From Rebecca billardiae RCC1528 (lineage: Eukaryota; Protista; Haptophyta), in the NCBI GenBank assembly GCA_965240325.2, contig OZ251253.1, forward strand, positions 744,001-808,000: a DNA stretch of 64,000 nucleotides. Direction: 5' to 3'. The notes beneath the pieces are model-generated. The model saw nothing but the letters and a program-made list of their open reading frames with translations. It had not been told where the DNA came from and did no database searches. The position numbers and the translations under genes are program-made. Numbering within the stretch: the first letter of the stretch is position 1; each line of letters begins with the position of its first letter. Shown piece after piece: positions 1 through 64,000 of this stretch.

Positions 1-180
1 ATTATTAGTAGTAGTATTATATTATTAGTATTCGTATTGGTGTTAGTATTAGTATATTAGTATTAGTATTCGTATTCGTATTCGTATATTCGTATTCGTA
101 TTCGTATTCGTATTCGTATTATTCGTATTCGTATTCGTATTCGTATTAGTATCATACTAATACTAATACTAATACTAATT
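1..180. repeat. AT-rich microsatellite (TATTAG/TATTCG)n
   Basis: Visible TATTCG and TATTAG hexamer runs that switch to the complementary (CTAATA)n near 150. Confidence 0.85.
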
Positions 181-403
181 CGTACTATCGCGCGTCATCA
201 TACGGCATCTGAGCGTCATCGTCAGGCGCGCCAGGCATCAGCGCCCGCGAGCGCAGCATACGACATCAGGCGCTCGCCGCCACTGACAAGCTACAGTCGT
301 CGTACGTATGCGCGCTGATGTGACGACGCTACGGCTCGGCGGACCAGCAGAGGCCCGCGCGGGAGCGCCGCACAGTAGCGCGGGCGAGCGAGCGTCGCGT
401 CGC

Positions 404-2416
404 TCAGAGCGCGCCGGCCGTGCTGCCGGTGAGCGCGAGCAGCACGTCGTCCGCCGCGCGCGTGCCGTGCGCGAACGCCTCCTCGAGCAGCGAGAGCCCG
501 GCCATGTCCGAGTGCGCCCAGTGCACCACGCCCGCGTGCGGCCGCGCCGCCTGTTGGCGCGCCTCGCCCCACACAAAGCCGGGCGTGGGGCGGACCATCG
601 CGTGCGCGAGGAGCAGCACGTCGACGCGCGTCGCGAGCGCGCGGATATCCGGGTGCGCCGCCTCGAGCTCGGACAGCACGCGCTCCGCCCAGTACTCCCA
701 GTCCGTGCCACGCGCGAGCATGAGCGCGCGCGCCTCCGCCGGGGTGCGCGCTGAGAGCGCCGTGTAGTGCGTGAGCACCGCGGGCGCGCGCGCCGGCCAG
801 GCGGGCGGCCAGAGCGCCGCGGCCCAGGGGGCGCGCTCGCGCAGCGCCGCGCCGGCCTGGACGGAGGTGACCGTGTACCCGAGCCCGCCGCCCCCCTCCG
901 CCGCGGGCACGCCCCCCGGCCCGTTGTAGATCAGGTTGTCGCACGTGTGCGCGCCGCCGCGCGGCGGGCGGCGCAGCCCGACGTTGGCCACCACCCACGG
1001 CGCGTATGTGAAGTTTCGCAGAAACGGCGGGTCGTAGCCGGGGACGGTGTGGCGCGCGGTGAAGCGCGGCGCGGCGTAGATGACGCGGCGCGCGCGCACG
1101 CGCACCGACGACCCGCCCGCCGCGTCGAAGTACTCCACCGCCACGCCGCCGCCCTCCGCGGCGGGCAGCGGGCGCACGGCGTGCACGGCCGCGCGCGTGC
1201 GCGCGCGCTCGCCGAGCGCGGCCGCGAGGTGGCGCACGAGCCAGCCGTTGCCGTCGGGGCCCTCGAGGCGCGCGTCGGTGTCGCGCGCGGCGAAGTAGTG
1301 GACGAACGCCCACGCCGACGCCTCGCCCAGCGGCACGCCGTAGTCGTCGCGCATCGCGTACTCCAGCCACCAGCGCAGCCGCTCCGAGCGAACCCCCACC
1401 GCGTCCAGCCACGCGGCCGCGGACGCGGCGTCGAGCGCACGCGCGCGCGCGTCGACGAGGCAGTGCGAGATGGGCAGCGTGAAGCGGGCGCGTGCGGCGG
1501 GGCCCGGCGGCGGGGCGGCGGCGGAGGCCTCGCGCAGCCGCGCGCGCAGCGCCGCCGCCGCCGCCTCGCGCGGCCCCGAGTCCGGCGCCGAGTCCGGGGG
1601 GTCCGGGTGCGGCTGGCCGCGCACCTCGCGGCCCACCGCCTGCCTGAACGCGCCCAGCTGCGCGTGCTCGGCGGGCGTCATGAGGTGGGTGGGCAGCGCG
1701 CCGTCGTCGGAGAGGAGCCACGCGCCGCCGCCCCCCGCGCCCGCGCCCGGCGCGAACATCGACTCGACCGGCGGCTCGCACAGCAGCGAGCGCCGCCACC
1801 TCACCTCGCCCACGGCCGCGCTCGCGGCGGTCGGCACGCTGCCGTCCGCGCGCCGCCGGTACCCGAGGATGGCGCCCGCCTCCTCGAGGAGCGCGCGCAG
1901 CGGCACGTTCTCGCGCGGCGGGAGCGGGAGGTAGTGCGCCGCCCACGGGTGCGCGATCGGCTCGCCGCCGTCCACGCCCATCGCGCCGGACTTGGCGTTG
2001 CCCCCGAGGCTGGACTCGAGCTCAAGCAGCAGCACGTCCGTCAGCCCGGCGCGCACGAGGCGCCAGCCGGCGGTGAGGCCGGCGATGCCGCCGCCGACGA
2101 TGACGACGGCGGCGGTCTCCTCGCGCGTTGGCGCGGGGAAGCGCGCGCCGCCGTGCAGCGCCGCGCCGCCGTCGAACAGCCGGTGGCCGAGCCCGATCGA
2201 CGCGCCGACGATCCGGCCGTCGAGCGAGCCGGCGCGCGCCGGGCGCGAGAGGGTCCAGCGGAGGGCGGCGGCGAGGGTGCACGCGCCGGCGGCGAGGGTG
2301 GCGAGGAGGAGCGCCGCGCGGCGCGGCGTCGCGCCGCCGCGCCGCCGCGGCTGCGCGCGTATTGCTGGTGTGTCCCGCGGCAACAACGAGCCGCGCGCGC
2401 GGATCGCGGCCGCCAT
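404..2416 (-). CDS. FAD-dependent oxidoreductase (amine oxidase/NAD(P)-binding Rossmann family), intronless
   Basis: VVIVGGGIAGLTAG dinucleotide-binding motif, LLELESSLGGNA, WAAHYLP, MRDDYG, and C-terminal WAHSDMAGLSLLEEAF. ATG at 2416 is followed by a hydrophobic segment. Confidence 0.85.
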   Translation of the reverse strand: MAAAIRARGSLLPRDTPAIRAQPRRRGGATPRRAALLLATLAAGACTLAAALRWTLSRPARAGSLDGRIVGASIGLGHRLFDGGAALHGGARFPAPTREETAAVVIVGGGIAGLTAGWRLVRAGLTDVLLLELESSLGGNAKSGAMGVDGGEPIAHPWAAHYLPLPPRENVPLRALLEEAGAILGYRRRADGSVPTAASAAVGEVRWRRSLLCEPPVESMFAPGAGAGGGGAWLLSDDGALPTHLMTPAEHAQLGAFRQAVGREVRGQPHPDPPDSAPDSGPREAAAAALRARLREASAAAPPPGPAARARFTLPISHCLVDARARALDAASAAAWLDAVGVRSERLRWWLEYAMRDDYGVPLGEASAWAFVHYFAARDTDARLEGPDGNGWLVRHLAAALGERARTRAAVHAVRPLPAAEGGGVAVEYFDAAGGSSVRVRARRVIYAAPRFTARHTVPGYDPPFLRNFTYAPWVVANVGLRRPPRGGAHTCDNLIYNGPGGVPAAEGGGGLGYTVTSVQAGAALRERAPWAAALWPPAWPARAPAVLTHYTALSARTPAEARALMLARGTDWEYWAERVLSELEAAHPDIRALATRVDVLLLAHAMVRPTPGFVWGEARQQAARPHAGVVHWAHSDMAGLSLLEEAFAHGTRAADDVLLALTGSTAGAL

Positions 2417-2659
2417 CCCTGAAAGGCGTCGAGTCCTCGAATCCGGCCGTCGCCTGCCAGCCGCGCGCGCGCACGGCGCAGCCAATCAGCGTGCCGGGAC
2501 GCACGCGGCACGCACGCGCGGCTTCAGTGCGGACGGGCTTGCGCCAGCCCACGCTTGCTTGGCAGCTTGGCCGTCGGCGGGCGGCGCTCGCACCGCAGCG
2601 GCGGAGGCCGGGGCTCCGGGGGGTGGCGGCGGCGTCCGCGCGCCCCGGCGGCGGGCCGC

Positions 2660-4346
2660 ATGGTGGACTGCGACGTGCGCCCGGTGCTCGACCCGCGCGG
2701 GCGCGAGCTCGGCACCGTCGCGCTCACCATCCGCGTGCCGCCCAACCCGGTCGCGCGCGCGCACGTCGCCGAGCTGCTCGCCGACGCCGAGCGGCCGAGC
2801 TACGTGCGGCCGCGCGCGGAGTGGGTGGCGGACGGCAGCGTGGCGCCGCCGTACACGGCGGAGGTGCTGCTCACGCTCGACGGCCCGCCCGCCACGCCGT
2901 ACGCCGACGCGAGCTACCGCGTGCAGCTCTCGTTCACCGACTGCTACCCGGCGCGCCCGCCGGTCGTGCGCTTCGCGTCCATCCTGTACCACGCGCAGGT
3001 GGAGGAGGGCGGGCTGCTCGAGCCGGTGTTCTACGAGCGCCTCGAGTGGGCCACGCGCAAGGGCCGGAGCTCCCGCCACGTCCGCGCCGTCGTCGCGCTG
3101 CTGCGCACGATGCTCGTGGAGCCTCTGCCGGGCGGTCCGCCGCTGCACCCGCGCGTGCGGCAGCGGATCGAGCTGCTGCAGCAGCGGCGCACGCGCGTGA
3201 TCAACGCGTACGCGCCGCTGCACGCGGAGCTCTTCGACGCCGACGCGCTCTCGCCGCTCTCGCCCAAGTGGTTCCACGCGCCGCTGCTCGCCGCGCTGCG
3301 CGGCGCCGACCCCGGCGCCGCGCGCGCGCTGCTCCGCGAGGAGTGCGCGGGCGTGTACTCGTTTGAGCTGGCGACGCCGGCGTTCTGCCAGGCGTTCATG
3401 GCGGAGATGGCGCACTTCGAGGCGTCGGGGCTGCCCTCCAGCCGGCCCAACTCGATGAACAAGTACGGCGTGATCGTCAACGAGATGGGCCTCGAGCCGC
3501 TGGTGGACGCGCTGCAGGCGCAGCTGCTGCGGCCGCTCGGCCGGTTGCTGTACGCGCACGCGCCCGGCTGCGGCAGCCTGGACCACCACCACGCGTTCTC
3601 GGTGCAGTACGCGGCGCGCGCGCCGGGGGTGTCCTCCGACCAGGGGCTGGACATGCACCACGACGACTCGGAGCTCACGCTCAACCTGTGCGTCGGCAAG
3701 TCCTTCAGCGGCGCGCAGCTCACCATCTGCGGCGTGTTTGGCCAGCCCTCGTACAGACAGCTGCAGTACAAGTGAGCGCGCCGCGCGGGCGGCGGGCACA
3801 GCGCACGGCCGAGCCCGCGCGAGCGCGGCGCGGCGCGGGCCTCACGCGCCGCCCGCACCCTCGCCTTCCGCGCGCGCGCCCCGCCCCGTGCCCCCGCGCA
3901 GGTACACACACAGCCCGGGCCGCGCGCTGGTGCACCTGGGGCGGCAGCGGCACGGTGCAGACGACATAGCCAGCGGCGAGCGCATCAACCTGATCGTGTG
4001 GAGCCGCTCGTCCGCGCTGCGGCTGGCGAACCCGCGCGAGCGGCCCGCGCACCGCAAGGAGACGCCCGACCCGCTCTGCCTCTCGTACACCCACGACGAC
4101 GACTACGAGGAGTACCGCCCGCTGCCGCCGGGCGTGCTCTCGCGGCGCGAGCGGCTGCGGCGCGCGGGCGGCGGCTGACAGTGATGCATCGACGACTCCG
4201 ACGGCAGCGGCGCAGGCGACGACGCGCCGCCGGCCGCGCCCGGCGCCGAGGAGGGCGCGCGGGGCGCGGGCGGCGACGACGCCGCCGAGGACGTCGTCGG
4301 AGCGTTCGCCGCAGCCGTCGGCGCTGCCTCGGGCGCGGGCGCCTAA
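2660..4346 (+). CDS. UBC/UEV-like domain fused to an OGFOD2-like 2OG-Fe(II) oxygenase; exons 2660-3771 and 3902-4178 (ending at 4346 if both UGAs are read as Sec)
   Basis: E2-fold motif GPPATPYA...YPARPPVVRF...YH. Oxygenase motifs RPNSMNKYG, DMHHDDSELTLNLC, HGA and ERINLIVW. GT-AG intron 3772-3901 restores the frame. In-frame TGA CAG TGA TGC, then open to TAA 4344-4346. Confidence 0.85.
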
Positions 4347-4551
4347 GGCGCCACGGCCCCGGCCCCAGCGGCGCGCGCTCGGCAGCCGCCGCGCCGCCGC
4401 CCCGCCCGCCGCGCGCCGCGCGCGCACGCGCGCCGCCGCCGTCGCCGCCGCCCGCGGCCGCGGCCGGCGGCGGTGGCAGCAGCGCCCGGCGCGTGTGCGG
4501 GCGGCAGCGGTGGCGCGCGCCGGCTGCCCAGCCCGCCGCCCACGTGCCAGC

Positions 4552-4623
4552 CAGCCGGCCCATGACGACTCCGCCCTCCCTCGCGCACAGCGCGCCGGGC
4601 GGCTGTCTGAGACACACCGGCTG
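4552..4623 (+). promoter_or_regulatory. Candidate eukaryotic SECIS element (form II, CC in apical loop)
   Basis: Helix I CAGCCGG(4552-58)/CCGGCTG(4617-23). Core ATGAC(4562-66)/TGAG(4608-11). Helix II GACTCCGCCC/GGGCGGCTGTC. Unpaired CCC 11 nt above the core, with mini-stem CGCGC-ACA-GCGCG. Lies about 200 nt 3' of the TAA. Confidence 0.75.
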
Positions 4624-4999
4624 CAGCCCTGACAGTCCTGACTGACTGACCCGATTGATTGGCAAGTCTGACCACGCGAGACCAACCCCGCCGTGCGAGT
4701 AGGGCGGGGCCCGCGGGCTGCTCGCGGCGTCCGGGCGGACCCCGCCCGGGTGCCGCACCGCCCGTGTCCCGCGCGCTGCTCACAGCTCAGGGAAGCGTCC
4801 GATCGCGGCACTCCACGGCCTCGCTGCGGCCGACTCCGAAGTGCCGCGCTACTGCTGCTTTGCCGCGGGCGCGCAGCGGTGCCCGGCGCCGGGCCGGTAA
4901 CACTAACTACCGGGCCGGCGGGCCGCGCCGGCGCACGCCCGGCCCCGCGCGCACGCGCGGCACGCGCCGGGTGGCCGCCGCGGTCTGGAGTGCTCGTCA

Positions 5000-5055
5000 G
5001 TAGTTATTATTATTAATTATATAGTATATATATATAGAGTATATATATAATATGT
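5000..5055. repeat. TA-rich low-complexity tract
   Basis: TTA/TA runs in a GC-rich background. Confidence 0.7.
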
Positions 5056-5855
5056 GTCTGTTGCACTCTGAGCCTGACGCTTGTCGGATGCTGCCACGTC
5101 GTTATGGCGGGCCGTAGGTCCGCCCCTTGTAGTGCCCGGGAAAAAGATAAGAAAAAGAAAAAGAAAAAAGAAAATCGCCTCGCAGAGAAAAGAAAATCGC
5201 CTCGCTCACTGCCAGGTCGCTTCGCTCACTACCGGGCGCCCTCGCAGCTCCCACTGGGGACGCTCGGCCGAAAACCATCTGCGGCCTGGCGCGGAGCGCG
5301 TGGGCGGCGCGCGCCAAATCCAACGCCAGCGCGGACATCGTGAGGGGATTCCCGAACGGTGTTTTCGCCCGATTCGCGATTGCTGCCCTCGTCGTCTCGC
5401 GTGCAGGTCGAACGGGGGCTAAATCGACGCGTTGGAGCGGTACGCTCGGCGCGTCGACACGATCGTGCGACCTGGGGCGATCCTCGCCCGACGTGCACGT
5501 CGAGCGCTCGCACGGGCCATAGCATCATGCGCTGCGCAAGACAACCACCTCGCACGATCCACCGTCGCGCGTCGGGCTCGGTGCGGAAACGCATTCATCA
5601 CGAGGCGTCTCGCGGGCGGGAAGCGCCATCGCACGCGACGCAAGCTTTGGCGCGGCCTTCTGAACACCATAACCGGAATGCACACACCGGACTGTCGTCG
5701 CGTGCCCCGGTTGGCAAGGTCGGGCGCATGCAAATCCGTTTGCTACGGTCGGTGGTGTTCCAGAGCGAGCGCTCATCTTTCATCTTTCACGCTCGCGAGC
5801 TCGCGGGCTCGCGGCTAAGGATCGCTCGGCGCTCGAGGACCCACGTCCGGCCTGC

Positions 5856-6471
5856 ATGGCGTCGACGGTGGCCAATGCGACGAGTCGTGCGACGCGCTCG
5901 ATGACGCCGTCGCGCCGAACCGCGGCACGGCGCCGCCGCGCGGCACTCGCGCGTGCTACGCTCGCAGGCGCCAGCGCACGGCTCAGCGCCATCCGCCCCG
6001 CATCCCACGCCGAGCGGCGCAGCGCCCGTGGGCGCCTTGCAGCCGGGCGCGCCGCCGCGCGCCGACGACCGCGTCGCCGAGGAGCCGCTGAGCGACGACC
6101 AGGCCGACGCCACCGGCGTGACGAGCATGGCGGCGCCGCGACACTCGCGCGTGCTGCGCTCGCAGACGTCGGCGCGCGACTCGGCGCTTTCCACACCGCA
6201 CCCCACGCCGAGCGGCGCCGCCCCCTTGGCCGCCTCGCAGCCCTGCACGCCGCCGCCCACCGACGGCCACCTGGTCGGCGACCCGATGAGCGACGACGAG
6301 GCCGACGCCACCGGCGCGACGGGCATCCCGCCGCCGACTCCGGACTTCGACCCGCCGGAGCACGTGCAGGGGATGATCCACGCGAACACGCACTCGTGCG
6401 CAGCGATGCTCACCTTCAGCCGTGGCGAGGAGAAGCACGCCGTTGGCATGTGCACCGTGTGCCTGCAGTGA
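5856..6471 (+). pseudogene. Coding-like fragment with a ~200-bp internal duplication and terminal CxxC, possibly a transposon gene remnant
   Basis: Two diverged copies of HSRVLRSQ...PHPTPSGAAP...P(L/M)SDD(Q/E)ADATG, ending in GMCTVCLQ. No clean ATG-to-stop model. Confidence 0.35.
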
Positions 6472-6713
6472 GTGCAGGTGCGCCAGCAGTGGCTGGCAGG
6501 ACTGGTGTCTCACAGGTGATCTGTCGCGTTATTATTCGTCAGTGAGTCGGGTAGCTCACAATCATCTCGGTATGTCGCATATTGTTATTCGTAGTCATCC
6601 TGCCCGTCAAACCGCTATAAATAAAAGGCGCGTGAACCCGCTGGGGAAATATTGCGACAGCACTGGCACGGCCCGCCGACCCCCCCGCCCGCCAGGGCAG
6701 AGTTTATATAATA

Positions 6714-8427
6714 GGGGGGCCAAACCGCCCATTTAAAAAAGAAAATCAAAGCCGCGGCGCATTTTCGCTCCGCCCTCGGGCTTTTAGGGTGGCGCGGAGC
6801 CTTTTTCTCGGACCCCGCTCGAAAATCGAGCTCCGACGCCATCGGGCGCTCAGAGCTCGGTTCCGCTCCAGACGAGCGGCCGGAGGCAGCGGACCGCCGC
6901 GCGCTCGCGACCTCTGAGACGCCGAGATGGTCTCGGGTGCGCGCGCGCGTGACGCTGGTGGGCGCTACTGACCCGTGCCTTTGCGCCACCAGCGGCTCAC
7001 CACCCGCTTCTTGGCCACCTCGCGCCGTGCGCGGCGCGCGTCGGCCGGCTTGAATTGGCGCGCTGCGTGCGCCTCTCACGCTACCGCTCGGTGTGGGTCA
7101 TGATCAACTCGGAGTGGTGAGATCGGTGCTCGGAGCAGGTGTCTAGGTATGTATGTGCATGGTCAACTCGCCTAACCTGCCCTACTGCGCCGGAATCGCC
7201 GTCAGCAGACCGGCGCGAGCTCGCGCGCAACACCTCCGCGGAGCCCGCAACTGCCATCTTCCGCTCGTAGGGCCCGTGTTTGCACCTGCCGTGGCACTTG
7301 CGATGGTCAGCACGTTGGGTATGGGTCACGTGTGCCCGCTGATGGCGTCGGGACGCCTCCCATTTGCCTCTCAGGACGTCGCGGACGTGCTCGCAGGCAG
7401 CGGTTGGCTCATTCGACAGGTCCGACTAGCACTGGACCGTGCCTGCAAGCGCGCCCCTGTGACGCTCATGCCTGCAGAAGCAGATGCAGATGGGCCCCCA
7501 TGCACCCTGGTGCGCCCAAGACCGGCGGGAGCGTCAGAGACCGTCTCAATCTTGACACCTTGCACACGCCGGCGCTTGCCGTTGGGCTCCGCGCAGCCAG
7601 CCAGGATCGCCGAACAACGCCGGATCAGCCTCTGTAGGCCGAATATCCGCCCCAAAGCCCAGAAATAGCGCGGAACAGGGTAGGGCGTACCTATATGGAC
7701 CGATCCCATCCAGCCTGGTTTGGTGCAGAGACGCCAGCCACCGCCTGGAGCAGGCGTTTGCTGCCGAATCGCATGCTCGGAACTGTGCCGCACTGCGACG
7801 ACGACAGATTTGACCTGCCTCGTAGGTCTCGGCCAGGGAGCGGTGGCGGTTGGCTCGGGTGACTTTAAACCTTGACTATGACCGAGAGCACTCCCGGGCT
7901 GAGGACGTGGGGCCGGTGCCTTGGGTCCATCATGTCTGCAATATGCCGTACGCGTGGCCGTATACACAGTCTGAAAACGTATCTCGCAGCTCGAGATCAG
8001 GCGAGACTGTATTCATCAGCATGGCGGCTATATACACGGTGGGTATGTAACGACCAGTGGCTTCCAGGAAACTACATATTTGACAGCCTGCCAGTACACA
8101 GCCTATATCGCATGTTGGGACCTGCTGCTGCTGGGGAGACTCAGAACGATCTCGCTGAGATGCTCTATCAAAGTGAGGTCGACATGGTCTATATGTCACA
8201 TATAGGACGGCCGTTACATGCCGTTTCCAATAAGTTCAGGCTCATTCTAATAAGTAAATATGCTAGCCGTTACGCCCTATATTCAGGGTATGTGCACCTG
8301 ATTTTTTTACATGGCCGGCCCAGACCCCTCCAGAGGGCAAATGATCCAGCCCGAAATCAGCTCTAAACACTCGCTAGGACGCGCGCTCGTGGCCGTCAGT
8401 AACGCTACAGTGCCTCTTTGGCCCCCC
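6714..8427. mobile_element. Non-autonomous or degenerate DNA transposon, ~1.7 kb, TIR GGGGGGCCAAA flanked by TA
   Basis: ATAGGGGGGCCAAA at 6711-6724 is the exact reverse complement of TTTGGCCCCCCTAT at 8417-8430. The interior is lower GC with only broken ORFs. Confidence 0.65.
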
Positions 8428-8721
8428 TATATATATGCTGCTGACGCGACTACTACGCGAGTATACGCTGCGCCTGGCAGGCCGTCACGGCGGCGAGTCG
8501 TCACGCCGCGCTGATGACGCCGCGTATCGTCTGGCCGCGGCGAGGCGCCAGGCGCGCCAGCAGCCTCAGTAGTGTGAGCCAGCCTGCCGGCGGCGGCACC
8601 GCGTGGCGCTGCGCCCGTGTCGCCTGTCGTCGGGTGCGTGGCGGCCTGTGTAGCGGCGGGGCCACTGCTGTCACCACCGCACCACTGCAACGGAGCAGTG
8701 GGCCGTCGACAGAGGCGCACG

Positions 8722-11064
8722 TCAGCAGAGCCGAGCACGCCACACCGTCTCGACGCACGCGGGCGTGAGTATCACGCCTCGCTCGGCCACGCTCATGCCG
8801 AGGCCGAGCGCAGCTGACCGCTTGCCGCACGAGTACACCCTGCCGTCCGCAGTCACGTGCAGCGCGTGGGAGCTGCCCATGGCACAGCGCACCACGCGCG
8901 CATGGGCAAGGGCGCCCACGCGTGTGGGGACGTAGGCTGCGGCCTTGCGCCCGTGCCCCAGCCCGAGCTGGCCGAACCAGTTGTGACCAAACGTGTGCAC
9001 GCTGCCATCGGCGCACACCACCGCGCTCGTGGAAGAACCGGCAGCGCTGCGCACGGCGCGCTTGCCCGCCAGTGCCTCGATGCGCGTTGGCAGTGGTTGG
9101 CCTGCCTCATCGCCGTGCCCAAGGCAGCCCTTGTCCCCTAATCCGAAGGAGTGCACGCCACCCACCGCGTCCACCACCAGGCTGTGCAGACCGCCCGCGC
9201 TCACGTGCACGGCGCGCACGCCCGCGAGCGCTTCGACACGCCTCGGCGTGTGCTGATCCTGCTCGTCGCCGTGGCCGAGCCGGCCGCGGTAGTCGTGGCC
9301 ACACGAGTAGACGGCGCCCTGCGCAGAGAGCAGTAGCGTGTGACCACCGCCCGTGGAGATGCCCCCCACGCGCACGCCGTCCAGCGCCTCGATGCGCGTC
9401 GGCTGCAGCCGCTTCTTCTTGTCGCCGTGGCCGAGCTCGCCGTAGTAGTTGTAGCCCCAGCTGTACGCGCAGCCGGCGGCGGTGAGCGCGAGGCTGTAGG
9501 AGAAGCCGGCAGATATGGCGACGGCGGGCGCATTCGCGGGTAGCTCGACAAGAACGAATGCGCGCCGCTCCCCCTTGTCTCCCAGCCCGAGCTGGCCCCA
9601 GTCGTTCTGGCCGCAGCCGTACACGGCGCCCGCCTCGCTCAGCGCGAGCAGGTGGGACCCTCCAGCGGCCACAGCGGCCACGCGCACCGCGCTGAGGGAG
9701 GCGACGCGCGTGGGCACGCGCACTTCCGGCATGTCCGAGTGGCTGGTTGCCTCGTGCGTCCGATACTCGCCCGTCAGCTCCCTGGTGACCTCGTCCCGCA
9801 CCGCCTCCTCGCCACACGTGTGCAGCCCGCCCTCCGCGTCCACAAACGCGCTGAAGCCGTGGCCGGCCGCAGCGGGAGATGCGTGCGCGTGCGCGAGCTC
9901 CAAAACGCGCTCACGTAGGAACAGCTCCTCCGTCCACGTGCTGACTCCGGCGGGTAGTGACGCTGGCAGCGCGCGCTCATGCCCGCGCGCGCGCGCGCGC
10001 TTGCGCAACGCGCGCTCGACCGCCGAGCGGCCGCCGGGCGGCGCGGCGTGGAACAGGCGCGTTGTGGCGTTCAGGCTGGCGAGGTCGCGCAGCCGCAGGA
10101 GTGCGGTGATGCGCTCGAGCACCTCTGGCGGCAGGTCGTCGAGAGCGACTCGACGCGCGTGCGCCTGTGCCGCCGTGCTGGCCATCGCTCCCGCCAACGA
10201 TATCAGAGCAGGGCGAGCGTCGGCGCCGACCGCCGAGTGGAACTCCTCGCGCTTCCGCTCAGCCTTCGAGCTGGCCGCGACCGTCGACTCGGCCACCCTC
10301 GCCGCGTCGCGCTTTCGTGCAGCCGCCGTCGTGGTCCGCGTGGCCGCGCGCGCCCGGGCGGGCTGCTGTGCCGCCTCCGCCTGCTTCCCGCCTGATCTGG
10401 GCGGGACGGCAGCTGCGGCCTGTGCCTCGACCGCAGGCGGCGTGTCGACGTCGAATCGCGCGGTAGCCGACGAGCGTCGCTTGCGACTGGCCGTGCCGGA
10501 CAGCTCCTCCTCCTCCTCCTTGACCGTCGCCTCAGCCGCCGCGGTGCCACTTCGGCCGTCGAGGTCGATCGGCGCCACGTCCGCGCGAGACCGGTCGAGC
10601 ACCTCCACGACCCCGCCCTCGCGCATGGGCGAGCTCGAGAGCCACCAGCTCGTGTACTCGGTATCCACGTGCACGATGCGCCTGTCGTACGCGAGCTGCG
10701 CGTGCTCGCACAGTGTCCAGAGCTCGCGAGCATCGCGCGCTGTGAGTGCCGCATCGAGCGCGGCGCGCAGGGTGCCTTGCGGGTCGAGAGACACGAGAGG
10801 GGGCGCGCGAGTCGGCTCTGTTTGCGACATTGGCGTTGGCACCGCGGGCTGCAGCAGGCTGTCGTACAGATGCCTGAGTCGGCCAGCGTCAACGTCACGA
10901 GCCGCAAAGCAGCACACACGCGCGTCGCGCTCGGCCACGTTCTCTCGCGGCTTGCCCTCGACCTTCGCCGGTGGCGCGTGCGAGAGATCGAGCTTTGCAA
11001 AGGGCGGGAAGCGAGCGACATCGCTCTCGACGCGCGCGCTGCGCCTCGCCAATTGTGTGCTCAT
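8722..11064 (-). CDS. F-box plus RCC1/BLIP-II repeat protein
   Basis: F-box-like LDDLPPEVLERITALLRLRDLASL. Several RCC1 repeats, e.g. SAGFSYSLALTAAGCAYSWGYNYYGELGHG and GQNDWGQLGLG. Confidence 0.88.
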   Translation of the reverse strand: MSTQLARRSARVESDVARFPPFAKLDLSHAPPAKVEGKPRENVAERDARVCCFAARDVDAGRLRHLYDSLLQPAVPTPMSQTEPTRAPPLVSLDPQGTLRAALDAALTARDARELWTLCEHAQLAYDRRIVHVDTEYTSWWLSSSPMREGGVVEVLDRSRADVAPIDLDGRSGTAAAEATVKEEEEELSGTASRKRRSSATARFDVDTPPAVEAQAAAAVPPRSGGKQAEAAQQPARARAATRTTTAAARKRDAARVAESTVAASSKAERKREEFHSAVGADARPALISLAGAMASTAAQAHARRVALDDLPPEVLERITALLRLRDLASLNATTRLFHAAPPGGRSAVERALRKRARARGHERALPASLPAGVSTWTEELFLRERVLELAHAHASPAAAGHGFSAFVDAEGGLHTCGEEAVRDEVTRELTGEYRTHEATSHSDMPEVRVPTRVASLSAVRVAAVAAGGSHLLALSEAGAVYGCGQNDWGQLGLGDKGERRAFVLVELPANAPAVAISAGFSYSLALTAAGCAYSWGYNYYGELGHGDKKKRLQPTRIEALDGVRVGGISTGGGHTLLLSAQGAVYSCGHDYRGRLGHGDEQDQHTPRRVEALAGVRAVHVSAGGLHSLVVDAVGGVHSFGLGDKGCLGHGDEAGQPLPTRIEALAGKRAVRSAAGSSTSAVVCADGSVHTFGHNWFGQLGLGHGRKAAAYVPTRVGALAHARVVRCAMGSSHALHVTADGRVYSCGKRSAALGLGMSVAERGVILTPACVETVWRARLC

Positions 11065-11505
11065 CGGGCGGTCTGGGCGCCGATCGGCGAGCGGCGAGGA
11101 GGCGAGGATTGGCGGTCACGTCCGGCTTGCATCAGCCAGCTCAGCGTCCACCGGGCTCGCACCGGTCCACCCGCCGACGCGACTCTGAGATGATAATACC
11201 GGCTTTGAGGCCGACACGCCACACTGGGGCACATACTGTCGACGATCAGTCGACGTGGCGTCGCTCACAGCGCAGGCAGGTGTTTGGCGCGGCTGCACTC
11301 TCGAGGTGGCTGGGATAAAACATCCAGGTGCAGCACCCTCCCCGTGTGGTGTCAGAGCGCGCTCCCGAGCGCGTGCCTCCGAGCGCGGGGCGGCCGCTTG
11401 CTGCAATGGCCGCCTCGATGAGGTGCGGCAACGCGCCCCTCACCTGCCTGCGCCGGTCTGTTTTGTGGCGGTGTCTTTGTGCAGTGTTGGATGGCGTCAA
11501 TCACA

Positions 11506-11544
11506 CCTTAACCAAGTGTGCACGTTAAAGCATAGTAAACTGTA
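11506..11544 (+). repeat. Short dispersed repeat ending TAGTAAACTGTA (copy 1)
   Basis: CCTTAACCAAGTGTGCACGTTAAAGCATAGTAAACTGTA is nearly identical to 32277-32315. Confidence 0.75.
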
Positions 11545-11656
11545 TCACCTGAGGGCCAGGCCTTCTACGGCTGTGTGATAAGCTATGGTACCCCAGTCAT
11601 GCCGCTTGATACTGACACACGACTTTCCGGAGTTTCCCCAACCGACAGTGGGGCTC

Positions 11657-11958
11657 TACATTCCCTACTACATCCTCATCCTGTCGCAGCGCGCTGTCGC
11701 ATCGGCGCCCAGTCGGCGAGTTCGGACGACGACGTTTTGTGGACGACAGTGGGGCGAGGACGACGGGCGCTGGCGCGCCGCGATAAGGCGGCCGCAATCC
11801 CTCATCCAGGCCTCGCAGGCCGGACGGCTGAACGATTTTTTCCGGCGGCGCTACCATCGGCGACGGCTTCATGGGCGGTGACAGACTGACAGTTGGCGTC
11901 AGCGTCAATCTCGCCTGCCTGAGCTGTGTGCGTTTCTTATTCTTATTAGTAAACTGTA
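11657..11958 (+). mobile_element. ~300-bp dispersed repeat, TACATTCCC...TAGTAAACTGTA (copy 1)
   Basis: Aligns end to end with 31959-32240 and, inverted, with 27651-27842. Confidence 0.85.
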
Positions 11959-12023
11959 CTGCTAGCTATATACTGTTCTAAAGTGATTAGTCTATAAACT
12001 AAGTTCATATTTAGTAGTACGTA

Positions 12024-12046
12024 CTATATATATATATATACTCATT

Positions 12047-12100
<54 letters not shown>
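12024..12100. repeat. (TA)n microsatellite
   Basis: Directly visible. Confidence 0.9.
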
Positions 12101-12102
<2 letters not shown>

Positions 12103-12128
12103 CGAGTATATTACGTCAGTACGCCGTA

Positions 12129-13570
12129 CAGTGAGACACCTTGAATGACCCCAGTGGGCGGAAATGGCCATATCTCCCGGAGATTGCGTTTACTGACGTA
12201 CGTCAGTAAAGTTTCGTCGGGATTTTCAGCAATTTCATTGGAGGAGGGTGCCTCACTCTATTGTCCAAACTTGCATTTTCGGGATGTGAAGCTGTAAGTG
12301 TTTCGCCTTGCGGAGTAGCGCAGCCGCCAATCCGTCCAATGGGAAGCCAGCTCGGGCTTCGCTCAATGAAAAATGATCACATCGGCTCCCGCGAGCCCCG
12401 ATAGGAAATAGAGCTCGCTCCGTTCCACTTCGTCGGTATCTCGCCGTCTCGTGGTGGGCGAGGGGCGGAGCTGAGTGGTTGGGTCTGCGGCGCGGACTGC
12501 GATGCTGGGCTGCTGACGTTCTCCGCGCGGGATATCTGAGGGGCACGCGAGCTGTATGTAGGGCACGCCTTGCAAACAATCTCCCCGCTGTACGTGCAGG
12601 TCATGCTAGCGTCCTCCGCGCCAAAAAAACCTGCTTGTTCTTGCGCGAGGCCCGAGTCCGCGGCACTCGGTCGCTGCTCGCCGCAAGCTGGCACGCGTCA
12701 GCGTCTACACATTCACGATTCGGTGGTCATCGTGCGCCTGAGGACGGGGGCGATCTACTGAGTGCGCTGCTAGATGAGCAGGCCCGCGTAAGGTTAGATC
12801 ACCCTGCTCCTCACGCCTTGCGCGCACCTTGGGTTGCTTCCGTCACGCTTGAGGCGCTTCACGTCGCACGGGTCGGCGTAAGCTGTGTGTGTGATGCAAG
12901 CAGACGTCTTCCAAGCCTGGCTTGTACCCGATGGGAGAGCATACTTCTATCGCCTTCAGCCACCACCTTCTCCGGCGTTCGACGCCCACACTACATGCGA
13001 CCACAGCCATACGCAGCTCGTCGGGACTCGTCTCCGTTAGCTTATCGATGTGCAAACGCCAAGGCCTGTGACACGCAGGGAAGACTGATTCGCCATGGCA
13101 TTTGTGCACTGCGTGAAGTATTGACACCAGCGCACGTTCGCCAGGTAGATTTGCGGGAGCAGAGCGTGCTTTTCTGCAAGGATTCGCACACGTATCACAG
13201 AAGTTCAGCAGTCGCGGGCTCGGACTGAAGATCTCTGCACCGTCGCTTGGCCGTGAGTGACAGGAACAGGCGAGGAGCTCCCACGGTGCTGGCGCACAAC
13301 ATGCCGTGACAGCGGGGGGCACACACATGGCGCGTGCGCTGACACAACCGCGCGGACGACCGGGCTAGGCGCCACTGATCGGCCGCCCTCGGGCAAGGCA
13401 CCGGCGGACTTCGCGGCCGGAACGCCATCGGGACAGCCGTCCCTCGTTTCGGCCGCCAGATAGTCTTTCGCCTTCTTCAAAACTCTAAACATTGACTGGC
13501 CAAGTAACTCTGAGATTCGCAATCGTGCGGCCAAAAACGGGGCTGGGGGGCAGTCAAGGTGGGGCCGCCG
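12129..13570. mobile_element. Degenerate TA-flanked TIR element, ~1.44 kb (Tc1/mariner-like ends)
   Basis: Left end TA|CAGTGAGACACCTTGAATGACCCCAG; right end reverse complement TA|CGGCGGCCCCACCTTGACTGCCCCCCAG. Lower-GC interior with a perfect 22-bp palindrome at 12189-12210. No intact transposase recognised. Confidence 0.5.
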
Positions 13571-13813
13571 TACAGCTGAGTAGTACCACTGTGTCTCTGC
13601 TGTCTCGGCGTCTCGCCAGCCGGCTAAGCTGTGTCAGTGTATGTCACTACCCAGTGTGTGCGTCTCTTATAATATATGGCTTAGTTATGACCAACTGTAC
13701 CAGTCGAAGGCCGCGGATGCACCGTATCGCCTATCGGTATGTAGGGCGCGTGGGCTTCCATCACGGGCCCGCGCGTCCCTGCGCCGCGGCCGGCGCCGCG
13801 GCCGCGGGGCAGG

Positions 13814-15274
13814 CTACGCGGCGGGGCTGGACTCCGGCTGCGGACCGAGCGGATCGGCCCGCTGCTCCGCGTCCGCAGCGCGGCTGCGGATGGCGGCATC
13901 ACTAGTATCAGCCGCCTCGCCGGCGCGCGACGGCTCCGCGGGCGCGCGCCACACGAGCTCGAACCGCCCGGCGCGCGCGCTCGGATCCGCGCCCGCTGGA
14001 GCGGCGGCGGCGGCGGCGGCGGGCGCGGCGGCGCCCTCCGCCGCCGAGGGCTCCTCGGCGGCGGCGGCCCTTGGCGGCAGCACGCCGTCGATGGCGACGC
14101 GCACGAGCTCGGCGGCGAGCGACGCGCGCAGCGCCTTTGCCGCGGCGGGCGCGCCGTTCACCTCGAGCAGGTGCACCCCGAGCGCGCTGTCGAGCACAAA
14201 GTCGAAGCCGTACAGCTGGAACGCGCGGCACCCGCCCGGCAGCGCGCCCGCACCGGCGGCGGCGTGCGCGGTGGCGGTGGCGGGCGCGGCGGGCGCGGCG
14301 GCGGGCGCGGCGGCGGGCGCAGCGGCGGGGCGGACGAGGCGCGCGTGCGAGCGGCGCACGACGTCCGCGACGGCCTCGCGCAGCTGCGGTAGCACGCGCT
14401 CGGCGAGCGCGCCCTCGCCGTGCGCCTCCGCCACCGCCTCGCCCAGCGCGTCGTAGAACATCTCGTTGCCCGGCACGAGCGCGCCAAAGCCGGGCGCGTG
14501 GCGCTGCAGGCAGTGGTTCGTCAGGTGCACGGAAGCTTCCGAGAAGTGGCCGTCGACGTACGGCGTGCTGGTGAGGCGGCACACGCCCTGGTCGAAGAGG
14601 TACGCGCGGCCGTCGTCGGTCACCAGCACCCACGCGCGGATGTCGAACTTGAAGCCGCGCACGAGCAGCGGCGTCCGCACGTACCGCTGCGCGATGTGCT
14701 CGCCCGCGGCGCGCGGCGCCGCGGCCACGTGCGCGCGCACGGCGTCCACGCTGTCGCACACGGCGATGCCGTCGCCCTTCGAGCCGGCGGCGGGCTTGAC
14801 GATCCACACCGCGCCCGGTGCCGCCGCGTGCGCCGCCTCGAGCGCCGCCGCCTCGCGCTCGTCGTCGGCGCCGCCGAGCACGAAGCTGGGCGGCGCGTAC
14901 GGAGGCAGCGGCGACCCCGGCGCGCCGGACGCGCGGAGCGTGCGCACGAGCTGCGACTTGAGCGTGATCGCCTGCGAGCCGGGGAGGTAGTTTATCAGCT
15001 GCGGCTCGGCGCGCGGCTCCGGATCGAGCCCCAGCCGCTCGAACGAGCCGCGCTGCCCGTGGCGGTACGCGAGCAGCAGGTCGAACCGCTTCGGCAGGCC
15101 GAACGCGCGCGCCCAGTCGGCGCGGCGGGCGAGGAGGAGGGCGACCTGCGCGTAGACGGAGGAGTCCTTGTCGAGCGAGACGAACGAGCGCGCGTCCGCC
15201 CGCTTGGGCGCCGCCGCCTGCTCGCGGAACGCCTCCTGCTGCAGCGTGATCACCGCGTCGGCGCCGACCGACAT
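13814..15274 (-). CDS. Tubulin-tyrosine ligase family (ATP-grasp) protein
   Basis: WIVKPAAGSKGDGI, IAQRYVRTPLLVRGFKFDIRAWVLV, HLTNHCLQ, FQLYGFDFVLD, LLEVNGAP. Confidence 0.92.
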   Translation of the reverse strand: MSVGADAVITLQQEAFREQAAAPKRADARSFVSLDKDSSVYAQVALLLARRADWARAFGLPKRFDLLLAYRHGQRGSFERLGLDPEPRAEPQLINYLPGSQAITLKSQLVRTLRASGAPGSPLPPYAPPSFVLGGADDEREAAALEAAHAAAPGAVWIVKPAAGSKGDGIAVCDSVDAVRAHVAAAPRAAGEHIAQRYVRTPLLVRGFKFDIRAWVLVTDDGRAYLFDQGVCRLTSTPYVDGHFSEASVHLTNHCLQRHAPGFGALVPGNEMFYDALGEAVAEAHGEGALAERVLPQLREAVADVVRRSHARLVRPAAAPAAAPAAAPAAPATATAHAAAGAGALPGGCRAFQLYGFDFVLDSALGVHLLEVNGAPAAAKALRASLAAELVRVAIDGVLPPRAAAAEEPSAAEGAAAPAAAAAAAPAGADPSARAGRFELVWRAPAEPSRAGEAADTSDAAIRSRAADAEQRADPLGPQPESSPAA

Positions 15275-15620
15275 CGTGGGCCCGCGCGCTTTTTGAACGG
15301 CCGCGCTGCTGACGCGCTGTCGTCCGGTCGCTCGACAACGAACTCCGCCGGACTAAATCGCTACAGTTACTGGTTCGTCCGCGGACGCGGGACGGCAAGT
15401 CCGTGTAACCAAGGGGCTTACAAAAAAGCCCCTTGGTGTAACGTCGTCACCGCACGAGCTCAGCACGTGATTACGCTTCAAGGCTGCATTCATCGATCTC
15501 ACCAAGTCCAAGGCTGCGTCATGCCAGTCCGGTCTGCCAAGCAGCAGTAAGTCTCCATCATCAGGCTTCGTCTGACAACATCGCGCTGCAACTGCGACTT
15601 TACTACTACGGCACTTGCGA

Positions 15621-17459
15621 TTACGGCCACGGTCGCATCGTCATGTCGGCGCGCGGGGCGGTGGCGGGCGTGGGCGGCACGTCGAGCCGCAGCTGGCCGT
15701 ACAACTCGAGCGCGCGCCGCGCCCGGCCCGTGGACTGCCGCCGCACCTGCTTCGCCGGCGTCTCGCACGGCGCGGCGCCGGGCTGCGGGCTCACCGCACC
15801 ACCGCCGGCCGCAGCGCGCCGCAGCGCGCCGTCCGCGCCCGGCAGCGCGCCCAGCTCAAAGCTGGGCGGCAGCGCGGCCGGAGGGACCACGCTCGCCGTC
15901 AGCCGCGGCTTGACCGGCGGCGTGCTCACCTCCTCGCCAAAGGCCACGGCCGCGGCGGCGGCGGTGGCGGCGGCGGCGGCGAGCGTGGCGGCGAAGTCGA
16001 CGGGCGGGAGCGGCCGGGGCAGCGCCAGCGGCAGCGGCTGCGCGCCCCACACGCTGGCCGCAGCCGGCACGACGAGCGCGCGCGGCGCTTGCGCATCGTT
16101 CTCGCCCTCCCTGCAGCCGTCCCCGCAGCCGTCCCTGCAGGGGCCGCGCGCGCCGGGGCCGCTGGGGCCGCTGCGTCGGCTCCTCGGCGCGAGCAGGCCC
16201 GCGTCGTCGCGCGCGCTCAGGCGCCGTCGCTTCGCCTCGAGCGCGCCGTGCGCCGAGCCGCCGTCGCCCGTCGACGAGAGCGACAGCCGCCGACGCACCG
16301 AGCCGGCGCCCACGGCGCCCACGGCGCCCACGGCGGCCAGCGCGGGCGGATCGGGCAGGGCGGGCGACGCGGCGGGCGGCGAGGCGGGCGGTGCGGCCAG
16401 GGGGTCGGCGTGCGCCGCGGCGCCGACGGGCACGGCGGCCGGCGCGTCGGCCTTCCCCGCGCGCATCCACGCCGACGCCTGCACCTCCGCCAGCGTCGCG
16501 CGCCGCGATGGCTCGAGCAGGAGCATGGTGTCTAGCAGCTGCTGCAGCGGCACTGAGAGAGTGCAACCCATGCGCGCCTCCGCGTAGAGTGCGCGCACGG
16601 TGGAGGCGCCGTGCGTCTGCGCGCGGCGCGCGGCCTGCACGCGCGAGTCGGTGGACTCGTCGGCGAGCTCGAACGCGAAGAACCCCGTCGCCATCGTGAA
16701 GAGGCACACGCCGAGCGACCACACGTCCGCCGCTCGCCCCGCGTACGGCTGCGCGGGCGCGGCCAGCAGCTCCGGCGCAATGTACGCGCGCGAGCCGCAG
16801 CTGCGGGGGCGCGCACGCGCGCGTGGTGGGGGCGGGAGGGGGCGTGTGCGTTGAGAAGACCGACGCGAACAGCGCGCACGCGCGCGCGCCGCCCGTACGC
16901 CGCGCGTGCCGGCGGCGCGGCGCGCGCACCGATCCACCAGCAGTCGCTCGGGGGCGTCCTTGTGCAGCCGGAACGCGCCCGCCAGCCCAAAGTCGGCGAG
17001 CTTGACGTGGCGGTCGGCGTCGAGCAGCACGTTCTCGAGCTTGAGGTCGCGGTGCGCCACCCCCTGCGCGTGGCAGTGCGCCACCGCCTCGACCAGCTCA
17101 GCGAAGAGCGCGCGCGCCTCCGGCTCGCCGAGCGCGCCGGCCGCGATCACGTGGTCAAACAGGTCGCCGCCGGGGAGGAGCTCGAGGATGAGGACGGCGC
17201 GATGCGCGGCGCCGTCGTGCCGCGCCGGGATGAACTCGCGCACGCGCGCCACGTGTGGGTGGCCGGAGCAGCGCATGTGCAGCGCCGCCTCCTTGCGCGC
17301 CACGTCCTCCGACTCAAACAGCTTGGCGGCGACGTGCTCGCCCGTGCTGCCGTCGAGGGCGACGAGGATCTCGCCCTGCGAGCCCGAGCCGAGCATGCGG
17401 TCGGTCAGCGTGTACCGCCCGAGGGGCGGGGCGCCGTCGTCGCGCTCTAAGCGCGGCAT
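15621..17459 (-). CDS. Ser/Thr protein kinase (CAMK/SNF1-like); exons 17459-16930 and 16800-15621
   Basis: LGSGSQG, VAAK, HRDLKLEN, DFG, CGSRAYIAPE, DVWSLGV. A 129-nt GT-AG intron (16801-16929) sits in the activation loop. Confidence 0.92.
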   Translation of the reverse strand: MPRLERDDGAPPLGRYTLTDRMLGSGSQGEILVALDGSTGEHVAAKLFESEDVARKEAALHMRCSGHPHVARVREFIPARHDGAAHRAVLILELLPGGDLFDHVIAAGALGEPEARALFAELVEAVAHCHAQGVAHRDLKLENVLLDADRHVKLADFGLAGAFRLHKDAPERLLVDRCARRAAGTRGVRAARARARCSRRSSQRTRPLPPPPRARARPRSCGSRAYIAPELLAAPAQPYAGRAADVWSLGVCLFTMATGFFAFELADESTDSRVQAARRAQTHGASTVRALYAEARMGCTLSVPLQQLLDTMLLLEPSRRATLAEVQASAWMRAGKADAPAAVPVGAAAHADPLAAPPASPPAASPALPDPPALAAVGAVGAVGAGSVRRRLSLSSTGDGGSAHGALEAKRRRLSARDDAGLLAPRSRRSGPSGPGARGPCRDGCGDGCREGENDAQAPRALVVPAAASVWGAQPLPLALPRPLPPVDFAATLAAAAATAAAAAVAFGEEVSTPPVKPRLTASVVPPAALPPSFELGALPGADGALRRAAAGGGAVSPQPGAAPCETPAKQVRRQSTGRARRALELYGQLRLDVPPTPATAPRADMTMRPWP

Positions 17460-18344
17460 GGCGTGCGTGGGTGCGTGGCCGCGTGTGCGGCGCGTGTGCG
17501 TGCGTGCGATCGACGGGCTGGTGCGATCGGCGTGTGCTGTGGAATTGCGGGGGCGCGCGCGTTGTGTGGGCGCGTTCGGGCCGTGTCGAATCGTCGGATG
17601 GTGGGGAAGCTGTGCAAAGATCAGATCACCGACGAACATCCCGGTGCCACCGCGTCCTAGGACGGCGGTATGATGATAGCAATTACGCGCAGAAAGGGTC
17701 GAAGGCGACCGAAGACTACCCGGCTCAGAAGGGCGACGAAGCCACGGATTTGTGGTGCGGAAGTGCCGCCCCGAACTGGCAAGCTCGAGCGGCGGCTGCG
17801 TAGGCAAACTTTTGCCCGCCTTCTCCACGGATATCCGCTGCGAGCCTCAAAGCTCTCATTCATCTTGAGTGGATTTTGACGCGGCTGTATATTCGCAAGA
17901 AGTCGCAAGTATCCGACTTGTGAGCGGCTTGAACGCCGAAATGGTCAAGGCCATCAAAATCCCCTCAAGCGAACACCGTCCGAACCGTCGTACCGATTCC
18001 ACCCTCCCCAAACACTCGTTTTGCTCGAGGTGTTCGTTGATGAACCTCATCTCCCTGATCCCCTTGGCCGACGCAAGTCAACTGCGCGGTCGGGGCCGTG
18101 AGCGCCACCGCTGATTGGGCGCCGCGGAGGCGCCTGCGAGTCTTTCATTGACGCAGCTGGCTCAACAATCATCAGCGCCAGGAATCGAAGTTGCGACAAA
18201 ACGCGACGCCGGGATCACACATGTACACAGGCCACGGCCTCGCGGGTGCTCGTGGTGGGCTTCTGAGTTCTCTGAGAATTCTCGCTCTCCGCCACGCGCG
18301 TCCTCGTCTCCTCGATGGGCGGCGCTGGGCCTGCGGAGTGCGGA

Positions 18345-21300
18345 TCACTTGGCGCGGTACCACGTCTTGTCCGTCTTCGCGTCGACGACGAGGTCGACGG
18401 AGAGCGGCGTGGAGAAGGGCCGCTCCATGCACGCCACCACCAGCGCGAGCGCCTCCTCCCTCGAGCCCTCGGGCCCCTCGAGGATCAGCTCGTCGTGCAC
18501 CTGCAGCACCAGCCGCCACCCCAGCTCGCGCAGCCGCGGGTGCGCGTCCACCTGGGGGCGGGGGGCGGGGCCGGCGCGCGCGCGGCGTGAGAAGGGGGGG
18601 GCTAAGGGTCGGGACGCGAGACGCCGCGCGAGCGCGGAGCCGCCGGCACCCCGCCGCCGCCGCCGCCGCCGCCGCTCGGCGCGGCGCGCACGCGCGCATG
18701 CGCGCGCGCCCGGCGGGTCTGACCACGCCCGTCCCCGGCCCCGTCTGCGCGCGCCGCGCGTGTGCGCACCTTGAGCATCGCGCACATCACGACATCGGCC
18801 GCGGTGCCCTGCACCGGCGTGTTGATCGCCGCGCGCTCGTTGTGCCGCCGCTCCGCCGCCGAGCGCGAGGCGATCCCGGGCAGCCTTCGGTACCGCCCGG
18901 TGAGCGTGCGCACGTAGTGCACGCGCCGCGCCATCTCGATCGTCTCCTGCTGCCACGCGCGCACCTCGGGGCGGTCGCGGTACCACAGCTCGAGGGTGGC
19001 CTTCGCCTCGTCCACCGACACCTTCCAGTCCGCCGCGAGCCCCTGCGCCGTCTTGCCGTACGCGATCGAGAAGTTGAGAACCTTCGCCTTCTTGCGCTCG
19101 TTGGCAAACTCGTCCTTCACCAACGGCTTGGACGCCTCGGCGGCGGACGGCTCGGAGGGGCGCTCGAGGAGGACGTCGCCGGACTGCACCGCGGCGGCGA
19201 CGTGGGCGTACATGCCCATCGCCGTGCGCGAGTGGAAGTCGCCGCCTGCGCGCGCGACGTCGGCCGGGGGGTCGGCGGCAGGGGGGGGGGCGGGCGGCGG
19301 GCGGCGAGCGTTGGCGTGGCGCCCCCCCCCCCCCCCCCCCCCGCTGCACGCGCACCGGCGGCGCGCCGCCCGCCGCCCGGCGCGCACCCAGCTCGAACGC
19401 CTCGCGCATCGACGCGCAGCCCGTCATGTGCGCCAGCAGCCGCAGCTCGAGCTGGCCGTAGTCCGCCACCACCAGCGCGTTGCCCTCCTCGCACGTGAAC
19501 AGGTCGCGGATCAGGAAGCGGTCCTGCGCGCGCGGCAGGCGCGGCAGGCGGGTAATGCGGGTAAGCGGGGTCATAGTGGGGGAGGAGGGGGGGGGGGTGT
19601 CGGTAGGGGGAGAGGGGAGGGGGCGGGGGTGGACGGAGGGCAGGAGGGCGGGGCAGCCACGCGGCACGCCGACGCCGGCGGCGGCGGCGTCGTGCGCTGG
19701 CCCCCGCGTGCGTGCCGCGCCGCGTGCGCGCGCGCTGCCGCGTGCGCCCCCCGCCCCCCTCCCCCTGCGCACGCCCCCCTGCCCGTTGCAGGCGCCTCAC
19801 CTTGTCGAGCGCCGGCTGGTTCTGCAGGTTGGGCCGCTGCGAGGAGAGCCGCCCCGTCTCGGTGTTCAGGTTGAGCGAGGAGTGCACGCGGCCGCGCGCG
19901 TCCACCAGCTCCCCCAGCGGGTGGATGAAGGTGCCGAGCATTGTGTCCAGCGCGCCCACCTGCGCAGCCGTGCGCGCAGATACCGCGCGGAGAGATACCG
20001 CGCGGAGAGATACCGCGCGGAGAGATACCGCGCGGAGACCGCGCAGATCGGGCGGAGGAGGGGCGAGGGGCGGGCGTGAGCGCGGCTTGCAGCCGACACG
20101 CCACCCCCGCCCCGCCGCGCGCGCCGCGCCGCGCGCGCTGCGTGGGTCTGTGCGCTGGCTGCGTGGGTCTGCACGGTGGCGCGCGCTGGCGCACAGTGGC
20201 GCACCTCCGTGAGCGCCTGCAGCGCGCCCTCCGCCTCGGCCGCGCCCTCCGCGCCGCGGGTGGCCTCGAGGTGCCGGCGCACGGCGCCCGACTTGACCAG
20301 CTCCGCCAGCGTCGCGGCGGAGGTGGACGGCGCGCCGCCCTGCGCGCCGCCGAGGGCAGCGGCGCGGTGGGCGCACCGCACGCGTGGGGCGCGCGGGCCG
20401 TGTGAGCGCGCGCCGCCGCCAAGCAAGGCCGGTGCGCAGCGCGCGGCGGCGGCGGCGCGTGCCTTGGTGCGCTTGGGCGCCGGCACGCCCAGCCCGGTCA
20501 GCGCGATCTCGGCGAACCGCCGGCGGCGCAGCGCCTTGAGCATCTGGCGCGCGCCGCGCACCGCGCACAGCGCACGGCGCGGCGCGGCGCGGCGCGGCGC
20601 GGCGGCGCGTGAGCTGCGGCCGCCGGTGGCGCGCAGCGCGAACGGACGCGCGGCGCGCGCGGACGCGCGCGCGTGGGCGCGCGCGCGGGCTTGCGTGCGC
20701 GCGGGCGGCACCTTGGCCTCCTGCGCGGGCAGGAACGCCTCCGCCGCCGGCGGCGGCGCGGCGCACGCCTCGTCCAGCTCGATCCCCGCGACGCTCGGCG
20801 GCGCGGCGCGCGCGCCCAGCCCGCCCGCCGCCGCGCGCGCCGCGTGCGCGGCGTGCGCCGCGTGGCAAGCGCCCCACGCGCTGTGGAGCTGCGAGAGCAG
20901 CGCGCGCAGCTCGGCCTCCATCGCGCCGAGGAGGTCGGGCGTGACCTCGACCTTGAAGCGGCGCACGGCCGGCAGCGCGCCGCCCTTCGCGCCGCCCTCC
21001 GCGCCGTCCCCGCCGCCCGTGGGCGCGAGGCCGAGCGCGGCCGGCAGCGGCAGATTGCAATCTCGCGCGCGCGGCACGCCGAGCGCCACGAGCGCGGCCG
21101 CGGGCGGGAAGGGCTTGGCGGCGGCGCGCACGACGGAGGGCGGGAGGAGCGGCGGCGGCGGCGCGCCCTCCCCCGCCGGCGGCGCGAAGAGCAGCTGCGC
21201 CAGCTGCGCGCTCGACCCGGGGTTCATCCAGCGCGCGTGCGCGCACTGCGCCCCCGCCCAGCGACGGAATGCCGCCTCCGCGTCCGCCAGCGCGGCCTCC

Positions 21301-22622
21301 GCGCCCACGCGCACGGCGGGGAGGCGGCCGACGTCGACCTTCATGCCGAGCGCCTCCATCTCGGTGAGCAGCTCGCCGAACGGCCGGATGTACGCCTCGT
21401 AGTACTCCGCCATGCTCCGCCCCTTCCCCCACGGCATCCCCGCCAGCCGCGCGCCCAGCGCCTCGCGCAGGTGCCACGTGGCGAGCGCGTCGTGTGCCGA
21501 GTACGCGATGAAGGAGGGGCGGGTCTCGGGGGCGAGCTGGAGGGTGAGCGGGTCCGGGAGGGTGAGCACCTTGGACGCGGAGCCGTCCGCCTTGGGCCGC
21601 GCCACGGCGAACAGCTCCTTCATCGGCCGCTTCGCCAGCGCGGGCAGCAGCGCCGCCGTGAGCGCCGCTAGCGAGTAGCCGGCGGGCGCGGCGCCCTCCG
21701 AGGCCGACGCGCCGCCGCCCTCGTCGGAGCCGGGAGGCGCCGAGCCGTCGTCGGCGGCGGCGGGGTCGGCGGCGGCGGGCGCGGGCGGGCGGCCAACCTT
21801 CCCACCCGCCCCGCCCCCAGCCCCCGCGCCCGCCGCGCGGCGCGTGAGCGACGAGTCCCAGAGCCGGGCCATGTGCATCGTGTCCGCGCCAAACCCGCCC
21901 AGCCTCAGGCCCTCGTTGGCGAGCACGTGCTTGTCGAAGCTGAGGTTGTGCAGCACCTTGCGGATGGCGGGGGAGGCGAGGTACTCGGCGAAGAGCGAGA
22001 GCAGCCCGCTCTTCTCCCCGCCCGCCCAGTTGTCCACCCACACGCACGGCCCGTTCCCAAAGTCGAGCCCCGGTCCGCAGTAGATTGAGAGACAGGTCAC
22101 GTGCCCGTTGCCCACAGGGCCCTGCTTCTTGATGTCGAGCGCGGTGGTCTCCGTGTCGATGGCGTGGTACGCGTCGGTGAGGGACATGAGCTGCGCGAGC
22201 ACGCGGCGCGCCTGCGCCTCCGTGCGCACCACCGTCACGCCCTCCACCGCCGTGTCGCTCCACGCGTCCGCGCGCGCGGCCGGCTCGACGGACGGCGGCG
22301 CGCCGGGCGGCGGGGGCGCACTCGGCGCGGGCGCCGGGGCGCGCTGGGCGGCGGGTGCGGGTGGTGTTCCCGTGATCGGCTGCCACTCGCGCGCCGCCGA
22401 CGTCGACGTCGCGAGCAGCCGCGCGCGCGGCGGCGGCGGCGCGGCGGCGGCGGCGGCGCGCGCCGCGCGCGGACCGAGCGCGGCCGCGGCGCCGCGCCGC
22501 GCGAGGCCGCGCCCCGCGCGCGAGGCGAGGGCGAGCGCTCCGGCGGGCGGCGCGGCGATCCACGCGAGCATCGCGCCCGCCATGAGCACGCGTGTCCAGC
22601 GCCGCAGGCCGCTCTTCACCAT
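18345..22622 (-). CDS. POP: Organellar family-A DNA polymerase (POP type), 7 exons, ~1034 aa
   Basis: Exonuclease motif AIDTET. Polymerase motifs TETGRLSS, NLQNQPA, ADYGQLELR, RKKAKVLNFSIAYG, QVHDEL. N-terminal signal/transit-like leader. Exons 22622-20712, 20543-20463, 20339-20205, 19959-19801, 19523-19388, 19245-18770, 18551-18345 join in frame. Confidence 0.92.
19978..20037. repeat. Intronic 15-bp tandem repeat (AGATACCGCGCGGAG)x4
   Basis: Four exact copies inside polymerase intron 19960-20204. Confidence 0.9.
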
Positions 22623-22829
22623 GCGGACACGTGCGCCCCGGCGGCGGCCACCCCCATCGTGCGAGGCGCGCGCACTGGCCCGCGCGCGGGCGCCTCCGCG
22701 AGGCGGGTAGCTCTCCAGCTCTGCGGCTCTGCGCACCCGCCCTGGCCGGACTCTCGTAGCTATTTCTTTTTTACTTTCTCGTCCGCCGGGCTGTACCGGA
22801 TGGATAGACGATGGAGACGGCGCGCGTCG

Positions 22830-23984
22830 TCAGCTGAGCGCGACGTGCGGCGCGCGCGCCTCGATGAAGGCGAGCACGTCGGCGTGCCCCGCGGTGCGCG
22901 CGCGCTCGTGGCAACGCGCCGGGTCGAACGGCGCCGCCGCCTCGTCCAGCAGCCAGCGCAGCACGCGCACGTGCCCGCCGAACGCCGCCGCCTCGGCCGC
23001 GTGGCCGTCGAGCGGCAGCCCGTCGCAGTGCGCGCGCAGGGCGCGCAGGGTGTCGAGGTGGCCGCCGCGCGCGGCGGCGGCGGCGGCGCCCTCGCCGACG
23101 GGGCAGCCCGCCGCGCGCAGGTAGAGCAGCGTCGCCGTGTGCCCGCGCTGCGCCGCCAGCTTCGCCGTCACCCCCGACCACGGCACGCCCCACTCGCGAG
23201 TCGCCCACGCGCACACGGCCGTGCGGCCCGCGCCCGCGGCACCGTCGCGCAGGGCGCGCAGCGCGGGCGCGGAGCGCTCGTGCGCGGGCACGCGCGGCAG
23301 CGCCCAGCGGCAGACGTGCGCGTGGCCCGCGCGCGCCGCCGCCACGCACGCCGCCATCGTCGGCGCCCAGCCGTGCACGCGCGCCAGCGAGACGCACGGC
23401 CGCAGCTGGCCGGCGGCACTCGCTGCCTCGCCGCACGCGCGCAGCCAGCCGGGGGGGGCGGCGGGCGGCGCGGGCGGCGCGTCGGCGGCGGGCGGCGAGC
23501 CGGGCCGCCGCTCGCACTGCGCGTGGGCCGTCGCGGCGGCCGCCGCCGCCGTCGCCACGGCGAGCGCGCGCATGTGCCCGCGCACCGCCACCGCCGAGCA
23601 GAGCGCTGCGTGGCGCGTGCATCGCCCACGCTCCAACGCCCAGCGCAGCCGCGCCACCGAGCCGCTCGCGGCCCAGCGCACGCTCGTGCGCAGGAGGGGC
23701 GCGTGCGGGCCGCCCTCCTGCGCGCACGCCGCGCTCCCGCCACCACCGCCGCCCCCGCCGCCACCACCGCCGCCGCCGGCGCGCTGCGCGGCGCGCGCGC
23801 GGCTGTAGACGGCATCTCTGAACGCCCTGCACACGCACGCGGCGGCGAAGAGGTCGTCGTCGGGCAGGTGCGCGACGACGTTGAGGAGCTCGTCGAGGCT
23901 GAGGAGGAGCCGGAAGGGCGAGCGCGCGCCGCCGCCCGACGCGTGCGCGCCGAGCCGCGTGCGCTTCGCGCCCGTGATGGCCAT
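22830..23984 (-). CDS. F-box-like plus ankyrin-repeat protein
   Basis: LDELLNVVAHLPDDDLFAAACVCRAFRDA, followed by repeats AAQRGHTATLLYL, AARGGHLDTLRAL and AAFGGHVRVLRWL. Confidence 0.8.
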   Translation of the reverse strand: MAITGAKRTRLGAHASGGGARSPFRLLLSLDELLNVVAHLPDDDLFAAACVCRAFRDAVYSRARAAQRAGGGGGGGGGGGGGGSAACAQEGGPHAPLLRTSVRWAASGSVARLRWALERGRCTRHAALCSAVAVRGHMRALAVATAAAAAATAHAQCERRPGSPPAADAPPAPPAAPPGWLRACGEAASAAGQLRPCVSLARVHGWAPTMAACVAAARAGHAHVCRWALPRVPAHERSAPALRALRDGAAGAGRTAVCAWATREWGVPWSGVTAKLAAQRGHTATLLYLRAAGCPVGEGAAAAAARGGHLDTLRALRAHCDGLPLDGHAAEAAAFGGHVRVLRWLLDEAAAPFDPARCHERARTAGHADVLAFIEARAPHVALS

Positions 23985-24285
23985 CGGCGCGGCTGCCACT
24001 GGCCTGCTGCGCTCGTTGGAGACGGGCGCGGGGTCGCGCCCGCCGCCGCCGCCCTGTGATGAGCTTGCGTGCAAGATTCCCCAAGCGCACTGCGCTATGA
24101 TCATGAGGAATGTCAAGGCCGCGGGATTCGTTCGAATAGCTAGGTCGCGGATTGATGAGCTTCCCTAAAGTACTCACAGTCATGAGCTTCCCTACTCATG
24201 AACAGCGGCTACTGGGACCAATGCGCAGGAAATCCGAACGGAGTAAAAACTAAAAAGGGCCGGAAAGCCGAAAACCACGTTTTCG

Positions 24286-26280
24286 ATGGCGGCGTGCCGC
24301 CGGCGCGCAGCGCTCGCGCTCGGCGTCGCGCTGGCGTGCGGCGTCGCGCGCGGCGGGCGGAGCAACCACCTGCTGCAGTGCAGCACGCCGCTCATCTCAT
24401 CCAGCTGCCACGCCACGCTCGAGGCCGAGCTGCTTGCCAACGCCAGCGCCGACGCGCGCGGCGCCGACGGCGTCGCGTGGGCGCGCCGCCAGCGCGAGCT
24501 GCACGACACGCGGCCGGGGCTGCACTGCCCGTACCCGTGCTGCTCGCCGCGCTGCGCGGGCTCGGCGACGAGCGGCGCCTTCGTCGCCGACACCTTCGTC
24601 CCCACCGGCGGCGCGTGCCACTTCCACTTCCACGGCCGCGCCGAGGCGCTCCGCTGCCTGCGCGGCACAGGGCTGCTCGTCGTCGGCGACTCGACGACGC
24701 GCGGGCTGGTGCTCGCGCTGCTGCAGCTGCTCGACCCGGCGCAGGTGGACCCGTTCGACCGGTTCGTGTGGTACAACGCGAGCACCGCGCCCGCCGACGC
24801 GATCAACGACGGCGTCAAGATCGGCTATCTCTCGTACGTGTGGGGCGCAGGCGCAGGCGCAGGCGCAGGCGCAGGCGCTGGCACAGCGGCAGCGGCAGCG
24901 GCAGGGGCAGGGGCAGGGGGGCGGCACGGGGGGCGCGCGCAAGGCCCAACCGGTGGGGGCGAGGGCGAGGGCGAGGATGGCGGTGTGGGGCCGCTGCTGT
25001 ACAAGACGGCGAAGGGGCGCGGCAACTCGAGCGTGCTGCCGATCGCGGCCGTGCTCGCCTCGCTGGAGGAGGCGCCGCCCCGCCCCGTGGGAGGGGTGCA
25101 GCTCACCTACGTGATGACCACGCACCTCTGTGCGCGCACGCACGCACGCGCGCACGCGCGCGCGCGCCATCGCACGCGTGCGCGTGCGCAGGGGAGCGCC
25201 CTGCGCGGCGCCGTGCGCGCACGCGGCCGCGTGCAGCCGGTTCCCCGCGCACGGCCGCGCCCAGCGCCCCTCCGCGCCCCTGCGCGCGCGCGGCGAGCCC
25301 TGACGCGCGCGCCCCGCCCCCGCCCCCCGCCGCGCGTGCCCTCAGCGCACATGCGCACCCAGCTGCACGCGCTGCTGCGCCACCCGCGCCAGCCGCTCTT
25401 CGGCTCCGCGCTGTACGCGTCCGCGGGCGTGTGGGACCTCGCGTGCCACGCGTCGCAGCGCAGCTGCCCGCCGGGCGTGCAGCGGCCGCCGAGCAAGGAG
25501 GCGATGCGCGCGCAGCTGCGCGCGCAGCTCGGCGCCACGCTCGCCGAGCTGCCGGGCCTGTGCGCGGCCGCGGCCGCGCGCTGCTCCTTCGGCAGCCTCA
25601 TCTCCTCGCCCAAGTTCAGGGCGGAGGTGCACGCGGCCAACGCGGTCGTGCGCGGCCTGCTGCTCGGCGGGGCGCACGGCGCGCGGGGCGCGGGGCCGGC
25701 CGAACGCGCCGACGGCGGCGGGGGCGGCGGCGGCCGGGCGGGCGGCGGCGGGTGCGCGGGCGCGGGCTGCGTGGAGCTCGTCGACAACGAGGCGCTGGTG
25801 AGCCTCAAGCGACACGGCTCGATGGGCGTGCACCAGAACCACCTGATGAACACCTGGCTGTACCAGCAGCTGCTCGGACACCTCTGCGCGCGCGCGCTGC
25901 CCGCGCCGCCGCGCCTCGAGTGCTCGGAGCTGCTCCGCTTCGGCCGCGCGTGCCGCTCGAGGCGCGAGGAGGGCGAGGGGTGGACGGCGGCGTGGCGGCG
26001 GCACTGCCCGTTCCGGGTGCAGTACCGGGGGCACGACGGGCTGTGGGCGCCCGCGGCGCAGGCGGGGCGGTGCGCGTGCGACGCGCGCGGCGGCTCCGCG
26101 CTCGCGCCCGGCGCAACCCCGGACGAGCCAGGGCCGCGCAGCGCGCGGCAGCGGCAGCGCGCGGCGTCGCGCGCCGACACGACGCGCGCGCGCGGCTCGG
26201 GCGCGGCGGAGGCGGCCGGCGGCGCGGGCGCGGCGGACGACGAGGCGGCGGAGGAGGACGGCGAGCAGCAGCAGCGGTGA
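24286..26280 (+). CDS. Secreted SGNH/PC-esterase-like protein; exons 24286-25129 and 25346-26280
   Basis: Signal peptide; Cys-rich region leading to CLRGTGLLVVGDSTTRG; SAGVWD; GVH near the C-terminus. 216-nt GT-AG intron. Confidence 0.7.
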   Translation: MAACRRRAALALGVALACGVARGGRSNHLLQCSTPLISSSCHATLEAELLANASADARGADGVAWARRQRELHDTRPGLHCPYPCCSPRCAGSATSGAFVADTFVPTGGACHFHFHGRAEALRCLRGTGLLVVGDSTTRGLVLALLQLLDPAQVDPFDRFVWYNASTAPADAINDGVKIGYLSYVWGAGAGAGAGAGAGTAAAAAAGAGAGGRHGGRAQGPTGGGEGEGEDGGVGPLLYKTAKGRGNSSVLPIAAVLASLEEAPPRPVGGVQLTYVMTTHLCARTHARAHARARHRTRARAQGSALRGAVRARGRVQPVPRARPRPAPLRAPARARRALTRAPRPRPPPRVPSAHMRTQLHALLRHPRQPLFGSALYASAGVWDLACHASQRSCPPGVQRPPSKEAMRAQLRAQLGATLAELPGLCAAAAARCSFGSLISSPKFRAEVHAANAVVRGLLLGGAHGARGAGPAERADGGGGGGGRAGGGGCAGAGCVELVDNEALVSLKRHGSMGVHQNHLMNTWLYQQLLGHLCARALPAPPRLECSELLRFGRACRSRREEGEGWTAAWRRHCPFRVQYRGHDGLWAPAAQAGRCACDARGGSALAPGATPDEPGPRSARQRQRAASRADTTRARGSGAAEAAGGAGAADDEAAEEDGEQQQR

Positions 26281-26500
26281 CGCGCCGACTGACTGCCTGC
26301 TGCATGCTTGTGCGCCTGTCGTCCGGGCCGCCGGGTTCATGTCCATGAAGACTGGCGGACCGGCCTTCACTGTTGTTGATCCGAGACCCCGATCAGCACG
26401 CGCCAACCCGAACCGCCGATTTGGCCGGGCCCCGACGCTCGTCCGACCGCGACCGACACTCGCGAGCACGTCCGTCATCCCGCTCATCCCCCCCGCCCTC

Positions 26501-27538
26501 ATGCGTCCCTTCACTTCCCGTGCGGCGGCCGGCCTGGCCACCCTCGCTCTCGCCGCGGCCCTTGTCGGCGTCGTCGCTCTTACGCTGGGTGGTGCCTCCC
26601 AGCCGACGCTGGCATTGGAGAAGGCCGAGCCCGTCAACCCCGGCGGCTGCTGCTGCCCGCAGGGCATCGCTGGCGCGGACATTTGCGACGCGCTGTGCAC
26701 GCCGGCTGGCGATGGCCCGTCACCTTGCCTCGCCAGCCAGATCTTGCTGACGAACTGCACCAACCCAAACTGCGGCGAGAGCGGCCCCAGCCCGACGCGC
26801 GCGGCGATCGCGCGCTCCAGCGCGCGGTACAACGTCGCAGCCAACTGTCCGACGTGGCTCTACACGCTCGCACTCAGCAACACGGGCATGCAAGAGAATG
26901 GGATCTGCGGGTTTGGAAACACCCTCGGAGAGTTGAGCTTCGCCGCCCCGCTCGCCCTCGCCATCACGTTCGGCGAGGACCTCGAGGACAGCAAGAAGAG
27001 CAACCTCACCTGCTGCTTTGTCGGCTCCATGGGGGAGCCGCAAATTGCCGGGACCGCTCCCTCGGGCACATCCACCATCGTGGTGCGTGCACGCCTGCGC
27101 CGCGCACCCCACGCGCACGCACGTCTGTGCAGTGGTGTCCGTGAGTGCTCGGGCGCATGCGCTTAGACGCCGTGCCTGTTGCGCGCCGCTGCGGCGCTGC
27201 GCGTGCGCGTGCGCTCCGCGCATCACGTGCTGCACCACCCACCTTGCCTGCCTACGACACACAAACAATACCAGTACGACGACAAGAGCCAGCTCAATTT
27301 CGCCAACGCTCTGGGCAGCGCCTTCACTCCGTTCACGTTCAATGCGCCCACGTACGTCACGTCCACGTGCAAGCAGGCGCAGGCGGTGGCGGAGTACACG
27401 GCGACATTCTTCCCCCCGAGCGCGAGCTACTGCACCTCGAAGGATATCCCAAGCGAGACCTTGTTCATGTCGCAGCTTGGCCCCGCGATGCCCCCGTCCA
27501 GCCCGCCGCCGCCGCCGGCATCGCCGACGGTGTCCTAA
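26501..27538 (+). CDS. Secreted or membrane-anchored Cys-rich protein of unknown function; exons 26501-27082 and 27275-27538
   Basis: Hydrophobic N-terminus, many Cys (GGCCCPQG, LTCCF), Pro-rich tail. Intron GTGCGT...CCAG joins two ORFs in frame. Confidence 0.7.
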
Positions 27539-27650
27539 GGAGACCAGAGAGCGCGCGCGGTGCTCTGACACCGCGCGTAGTCACTTCGGGCCATCCGGTC
27601 GCCGCCCGGACTACGTCAGACGACGCGTATACCGATATCGCGCGCGCGTG

Positions 27651-27842
27651 TACAGTTTACTAAGAATAAGAGACGCACACAGCTCAGGCAGGCGAGATTG
27701 ACGCCCGCCAACTGTCACCGCCCATGTCCATGAAGCCGTCGCCGCGATGGTAGCGCCGCCGGAAAAAATCGTTCAGCCGTCCCGCCGCCTGCCGCGCCTG
27801 CGAGGCCTGCGGACGAGGGCTGCGGCCGCCTCGCGGCGCGCG
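27651..27842 (-). mobile_element. Truncated inverted copy of the ~300-bp dispersed repeat
   Basis: TACAGTTTACTAAGAATAAGAGACGCACACAGCTCAGGC... is the reverse complement of the 3' part of 31959-32240. Confidence 0.85.
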
Positions 27843-28255
27843 GGCGCGCGCAATCCGGTATAGACGCGCGCATATAGTCGTATACGCGGCGACGTATACG
27901 TGATTAATGGCGGCGTATGTGTAGTCTCGTCGTCGCAGCATAGTATCGTCATCAGCGCAGCACAGCAGCGCACGCATTATACGCAGCAGCACTCACAGTG
28001 GACTCAACTGATGATGTATACTTAGCGACACGACGAGTAGAGTCAGTGGCACGTACGGTGGCACGCCACCGCGTACTACTAGTACTACCGTACTACGCTG
28101 CTGTCCGGACGGTCCGTACCCGCGATCCGGGGCAGATCGCCGTCGTCAGGCTCGCGTCGATCATCCGGATCGTCCCGGCGCCCGTACAGCTTGCTGCGCG
28201 CGGCATCGGCACGGTCAGCGCAGCACGGATCGAGCGACGAGCAGCACTCGGCGCG

Positions 28256-28258
<3 letters not shown>

Positions 28259-28293
<35 letters not shown>
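28259..28293. repeat. (TA)n microsatellite
   Basis: Directly visible. Confidence 0.9.
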
Positions 28294-28295
<2 letters not shown>

Positions 28296-28463
28296 CGCGA
28301 CGACTGCTATACGCCCACTCGTTGTCGCGTCGTCGCGTGGCGGCCACAGACTACGACTGGCGCGGCAAGGCACCGGACCGAACGCGGGTGAGCCAGCACC
28401 GCTGCCGGGAGACGCGTCCCGCAAAGCGCAGCATCGGCGTCGCGGGGCTGACACGCGCGCCCC

Positions 28464-28973
28464 TCAGAGCATCGGCGTACCCGCGAGGCCACCCGACGCG
28501 CCGCCACCGCCGCCGCCACCTTCACGGCCGCCGCCGCCTGCCGCCGTGCTGCCGACGGCGCCAGCGCTGCCGTGGCGGCGCGCGGCGCTGGGCGGCGCTG
28601 CGGCGTGGGGCGGCACACCGACCCCGGCGAGGGCGGGCTGGGTGGCCGGCCGCGCCGACGGCGCCGCCCCGAGCGCGCGCGCGAGCGGCATCCCAGCGCT
28701 AGCGGGCGCGGGCGCCGGCTGCTGCTCGCGCGGGAGCAGCCGCGTGGCGGCGCGCGCGAGCGTGGCAGCCAGCGCGCTCGGGGGCGCGGGCTCGGCGGGC
28801 CCAGCTGCGGCGCCGCCAGCGTCCGCGGCCGGGGCGGCGGCAGACGCTGCGCGCGTGTCGCGCCGGCTGCGCGGCGGCGTGGCGGGTGGCGTGCCCCACG
28901 GCTCGGCGTGCTCGCCCCGCGCCGCCAGCCCGCCGGCGGCGCCACCGCCGCACTCGAGATCGCCGCCGCCGTC

Positions 28974-29004
<31 letters not shown>

Positions 29005-30915
29005 CGCGCTGCGCCGTGCTCGGCGGCGGCGCCGGCGCGCGCCGCGCGGCGTGCGTGGTGCGAGCCGTCTGCGCCGGCGTGCGCCGTCTGCCTCGCCTCG
29101 TCCGAGTCGTGCGCGTTGAGCGCGTGCGCCACGTGCAGCAGCCCCACGTACCCCTGCGCCAGCTCCGGCCCCAGCGCGGCCAGCTCCTCCGCCGCGCCCT
29201 TGAGCGCAGACGCGGCCGCGGCCAGGGCGGAGAAGTCGCCGACGCTGACGGCGCCGCGCTCGACCTCCCAGCCGCAGAGCAGCAGGGTGAGCGCGTAGAG
29301 CAGCGTGTTGAGCTGCGTCGCCGTGCGGCCCGCCACGTACGAGCAGAAGAACGAGTGGAACACCTGCACGCGCGCAGGGCCGGCGGGGTACGGGTACGGG
29401 TGCGGGCAGGGGTAAGGGGTAGGGTTGCGCCGCGCACACGTGTCGGGGCGGGGCGGGGCGCGCGGCAGCAGCGGGGCGCGCGGCGCGCGGCGGGCGCCCG
29501 GCGCGAGGTGCGCGCGCGCCGCGGCGCGACCCCGCGGCCTGCCGCGCGCGGCGCGCGCCGCCCCGCTCGGCCCGCACCCGCTGGTTGTGCACGTGCAGCG
29601 CGTCGGCAAACGTCTGCGCGTCGTGCCACGGCGCCGAGGGCCTCGGCTCGTGCGCCGAGCGCTGCGCCGCGCGGCGCGCGAGCGTGAGCGAGGCGAGGGT
29701 GCGCACGCGCGCGCCCCACTGGAGCACGCGGCCGGCGAGGTCGACGCAGTGCGCCTTGCGCCAGCCGAACAGCGGCACCACCGGCCCGACGCTCACCACC
29801 CCCAGCGCCAGCACCGCCGGGCCGATCGCGGTGCGCGCGTGCCGCACGCTGAACAGTGACACCGCCAGCAGCGCGGCCGCCGAGCAGAGGATGCGCGTGC
29901 CGGAGAAGAGCAAGCCCCACACGTGGTGCACCGCCGCGTACGCCGCGTCGAGCGCGAGCACGCCGCGCGTCGCCGGCCGCGCGCCCATCCCCAGCGCGCG
30001 CGCGCCGCCGCCGCGCGCGTCGGCGCCCGCGTCCGCGTCCGCGTCCGCCGGCTTGGCTCGCGCGGGCGCGGCGCGCCCGGCGTGTGCCGCCGCCGCGGCG
30101 TGCGCGTCGGACGCGGCCATCTGCGAGCGCATGAGGACGTGCATGAGCTCCTCGGTGGTGGAGGTGATCGGCACCGTCGCCTCGTACGCGTACGCCGCGC
30201 GCTGCTCCACCTCGAAGATCGCCACGTACGCGAGCACGAGCAGCAGCAGCCCGTCGAGCGCGCCCGCGCCGCGCGCGTGCTGCCCGCCCTCGCCCCCGCC
30301 CGCGCCCCCGCCCGCGCCCCCGCCCGCGCCCCCGCGCGCGACGCTGTTGACCTCGTCGACGACGTGGCCGAGGAGCGCGGAGATCGCGGCGGGGGCGAGG
30401 CCGCGGACGACCTGGCACGCGAGCGGCACGGCCGCCGCGCGCGCCTTCCGCCGCCACACGAAGCGCACGAACGCGGCGCACGCGCGCACCATGCCGACGC
30501 GCCGCGTGTCGAGCACGTCCGCGCCGCACGGCCACGGCCGCTCGGCGCCGAGCCACGCGCTGAGCGGCGGGATGGGCGGCGAGGAGATGTCGTGGGGCAC
30601 CGGCGCGTCGAGCCACATCCGGTTGCGGTACAGCCGCCACCAGCTCAGCGTGTACCGCCGCTCGCGCGCGAGCGCCGCCGGCAGCGCCGCGATGATGGCC
30701 TGCTCCTCGCCCGTCGCGCGCGGGTCGGTCACGAGGCGCGCGCGCGGCGCGCGCGCGAGCGGGCCCTCGGGGAAGCCGCGCGGCAGGCCGATGTCCTCCT
30801 GCCACGAGCGGTCCTCCACCGCCGGGTCGAACGCCTCGTCTGCCCCGACCCACGCGGCCGCGTCGTGCGCATCGTCAGCGTAGGACATCTCGTCGGCGGC
30901 GGCCCGCGCGGCCAT
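28464..30915 (-). CDS. ABC exporter-type transmembrane-domain protein with no visible nucleotide-binding domain; exons 30915-29578 and 29363-28464
   Basis: Several hydrophobic helices (LAPAAISALLGHVVD, LLLLVLAYVAIF) and a TM5-6 pattern LLLCGWEVERGAVSVGDFSAL. 214-nt GT-AG intron. Confidence 0.6.
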
Positions 30916-30966
30916 CGTTCTGATCCGGGCCCGGGCGACCTGCCGACCTTGGCTGACGACGCGACC

Positions 30967-31960
30967 TATCTCTTTGTTGGCCGAAGATACGCTAGCGTCC
31001 TTCCGACCACAAAATCGCGGAAAACGCCGCAATCGCTTGGTTTTCAGACCTCGGCCCCAGCGGCAAATGCGTTCAGCGACCTCGAAAACCTTGGGACCCG
31101 CTCGGGTTTGGGCGTCAGGTGCCGCAGGCGACCGTCCGACCGCCGGAACCGTCCAAAAGTCGAAGGACGCTAGCGTATCTTCCTTTTGAGGGTGCCGGTA
31201 GTACGCTAGCGCCGGCTATGTTCGAGACCTCAGAGGCTAAGACTTCAGCCAGAGGTGCCCCAGGAGGTGCCCAACATGATTGACTTAATGGGCAGCAAGC
31301 GCCGCGCACGTCAGAGAGCTCCACGACTGACGTTTTGAGAGACACGCTCAGCGACGCGCGGCGCGGGCTCGTCCGTCGTCGTCGGACGACCAACAGCACT
31401 GAGGGGTCACGGCGACAGCACACAGGGCGGGCTAGTCGGCGGGACGTGCGGCATTCGCGACTCCATCAACCGTTGACGAGCGCGCGGTGGCAGCGGCGCG
31501 CTGGTCGCACCTGCAACGCCCTGCTCAGGCACCGCGGCCACCGCGCTGCTGGCCACGCCCACGGCTCGCGCCGCAGCGGCCGCGCATAGCTTGCACTGGC
31601 GCAATTGGCGTGGCGTGCGGCAGCGCGGTGGCACTCGGGGCGATGACGTTGACAATGATAAGTTGCCCCATCGCCACAGCCCGCTCGAAGCCCTGCGCCG
31701 CGCCGCTTTCCTCCGCCTCACGCCGCGCAGCGCCGCAGTCATCCAAATCACGACCGTCGTCGAGCGCGGTCGCCTCTGGAGGGCCGTCGTCGGCATCAGA
31801 AGAGAAGGTCTCGTCATGTGAGTTGTCGTTGAGGTCCCAGGCATCAATCGCGCCCGCGGCCGCCCTCGCGCGCGCCCCCTACGCGCCGTCAGAGCTCACG
31901 CGCGCCGGGGCGCCATCGAAGATACGCTAGCGTATCTTCCCCGCGGCCAACAAAGAGATA
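30967..31960. mobile_element. ~1-kb MITE-like element with TIR TATCTCTTTGTTGGCCG and subterminal palindromes
   Basis: 17-bp perfect inverted ends (30967-30983 and 31944-31960). The motif GAAGATACGCTAGCGT(A/C) recurs at ~30983, ~31162 (inverted) and 31918-31939 (perfect 22-bp palindrome). Confidence 0.78.
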
Positions 31961-32240
31961 CATTCCCTACTACATCCTCATCCTGTCGGCGCGCTGTCGC
32001 ATCGGCGCCCAGTCGGCGAGTTCGGACGACGACGTTTTGTGGACGACGGTGGGGCGAGGACGACGGGCGCTGGCGCGCCGCGAGGCGGCCGCAGCCCTCA
32101 TCCAGGCCTCGCAGGCGGACGGCTGAACGATTTTTTCCGGCGGCGCTACCATCGGCGACGGCTTCATGGGCGGTGACAGTTGGCGGGTGTCAATCTCGCC
32201 TGCCTGAGCTGTGTGCGTCTCTTATTCTTAGTAAACTGTA
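31959..32240 (+). mobile_element. ~280-bp dispersed repeat (copy 2)
   Basis: Near-identical to 11657-11958. Confidence 0.85.
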
Positions 32241-32270
32241 GCTAGACTGGGGACAGCTGTAAGCTGTTAG

Positions 32271-32315
32271 TACACGCCTTAACCAAGTGTGCACGTTAAA
32301 ACATAGTAAACTGTA
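32271..32315 (+). repeat. Short dispersed repeat ending TAGTAAACTGTA (copy 2)
   Basis: Near-identical to 11506-11544. Confidence 0.75.
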
Positions 32316-32758
32316 CACACCTGCAGATTTTTTAAATTCCCCTTTATAACGGGCTCCGGGTGATCAGACTGGCGGCCGAAGCCTCCAGCCCTACCCTGGC
32401 CAGCCCCCAACCAACCACCACCCTCACCCAACCTCAAACCACTGACCGATACACCGAGTGCCTTGACACCACTCCGCTGTGGACAGCCCGCCTCCAGAGG
32501 GGGCGGGGGTATGCCATTGCCGACAGCATACAAGCCCAACACAGAGTGAGAGTGCAGTTTGTACAGTCGTCTGCTGACCGAAGCTGCTCGCCGCGCCCGT
32601 CGGGGATGCTCACACTCTCACAGCCACAGTCGTCAGTATCGCGCGCCCTGCGCGCAGCCACGCGCCCACCCCCCACGCGCCGCGCGCACCATCACCCGCC
32701 GTGGGCGCGCCCGCTGCGGCGCAGCAGCGGCTCCGCCTCCACACCGGCCAGCAGCGCG

Positions 32759-34198
32759 TCACACGGCGTGCTGCTCGGCCGCGCTCACGGCCGCGGGCAG
32801 CGGCGCGGGCTCGACCGGCCCGTCGGCGGGCGCGGCGCGCGGCGACGGCGGCGAGGCGGCGCCCATCAGCTGCGGGAACGAGCGCCGGCGCCCGCCGCCG
32901 CGCGAGCCGCCGCGCGAGCCGTCGGCCTCGTCGCCCGACGTGAGCGGCGTGCCGCCCCGGCTCCCGCGCCGCGCCGCCCGCGCCGCGCCCGCGCCGCTGT
33001 CCGCCGCCCTGAGGAATCGCATCGTCTCAGACAGCTGCGCCACGTCCTCCGGCTTGCGCGGAAGTCCGGCCGCGTGGCGGAGTCCGGCGAAGTGGCGGCC
33101 GCACGGCGGCGGCAGCGCGAGCGTCTTGAGCGCGAGCATCGCCACGTTCGACAGCGGCGCCCGCCAGAACCGGTCCGACCCCGGCGAGTACGCGGGCGGC
33201 ATCTCATCCGGCTCGAAGGGACGGAAGGCGGGGTCGCGCCACGCCTGCAGCTCGGCCGAGGTGGGCGCGCGCGCGCGCGCGCGCGGCGTGGCGGCGCCGC
33301 CGGCTTCGACGGAGCCGCCGGTCTCCGACGCGGCGTCGGCGAGCTTGGCCGCGAACGCGTCGGCCACGTCCTCGTCCGACGGCGCCGCCGACGAGCGCCC
33401 GCGCCGCTGCGGCTGCGCGCGGCCGTCGCGCGGCCGGCTGTGCTTGGCGCGCAACACGGAGCGCTCGGCCGCGCGCGCCATCGCGGCGACGATGACGGCC
33501 TGCCACGCCTGGCGCACGATCGACGGCCCGCGGGAGAGCTCGCGCAGCCGCTCCGCCTCGATCGAGAACGTGCGCACCTCCGAGCGCGCGATCGCCACCA
33601 TGTCCGCCTCCACAAACCCCACGTGCGTGCCGAAGAGGTTGAGGTAGCGAAACTCGAACAGGTCGCCCGAGAAGAGCTGGAACGAGCGCGAGCCGTCGGG
33701 CACGGTGACGGTGGCGTCGACGTGGCCCTGGATGACGATGTGCACGCGTTTTCCCGTGCTCCCGTCGGTGATCACGTCCCCGGGCGCGTACTCGCGGAAC
33801 TCCGCGCCCGCCAGCACCTGGCTCTTGAAGAGCAGCCGCGTGATCCCGGAGCGGCGGTAGAACATGCGGTACAGCTCCTCCTCGGGCTCGGAGAGGTGGA
33901 CGGCGCGCTCGTCGCGGAGGAGGTGCACGAACGACGCGCCGTGCACGTAGATCCCGAGCAGCGACCACACCACCGTGTCCAGCGCCACAAAGTGCGGCGT
34001 GGACACAAAGCCGGGCCAGAGCGGGAAGCCGGTGAGCGCGTTGGCGAGCAGGCCGCAGTAGCCGAGCAGCAGGCAGAGGCGGATGATGAGCAGGTCGGCG
34101 AAGACGCCCGCGCACAGGAAGGACAGGTTGGCCAGCTGGCCCACCACGCCGGCGGGCGTGCCGAGCAGCACGCCGCCGCCGCCGCCGCCGTCGGACAT
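32759..34198 (-). CDS. Popeye-like membrane protein with a cyclic-nucleotide-binding-like domain
   Basis: Three N-terminal hydrophobic helices (LANLSFLCAGVFADLLIIRL...), then ERAVHLSEPEEELYRMF and a cNMP-type barrel EFREYAPGDVI...VHIVIQGHV...SGDLF. Confidence 0.75.
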   Translation of the reverse strand: MSDGGGGGGVLLGTPAGVVGQLANLSFLCAGVFADLLIIRLCLLLGYCGLLANALTGFPLWPGFVSTPHFVALDTVVWSLLGIYVHGASFVHLLRDERAVHLSEPEEELYRMFYRRSGITRLLFKSQVLAGAEFREYAPGDVITDGSTGKRVHIVIQGHVDATVTVPDGSRSFQLFSGDLFEFRYLNLFGTHVGFVEADMVAIARSEVRTFSIEAERLRELSRGPSIVRQAWQAVIVAAMARAAERSVLRAKHSRPRDGRAQPQRRGRSSAAPSDEDVADAFAAKLADAASETGGSVEAGGAATPRARARAPTSAELQAWRDPAFRPFEPDEMPPAYSPGSDRFWRAPLSNVAMLALKTLALPPPCGRHFAGLRHAAGLPRKPEDVAQLSETMRFLRAADSGAGAARAARRGSRGGTPLTSGDEADGSRGGSRGGGRRRSFPQLMGAASPPSPRAAPADGPVEPAPLPAAVSAAEQHAV

Positions 34199-34328
34199 GG
34201 CGGCCGGGCTCCGGCTCGAGCAAGGCGCCACCACGCGTGCACGGCAGCGCTCAAGATTCGCCCCGCTCGGCTGCTGCCCACGGGCGCGGCAGGACCGGCA
34301 CTGGCCGTCCACGGCCAGGCCGACAGCA

Positions 34329-35279
34329 ATGGCGACGGTCACCTTGCCAAATGGCGTTGAGATGCCGGCGCTCGGCTTCGGCTGCGCCTTCGGCAACTGG
34401 ACAAACGCCGATGAGTTCCTCGGCTTCACACCCGAGGAGGCGTGGCCCGCGATCGCCAAGGCGATCCGCGCGGGCTTCAAGCACTTTGACACTGCGCTGG
34501 TGTACGGCACGCAGCGCGCACTTGGCACGCAGCTGGGCATGGCGTACGCGGACGGGACGCTGCGTCGATCGGACGTATTCATCACCACCAAGGTGTTCCA
34601 CCCTCCAGCGGGCATCGCGCTCAACACCCTGGGCAACACGCTCGACATGACCGACACCGCCATCGACGTGCCCGCGCGAGTCCGGCACGACGTCGAGCGC
34701 TGCCTCGACGAGCTCGGGCACGGGCGCGTGGACCTGCTCCTGATGCACTGGCCCGGCGCCGGGAGCGACGCCGCGCTCAACCGCAGCCTGCGCAGGCAGT
34801 GCTGGCGGGTGTTTGAGGAGCTGTACGAGCGCAAGCTCACGCGCGCGATCGGCGTGTCCAACTTCACGGCGCGCCACCTGCAGCAGCTGCTGGAGGACGG
34901 GTGCGCGGTGCGCCCGCACGTCAACCAGGTCGAGGTCTCGCCCTATTACGCGAACGCCGAGACGGTCGACTTCTGCAAGGAGCACGGCATCGTCGTCGAG
35001 GCATGGGCGCCATTCGGCTCAGGCGCGACGGGCGTGCTGCAGGACACGCTGCTCAACGACCTCGCCGCCAAGCACGGGCGGAACGTCGGCCAGGTCGTCC
35101 TGCGCTGGCTCTCGCAGCGCGGCATCGTCTCCCTCCCGAAGAGCTCCAGCCTCGAGCGCATGCGCAGCAATCTCGACATCTTCGACTTTGAGCTCACGGC
35201 GGACGAGGTTGGCCAGATCTCTGCGCTCGACAAGGGCCGCAGCTCGGTGCCGAGCAACGAGGCATCGACCATCGCGTAA
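34329..35279 (+). CDS. Aldo-keto reductase
   Basis: MPALGFG, HFDTALVY, VFITTKV, DLLLMHWP, AIGVSNF, NQVE, LPKS, NLDIFDFEL. Confidence 0.95.
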   Translation: MATVTLPNGVEMPALGFGCAFGNWTNADEFLGFTPEEAWPAIAKAIRAGFKHFDTALVYGTQRALGTQLGMAYADGTLRRSDVFITTKVFHPPAGIALNTLGNTLDMTDTAIDVPARVRHDVERCLDELGHGRVDLLLMHWPGAGSDAALNRSLRRQCWRVFEELYERKLTRAIGVSNFTARHLQQLLEDGCAVRPHVNQVEVSPYYANAETVDFCKEHGIVVEAWAPFGSGATGVLQDTLLNDLAAKHGRNVGQVVLRWLSQRGIVSLPKSSSLERMRSNLDIFDFELTADEVGQISALDKGRSSVPSNEASTIA

Positions 35280-35589
35280 GTGCGCGCGGGCCCGGATCGG
35301 ACGACGAGTAGGGATACGTCCGGACCGAGGGCGAAATCTCGGCCGCCATCGCGGAGCCCATCAAATCGACCGCGCCGGCGGTTCCCGGGCCCCGCCAATG
35401 GCGGGGCGTATATGCTCACGGTGCGATGCTACTGCCTGTTCGTCAGAATCTGATGCCACGATGACGAGACAGTCGTCATGATGACGACGATGAGTGTCAG
35501 AGTGATGCTGCGGATGACGACTGCTTGTCCGTTGTCGACTATAAGCCTGAATAAGGCCCCGCCCTCACGCGGCACTCCGCCCAGCAGCA

Positions 35590-35643
35590 CTATTAATATA
35601 CATCGTATATATATATATTAATATATGCCATATATGACATTAT

Positions 35644-35689
<46 letters not shown>

Positions 35690-35700
35690 GGCATATATTA
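35590..35700. repeat. (TA)n microsatellite region
   Basis: Directly visible, between convergent genes. Confidence 0.9.
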
Positions 35701-35959
35701 GCGCATCGTCAGGCGCCGGCGGTGCGTCATATCATCAGTCCCCGCGCGCCGCCGGGCGGCCCGGGACACGGTCACGGGACATATCGACCGCGTCTCGATC
35801 GGCCCGGCCGTGACGCCGTCTGCGCGGATGCCGGGAATATGGGACGATGATGGACGATGATATGATCGATCTGCCAGTCGCGGCACGGTATTAGCGCAGC
35901 ACTCATCGCCACGATCGTCGCGCGTCATCGCGCGCAGTATCGCGCGCGCACGCCCCGCG

Positions 35960-37174
35960 TCAGGTCACAGCGGGCGGCTCACCCGCACTCGCCGCCAGCG
36001 GCTCGACCGTCGGCCGCTCGGCGCCGCGTGCGCGCGGCGCGGCCGCGAGCGCGCGCGCGGCCGCGTCCGCGGCGGTCGGCACGCGCCACGACGCGTGCGC
36101 GGGCGCGTCGGGCGCGAGGCGCTCGCCGAGCATGCCGAGCGAGACGGAGAGCGAGAGCACGCGCTTGAACGCCGCGCGCTTCGCGTTCGACGCCTCCTCC
36201 GGCCCGAGCTCCGGCCCCACCACGTTGAGCAGCGCGCCGGTCGCGGTTGTGCGGCACTCCTGGTCGGTCGCAAACAGCAGGTCCGTGAGGGGCCCGGCCG
36301 CGTCGAGCGCTCGGATCTGCTCGCGGGCGAGGGTCTCGCGCGCGAGGTTCTGCAGGGCGCCGGCGGCGGAGGCGCACGGCTGCGCCGCCGGCGCGCGGAG
36401 CAGCGCGACCAGCGGGCCGATCGCCCCCGCCTCGCGCAGCGGGCCGATCGCGGCGGGCTCAGAGCTCAAGTTGTGCACCGCGCCGACAGCGCGCGTGCGC
36501 ACGCGCGCGTCCGCGTCGGCGAGGAGCGGCACGAGGGGCGGGCCGGCGCCGGCGGCGACGGCGGCCTCGCGCCCGTCCTTCTGGTACGCGATCGACTGGA
36601 TCGCCCCCGCCGCGTTCGCGCGCACGTCCGCCCGCCCCGTGCGCAGGTGCGGCAGCAGCAGCGCCACGCACCGCCGGCCCAGCGCCAGCTGCACATTGGC
36701 GAGCTCGTAGCACAGGTTGAGCAGCACGTTGCACGCCTCGGCGGTGGCGCGCTCGGAGGGCGGCGCGGCGAGGAGCTCGCACAGCGCGCCCATCGTCCGC
36801 GCGCCCAGCCGCTCGCGGTTGCCCTCCTTCCGGCTCAGGATCTTGAGCGCGAGCAGCGCGCCCACCACGAGCCGCTCGTGGCCCGCGCGCACCGCCGCGC
36901 CGAGCAGCGGGCCGACGGCGCGCGTGTCGTCCACGCCGCCGGCGATGAAGTTGGGCGAGCTCGCGGGGTGCTCGTTCGCCGAGACGAACGCCTCGAGCGC
37001 GTGCATCAGCTTGTTCGGCCGCGACTCGACCGCGTCCGGGTGTCGGCGCAGCAGCTCGCTCACCTCGTCGATCGACGAGAACGGCGGCGGCGGTGCGGAC
37101 GGGTCGGCGGGGAGGAGGAAGGCGGAGGCGGACGCGTCGCGGTGGAGGGCGGAGCGCGAGGTGACGCCGTGCAT
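35960..37174 (-). CDS. Armadillo-repeat protein
   Basis: Repeats ANAAGAIQSIA, RAVGAVHNLS, EAGAIGPLVALL and SAAGALQNLA. Confidence 0.88.
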   Translation of the reverse strand: MHGVTSRSALHRDASASAFLLPADPSAPPPPFSSIDEVSELLRRHPDAVESRPNKLMHALEAFVSANEHPASSPNFIAGGVDDTRAVGPLLGAAVRAGHERLVVGALLALKILSRKEGNRERLGARTMGALCELLAAPPSERATAEACNVLLNLCYELANVQLALGRRCVALLLPHLRTGRADVRANAAGAIQSIAYQKDGREAAVAAGAGPPLVPLLADADARVRTRAVGAVHNLSSEPAAIGPLREAGAIGPLVALLRAPAAQPCASAAGALQNLARETLAREQIRALDAAGPLTDLLFATDQECRTTATGALLNVVGPELGPEEASNAKRAAFKRVLSLSVSLGMLGERLAPDAPAHASWRVPTAADAAARALAAAPRARGAERPTVEPLAASAGEPPAVT

Positions 37175-37288
37175 GCCGCGTGCGCGCCGGCCGAGCGCAG
37201 CGCGCGCCCGCCGAGCGCACCGCGCGCGCCCCCCGGGTGGTGTGTGCAGAGGGCGGCAACGGCAGGTTCAGGTGCAGTCGAGCTGACG

Positions 37289-39067
37289 ATGGCAGCCATG
37301 CGCCGCTCGTCGGGCTGGCTGCTCGCCGGCGCGGCGCTGCTCGGGGCGGCGGCCAAGACGCAGCCGCCGCCCCCCGACGCGCTGCTCGGAGCGGCGGCCA
37401 AGACGCAGCCGCCGCCCCCCGACGCGCAGCCGCCCGCCGCCGTGCGCCTCGCGATCGGCGTCATCTCCGCGCCCGGCCGCGAGCGGCTGCGCGCCGACGC
37501 GCGCGGCACGTGGGCGGCGCGCGCGCTCGTGCCGCCGGACGTGGCGCTGCGCTTCGTGCTGCCCCCGCGCGCGGCGGCGGGCGAGGCGGCGCTGCGCGAG
37601 GCGGCGGCGCACGCGGACATCCTCTTCACCAACGCCACCGACGGCCGCGCCACCGCCGCGTGGCGCAAGCAGTGGGCCTGGCTCGCGCACGCGCTCCGCC
37701 TCTTCCCGCGCGCGCTGTGGGTGGCCAAGCTCGAGGACGACGTGTTCGCGGACGTGCGCGCGCTGCGCGAGCTGCTCGGCGCGGCGTGGCTCGACCCGGC
37801 GCGCGAGACGATCGTGGGCACGTGGGAGTACTTCTCCTGGGCCGAGGCGTCGGGCTGCCCCGTCGGCTTCGGGACGAGCCTCTCGGGCGCGCGCGCGCAG
37901 TGGGCGGCCAAGTGCACGGCGGAGAACAGCGCGCGCGCCAACGACACGTGCTTCGGCCCGTTCGCCTTCCCCAAGGCGTCGGGCGTCGCGCTCTCCGCCC
38001 CCGCGCTGCGCGCGCTGCTCGCCTCCGGCGCCGCGGCCGACGCGGCGCAGCCCTCGCCGCCCGTGTGCGACGGCCGGCGCGCGGGTGCCGTGAAGGCGGA
38101 GCTCGAGCCCCGGCTGAGCGGCCGGTTCCGGGGGACTCGGCCGGAGGACGTGTGGCTGGGGTACGCGCTGGCGAGGCACGTGGCGCACGCGGCGCTCACG
38201 CTCGTCGACCTCGGCCCGCCGCTGCACGTGGACAGCACGTACGCCAAGGGCGGCGTGAGCGCGGTCACGCTGCTGATGCACGACAAGATGAAGACCGCCC
38301 TCACCGCCCGGTGGCGCGGGGCGGTGCTCGGCCCGCCCGCGCCCGCGCGCGCGCCCGCGCGCGCGCAGCCCTCCCACGCCCTCGAGACTGGCAAGAGCGC
38401 CGTGCGCGCAGCGCAGGGCGCGGGCGGAGCGAGCGCAGACGGCGGCGGCGGAGGGGCGGGCGGCGGGGTCGGTGCGGACGCGCCGCGGGGCGACGGCACC
38501 GGCGGCGGGGCCGCGCCGCCGGGCGTGCGCGTGCACACCGCGCTGCACACCGCGCTGCCCGACCGCGCCGGCCTGCTCTCGCGCGTGCGGCGCGCGCACG
38601 TGCTGCGCACGCGCCAGCCGCTGCGGCTGCTGGCCGAGTGGCGGGTGTCGCTGCACGCCGTGCGGCAGGGCGCGGCCGCGCGGCCGCTCGAGCTGTCCGA
38701 CGCGGCGCGCGCGCAGCTGGTGGGCGGAGGGCTCGACCCGCGCGAGGGCAAGCAGGGAGACGCGCTGTGGCCGCGCCGCTGGGCGCTGTACCGCGCGGGC
38801 CTGGTGGTGGAGCGCGCGGCGGACGGCGCGCGGCCGCTGCTGCTCGAGACGAAGGGGGCGCTGGACCAGGGGGGCGTGCTGTCGCGCTACGCCTTCGAGA
38901 ACGCCTCGGCTGCGCTCGCGCGCGAGCGGGCAGCAGCGGCGCGCCACGCCTTCACGAACTCCCCGGCCGAGATCGCGCGCCGGCGGCAAGCGGCGGCGAA
39001 CCGAGCTCGCAGGAGGGAAGAGGCAGAAAAGGCGGCGGCAGGCCAAAAGAAAAACACAGCATCGTAA
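37289..39067 (+). CDS. GT31-type glycosyltransferase (galactosyltransferase-like)
   Basis: Signal peptide, AIGVISAP...RADARGTW, LRFVL, EAAAHADI, VAKLEDDVF, PEDVWLG. A 39-bp duplication encodes LLGAAAKTQPPPPDA twice. Confidence 0.82.
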   Translation: MAAMRRSSGWLLAGAALLGAAAKTQPPPPDALLGAAAKTQPPPPDAQPPAAVRLAIGVISAPGRERLRADARGTWAARALVPPDVALRFVLPPRAAAGEAALREAAAHADILFTNATDGRATAAWRKQWAWLAHALRLFPRALWVAKLEDDVFADVRALRELLGAAWLDPARETIVGTWEYFSWAEASGCPVGFGTSLSGARAQWAAKCTAENSARANDTCFGPFAFPKASGVALSAPALRALLASGAAADAAQPSPPVCDGRRAGAVKAELEPRLSGRFRGTRPEDVWLGYALARHVAHAALTLVDLGPPLHVDSTYAKGGVSAVTLLMHDKMKTALTARWRGAVLGPPAPARAPARAQPSHALETGKSAVRAAQGAGGASADGGGGGAGGGVGADAPRGDGTGGGAAPPGVRVHTALHTALPDRAGLLSRVRRAHVLRTRQPLRLLAEWRVSLHAVRQGAAARPLELSDAARAQLVGGGLDPREGKQGDALWPRRWALYRAGLVVERAADGARPLLLETKGALDQGGVLSRYAFENASAALARERAAAARHAFTNSPAEIARRRQAAANRARRREEAEKAAAGQKKNTAS

Positions 39068-39220
39068 AAACTGAAAAAAGTGGCAGGGTTCGTCGCGCAG
39101 CATGCGGCCGTTTGGCCAACCGCCGCGCGGAACTGGCGGGCGCGGCCGGAACCGAGCGCCTGCCGCCGGCCGACGGACGGGCGGCCCAACGCCCCGCGCG
39201 CAGCCAGCAGACCCGTCCCG

Positions 39221-40441
39221 ATGCGCGTGCCGGTGCGCGTGGCGGGGGGCGGCCCCGCGGGCCTGCTCACCGCGCTCCTCCTCGCGCGCCACGCCGAGCT
39301 CGACGTCGTCGTCCACGAGCGCGCCCCCGGGCCGGACGTGTGGGGCGAGCGCTCCTTCACCATCAACCTGATCGAGCGCGGGCAGCGCGCGCTCGCGGCC
39401 GCGGGCGTGCTCGAGGAGGTGCGCGCGCGCGGCCGCGTGCGCGAGCAGCTGGAGAAGCACATGCCCGACGGCAGCGTCGAGCTGATGGCCTGGCCGGGCA
39501 TCTCGCACACCCGCCCGACCATCGCGGCCGCGCTGCGCGACGCGTTGGTGCGCGAGGGGCGCGCCTCGCTCGCCTACGCCTCGGGCATCGACGGCGTGCG
39601 CGAGGCGGCCGACGGGCGCGGGCTGGTGTGCGCGCTCTCCGACGGCACCGAGGCCGCGTGCGACCACGTCGTCGGCTGCGACGGCAAGTGGTCCCGCGTG
39701 CGCGACTCGGTGGCGGCGCGTGCCGGGTGGGTGCCGACGGAGGAGAGCGCGCCCTCGTGGGGAGTCCTGCTGCACGCGCCCGGACTGCCGGCCGGACTGG
39801 ACCCGTACCGCTCGCACACGTTCCACCCGACGGCGGGGTACGAGGGCAAGGCCGTCGCCATCCTCATCCCGCTCCCCGACGGCAGCGGCGGCGCGCTCGG
39901 CATGGTGGCCCTCTTCGGACAGCTGCTGTCCCGGGAGCCAGACCTCACGCCGCCAGAGGCGCCGGGCGGCGAGGTGCGCGCGTGGGCGGGGGGCGGGGAG
40001 GAGGCGGCGGCGCAGCACGCGGCGTGGCGCGCGGCGCTGCGCCGCGTGCTCGACGGCGCGTTCCCCGGCTTCGCCCCCGCCTTCGACGCCAGCCCGCGCG
40101 CGTACGCGCTCCCGCGCGCCTCGTGGGTCGAGCTGAGGGGCGCGCGCACGTACGCGGCGCTCGGCGGCCGCGTGGCGCTGGTGGGCGACGCGGCGCACTC
40201 GATGACGCCGAGCCGGGGCGAGGGGTGCAACATGGCGCTGGAGAGCGCGGCCGAGCTGTGCGCCGCGGTCGACGCCGCGCTGCGCGACGCGCGCGCCCAC
40301 GCCGCCGGCCGCCCGGTCAGCGCGGACGCGGTGCGCGCCGCGCTGCGCGCTGGCTTCAGCGCGTACGGCGCCGCGCGCTACCCGGTGGGCGCGGAGGTGC
40401 AGCGGCTCTCGGGCGAGGCGAGCCGCGCGGGCAGCGCGTGA
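39221..40441 (+). CDS. FAD-dependent monooxygenase (kynurenine 3-monooxygenase-like family)
   Basis: VAGGGPAGL, RSFTINLIERG, VVGCDGKWSRVR, LVGDAAHSMTPSRGEGCNMALE. The start could lie further upstream. Confidence 0.88.
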   Translation: MRVPVRVAGGGPAGLLTALLLARHAELDVVVHERAPGPDVWGERSFTINLIERGQRALAAAGVLEEVRARGRVREQLEKHMPDGSVELMAWPGISHTRPTIAAALRDALVREGRASLAYASGIDGVREAADGRGLVCALSDGTEAACDHVVGCDGKWSRVRDSVAARAGWVPTEESAPSWGVLLHAPGLPAGLDPYRSHTFHPTAGYEGKAVAILIPLPDGSGGALGMVALFGQLLSREPDLTPPEAPGGEVRAWAGGGEEAAAQHAAWRAALRRVLDGAFPGFAPAFDASPRAYALPRASWVELRGARTYAALGGRVALVGDAAHSMTPSRGEGCNMALESAAELCAAVDAALRDARAHAAGRPVSADAVRAALRAGFSAYGAARYPVGAEVQRLSGEASRAGSA

Positions 40442-40536
40442 GCCGGCGTGAGAGCGCGCCGCGGTGGCGCAAACGCGCCGCCGCCGCGCCGTGGGGTGGG
40501 CGCGCGGGCCGCCTAGCGCGTAGCCACACCTCCGAT

Positions 40537-40678
40537 CTAGCTGGCGTTCGGATCGCGCGCCAACACTTACGTAGGCTTACGTAAGTGATGGCGCGCGATC
40601 AACGCCAGCTAGTCCGGATCGTCGATGATGATATATATCATCATCGACGATCCGGTATCATCATCGACGATCCGGACT
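40537..40678. repeat. Two adjacent long inverted repeats (hairpins)
   Basis: Imperfect 76-nt hairpin at 40537-40612 and a perfect 42-bp palindrome at 40614-40655 whose right arm is tandemly duplicated. Confidence 0.85.
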
Positions 40679-41034
40679 CGGCGGCGCAGTATCGGACTAT
40701 ATGACGACGATTAGCTCGACGCGCGGGCCGCGAGCGTGACTACGTACGGTCGCTGCCCGCCGGCCGGATGACAGAACGATCGATGATGAAGTGATGCGCT
40801 ATACGACGCCGCGCCTGCTATAGCTCCTACTACGCCTGACCGAGTAGAGCCAGGGGGCGCGCCTCGAAACCGCGCGCGGCAAATCGCACCTGCCGCTCGC
40901 GCCGACCCGCCGCTACTGAGTACTGATGGCATCCAGCCATCCGATTAGATCGACGACGAAGCCGCCTGCTGATCGGCGCACAGCAGCCGCCCGACCGGCC
41001 GGCCGCCGGCCAGGGCGGCGACTCGGCGCGCTGG

Positions 41035-42366
41035 CTACTGCGTCGGCGGCACGTCGAGGACGGGCGGCTCGGCGGCGCGGTCCGTGCCCTGGCCCCACCC
41101 CCACCGCGCCGTCGCGTCGGCCGCCGCGCCGCCCGCGTCGCCGTCGGCCGCGGCGGCGCCGAGCGCGCCGCCGCCGCCGCCGCTCGGCGCCGCGCCGAGC
41201 CGGCGCGCCTCGTCCTCGCGCGCGCGGCGCGCGGCGTGCTGCACGGCGAGCAGGCGCAGCTCCTTGGCGCCGGGCCGCGAGCGCCCCTCCGAGAGCAGCT
41301 CGAAGCCCGCCTCCACCTCCGCCCCCGCGCCCTCCCCCTCGCGCCCCGCCCCCGGCTCGTCCTCCGCCAGCCGCGCCGCCACCGCCCACGGCCCGGGGTA
41401 CGCGCGCACCACCGCCAGCTCGATCGTGTCGGGCGCGCGGCCCGCGCCGGGCAGCGCGCCCGACGCGTCGAGCGCGTACCGGTGCGGCTCGGCGCGCGCG
41501 AGCGCGCCCGCCGCCGCGCCCAGCGCGCCGTCCGCGCCCGCCACGTCGCGCGGCGGCAGCGCCGAGCGCACCGCGCCCCAGCCGGGCGTGGGCGGCAGCG
41601 CGTCGTGTCGCTCGAAGAGGTACGCCTGCTCGAAGCCGGCGAGCTCGGGGGGCTGCGCGTACAGCCGCGCGTTGAGCACGACGAGCGGGCGCGCCCGCGC
41701 CCGCGCCGCGCGCAGCGCCTCGCGGATCGGCCAGAGCGGCGAGCACTCGTCCGCGTCCAGCGCGCACGGGCACACGAACAGCAGGGCGGCGTCCGCGCGC
41801 CCGATCGCCGCGGCCGGCGTGTCGTCGTCCTCGGCGACGAGGGAGACGGCGAGCGGGAGGGGCGGCGGGGCGGCGGCGGAGGGCGGGGGCGACGCCGCGG
41901 CGCGCGCGGCGAGCTGCTCGCGCGCCGACGCCGCCACCGCGGGCGGCGAGCACACGAGGCGGACGCAGGCGTCGGCGTGCGCGGCGCGCGCGGCCGCCGC
42001 GCCCGGCCGCGCGCCGAGCGCCGCGCCGACGTCGAGCGCGAAGGCGGCCATCGCGCGCGCGTCGAAGGACGGGCCCATCGGATCGAGCTCGGGCAGCCCC
42101 AGCTCCACGCACGCGCCCAGCCGCCCGTCGTCCAGCGCGGCGTGCACGGCGCGCGTGACGGCGGCGAGCGCCGCGCGCGGCGTGCGCGGCACCTCGGCGG
42201 CCGCGCCGCCGCCGCCGCCGGGCGCGGGCGCGGCGCAGCCGCGCACGCGCGCGCGCGGCGAGGCGGCGCGCGCGCGCGCGGGGCGCGGGCGCGCCGCCCC
42301 GGTGGCACCCGCCAGCAGCAGCAGCGGCAGCAGCAGCCGCGCCAGCACGTGGACAGCGGGCGCCAT
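41035..42366 (-). CDS. DUF1995-like protein, probably plastid-targeted
   Basis: Signal peptide plus Ala/Arg-rich transit-like region; AVHAALDDG...VELGLPEL, RPLVVLNARL, VVRAYPGPW. Confidence 0.72.
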   Translation of the reverse strand: MAPAVHVLARLLLPLLLLAGATGAARPRPARARAASPRARVRGCAAPAPGGGGGAAAEVPRTPRAALAAVTRAVHAALDDGRLGACVELGLPELDPMGPSFDARAMAAFALDVGAALGARPGAAAARAAHADACVRLVCSPPAVAASAREQLAARAAASPPPSAAAPPPLPLAVSLVAEDDDTPAAAIGRADAALLFVCPCALDADECSPLWPIREALRAARARARPLVVLNARLYAQPPELAGFEQAYLFERHDALPPTPGWGAVRSALPPRDVAGADGALGAAAGALARAEPHRYALDASGALPGAGRAPDTIELAVVRAYPGPWAVAARLAEDEPGAGREGEGAGAEVEAGFELLSEGRSRPGAKELRLLAVQHAARRAREDEARRLGAAPSGGGGGALGAAAADGDAGGAAADATARWGWGQGTDRAAEPPVLDVPPTQ

Positions 42367-42654
42367 GCTGCCGCGCGTCCAAGACTCCAAGTGCTTCCTT
42401 CGCGCGAGCTTCAGATTGAAGCTTTCCGGATCCGTCCATCGAATAATCTGCGTGCAAGATTGAATCTCAGGCTATCAGCGAATAGCCGTACCTGAACGGG
42501 GCCTCGTCAATATGGGCGGCACGAATCTTTTGGGATATACAGAGTCTCGCTCTTCGGCGCGAACCGTCACGGCTTTCGCGAGTTCCTCGCCGCCGAAGAG
42601 GCAGGCCCACCTTTTCGCATCAACACCTGTAGTTGTCCGCCCCTGCCGCCCCGC

Positions 42655-44433
42655 ATGCCCTGCGGCGGCGCGATGGACGGCCCGGCGCACGGCGGCCCGC
42701 ACACCGAGTCGCCGCCGCTGCTGCTCGCCGACCTGCCGCACGACGTGCTCGTCCGCGTCCTCGCGCACGTCGACGCGCCCGAGGCGCTCGCCGCCGCGCG
42801 GCGCGCGTGCCGCGCGCTGCCGGCGCTCGTGGACGGCGCGCTGCGGCAGCGCGCGGCCGCGGCGGGTGCGGCGGAGTGGGCGGTGCCGCCGCCGCCGCGC
42901 GCGCGCGCCGAGCTGGGCGCGTCGACTCGCGCGCTCCTCCTCCACGAGATGCGCGCCCGCGCCGCGCGCGGCTGCGAGTCGCGCGTCGCGTCCGCGGGCT
43001 CGCTGGTGAGTGCGCTGCTGGACGGAGCTGGCGCGCTGCACACCGTGGGCGGGCTGGCGGCGGGCGTGGCGTTCGAGCACGGGCAGGTGCTCCTCACCGC
43101 GGCGGCGCTCGGCCACGGCCCCGTCGCGCGGCACGCCGACGACGTCGTCCTCGGCGTGCCCACGCGCGTGCCCTCGCTGTGCGCCGCGCGGCTGGTGGCG
43201 GTCTCGTGCGGCCACTGCCACGCGCTCGCCCTCGACGCGGCGGGGGGCGCGTACTCGTGGGGCGCGGGCGCGTCGGGCCGGCTGGGGCACGGCGACCTGG
43301 CCCACGCGTACGCGCCGCGGCGCATCGCCGGCCTCGCGCCGCGCACCGCCGTCTGCGCCTCCGCGGGCCACGCGCACTCTCTGGTGGTGTGCGCGGACGG
43401 CGGCCTCTGGGCGTTCGGCTGCTCACAGAACGGCCGGCTGGGCCTCAGCGAGGCGGCGGAGGCGGAGGAGGAGGAGGGTGCGCGCGGTGGGCGGGGCGGC
43501 GGGGCTGGCGAGGGGTACAGCAGCGCGGCGGAGGGCGCGGCCGCCTCGCCCGACGCCGCCACCGCCACCGCCGCCGCCGCCGCCGGCGCGCGCTGGGCGG
43601 CTGACACGGCCCGTCAGTACGCGCCGCGGCGCGTGCGCGGCGCGCTGCGCGGCGCGCGCGTGCTCAACGCGAGCGCGGGCGGCGCGCACTCGCTGGCCGT
43701 GACGGCGGACGGCGCGGCGTACGCGTGGGGCCAGGCGCTGGGCGGGCGGCTCGGCCTCGGCGAGCACGCCCGCGACGCGGGCGACGTGCTCTCGCCCGCG
43801 CGCGTCTCCGCGGGCGGGCTGCGCGCCGCGCGCGTCGTCGGCGCGAGCGCGGGCGTCGACCACTCGACGTTTGTGGACGGTGCGGGCGCCGTGTGGACGT
43901 GCGGCTGGTTCGGCTCGGGCTCGTCCGCCGCGCTGGGGCACGGGCCGTGCGTCGAGCCGCGCTCGTGCGCCTCGCCGCGCCGCGTCGCCGCCCTCCTCGA
44001 CGCGGGCGTGCGCGCGGTCGGCGCCTCGGCGGGGCTGACGCACACGCTGGTCGTGGGGTCGGACGGGCGCGCGTACGCGTTTGGCTGCGGCTTTGCGGGC
44101 GAGCTCGGGCTGGGCGAGCGCTCGTACCAGCACACGCCCGAGCTGGTGGGCGGCGGGCTGCGCGGCGGCCGCGTGGCCGGCGCGTGCGCCGCCAAGTGCT
44201 CCGCGCCCAAGCGCGCGCTCTCGCTGCTCGTCGGGCGCGGCGGCGAGCTGTGGAGCTGCGGCTCAGGCGTCGGCTGGCGGCTCGCGCACGCCGACCAGGC
44301 CGAGCGGCGCGAGCCCGAGCGCGTCGCGCGCGCGCCGGCGCTGCTGGCCGAGCCGGCGGCGGCGGGGCTGGGGCCCGGCGTGGCGGCGGCCGAGGACGCC
44401 GCGCCGGACGGGTACGCGGGCGGCGGTCCGTAG
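42655..44433 (+). CDS. F-box plus RCC1 repeat protein
   Basis: LADLPHDVLVRVLAHV; RCC1 repeats VSCGHCHALALDAAGGAYSWGAGASGRLGHG and ASAGGAHSLAVTADGAAYAWG. Confidence 0.88.
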   Translation: MPCGGAMDGPAHGGPHTESPPLLLADLPHDVLVRVLAHVDAPEALAAARRACRALPALVDGALRQRAAAAGAAEWAVPPPPRARAELGASTRALLLHEMRARAARGCESRVASAGSLVSALLDGAGALHTVGGLAAGVAFEHGQVLLTAAALGHGPVARHADDVVLGVPTRVPSLCAARLVAVSCGHCHALALDAAGGAYSWGAGASGRLGHGDLAHAYAPRRIAGLAPRTAVCASAGHAHSLVVCADGGLWAFGCSQNGRLGLSEAAEAEEEEGARGGRGGGAGEGYSSAAEGAAASPDAATATAAAAAGARWAADTARQYAPRRVRGALRGARVLNASAGGAHSLAVTADGAAYAWGQALGGRLGLGEHARDAGDVLSPARVSAGGLRAARVVGASAGVDHSTFVDGAGAVWTCGWFGSGSSAALGHGPCVEPRSCASPRRVAALLDAGVRAVGASAGLTHTLVVGSDGRAYAFGCGFAGELGLGERSYQHTPELVGGGLRGGRVAGACAAKCSAPKRALSLLVGRGGELWSCGSGVGWRLAHADQAERREPERVARAPALLAEPAAAGLGPGVAAAEDAAPDGYAGGGP

Positions 44434-44719
44434 GGCGCGGCGGCACCTCCCGCGCCCCGGGCGAGGCGGCGGTCCGGCGACCGGGGCGTGGAGCCCTGGC
44501 GCCGCCGCGGGACGCTTTTCGTTCGACGCTTTTCGTTCGAACATCATCAAATCATCAGCGCGCGCGATGATCGCGGCGGGAAAAAATACTTGATGCCGAG
44601 TTTGAGTTTTCGCTCTCGTGGCGGTGATGAATAAATGAAAAGCCGCGCAAAGGCGCCGCACCCGCCGCCGAACGCACGAGGGCGGCTGCTGGCGCGCAAG
44701 CGGCGGCGCCCGCCTCGCC

Positions 44720-46196
44720 ATGTCCGAGCCGAGCCGCTTCACCGCCTTCTCGTCGCTCACGCCGACCGGCCTCGCGCGGCAGGACAGCTCGGGCAACCGG
44801 CGCTCGTGGTGCGTGCCCCGCGCCGCGCGAAACGCCCCCCTCGCACCGCGCGCGCGGCGCCGACCGCTCCCCCCCGCGCCGCGCGCGCCGCGCGCAGGCT
44901 GGGCGGCCTCTTCGGCGGCGGCGGCAGCTCGTCGGACTCGCCCGGGCCCAACGAGGCGGTGCGCCCGCGCCTCTTCGTCTCGCCCTACTCGTCGCACTCG
45001 GGCAGCAGCGCGCTCGGCAGCGGCGGCGCGGACGGCGGCAGCGGGCGGCTGCTCGCGCCGCCTGAGCCGCTCGCGCGCTCGTGCTCGGCGGGCTCGGCGT
45101 CGACGTTCGACGCGGGCCCGCTGGGCGGCAGCCCCGAGCGCTCCGGCCGGCTCGGCCCCGCGCTGCTCCCGCCCCGCCACGCCGGCCTCGGCCCGGAGTA
45201 CGGCAGCGGCGGCGGCGGCGGCGACGGCGACGACGGCGGCGGCGGCGGCGGCGCGCTGGGCGACGGCGGCAGCAGCGGGCGCAGCGCCTCGTCCGAGGGC
45301 GAGAGCGACGGCGGGTTTGGCGCGGTGGACGCGCTGCTGCCGCGGGTGCGCGCGCGCGAGGGCGCCGCCCGCCCGCGCCTCGGCAGCGCGCCGCGCGACG
45401 TTCTGGCTGTGCCATGTGCCAGCGCACCGCGCGCTGCGCCCGCTGCGCTCTCAAGTGCTGCGCTCAGAAGCAGCCAGCACCGAACGAATGCAAGCAAGCA
45501 AGCGCGCGTCCATTCATCGTGTGCTCCCCCCTCCCCCCCCCCCCTCCTCGGCGCTCGCAGGAGTACTGGATGCCCGACGAGACGTGCGTCGAGTGCCACG
45601 CGTGCGGCGCGGCGTTCTCGCTGCTGCGCCGGCGGCACCACTGCCGCATCTGCGGCCAGATCTTCTGCGCCCGCTGCTCGGCCAACTTTGTGGACGGCGC
45701 GCTGTTCGGGCGCACACACGCACACACAGCCACCGGCGGTGGCGGTGGGAGGGGCGGCGGCGGCGGAGCGGGGGGCGGCGGGCACGGGGGCGCTGCGCTC
45801 GCGGGCGGCGCGCGCGGCGGCGCGGCGGCGGGCGGCGCGCGCGCGGGCGCGGGCTGGGCGGCAGACGGGCCCGAGCCCTCGGCCGCTGGCGGCGGGCTGC
45901 TCGGCCTGCTGGGCGTGTCCGAGGCGGTGCGTCTGTGCGACCATTGCTACGACCTGTACGAGCTGAAGCGCGGGCACACGGTGGCGGGGCACGGCGGCGC
46001 GGGCGCGGGCGCGCAGGGCGGCGGCGCGCAGGCGTGCGGCGCGCGGGGCGGCGGCGGCGGCGCGGCGTGCGCGGCCGAGGCAGAGGGCGCGCGGGGCGCG
46101 GGCGCGTGCGCGCGCGCGGGCGCGGTCGCGGCGGCGGCGGCGGCGGCGGCGGCGCGCGCGAGCGCGCACGGCGCGGCGTCGGCGGGCGCGGGCGCG

Positions 46197-46232
<36 letters not shown>

Positions 46233-48046
46233 ACCGCGCCGCCGCCGCCGCCGCCAAGCGGGCCTCTCGGCTCGGTGCCGCCCTCCGAGATGGCGGCGGA
46301 GTTCGAGCCACCGCCGCCGCCGCCGCCCTCTGAGCAGCAGCAGAGCTCGCCGCCGCGCGCGCCGACGCCGACGGGCGCGGGCGCGCCCGGCGCGGCGGGC
46401 TCGGCGGCGCCGCCGCACCCCGCGCCGCCCGACTCGGCGGCGGACGCGCAGGCCGTGGGGCAGCTGCGCGCGCTGCTGTGGGCGCTGGTCGCCACCGAGC
46501 CTGCGCTCGCCGCCGCCGCCTCCGCGTGGCACGAGGCGCTGCTGGCGCTGGCGGTGGAGGCGACGGCAAGGCTCGACCCGCTGCTCGCGGCGGCGGCGGA
46601 CGCTGAGGCGGCGCGCGGCGGCGGGGGCGTGCTCGGCGCGGAGCGCCCGCCGCCGCCGCCGCTCGTCGCGGCGGCGATGGGCGCGAGCGCGTGCGCCGCC
46701 GCCGCCGCGTCCGCCGCGGCGGCGGGCGCGCCCGCCGGCCTCGCGCGCGGCGGCAGCGGCGCGGCGGCGGCGGCGGCGGCGCGCGGCGCGAGCGGCGGCG
46801 GCGGCGCGGCGGATGCGGCGTCCGCCGCGGCGCGCGAGGCGCTCGCCGGCGGCGCGGCCGCCGCGGCCGCCGCGGCGAGCGCGCCCCCGCTGGGCGCGTG
46901 CGACGCGCGGCGCTACGTGCGCGTCAAGCGCATCCTGCTGCGCGCGGACGGCGGCGGCGGGGGCGCGGGCGCGGGCGCGGCGGCGCCCGGGCGGTGCGAG
47001 TACGTGCGCGGGCTGGTGTGCCGCAAGAACGTGGCGCACCGCAAGATGGCCGCGTCGATCGAGCGGCCGCGCGTGCTGCTGCTCGCGTGCGCACTCGCCT
47101 ACTCGCCCGGCAAGCGCGCGGCGCACGGCGGCGGCGGCTGCGGCGGCGCGGACGGCGGCGCGTGCGACGGCTGCGGCTGCGCGCGCGGCGCGGAGCGGGG
47201 CGGCGGCGGCGGCTGCGGCTGCGGCTGCGGCGCGTGCGGCGCGTCCGCGCCGGCGCGCGGCGGCGCGTGCTCCGCCGCCGCCGCCGCCGCCGCGCCGCCG
47301 TGCGCGCACTACGGCTCGATCGAGGCGCTCGTGCACGGCGAGGCGACCGCGCTCGACATCATCGTGCGCCGCATCGTCTCGCTCGAGCCGAGTGTCGTGC
47401 TGGTGGGGCAGTCGGCGAGCCACCTGGCGGTGACGCAGCTGCTGCAGGCGGGGATCGCGCTGGTGGTGGGCGTGAAGGCGCAGACGCTGCGCCGCGTCGC
47501 GCGCCTCACCGGCGGCGTCGTGCTGCGCTCCACCACCGAGCTGCTCGCGCCGAGGCTAGGCACGTGCGGCGCGTGGCGCGTCGCGCCCGAGCCGGGCACG
47601 CTGCCGCACGCGCACGCGGGCGCGGGCGCGGGCGCGGGCGCGTCGGCGCCGCCCGCCGGCGCGAGCGCGGGCGTCACGCTGATGCGCTTCGACGGCTGCC
47701 GCGCCGAGCTCGGCGGCAGCTGCGTGCTGCGCGCGTCCGACGGGCGCGCGCTGAGCGCAGCCAAGCGCGTGCTCGCGCACGCGCTCGGCGCGGCGGGCGA
47801 GCTGCGCGCGACGCACGCGCTGCTCGACGCGCTGGGCGCGCCGCCGCTGCCGGCGCCGGCGCCGGCGCTCGAGGGCGCGCGCGCGGACAGCGCGGCGCGC
47901 CGCCGCCGCCGCGCCAGGCGCGCGCGCGCCGCCGCCGCCGCCGCGGCCGCGCGCTCGCCGTCCGCGTCCGCGGGCGCGGGCGCGGGCGGCGGCGGGCCGC
48001 GCCGCACGCTGTTTGCGCAGCTCGCGGCGCTCACGCGCGCGCGCGA

Positions 48047-48081
<35 letters not shown>

Positions 48082-51000
48082 TCGCGCACGCGGCGCGCGA
48101 GGCGGACGCGTGCGAGGCCTCGGCCGACGCCGCCTCGCCGCAGCCGCAGCCGCTGCCGCCGCCGCCGCCCGCGTCGCCGGCGGCGGCGGCGGCGCCGCCG
48201 CCAGGCACGCCGCCCGCGCCGCGCGCCGCCGCGCCCGCCGCCGCCGCCGCCTCGCCGCCCGGGTGCGGGTGCGGGTGCGCGGAGCCGTCGGAGCGCTTCG
48301 CGTACTTCACGCCCGGCCGCGCCGTCCCGCTCGCGCCGCGCCCGCCGCCGCCGCCGCCGATGCCCTCGCCGCCGCCGTTTGCGCCGCGCGCGAGCGCTGA
48401 CGACAGCGGCGCGGCCGCGGCGGGGCGGCGCGCGCTCGCCGCCGCCGCGTCCGGCGCGCGGCCGCGGCACTCGCTCGTCACGTCGTACGCGGGCGCGGCG
48501 CGGCTGCAGCTCGCGCGCTTCGAGATGCACGCCGCGCCGCCGCCGCCGCCGCCCGCCGCCGCCGCCGCCTCGCGCCGCGCCTCGTGCCTGAGCGCCGTGC
48601 TGTGCGCGCACGAGGGCGAGGCGGAGGAGGCAGCGACGCCGTGCGGCCGGCCGGCGGTGCGCGCGATCGCGCTCGGCTCGGCGGACGACTGCTCCGTCGG
48701 CGCGTACGTGCTGCGGCTCTGCCGCGCCGCCGCCGCCGCCGGGCTGGGCGGCGGCGGCGGGCGCGCCGCGCGCTCGGACGTGCGCGGCGCGGCGTGCGCG
48801 TCTGCGTGTGCGCACCCCTCCTCCGCCTCCTCCGCCTCCTCGCACGGGCCGGGGCCGGGGCCGGGGCCGGGCGGGCGGCCGCACGCGCAGCACGCGCCGC
48901 ACCACGGTGCGCAGCACCACCACGGGCAGCACCACCACGCGCACCACGGCGGCGCGACGCCCGCCGCCGCCGCGCCCGGCGGCGCGTCCGCGCTGCGCGC
49001 CGGCCTCGAGCTCTCGGGCTGCGGGCTGCACTCGTTTGTGGGAGCAGCAGCCGGCGGCGGCGGCGGGTGCGGCGGCGCGTGCGGCGCGTGCGCGGGGCAG
49101 GGCGGGGGCGCGGCGCAGGGCGGGGCCGCGGGGCAGGGCGGCGGTGCGGCGTCCGCCGCCGCGCACGCCGCCGGCGGCGCGTCCGCCGAGCACGGCGGCG
49201 GCGAGGGCGGCGGTGGCGGCGGCGGCGGCGGCGAGGGCGGCGCGCGCTGCCCGCTGCCGTGCGCGCTGCACGCCCGCCGGTACGCGCACCGACGCGGCTG
49301 GGTGCACGTTGAGCCGCGCCAGCTGCCCACCGAGCTGCCCGTCGCAGACGCGTCGGGCGCGCCGCTCGTGTGGGCCTGGCGCGTCCCGCCGCCCGGCGGC
49401 GCCGCCGCCGCCGCCGCCGCCGCCGCGCCCGCGCCGCTCCGCGCGCGCGCGCTGCCGCCGGCCGCATGCCGCGCGTCGCTTGGCCGGCTGCTGGAGGCGG
49501 TGCTCTACTCGCTGCCGCGCACGCCGGGCGCGGAGGCGGCGGGGGCGGCGGGGGCGGCGCCGCGCGCGCGCCGCCGCCGCGCGTGGTGGGCCTCCGTGCG
49601 CGGCGCCGGGCTGCTCAGCCCGGGCGGCGCCCTCTACCTCGCGCACGGCCGCGTCGGGCTGCGTCTCTCGTGTGGCGTGTTCCTCGTGCTGGCGGTGGAC
49701 TCGGCGGTGGGCGAGGCGCCGGCGCGCGCGCGCGCGCACGGCCGCGCGCGCGCGCACGGCGCGGCGCGCTTCGAGGTCTCCGCCCTCGGCGCCGCGCTCT
49801 TCGGCGGGCTGCACGCCGCGTGCGCGCGGCTCGGCGACGCGTGCGCGCACCCGCGCGACGCGGCGTTCGTGGGCGCGCTCGGCGGCGCGCTCGGCGCGCG
49901 GCGGCGCGCGCTCGAGGACGGGCTGGCGGCGCTGGCGGCGGCGGACGAGGCGGCGGCGCGCGCGGCGGCGGGCGGCGCGGCCGACGCCGCGGCCGACGCC
50001 GCGGCCGAGCGCGCGTGGCGCGCCGCGCACCTCGCCCTCCGCCGCGCGCTGTGCGCAGAGTACTACTGCATGCGCGCCACGCTGGACGCGCTCGAGCGCT
50101 GGGCAAGCGGCGGCGCGCTCGGCGGCGGCGGCGGCGGCGGCGGGAATGGGCGCGGCGCGGGCGCGTCGCTCTCGCTGCTGCGCAGCGGCTGCGGCCACGC
50201 CGCCGCGCGCGCCGGCTCGCACTTTGCCACGCGCGTCGGCCGGCTGGGCGGCGGCGGCGCGCAGCCGCCGCCGCCGCCGGCCGCGAGCGCCGCCGAGCTC
50301 GGCGGCGGCGCGTGCGGCGGCGCGCGCGCTGGGCCGCTGAGCTCTGCGGTGTTCGGCGAGCGGCTGGTCGAGCTGCTGTGCGCCGCGCTGCGCGGCGGCG
50401 GCGGCGGCGGCGGCGGCGCCGCCGCGCCCGCCGCCGCGCCCGCCGCGCCCGCCGCCGCCGCCGCCGCCGCCGGCGCGCTCGCCGAGGCGGAGGCGGGCGC
50501 GGCGGGCGCGGCGGCGGTGCTGGCGGCGGTCGACGCGTGGCGCGCAAGGCTGTGCGCGTGCGCGCCGCCGCACGGGCAGCCGGCGGCGGCGGCGGGGGCG
50601 GCCGAGGCGGCGGTCGCGCGGCCGACCCCCGCGCCGCGCCTCTCGCTGCGCACCGCCTCGGAGGGCGGCCCCCGCGCCGGCCGCGTGCCCTCCGCCCTCG
50701 CCAAGTCCTCCTCAGACCTCGCCCACCCAACCGCACCGCCGCTCGACGACGACGACGACGGCGACGGCGGCGGGGCGGGCTCGGAGGGCGGCGGCGCGCA
50801 CGCGTGCGCGACGCAGCCGCCCTCGCCGCGGCCCGGCGCGCCCGGCGCGTGCTGCCCCCCCTCCGCCTCCGCCGCCGCCGCGCCGCCGCGCCCCGGCGCG
50901 TGCACGGGCGTGCCGCCCTCGCGCTGCGTGGCGGGCGCGGCCGGGCGCACGGCGCGCGAGCTCGAGGCGGCGGCGGCGGGCGTGCTGCGGCGCTCGCACG

Positions 51001-51277
51001 CGTGGCTCACGCCGCGCGCGAGCGGCGGCGGCGGCGGCGGCGGCTCGCGCGCCGCCTCCGCGCACCCGCGCCCCGCGCAGCCCCCGCCCTCCGCGGCTGT
51101 GCGCGCACACGCCATGCTCGCCGGCACCGCCCACGCGCGCCGCGGCTCGGGCGGCTCCGACGTCGTCGTCGAGACGGACGCGGGCTCGCTGCTCGCGCAC
51201 TGCCTCGCGTCGCCGCAGTACGCGGCCGCGCTGCTCGGCATGGCGGCGGGCGCGCGCGGCGGCGGCGGCGCCGCCGC

Positions 51278-51316
<39 letters not shown>

Positions 51317-51515
51317 GCCGCCCGCGGCGGCGGCGGCCGCGCTGAGCTCAGACGAGCGCGCGACGCTGCGTGCGCTCATGTGCCCAGGTGGCGCGCCCGG
51401 CGGCGGCGCGGCGGCGGGCGGCGAGGAGGGCGGCGCGGGCGCGTCGCTCGGCGCGAGCTTCCGCTCGGACGCCGCGGGCGCCGAGCCGCACCCGCACCCG
51501 CACCACGCGCCCGCC

Positions 51516-51571
<56 letters not shown>

Positions 51572-52000
51572 GCGCGAGCGGCCGCCGACGCTGCGGCTGG
51601 CGTTTGCCGACGCGCTGCCGCCCGGGCCGCTGCCGCTCGGCGTGCCGCACGGCGCGGAGGGCGCGGGCGGCGGCGGGTCGGCCGAGGCCGAGTTCCCGCC
51701 GCACGCCGCGGGCGGCCTCTCCTTCGCCGTCACCGCCTACTTCCCGCTGCAGTTCGCCGCGCTGCGCGCGCTGCTGCGCGGGCCCGAGGCCCACGCTGCG
51801 TTTGTGTCTGCGCTCGCGCAGTGCGAGCCGTGGCGGCCGTCGGGCGGCAAGTCGGGCGCGGCGTTCGTGCGCTCGGCGGACGGCTCGCTCGTGCTCAAGG
51901 CGCTGTCCTCGCGCGAGCTGCGCGGCGCGCTCGACCTCTGCGTCGGCCCCGCCGGCGGCGGCGGCGGCGGCGCGGGCGGCGGCGGCGGCGGCGGCGGCCA

Positions 52001-52055
<55 letters not shown>

Positions 52056-53272
52056 TACTTTGAGTACATGGGGCGCGTGCTGTGCGACCACCTGCCCTCG
52101 ACGCTGGTGCGCATCCTCGGGATCTTCCGCCTCGAGGTGCGCGGCGGCGCGCCGCAGCAGGGCGAGCGCGCCGAGCGCGGCGGCGGCGCCGAGCGCGGCG
52201 GCGGCGGCGGCGGCGGCGCCGCCGCCGCCGAGCGCGCGGACGGCGGCGGCGGCGGCGGCGGCGGCGGCGCGGACGGCGGCGCCGAGCGCGGCGGCGCGGA
52301 CGGCGGCAAGGGCGGCGGGGGCGGCGGCGAGGGCGAGGGCGGCTCGTCCTCGCAGCACGGCCGCGCCTCCGCCTGGGCCGTCGACCTGCTCGTCCTCGAG
52401 AACCTTTTCTACGCCCAGCCGGCTGTGCAGCGCACCTTTGACCTCAAGGGCGCGACCGCGCGCGCGTGCGCGCCCTCGGCCGCGGCCGCGGCCGCGAGCC
52501 GCGCGGCGGCCGCGGGCGGCGGCGGCGCGGGCGGCGGCGCGGGCGGCGGCGCGGGCGGCGGCGAGCGCTCGCGCCGCGGCTCGCACTGCCCCACGTACCT
52601 GGACGAGGAGCTGCAGCAGGCCACGCGCCGCATGCCGCTCTTTCTCGACGCCACCTCCAAGGTGCGTACGGAGGGCGTGCGGAGGGGCGGGCTGCTGCCC
52701 TGAGGGCGGCAGGAGGGCGGCGCACGCGCGCGCGCGCAACGCGGGCTGAGGGCTGACGGCGCGTGCGCCCCCCCTCCCCCCCCCTGGCTGCGCAGCGGCT
52801 GCTCTCGCAGTGCGTGTGGAACGACACGCTCTTCCTCGCGCGCAACAACGTGATGGACTACTCGCTGCTCATCGGGGTGGCGCAGCCCGCGCACCACCGC
52901 GCGGCGGGCGCGGGAGGCGGCGGCGCGGGCGCGCGGCGCGGCTCGGGCGACGGCGCGGCGGGTCTCTCGCTGCGCGGGCAGGCGGGCGGCGTGCTCGTCG
53001 TCGGCATGATCGACTACGTGCGGCAGTACACGGTGGACAAGCTGGCCGAGACGGTCGTCAAGTCGCTGGTCGTGCCGAGCCACCAGCCCACCGTGATCGA
53101 GCCCGCGCTGTACAAGCGGCGCTTCCGCGAGGCGATGGAGCGCTACTTCATGGCGCTGCCCGACACGTTTGACGACGCGGAGGCGGCGGCCGCGCGCGCG
53201 CCGCACCCGAACCCGCCGGTGGGCGCGGCGGGCGGCGCGGCCGCGCGCGAGGCGGGGGCGCGCGCCGGCGCC

Positions 53273-53328
<56 letters not shown>

Positions 53329-53452
53329 CTCGGAGGCGGACGAGCTCGCGACCTCGTCGGACGACGAGGGCGAGGGCGAGGGCGGCGCGGCGGCGGCTCG
53401 CGGCGACGCGGCGCCGCCGACGCGCGTCAGCGTGCCGCTCGCCGCGCAGTAG
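44720..53452 (+). CDS. FAB1: 1-phosphatidylinositol-3-phosphate 5-kinase (FAB1/PIKfyve); exons 44720-44808, 44898-45345, 45561-52661, 52796-53452 (~2764 aa)
   Basis: FYVE finger WMPD...[17 protein letters not shown]-like domain YVRVKRI...[12 protein letters not shown] motifs [48 protein letters not shown]. Confidence 0.93.
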
Positions 53453-53740
53453 CGGCTCGTCATCAGCATCATCATCTCGTACGCGTCATGGGCGCAGCGA
53501 TGATGGCGAGTGTCGTTCGCCTGCTGACGAGCTACGTCGAAGCTGGCTGTGCTATATATGTCGTATAAGACTCGTCGCGTCTACTTCGTAGTCGCGCATC
53601 GTCGTGGTCATCCTACTGTCGTCGTGTTATCAGTAGGCGGCAAACTACTACGACTGACACGATGACTGTCGTAGTTATGGTAGTCGGCGCTGAGCTCTGT
53701 ACTCTGTAGCAGGTGTGTCCGTTGGTAGAACCGCATCACG

Positions 53741-54784
53741 ATGGCGGCGCACGATGAGCCCCGCCGCCGCCGCCCGCCGCTGCCCGCGCTGCTGCTGCTG
53801 CCGCTGCTCCGCGCCGCCGAGCCCGCCGCCCCCGAGCGCGGCGCGGCGTGCGACGCGCGCGCCGCCGACGCCGCGCTCGACGACATGGGCCGGCGCATGT
53901 GGCTGCCGCTGTCGGACGACGGCGCGCCGGTGGGCGTGCTCGTGCACGGCTTTGAGTGCACCGGCCAGCGCGCGTCGAAGCTCACGCGCAACGCGAGCGA
54001 GGCCGCGGCGCGCTACGTGCTCGCCGGCTGCATGCGCCAGATCGCGCGCCGCGGCCGCGCGCTGCCCGCGCGCTTCGCCTCCTTCTCGCTGCTGCACGCG
54101 CAGCTGCCGCTGTCCGTGTACCGCTCGATGATGCACGACGCGCTCGACATCGGCTTCGTGCTCGCCGAGGGCACGTACGCGGACCCGTGCAACCGGGGGT
54201 TCGGCAGCGACGTGGCGTACCAGTCCACGCGGCTGCCCGCGTGCCGGAGCAGCGCCGCGCAGTGGGCCGCGCTCAAGCTCGACCTCAACCGCCGCGTGGC
54301 CGACGCGACCGCGCGCTCGACCGGCTCGGACGAGGAGCGCGCGGCGCTGTGGCGGATGAGGTGGCGGAACACGTCGGTGCTGTGCCACGTGCCCGTGTAC
54401 CGCGTGGCCGCGTACGTCCGCGCGCACATGCGCCTCGCGCTCGAGCAGGGCGAGGCGCACGCGGGGGTCGGGCACAACGAGCTCACGCTGTGCGCGCACC
54501 CGCCGCTCGACGAGCCCAAGGCGGTGCGCGCGCCCGAGGAGCGGCGGCGGCTGGTGCTGCCGCGCGACGTGCAGGCGGTCTACTTCCACCGGGAGGTGGG
54601 GGCCGCCGCCCTGCGCAGCGCGTGCCTCGCGGCGGGGTCCCTGCGCGTGCCCGTGCTCGAGCTGCACGCCATCGAGAACGGCCTCGACCTCGCGGCGGTC
54701 ACGAGGCGCATCGCGAGCCAGCCGGCCGCCGACGGCGCGGCGGGCGTGCGCCAATTCTTCCGGCCCGCCTGCTGCCCGCCGTGA
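53741..54784 (+). CDS. Secreted protein of unknown function
   Basis: Strong coding bias, signal peptide LPALLLLPLLRA, globular Cys-containing body. Confidence 0.75.
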   Translation: MAAHDEPRRRRPPLPALLLLPLLRAAEPAAPERGAACDARAADAALDDMGRRMWLPLSDDGAPVGVLVHGFECTGQRASKLTRNASEAAARYVLAGCMRQIARRGRALPARFASFSLLHAQLPLSVYRSMMHDALDIGFVLAEGTYADPCNRGFGSDVAYQSTRLPACRSSAAQWAALKLDLNRRVADATARSTGSDEERAALWRMRWRNTSVLCHVPVYRVAAYVRAHMRLALEQGEAHAGVGHNELTLCAHPPLDEPKAVRAPEERRRLVLPRDVQAVYFHREVGAAALRSACLAAGSLRVPVLELHAIENGLDLAAVTRRIASQPAADGAAGVRQFFRPACCPP

Positions 54785-54979
54785 GGGAGTGGCGGCGGCG
54801 GCGGCGCCGCCGTCGTCGTCGTCGTCGCCGTCGCGCCGCGGACTACGCCCCGCGCCCGGCGCGCACCGAGGCGATTCCGCGGGGTGGGGTCCGAGAAACG
54901 GCCGCGCCACCTCGCGTGCTGCTTGTCGTCTCGTGCGTCGGATGGTGCCAGTGCTCAGTCGCGCACGCGGGAGCCGCGA

Positions 54980-56950
54980 CGGAGCCGGCGCCAGCCCCGC
55001 TGCTATGGCTCCGAAATTAATCCCGCCTGCGGCCTGGCCGCCTGGGGCGGAGGGGGTGAGGCCGGCGCCCGCGAGCTCGGTGGTGGCGCGGTACCATGGC
55101 CGAGCGCGGTCGAGGCGGCTGGCGCCAGCCCTGCGGTGCTGGCTCGGCAGCGGGGTGGGCTGTGCGTGACACTGTGCCGCGGCCAGAGCGATGAGGCGCC
55201 GCGCTCTGCCGCCAGCCCGCGCTCAGAGTCCAGCCCCCTCCGAAATATCAGTAATCCGACCCGCGCCTGCGGCCTGGGGCGGAGGGGATGCTGAGGCTGA
55301 CGCGGTCATGAACGAATAATATCATCATCATCATATATATCGTCAGTAGCGCAACCTGGCCTGCTGCACCCGCGTTCGGCGTTACGAGACTCGCGTCTTA
55401 CAATCGGTGGCGCGCGGTACCATGGCGCCGAGCGGTCCGGAGGCGGCTGGCGCCAGCCCTGGTGCGGTGGCTCGGCAGCGGGGTGGACTGTGCCGCGGCC
55501 CGAGCGAGCTGCGAGGCGCCGCGCTCTGCGCTGCTGCCGCCACTGCCAGCCCGCGCGCTCAGCAGAGTCCAGCCCTCCGAAAATCAATCGTCACCCGCGT
55601 CCCGCCTGCCGCGACCTGGGGCGGAGCGGGCCGATGAGGCCGGCACCCACATCATTAAGCTCGCGGTGGTACGTAGGCGCGGTACCACTAGCGGCCAAGC
55701 GGCCGAGGCAGGCTGGCGCCAGCCCCAGGGGTGCTGGCTCGGCAGCGGTGGGGTGGACTGTGCGTGGCACTGTGCCGCGGCCCGGAGCGGCGTGGCGCCG
55801 CGCTGTGCCGGCCGCCAGCCCGCGCTCAGAATCTATAGGCGTAGCCCGCCCCTCCGAAATTAATCACCCGCCTGCGGCCTATTGCGGATCGAGGGGATGC
55901 GGCCGGCGCCCACGAGCTGCGGTGGTGGCGCGATACCATGGCCGAGCGGTCGAGGCGGCTGGCGCCAGCCCTGGTGCTGGCTCGGCAGCCGGGTGGACTG
56001 TGCCGCGGCCCGAGCGAAGCGCTGCGCTCTGCCGCCAGCCCGCGCTCAGAGTCTAGCCCCCTCCGAAATTAATCCCGCCTGCGGCCTGCGGCGGAGGGGA
56101 TGAGGCCGGCGCTCGTGGCTCGGTGGTCGTGTCGGTACCATGGCCGAGCGGTCGAGGCGGCTGGCGCCAGCCCTCGCCGCCCGCCCCGCGCCCCGCCGCC
56201 GCGGCCTCCGCCGGCGGCCGAGCCTGAGTGAGGCTCGGAAAATCACTCGTCGAATTTAATCGCGCCTGGCCCTGCGGCCTGTCAGGGCCGGGAGGTACAT
56301 AGCCCGGAGCCGGTGCGGCCTCCTCCGGCGTCGGTACCATGGCCGAGCGGTCGAGGCGGCGGGCGCCAGCCCTCGCCGCCCGCCCCGCGCCCCGCCGCCG
56401 CGGCCTCCGCCGGCGGCCGGCCGGCCGAGCCTGAGTGAGGCTCGGAAAATCAGTTTAAATCACTCGTCGAATTTAATCGCGCCTGGCCCTGCGGCCTGTC
56501 AGGCCGGGAGGAGTGCTGGCTCGGCAGCGGGGTGGACAATGTGCCGGCCGTGCGAGGCGCCGCGCTCTGCCGCCTGAGCCCGCGCGCTCAGTCTGAGCCC
56601 CCTCCGAAACTAATCCCGCCTGATGCGGCCTGGGGCGGAGGGGATGAGGCCGGTGTTTGCGAGCTGGTGGTCGGTAGGTACCATGGCCGAGCGGCCGAGG
56701 CGGCTGGCTCCAGCCCGAGTGCTGGCTCGGCAGCGGGGTGGACAATGTGCCGGCCGTGCGAGGCGCCGCGCTCTGCCGCCTGAGCCCGCGCGCTCAGTCT
56801 AGCCCCCTCCGAAATTAATCCCGCCTGATGCGGCCTGGGGCGGAGGGGATGAGGCCGGCTGTTGTGGCTCGGTGGTCGTGTCGGTACCATGGCCGAGCGG
56901 TCGAGGCGGCGGGCGCCAGCCCTCGCCGCCCGTCCCGCCCCGCGCCGCGC
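54980..56950. repeat. Mosaic tandem array of ~200-340-bp units
   Basis: Core GGTACCATGGCCGAGCGGTCGAGGCGGCTGGCGCCAGCCC, or a variant, at ~55090, 55416, 55681, 55932, 56134, 56334, 56678 and 56883. A second motif CCTCCGAAATTAATCCCGCCTG is also repeated. Confidence 0.88.
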
Positions 56951-58810
56951 CCGCCGGGCCGAGCCTCTGGCAGGCGGCCGATGCGCGCGCCGCGCTCGCG
57001 GCCGCGGCGCTGTGCCGACGCGCGTCCGAGCCCCAACTACTAGCCGAGCAGCCTGAGGCGGAGACAATAAGGGCCGGCGGCTGGCGGGATCCCGCCTGAG
57101 CACGCGGTGACAGGGTACGCGGGGCCCCCGACCACCCGCTCCCTAGAGCAGCGGGGTTGGCTGTACGCTCGCTGGAGCCAGCTGCAAGCATGCCGTGCCC
57201 GACGCAGCTGCTCCCGAGCTGACTGCCGCCGAGCGGCTCGGGCTCAGCGGGGGAGCGGTCAAGAGGCCCACCTCAGCAGCGCTCGGCACTGTCGAGCGGA
57301 GCTGGCCCCGAGGCTCACCACTGCACAACCACCGGGCTCTGGCGCTGCGCCCAGCATATCACCCCGCCTCGCCGAGGGCCAACTCAACAGTGGCCCCGCC
57401 GCTGCTCAACCCACACACTCCACGCCCGACGCCGCCCGCCCCCGGGCCGCCACTGGCACCCCGCTCGCGCACGGCGCTGAGGCGCGGGACGTTTGCCGCT
57501 GTCGGCGCATCGGCGGCAGCGGCGTGCACGCTGAAGGTGCCACTCTCAGCTGTCCAGGCGTTGGCCCTCGACACATGGAGCGGCCGCGCTTCGCCGCCGA
57601 GCGGCGCACACGACGGCGCGGAGCATCGCGCGGGCGGGGGACCACTTCCATGGCTGATGGCGCGAGAGCGGCGACCGGACTCAGCCCGCCGCGCCGGAGA
57701 TTTTGAACGGTGGCGCGCGCGCGAGTGCCACCGGATTTCGTCGTTTCGCGCCGGGTGGCAAACGGTCCAATCACGCGCGCCGCGGCCGCTGCGCCGTGCA
57801 GCTCGGCAGCGGGGCGCGCCGAGCTGCCGCGAAGCTCGGGCAGGTCTGCAGCTGTGCAGTCCGCTGCAGCACGCGGCATCCGCCATGGGCGGCGCTGCGC
57901 TCGGACGACGGGGGCCCGCGCGTGCGCGCACGGTGGGGGGTGGTGGCCGGGCGGCCGCGTGAGGGCGCTGCCGAGGTCCGCCTGCCGCCGCCGCCGACGC
58001 GCGCGCTCCGGCCGCCGCCCCGCTGAGGCGCGCGCGCGCGCGCTCGGCGCGGCGGCGCCTTTGCGCGCCGCCGCTCGCGCGCGGCGCTCGCGCCCGACCG
58101 CGCCGTCGGCGCGGCGGGGTGCCGCCGCGCGGCACAGTGGCGGTTTGACCGAACCGCTCGCGCGGCGAGGCGCGGCGCGCCGCCTCTGGGCGCGCCGGCG
58201 CGCGCGGCGCGGCGCGCGCGCCGCCCGCGGCGCGCGCCGCCGCCGCCGGCCGCGCCGCGCGCCGCAGCGGCGTGCGGCGCGGCGCAGGCGTGGCGGCGTG
58301 GCGCGCACGCGGCGTGCAGCTGCCGCCAGCGGCGCGCGCTGACGCCGGCGCGCCCCCGCGCGGCGAGCCCATCGGCGCCGCCGCGGCCGCGCGCGCGCGC
58401 GTCTGCCGCGGCCGAGCCGCGGCCGCCGCGCGCGCGCCTGACGAGCGCCGGCACGCGGCGCGCGCGCGTGCGCGCGCACGCGTGCACGCCGACGGGCGGG
58501 GCCCTCGGCGTACGCGCGCTTCCGCCCGCGCGCGCCTCGCGCGCGGGCGCCCGCCTGCCCGCGCGCGGCGGCCGGGCTGCGCCGCGCGCCGCGCCCGCGC
58601 AACCGGCGCGCGGCGCGCGGCGCGCGCCGCGCCGCCGCCGCCGCCGCCGCCGCGGCGCGCGCCGCGGGCCCGAGGCGGGTGGCGCGCCCGTGGCGGCGGG
58701 TGGCGAGGTGGTGGCGCGCCCGCCGATCTGCCGCGTCGTGCAGCGCGGTCGCCGCACAGACTGCGGCGGCGGTGCGGCGGACGGCGGGCGGCGCGGCGGA
58801 CGGCGGCGGC

Positions 58811-58851
<41 letters not shown>

Positions 58852-59409
58852 GCGGCGACGCAGGTGGCGGCGGTGGCGGCGGGCGGGCGGTCGGCTGTGG
58901 CGGACGGAATGCGGCGCTCGTGGGCTGACTGGTGCCGGGGTGCGGCTGCGCGCTCGTCGGCGCGCGTGGCGCGGCGGCTGCCGCGTAGCCGGCGCGGCGG
59001 CGCAGCGGCGCGCGGCCGCCCGCCCGCCGCGCGGCCGCGCCGCTGGCAGCGGGACGCGGCGGCGGCGCTGGCGCTGCCGCCGGCCCGCGCGCGCGGCCGT
59101 CGCTTCTCGCTCGCCGCGCAGCCGCGCCGCGGCCGCTGCCGCGCGCGCGCTGCCGCGCAGCGCGCGCGGGCGGCGCGCGCGGCCGCGCGCGCGGGCGAGG
59201 CGCGCGCGCCCAGCGGCTGGTGCGAGTCCGGCTGACGCGGTCCGGGCGCTCCGCTGACGTGGTCCGGGCGCTCCGCCCGGATCGGACGCCGGACTCGCTC
59301 TCCGCTCGTTCGCGCGCTTGGCGCGCGCTTTGGCGCCGGAGGAAGGTCGTTGGACTTCATCCACAGCGGCGAAGCGCGCGAAGCAACCCAAGGGCACGCA
59401 ACGAGCACG

Positions 59410-62400
59410 ATGAGCGCGATGACGGGCGATGCGGCGGCGCGCGAGCGCCTGACGGGCGGCATGGACGTGGACGACGAGGGCCCCGACGCGCTGGCTGCGT
59501 CCAGCCTCGGCGCCGCGGCCGGTGCGGCGTCGACCGATGGGCGCGGGCAGCCGCGCGGCGCCGCGGCCGCGCGCAACGAGCAAGTCGGCGGCGACGAGCC
59601 AGCCCGGAAGCGGGCGCGGCCGCTCGTGGCGTCGAACGCCGTCGTGCCCGACGGCGAGCAGAAGGGCGAGGCCAAGGTCGAGCAAGCACCCAAGGGCGCG
59701 GCACCGCCGGCCGCGCCGGCCGCGCCGGCCGCGCCGGCCGACGGCGCGGCGGCGCGCGGCGGCGCGGCGGGCGCGCGCTCGCACGTGGAGGACGCGCAGT
59801 TCGCCGCCGCGCCGCCGCGCGGGGCGAGCGCGCACGGCGACGGGCACGGCAGCGGCGGCGGCAGCGGCAGCGGCGGCGGCGGCCGCGGCCGCGGCCGCGG
59901 CCGCGGCGGCGGCGGCCGCGGCGGCCGCGGCGGCATCCGCCGGTACTTCGCCCCCGCGCCGCCGCGCGACGTCTCGGGTGGCGACGGTACCCGCGCGGCC
60001 GCGGCCTCCGGCGCCGACGCCGACGCCGAGGCGGCGAAGCAGCTGCCGCCGGCTGGCGCGGCCGCCGGCGGCGCGGCGAGCGCGCCCGCGCCCACCGACG
60101 GCGCCGGCCCGGCCTCGACCTCCGGCGGCGGGCGGGCGGCGGCGGACTCGGACTTTGAGGAGCAGACGTCGTGCGCGCGCCCGCGCGCCGCCGCCGCGAG
60201 CGCGCACGCCGGCGCCGGCGCCGACACGCCGGCGCGAGGCAAGCAGCCGGCGGGCGCGGAGCCGTGCGGCGCGCGCGCGCATGCGCATGCGCGCGCCGAC
60301 GACGCAGCCGGCGGCGCGGCGCCGGCGCTCGCCGCCGGCTCGGACGCCATCGCCGGCGCCGAGCCGCGCGAGGCGGACGGCGCGTCTGCTTTCCTCGCCG
60401 CGCGCGCCGCCGCGGCCGCGGCGCCGAGCGGCAAGGGCGGCCACGCGCTGCTCGAGGGCCGCTCTGAGGATGCCCCCGCGCTCCGATCGGGCGACGTGCT
60501 CGGCCGCGCGGTCCAAGGCGAGTCGCCCGCGGGCGGGCGCGTGCGCGTCCACAACAACAACCTCGGCCGGCGGCACGTCGAGATCAAGGGCAGCGCGGTG
60601 ACCGACCTCAGCCCGGCCTCGCACAGCTCGACGGTGGTCTCGCTCAACGGTTGTCGTCTCAAGGCGCACACGGCGTACGCGCTGCACGAGGGCGACGTGC
60701 TGCGCGTGGCGGGGCGCACGGTGACCAAGGCCCTCGAGTGGACCGTCGCGTCGGTGGCGGCGGACGGCGCGGACGGGCTCGCCGACGTGACGGACGCGCC
60801 GGACCCGCACGACGCGGAGGACGCGTGCACGGCCGCGATGCTGCGCCTCTTCCTCGCGGAGAGCGACGCGGCGCGTGCGCGCTTCGTCCGCGCCATGCGC
60901 GATGGCCGGACGCCGGAAGGCTTCGAGGCGCACACGGACTCCGAGCTCTTCACGCTGCTCGCGCGGGCGTACCGCGGCGGCGGCGCGCACGTGCTCGAGT
61001 TTGCGCGCACGCTCGGCGGCGCGAGCGGCGGCCTGAGCGTCGACCAGATCAACGAGGTGCTGCGCATCCTCGGCTTCCAGATCTCGGCGCGCGCGTCCGA
61101 GGTGAACGAGCACTTCAACCACCACGCGCCGGCGGCGGAGGCGGCGGTGCAGATGCAGCGCTCGGCGGGCGCGCAGGTGCGGGTCGTGCAGGGCGACGGC
61201 CCGAACGCGCAGCTGCGCCGCACGCTCTTCTTCGAGCTGCTGCTGCTGCTCGCGCTGCACGAGCGCGGCGGCGCGTGCGGCGGCGAGGGCGGGCGCGCGG
61301 CGTTCGAGGAGCTCGACGACGCGGCGCGGGGCCGCGCGCTGCTGCGCGCGCTCGCCAACCTGCAGTGCGTGAACCAGCAGTACTTCCACCTCGGGCTGAT
61401 CGCCAAGGCGCTGCGGCGGTGGTTCCCGGCGCGCGCGCACGGCTTCGTGCCGCTGCGCCGGCTGCTCGGCGCGGTGAACGCCGGCGTGGAGGAGGCGTGG
61501 TCGCTCGCGGGCGCGAACGCGCACGTGTGGGTCTGCGACCTGCTGCTCGGCGCCGCCGCCGGCGGCGAGCCGGTGCTCGTCGCGCGCGCGCACGGCGACG
61601 CCGCCCGCGAGGCCGCCGACGGCGCGGCGCCGGACGCGGGCGCGGCGCCGGGCGTGCTGCAGGGCTGGGCCGTGAGCTGCACGGCGAGCGGCGTGCGCAC
61701 GAAGCTGCTCGCCGAGAGCTACGCCGCCGCGCTCGCGCTGGCCGCGCGCGGCCTGGCGCACGACGCCCTCACCAAGCACGGCATCACGCACTTTGAGTTC
61801 CTCGTCACGCCGCTCGGCCGCGCGGAGACGGCGCGGCTCGTGCGCGCCGCGCACGCCGCGCGCGGCGGCGCGGGCTTCGTGGTCGTGCCGCCGTCGGAGG
61901 TGATCGCGCGGCTGCGCGCGGCGTCGCTGCGCGCGCGAGAGGCGTGCCTCGCGCCGTACGCCGAGGGCGGCGCCGAGGACGGCGCGCCGTTCGCGCGCCG
62001 CGCCGCGCACGTCGTGCGCGGCGCGTGCGCCGCGCTGCGCGACGAGCTGCTGCTCGACGGCGTGCTCACGCCCACGCAGGCGCACCCGAGCCTCGCCGCC
62101 GCGCTGCGCGGCGCGGGCGCGGCGCTGCCGGAGGGCGCGGAGGAGGACGTGGACGCGCTGCTCGACGCGCTGCTCGCGCCCGACGAGGCGTGCGCCGCGT
62201 ACCAGCGCCTCGCCGCGCACGACGCGCGCCTGGCCGCGCGCGGCGTGGTGTGCGACGAGGGCGCGGGCCCGCCGCCGAGGCACGCGCGCGCGCGCGTCGA
62301 CGTCGAGGCGGTGGCCGACGCGCTGGAGGCGGTGCTCGGCCCGGGCGCGGTGCCGCGCGCCGCGCGCGAGCAGCGGTGGGACGACGCCGCCGCGCTCGCC

Positions 62401-64000
62401 TCGGCCGCGCACGGCGCGCAGGGCGTCGAGCTCGCGAGCGCAGCCGCGTACGCGGCGGCCGCCGCGCGGCTCGCGCGCGACGGCTTTGCCGCGCACGCGC
62501 TCGACGCGGCGCTGCGCGGGCTCACGCGGCTCGTGCGCGCGGCGCGCGCGGCGGCGGCGGCGGCGGCGCGCGCGGCGGGGGCGGCGGCGCGCGCGGCGGG
62601 GGCGGCGGTGCCGTCGGTGGAGGAGGCGGAGGAGGAGGCGGAGGCGGTGCCGTCGCCGGAGGAGGAGGCGGCGGAGGCGGCGGAGGCGCCGGAGCCGGAG
62701 CCGGAGCCGGCGGACGGCGCGCTCGGCAGCGCGCGCGGCGACTTGGCGGTCAAGTACCGGCGCGAGCTGCGCGCGCTGCTGTGGCACGCGGCGCTCGTGT
62801 GCGATCGGTACGGCGTGATCCTGCCGAGCCCGCGCGAGTCGCTCTTCGCGCAGTGGGGCGGGCGTCGCACCGTGCGCGCCGCCGCCATCAGGCTTGCTGT
62901 GGCGATCGAGGTGGCGGCGCGCGGCGGCGGCGGCGGCGCGGCGGAGGCGGAGGCGGTGGCGGCGGCGGCGCTCGCGCTCGAGGCGGCGCTCGAGGCGGCG
63001 GTCCGCTTGGCAGCCGAGGACCGCGCGCGGCGCGTGGACGCGCTCTGCGACCAGTGCGACCGCGCCGGCGTCCCGCTCGCCGCCGACGTCCGCACCAAGC
63101 TGCGCTTCTGGCTGGACGAGCCCGAGGTGGCGGCCGCGGCGGCTGAGCTCGCGCGGCTGCTGGCGGCGGACGGCGCGCGCGCCGACGCGCCCGCGGCGGC
63201 GCGCGCGCTCGAGGCGGCGCTCGAGGCGGCGGTCCGCTTGGCAGCCGAGGACCGCGCGCGGCGCGTGGACGCGCTCTGCGACCAGTGCGACCGCGCCGGC
63301 GTCCCGCTCGCCGCCGACGTCCGCACCAAGCTGCGCTTCTGGCTGGACGAGCCCGAGGTGGCGGCCGCGGCGGCTGAGCTCGCGCGGCTGCTGGCGGCGG
63401 ACGGCGCGCGCGCCGACGCGCCCGCGGCGGCGCGCGCGCTCGAGGCGGCGCTCGAGGCGGCGGTCCGCTTGGCAGCCGAGGACCGCGCGCGGCGCGTGGA
63501 CGCGCTCTGCGACCAGTGCGACCGCGCCGGCGTCCCGCTCGCCGCCGACGTCCGCACCAAGCTGCGCTTCTGGCTGGACGAGCCCGAGGTGGCGGCCGCG
63601 GCGGCTGAGCTCGCGCGGCTGCTGGCGGCGGACGGCGCGCGCGCCGACGCGCCCGCGGCGGCGCGCGCGCTCGAGGCGGCGCTCGAGGCGGCGGTCCGCT
63701 TGGCAGCCGAGGACCGCGCGCGGCGCGTGGACGCGCTCTGCGACCAGTGCGACCGCGCCGGCGTCCCGCTCGCCGCCGACGTCCGCACCAAGCTGCGCTT
63801 CTGGCTGGACGAGCCCGAGGTGGCGGCCGCGGCGGCTGAGCTCGCGCGGCTGCTGGCGGCGGACGGCGCGCGCGCCGACGCGCCCGCGGCGGCGCGCGCG
63901 CTCGAGGCGGCGGTCGAGGCGGCGGTCCGCTTGGCAGCCGAGGACCGCGCGCGGCGCGTGGACGCGCTCTGCGACCAGTGCGACCGCGCCGGCGTCCCGC
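59410..64000 (+). CDS. Large FHA-domain protein with C-terminal 77-aa tandem repeats (3' partial, >=1530 aa)
   Basis: Open frame from ATG 59410 to the window end; absent from the ORF track because it has no stop. FHA-like VLGR...LGRRHVEI...VTDLS...LNGCRL...LHEGDVLRVAG at ~60481-60714. Confidence 0.85.
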   Translation, partial: MSAMTGDAAARERLTGGMDVDDEGPDALAASSLGAAAGAASTDGRGQPRGAAAARNEQVGGDEPARKRARPLVASNAVVPDGEQKGEAKVEQAPKGAAPPAAPAAPAAPADGAAARGGAAGARSHVEDAQFAAAPPRGASAHGDGHGSGGGSGSGGGGRGRGRGRGGGGRGGRGGIRRYFAPAPPRDVSGGDGTRAAAASGADADAEAAKQLPPAGAAAGGAASAPAPTDGAGPASTSGGGRAAADSDFEEQTSCARPRAAAASAHAGAGADTPARGKQPAGAEPCGARAHAHARADDAAGGAAPALAAGSDAIAGAEPREADGASAFLAARAAAAAAPSGKGGHALLEGRSEDAPALRSGDVLGRAVQGESPAGGRVRVHNNNLGRRHVEIKGSAVTDLSPASHSSTVVSLNGCRLKAHTAYALHEGDVLRVAGRTVTKALEWTVASVAADGADGLADVTDAPDPHDAEDACTAAMLRLFLAESDAARARFVRAMRDGRTPEGFEAHTDSELFTLLARAYRGGGAHVLEFARTLGGASGGLSVDQINEVLRILGFQISARASEVNEHFNHHAPAAEAAVQMQRSAGAQVRVVQGDGPNAQLRRTLFFELLLLLALHERGGACGGEGGRAAFEELDDAARGRALLRALANLQCVNQQYFHLGLIAKALRRWFPARAHGFVPLRRLLGAVNAGVEEAWSLAGANAHVWVCDLLLGAAAGGEPVLVARAHGDAAREAADGAAPDAGAAPGVLQGWAVSCTASGVRTKLLAESYAAALALAARGLAHDALTKHGITHFEFLVTPLGRAETARLVRAAHAARGGAGFVVVPPSEVIARLRAASLRAREACLAPYAEGGAEDGAPFARRAAHVVRGACAALRDELLLDGVLTPTQAHPSLAAALRGAGAALPEGAEEDVDALLDALLAPDEACAAYQRLAAHDARLAARGVVCDEGAGPPPRHARARVDVEAVADALEAVLGPGAVPRAAREQRWDDAAALASAAHGAQGVELASAAAYAAAAARLARDGFAAHALDAALRGLTRLVRAARAAAAAAARAAGAAARAAGAAVPSVEEAEEEAEAVPSPEEEAAEAAEAPEPEPEPADGALGSARGDLAVKYRRELRALLWHAALVCDRYGVILPSPRESLFAQWGGRRTVRAAAIRLAVAIEVAARGGGGGAAEAEAVAAAALALEAALEAAVRLAAEDRARRVDALCDQCDRAGVPLAADVRTKLRFWLDEPEVAAAAAELARLLAADGARADAPAAARALEAALEAAVRLAAEDRARRVDALCDQCDRAGVPLAADVRTKLRFWLDEPEVAAAAAELARLLAADGARADAPAAARALEAALEAAVRLAAEDRARRVDALCDQCDRAGVPLAADVRTKLRFWLDEPEVAAAAAELARLLAADGARADAPAAARALEAALEAAVRLAAEDRARRVDALCDQCDRAGVPLAADVRTKLRFWLDEPEVAAAAAELARLLAADGARADAPAAARALEAAVEAAVRLAAEDRARRVDALCDQCDRAGVP
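62973..64000 (+). repeat. 231-bp in-frame tandem repeat, >=4.4 nearly identical copies
   Basis: GTCCGCTTGGCAGCCGAG starts at 63001, 63232, 63463, 63694 and 63925. Confidence 0.95.

Follow-up and report, generated by a model that had tools for sequence, protein, structure and literature searches.

A recurring UGA motif and an RNA signal at the end of an OGFOD2-type oxygenase gene: what looks like an undescribed selenoprotein family in haptophyte algae

To our knowledge, selenoproteins are overwhelmingly thiol-oxidoreductase-like. Thioredoxin reductase carries a C-terminal Gly-Cys-Sec-Gly redox arm, and the C-terminal domain of SELENOP contains U-x-U pairs. The algal PDI_e displays the motif G-U-G-U-U and has been reported in algae with large selenoproteomes (PMC7539508). 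In the literature that we searched, no 2-oxoglutarate (2OG) oxygenase is described as a selenoprotein, and neither OGFOD2 of animals nor ICU11 and CP2 of Arabidopsis (Pfam PF25238) have been reported as such, in line with a preliminary description of the present locus, which knew of no OGFOD2-like dioxygenase described as a selenoprotein. Here we analysed a window of 64,000 nucleotides from the haptophyte Rebecca billardiae RCC1528 (contig OZ251253.1, positions 744,001 to 808,000). A gene in this window looks, from its sequence and that of its relatives, like a member of an undescribed selenoprotein family in haptophyte algae, with a recurring motif and an RNA signal (Table 1).

Table 1. Features of the candidate selenoprotein gene (positions in the window)
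Feature	Coordinates	Strand	Content or basis
Exon 1	2660..3771	+	UEV-like (E2 variant) domain, OGFOD2-like domain and first half of the 2OG-Fe(II) oxygenase barrel; ends match orthologues
Intron	3772..3901	+	GT...AG, phase 2; GT donor 3772, AG acceptor 3900-01
Exon 2, portion retained by gene callers	3902..4175	+	Alignment with orthologues
TGA-CAG-TGA-TGC, putatively read as Sec-Gln-Sec-Cys	4176..4187	+	In-frame TGA-NNN-TGA in the clade
Predicted tail of 52 residues, acidic and rich in Gly/Ala, then the likely true stop (TAA 4344-46)	4188..4346	+	Periodicity, relatives
Candidate type II SECIS element, 3′UTR	4552..4623	+	MFE fold, shape scan, covariance model

The oxygenase gene consists of two exons, with the ATG at 2660. 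Removal of the intron restores the contiguous sequence of the orthologues (...YRQLQYK/YTHSPGRALVHLGRQRHGADD), and the intron is devoid of codon periodicity, its GC content being 0.91/0.86/0.88 at positions 1/2/3. Exon 1 matches the Pfam profiles UQ_con (41.8 bits) and OGFOD2-like (89.7 bits, for a curated cut-off of 31) and encodes the HxD of ...LDMHHDDSE.... In exon 2 lie the distal His and the Arg that binds 2OG (HLGRQRHGADD...GERINLIVW), and further on the conserved PDxxCLSYTHDxDY block, then a basic linker and GGG. None of 92 aligned family members departs from the Fe-binding HxD...H, the 2OG-binding Arg or the Cys of CLSYTHD, and both HxD...H and the Arg are present in the window protein.

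The N-terminal domain also matches the UBC fold. At the position of the E2 catalytic Cys the window protein has a Glu (...YHAQVEEGGLLEPVFY...); this Glu thus stands where an active E2 would have its catalytic Cys after the HPN motif (...YHAQVEEGGLLE...), and the orthologues lack this Cys too. We therefore consider this domain as UEV-like only, not as an active E2. The AF2 model of the orthologue P0003, which is not that of the window protein itself, reaches a pLDDT of 92.5 and is closest in fold to CP2, OGFOD2 and ICU11 (E 1e-25 to 1e-23, about 30% identity); the solved structures nearest to the oxygenase are lysyl hydroxylase domains, those of LH3 and mimivirus L230. The gene thus encodes a UEV-like domain joined to an OGFOD2/ICU11-type 2OG-Fe(II) oxygenase, as the preliminary description had called it (UEV/2OG-Fe(II) oxygenase), and its coordinates for the gene, the stop region and the downstream hairpin were all found again. 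The same is true of its reading of the apparent stop: in frame, the TGA at 4176-78 is followed by CAG, a second TGA at 4182-84, TGC at 4185-87 and 52 further codons up to TAA 4344-46.

In DNA this GC-rich, where TAA and TAG occupy about 0.3% of downstream positions, a 53-codon open frame is not above chance, nor is the stability of the hairpin when compared with shuffled sequences (z = -0.16). Alone, these two features do not exceed chance, and it is the comparison of orthologues that gives the case its weight. Within the tail, GC content at codon positions 1/2/3 is 0.89/0.70/0.92, indicating coding periodicity, and the DNA beyond the TAA is flat (0.91/0.93/0.90). Such periodicity is also displayed by the tails of two relatives (L001 and L002). 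A near-identical strain (L005) shows three substitutions and no indel in the tail, and the tails of L001, L002 and L004, the closest relatives of the window gene, are likewise in frame and acidic and include a D-[DE]-A-P-P-like stretch. The periodicity would be left unexplained if translation really ended at TGA 4176, with the second TGA as a tandem back-up and with a conserved 3′UTR as the source of the similarity downstream, even though an open frame after the stop is expected at such a GC content and three public gene models (P0002, P0003 and P0004) do end at the first TGA. Truncation by standard gene calling had been predicted for this gene, and it is indeed seen in the Diacronema lutheri model KFE25_003772 and in the EukProt model of Isochrysis galbana, both of which are cut short.

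Alignment with orthologues, the check proposed earlier for the two UGAs, revealed no simple stop: TGA-NNN-TGA is kept in frame and mostly followed by a Cys codon. The motif occurs at the same place in 13 other sequences, all of one clade, with TGC or TGT as the next codon in 8 of them. Among the four nearest sequences, the window has UQUC, L001 ULUC, L002 URUC and D. lutheri (L004) USUC; the ten other bearers are L006, L007, L008, L010, L013, L017, L019, L086, L087 (I. galbana) and L088, with a longer spacer in L008 (TGA-GGC-GGA-TGA-TGA). The middle codon varies freely (CAG, CTG, CGC, TCG, TAC, CAC, AGC and others). All 14 sequences form one group (SH-aLRT 90, with two subclades at 99), which ranges from Pavlovales to Isochrysidales and includes numerous sequences from marine metagenomes and metatranscriptomes. 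Of 17 Sec-type sequences, 14 have a TAA or TAG at most six codons past the last TGA of the motif, where about 4.5% would be expected, although these sequences are mutually related and p-values would overstate their independence. A real stop at TGA 4176 accounts neither for a Cys codon conserved beside a freely varying middle codon nor for a TAA or TAG found one to six codons later in so many sequences. As a control, other members of the family end with K/R/HDEL followed indifferently by TGA or by TAA/TAG. Since TGA is an ordinary stop after these KDEL-type ends, reassignment of UGA could be ruled out.

Another explanation would place the two UGAs within an unrecognised intron, or assume that the mature mRNA has lost them through removal or editing, and the sequence CTGACAG at 4175-81 does resemble a branch point with an acceptor. 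Yet both UGAs are kept in transcript-derived sequences, L001 being a transcriptome contig and L018 a poly(A)-ended contig which also carries a weaker SECIS-shaped hairpin, and inspection of the window revealed no upstream in-frame donor that would give a stop-free product. The orthologue transcripts rule out an intron that removes the UGAs, and we give almost no credit to this explanation as a whole.

The wider family provides a Cys counterpart. The W-C-P sequence (G-W-C-P) is present in 52 of 71 family representatives, and the first Sec of the haptophyte clade falls in the column of the G-W-C-P-P Cys, with identical spacing from PPGK, in an alignment where U was scored as C, which favours such a placement. 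Homologues with a Cys in the same column are again not explained by a real stop at TGA 4176. On the other hand, L016, L018, L025 and L089, a separate Sec-bearing lineage, carry both the W-C-P Cys and the C-terminal UGAs, so that the equivalence between the first Sec and this Cys, as read from the alignment, may be positional rather than historical. The end of the Amoebophrya homologue (L090), GGA-TGA-FDALS-TAA, is ambiguous.

We looked for a SECIS element using as criteria a kink-turn core UGAN/KGAW, a helix II of the right length and a conserved unpaired A (rarely C). The SECIS-shaped hairpin noticed earlier downstream of the gene is given by the unconstrained MFE fold, with helix I formed by 4552-58 and 4617-23, a core with AUGA 4562-65 opposite UGA 4608-10 (GA 4609-10), a helix II of about 9 bp (11-nt 5′ strand), unpaired UCCCU at 4577-81, a 5-bp mini-stem and a 3-nt loop. 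It is the sole match of a SECIS-shape scan over 4137-5577. It is non-canonical in that UCCCU takes the place of AA and a G follows the 3′ GA. A covariance model (R1), trained with a hand-given structure on seven orthologue SECIS, the window being left out, returned 4554-4618 as its top match in the whole window on both strands (16.2 bits, rough E 0.025). The second-best match, 57646-57706, was discarded, its fold not being that of a SECIS. Rfam gave no SECIS match in the whole window at the gathering threshold, or in 4100-5100 at E <= 10, a result that would also suit a real stop. A plain MAFFT run misaligned the SECIS candidates, which makes the RNAalifold result meaningless.

Type II SECIS-like elements with AUGA...GA cores occur in 14 loci, including L016, L018 and L025, at a distance of 85-390 nt downstream; three of the 14 are weak. 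Most of these hairpins have an unpaired AAA, and AAA-type elements are found in L006, L007, L008, L013, L017, L086, L087 and L025. Rfam SECIS_1 matched one of 11 orthologue loci, L008, at 23.7 bits, below threshold. A strict scanner, in a count made after four loci had been reclassified by hand, detected AA-type SECIS in 8 of 15 Sec loci versus 3 of 56 controls (Fisher p = 7e-5, for sequences that are non-independent). A looser hairpin scanner, with the same reclassification, was unspecific: it reported a hairpin in 14 of 15 Sec loci and in as many as 25 of 56 controls. The AA-type criterion alone separates Sec loci from controls. With model R1, the expected element comes out on top in the window and in L004, L086, L087 and L088. 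A downstream SECIS that recurs in orthologues and is rare in Cys-type controls is one more feature that a real stop at TGA 4176 does not explain, and we hold that explanation to be very unlikely.

The family could also be a true selenoprotein family in which the window gene has decayed, its SECIS having lost the AA motif, with a protein ending at GGG and the remainder a recent relic. The low score and the non-canonical form of the window element speak for such a decay, as does the existence of a family member (L091, P0027) that ends with GGG and a genuine TAG, without Sec. Against it, the gene keeps both UGAs, the Cys codon, an intact frame and a tail with undisturbed periodicity, the tail of the near-identical strain is free of indels, and the SECIS retains its core, its helix lengths and its mini-stem. 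Moreover, the D. lutheri element is of the same non-AA type (11 bits with model R1), which argues for a tolerated variant, and a few known SECIS have cytosines in place of adenines (PMC3753652). We consider decay of the window gene as improbable. The window and D. lutheri elements together point to a tolerance of very GC-rich genomes for SECIS that lack the AA motif, which is of relevance to SECIS-based gene finders.

From these comparisons, the window gene is very probably a selenoprotein gene, whose mRNA would contain two UGAs (4176 and 4182), both recoded as selenocysteine by the 3′UTR SECIS at 4552-4623. According to this model, the UGA codons, six bases apart in the mRNA of a UEV-like/OGFOD2-type oxygenase, would be decoded with the help of this one type II element, and translation would run on via ...GGG-Sec-Gln-Sec-Cys and the 52-residue acidic tail to TAA 4344. 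The end of the protein had been proposed in this form in the preliminary description, and the conserved UGAs, Cys homologues, true stops and orthologue SECIS support it; from the same data we infer that Sec insertion takes place in Rebecca billardiae itself. In the haptophyte clade, a Gly-Gly-Sec-x-Sec(-Cys) end would then replace the single conserved G-W-C-P-P Cys of the wider OGFOD2/ICU11 family. The tail may serve the oxygenase as a flexible arm that is redox-active or binds metal (diselenide or selenylsulfide); it could for example re-reduce or load the iron centre, or act as a redox switch. Tentatively, and with more doubt than confidence, we can imagine a first 2OG-Fe(II) oxygenase selenoprotein family, in which a mobile Gly-Gly-Sec-x-Sec-Cys arm, replacing the G-W-C-P-P cysteine, would be a built-in diselenide/selenylsulfide redox or iron-handling device and would make a haptophyte hydroxylase activity, possibly chromatin- or protein-modifying, depend on selenium supply.

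If true, a non-haem iron/2OG oxygenase with a Sec-x-Sec-Cys end would represent a new enzyme class in the selenoproteome. The motif would mark a functionally important residue, the G-W-C-P-P cysteine, and offer a lead on the biochemical function of the OGFOD2/ICU11 family. It would also add to explaining the selenium need of haptophytes, major primary producers of the ocean.

The window protein shares with OGFOD2, ICU11, CP2 and PF25238 the OGFOD2-like domain, the HxD...H...R residues and, going by the model of the orthologue P0003, the fold. It differs from OGFOD2, ICU11 and CP2 by the fused N-terminal UEV-like domain and by the C-terminus of its clade, a putative GG-Sec-x-Sec-Cys where theirs is a Cys-containing segment. 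With ubiquitin E2 variant domains it has in common the UQ_con profile and the UBC fold; unlike an active E2, its UEV-like domain lacks the catalytic Cys and is fused to an oxygenase.

In SELENOP, several UGAs within a few codons are decoded with 3′UTR SECIS elements. This is also the case of PDI_e (PMC7539508). Both belong to other protein families with another domain context, whereas the predicted U-x-U-C motif of the window lies at the end of a dioxygenase. The resemblance to thioredoxin reductase would concern a Sec placed beside a Cys on a Gly-preceded C-terminal extension of a complete enzyme, a UGA mistaken for a stop and one 3′UTR SECIS per gene. In the window, however, two Sec would stand one residue apart, in G-G-U-x-U-C instead of a penultimate Sec in G-C-U-G; in the subclade of the window the motif would be followed by the 52-residue acidic tail and is thus not penultimate, and the fold is that of a 2OG oxygenase and not of a flavoprotein of the pyridine-nucleotide disulfide oxidoreductase type. 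As a model for a redox arm, the parallel with thioredoxin reductase is an analogy only.

The window gene is supported, by orthologous UGAs, stops, cysteine homologues and SECIS elements taken together, as a member of a new family of putative selenoproteins, in agreement with the preliminary description. Its reading frame (TGA-CAG-TGA-TGC, 52 codons, TAA) is exact in the sequence, and the predicted splice product ...SYRQLQYK-YTHSPGRALVHLGRQRHGADD... matches orthologues without gaps. The call of a UEV/2OG-Fe(II) oxygenase is borne out by Pfam, which detects the fold of ubiquitin-conjugating enzymes at 41.8 bits (cut-off 27) and, at 89.7 bits, an OGFOD2-like domain (cut-off 31). The label UEV is apt because Glu replaces the catalytic Cys in the E2-like part. 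The window protein has both the HxD...H that binds Fe and the Arg that binds 2OG, and these residues do not vary across 92 aligned family members.

By itself, the open frame past the TGA is unremarkable, because the GC content of the window is 67-86% and TAA or TAG occupy about 0.3% of positions downstream. The tail displays codon-like composition, with GC of 0.89/0.70/0.92 at codon positions 1/2/3; values are flat past the TAA (0.91/0.93/0.90) and reach 0.91/0.86/0.88 in the intron. Tails of the related loci L001 and L002 share this periodicity, even more strongly.

Full-length relatives found by protein search (445-453 aa) all terminate at the same place, ...GGG or ...GGA, because their DNA carries TGA-NNN-TGA-TGC there (L001, L002/L003, L004). 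Ten further clade members were obtained by scanning metagenome and metatranscriptome contigs and by looking up truncated representatives, so that TGA-x-TGA is kept in frame in 13 further sequences of one clade. Each base of the codon between the TGAs varies, whereas the TGAs themselves are constant.

Features of the window gene (strand given) and of related loci; U, in-frame TGA read as selenocysteine
Sequence	Feature	Position	Strand	Remark
Window	Exon 1	ATG 2660 to 3771	+	sequence and orthologue match
Window	Intron	3772-3901	+	GT donor at 3772
Window	Exon 2	start 3902	+	two-exon gene in all
Window	First TGA	4176-78	+	then CAG
Window	Second TGA	4182-84	+	then TGC 4185-87
Window	Tail and stop	52 codons after TGC, TAA 4344-46	+	
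L001 (MMETSP transcriptome)	TGA-CTG-TGA-TGC	at "stop"		acidic in-frame tail after
L002/L003	TGA-CGC-TGA-TGC	at "stop"		acidic in-frame tail after
L004 (Diacronema lutheri)	TGA-TCG-TGA-TGC	at "stop"		acidic in-frame tail after
L006	UQUSR-stop	C-terminal end		
L007	USUPKGFC-stop	C-terminal end		
L008	UGGUURFAE-stop	C-terminal end		
L010	USUUPP-stop	C-terminal end		
L013	UHURR-stop	C-terminal end		
L017	URUCRPLDP-stop	C-terminal end		
L019	USUC-stop	C-terminal end		
L086	URUCR-stop	C-terminal end		
L087 (Isochrysis galbana)	UYUC-stop	C-terminal end		
L088	UYUC-stop	C-terminal end		Cys = TGT
L016	end GGG-U-S-U-R-U-R-stop	862-888		
L018	end G-U-H-U-D-stop-stop	1143-1163		
L025	end H-U-Q-G-U-G-N-stop	1045-1071		
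L089	end GGG-U-H-G-stop	1656-1667		

True stops point in the same direction. In 14 of 17 Sec-type sequences, TAA or TAG lies at most six codons past the last motif TGA, against about 4.5% expected from the local TAA/TAG frequency (binomial p ~1e-16, indicative only, the sequences being related). K/R/HDEL-ending members of the same protein family are closed by TGA, TAA or TAG alike, with no conservation beyond, and TGA is therefore also an ordinary stop in these organisms. As had been anticipated for standard gene calling, public models are cut at the first Sec codon, both in D. lutheri (KFE25_003772; L004 3001-4604, GCA_019448385.1) and in I. galbana (P0023, EukProt).

When the oxygenase region is analysed by maximum likelihood, all 14 G-G-U-x-U sequences form one clade (SH-aLRT 90) divided into two subclades (99 each), one with long acidic tails (window, L001, L002, D. 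lutheri), the other with short ends (the remaining sequences, including I. galbana). Since the clade holds both a pavlovophyte and a prymnesiophyte, the predicted Sec tail appears to span haptophytes. A separate lineage (L016, L018, L025, L089) keeps W-C-P and adds G-U-x-U-like C-terminal motifs, with downstream SECIS-like hairpins in three of the four; these may be another group of Sec-tailed oxygenases, independent of the first. C-terminal Sec ends may thus have more than one origin or be older than the clade. In-frame TGAs of doubtful Sec status occur in the close relatives L011 and L015, which end ...RH(V/A)-U-H-D before TAG/TAA, after a W-C-P motif, and in an Amoebophrya homologue (L090 2566-2586, GGA-TGA-FDALS-TAA, followed by a stretch that contains ATGA).

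An HMMER search of 1.84 billion representatives returned 2,660 family members. Among 156 proteins (the best 150 of these matches plus earlier ones), 71 bear the CLSYTHD block; 52 of the 71 have W-C-P(-P) about 18 residues past the D-x-D-Y block, and seven end at GG, cut at the TGA. The first Sec aligns in the column of the W-C-P Cys, an alignment in which scoring U as C favours the shared column, and the spacing from P-P-G-K is identical (G-G-U vs G-W-C). The G-W-C-P-P segment is confidently ordered in the model of the Cys-type protein P0014 (pLDDT 96-97); in the Sec-type model P0003, pLDDT drops to about 74 at the truncated end. We infer from position that the Sec tail takes over the role of the conserved G-W-C-P-P cysteine. 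Another group (L014, L023, L034, L043-L045, L052, L056, L082) carries A-W-Y-P-P, with Tyr for Cys, and always ends ...VKM(K/R)-TGA with no conservation after; the Cys position is therefore not essential to fold or catalysis in every lineage.

The SECIS proposed for the window stood in part. The hairpin folds, unconstrained, into a type II SECIS shape, the sole one within 4137-5577: helix I of 7 bp, AUGA opposite UGA in an internal loop, helix II, and an apex of unpaired UCCCU, a 5-bp mini-stem and a 3-nt loop. On the other hand, it lacks the usual unpaired AA, has no Rfam match and is not more stable than shuffles. Cytosines have been recorded at this site "in a few cases" (PMC3753652). Support for this candidate comes from orthologues: 14 loci have elements with this architecture 85-390 nt past the first UGA, with AAA or AAAA in L006, L007, L008, L013, L017, L025, L086 and L087 and CAA in L010. 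Those of L016, L018 and L088 are weaker, that of D. lutheri lacks AA as in the window, and that of L008 matches Rfam SECIS_1 at 23.7 bits, under the cut-off of 35. A strict scanner found the AA type in 8/15 Sec-type loci vs 3/56 Cys-type controls (Fisher p = 7e-5, four loci being reclassified by hand). R1, a covariance model trained on seven orthologue elements, window and L004 left out, has its best match on both strands of the whole 64-kb window at 4554-4618 (16.2 bits, rough E 0.025), which is also the best non-training match over 340 kb of loci. Its top match is likewise the element downstream of the UGAs in L086 (58 bits), L087, L088 and L004 (11-13 bits). The second-best window match, 57646-57706 (+, 14.2 bits), has CUGA for AUGA and a fold that is not SECIS-like, and is probably due to chance. 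Among the orthologues, the contig L001 comes from a transcriptome, and L018 is poly(A)-ended with its hairpin included. In L008, a very stable hairpin (1835-1904, inner stem ~-44 kcal/mol) starts directly at UGA-UGA and precedes the SECIS at 1951; either chance or an element of the Sec-redefinition type might account for it.

This Gly-preceded, probably flexible end would bring together two selenols and one thiol, from which a diselenide or selenylsulfide could form. The tail might help the iron centre by reducing it again after uncoupled turnover or by loading metal, or might act as a redox switch. The head-to-head neighbour (window 404-2485, -) encodes an oxidoreductase that binds FAD/NAD(P) (Pfam NAD_binding_8); it shares 52% identity with the gene in the corresponding head-to-head place beside the D. 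lutheri orthologue (L004 1031-2923, -). In both algae the two genes diverge from a short common intergenic region (~175 bp and ~78 bp), a conserved arrangement that was not seen beside other orthologues. It is conceivable that this flavoprotein is a putative partner of the redox tail.

[quoted passage not shown] The searchable literature held nothing relevant that links selenoproteins or selenocysteine to OGFOD2, oxoglutarate or dioxygenases, and OGFOD2 itself occurs there in association studies only; the earlier statement that no OGFOD2-like selenoprotein has been described thus holds provisionally, many papers being beyond reach. The recoding mechanism is already known, and what would be new, again provisionally, is the protein family and its U-x-U-C end. 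As for the protein itself, the AlphaFold model of the orthologue P0003 is confident (pLDDT 92.5, pTM 0.90) and best matches, among reviewed proteins, Arabidopsis CP2, ICU11 and vertebrate OGFOD2 (E 1e-25 to 1e-23, ~30% identity), while the solved structures nearest to its oxygenase half are the lysyl hydroxylases LH3 and mimivirus L230.
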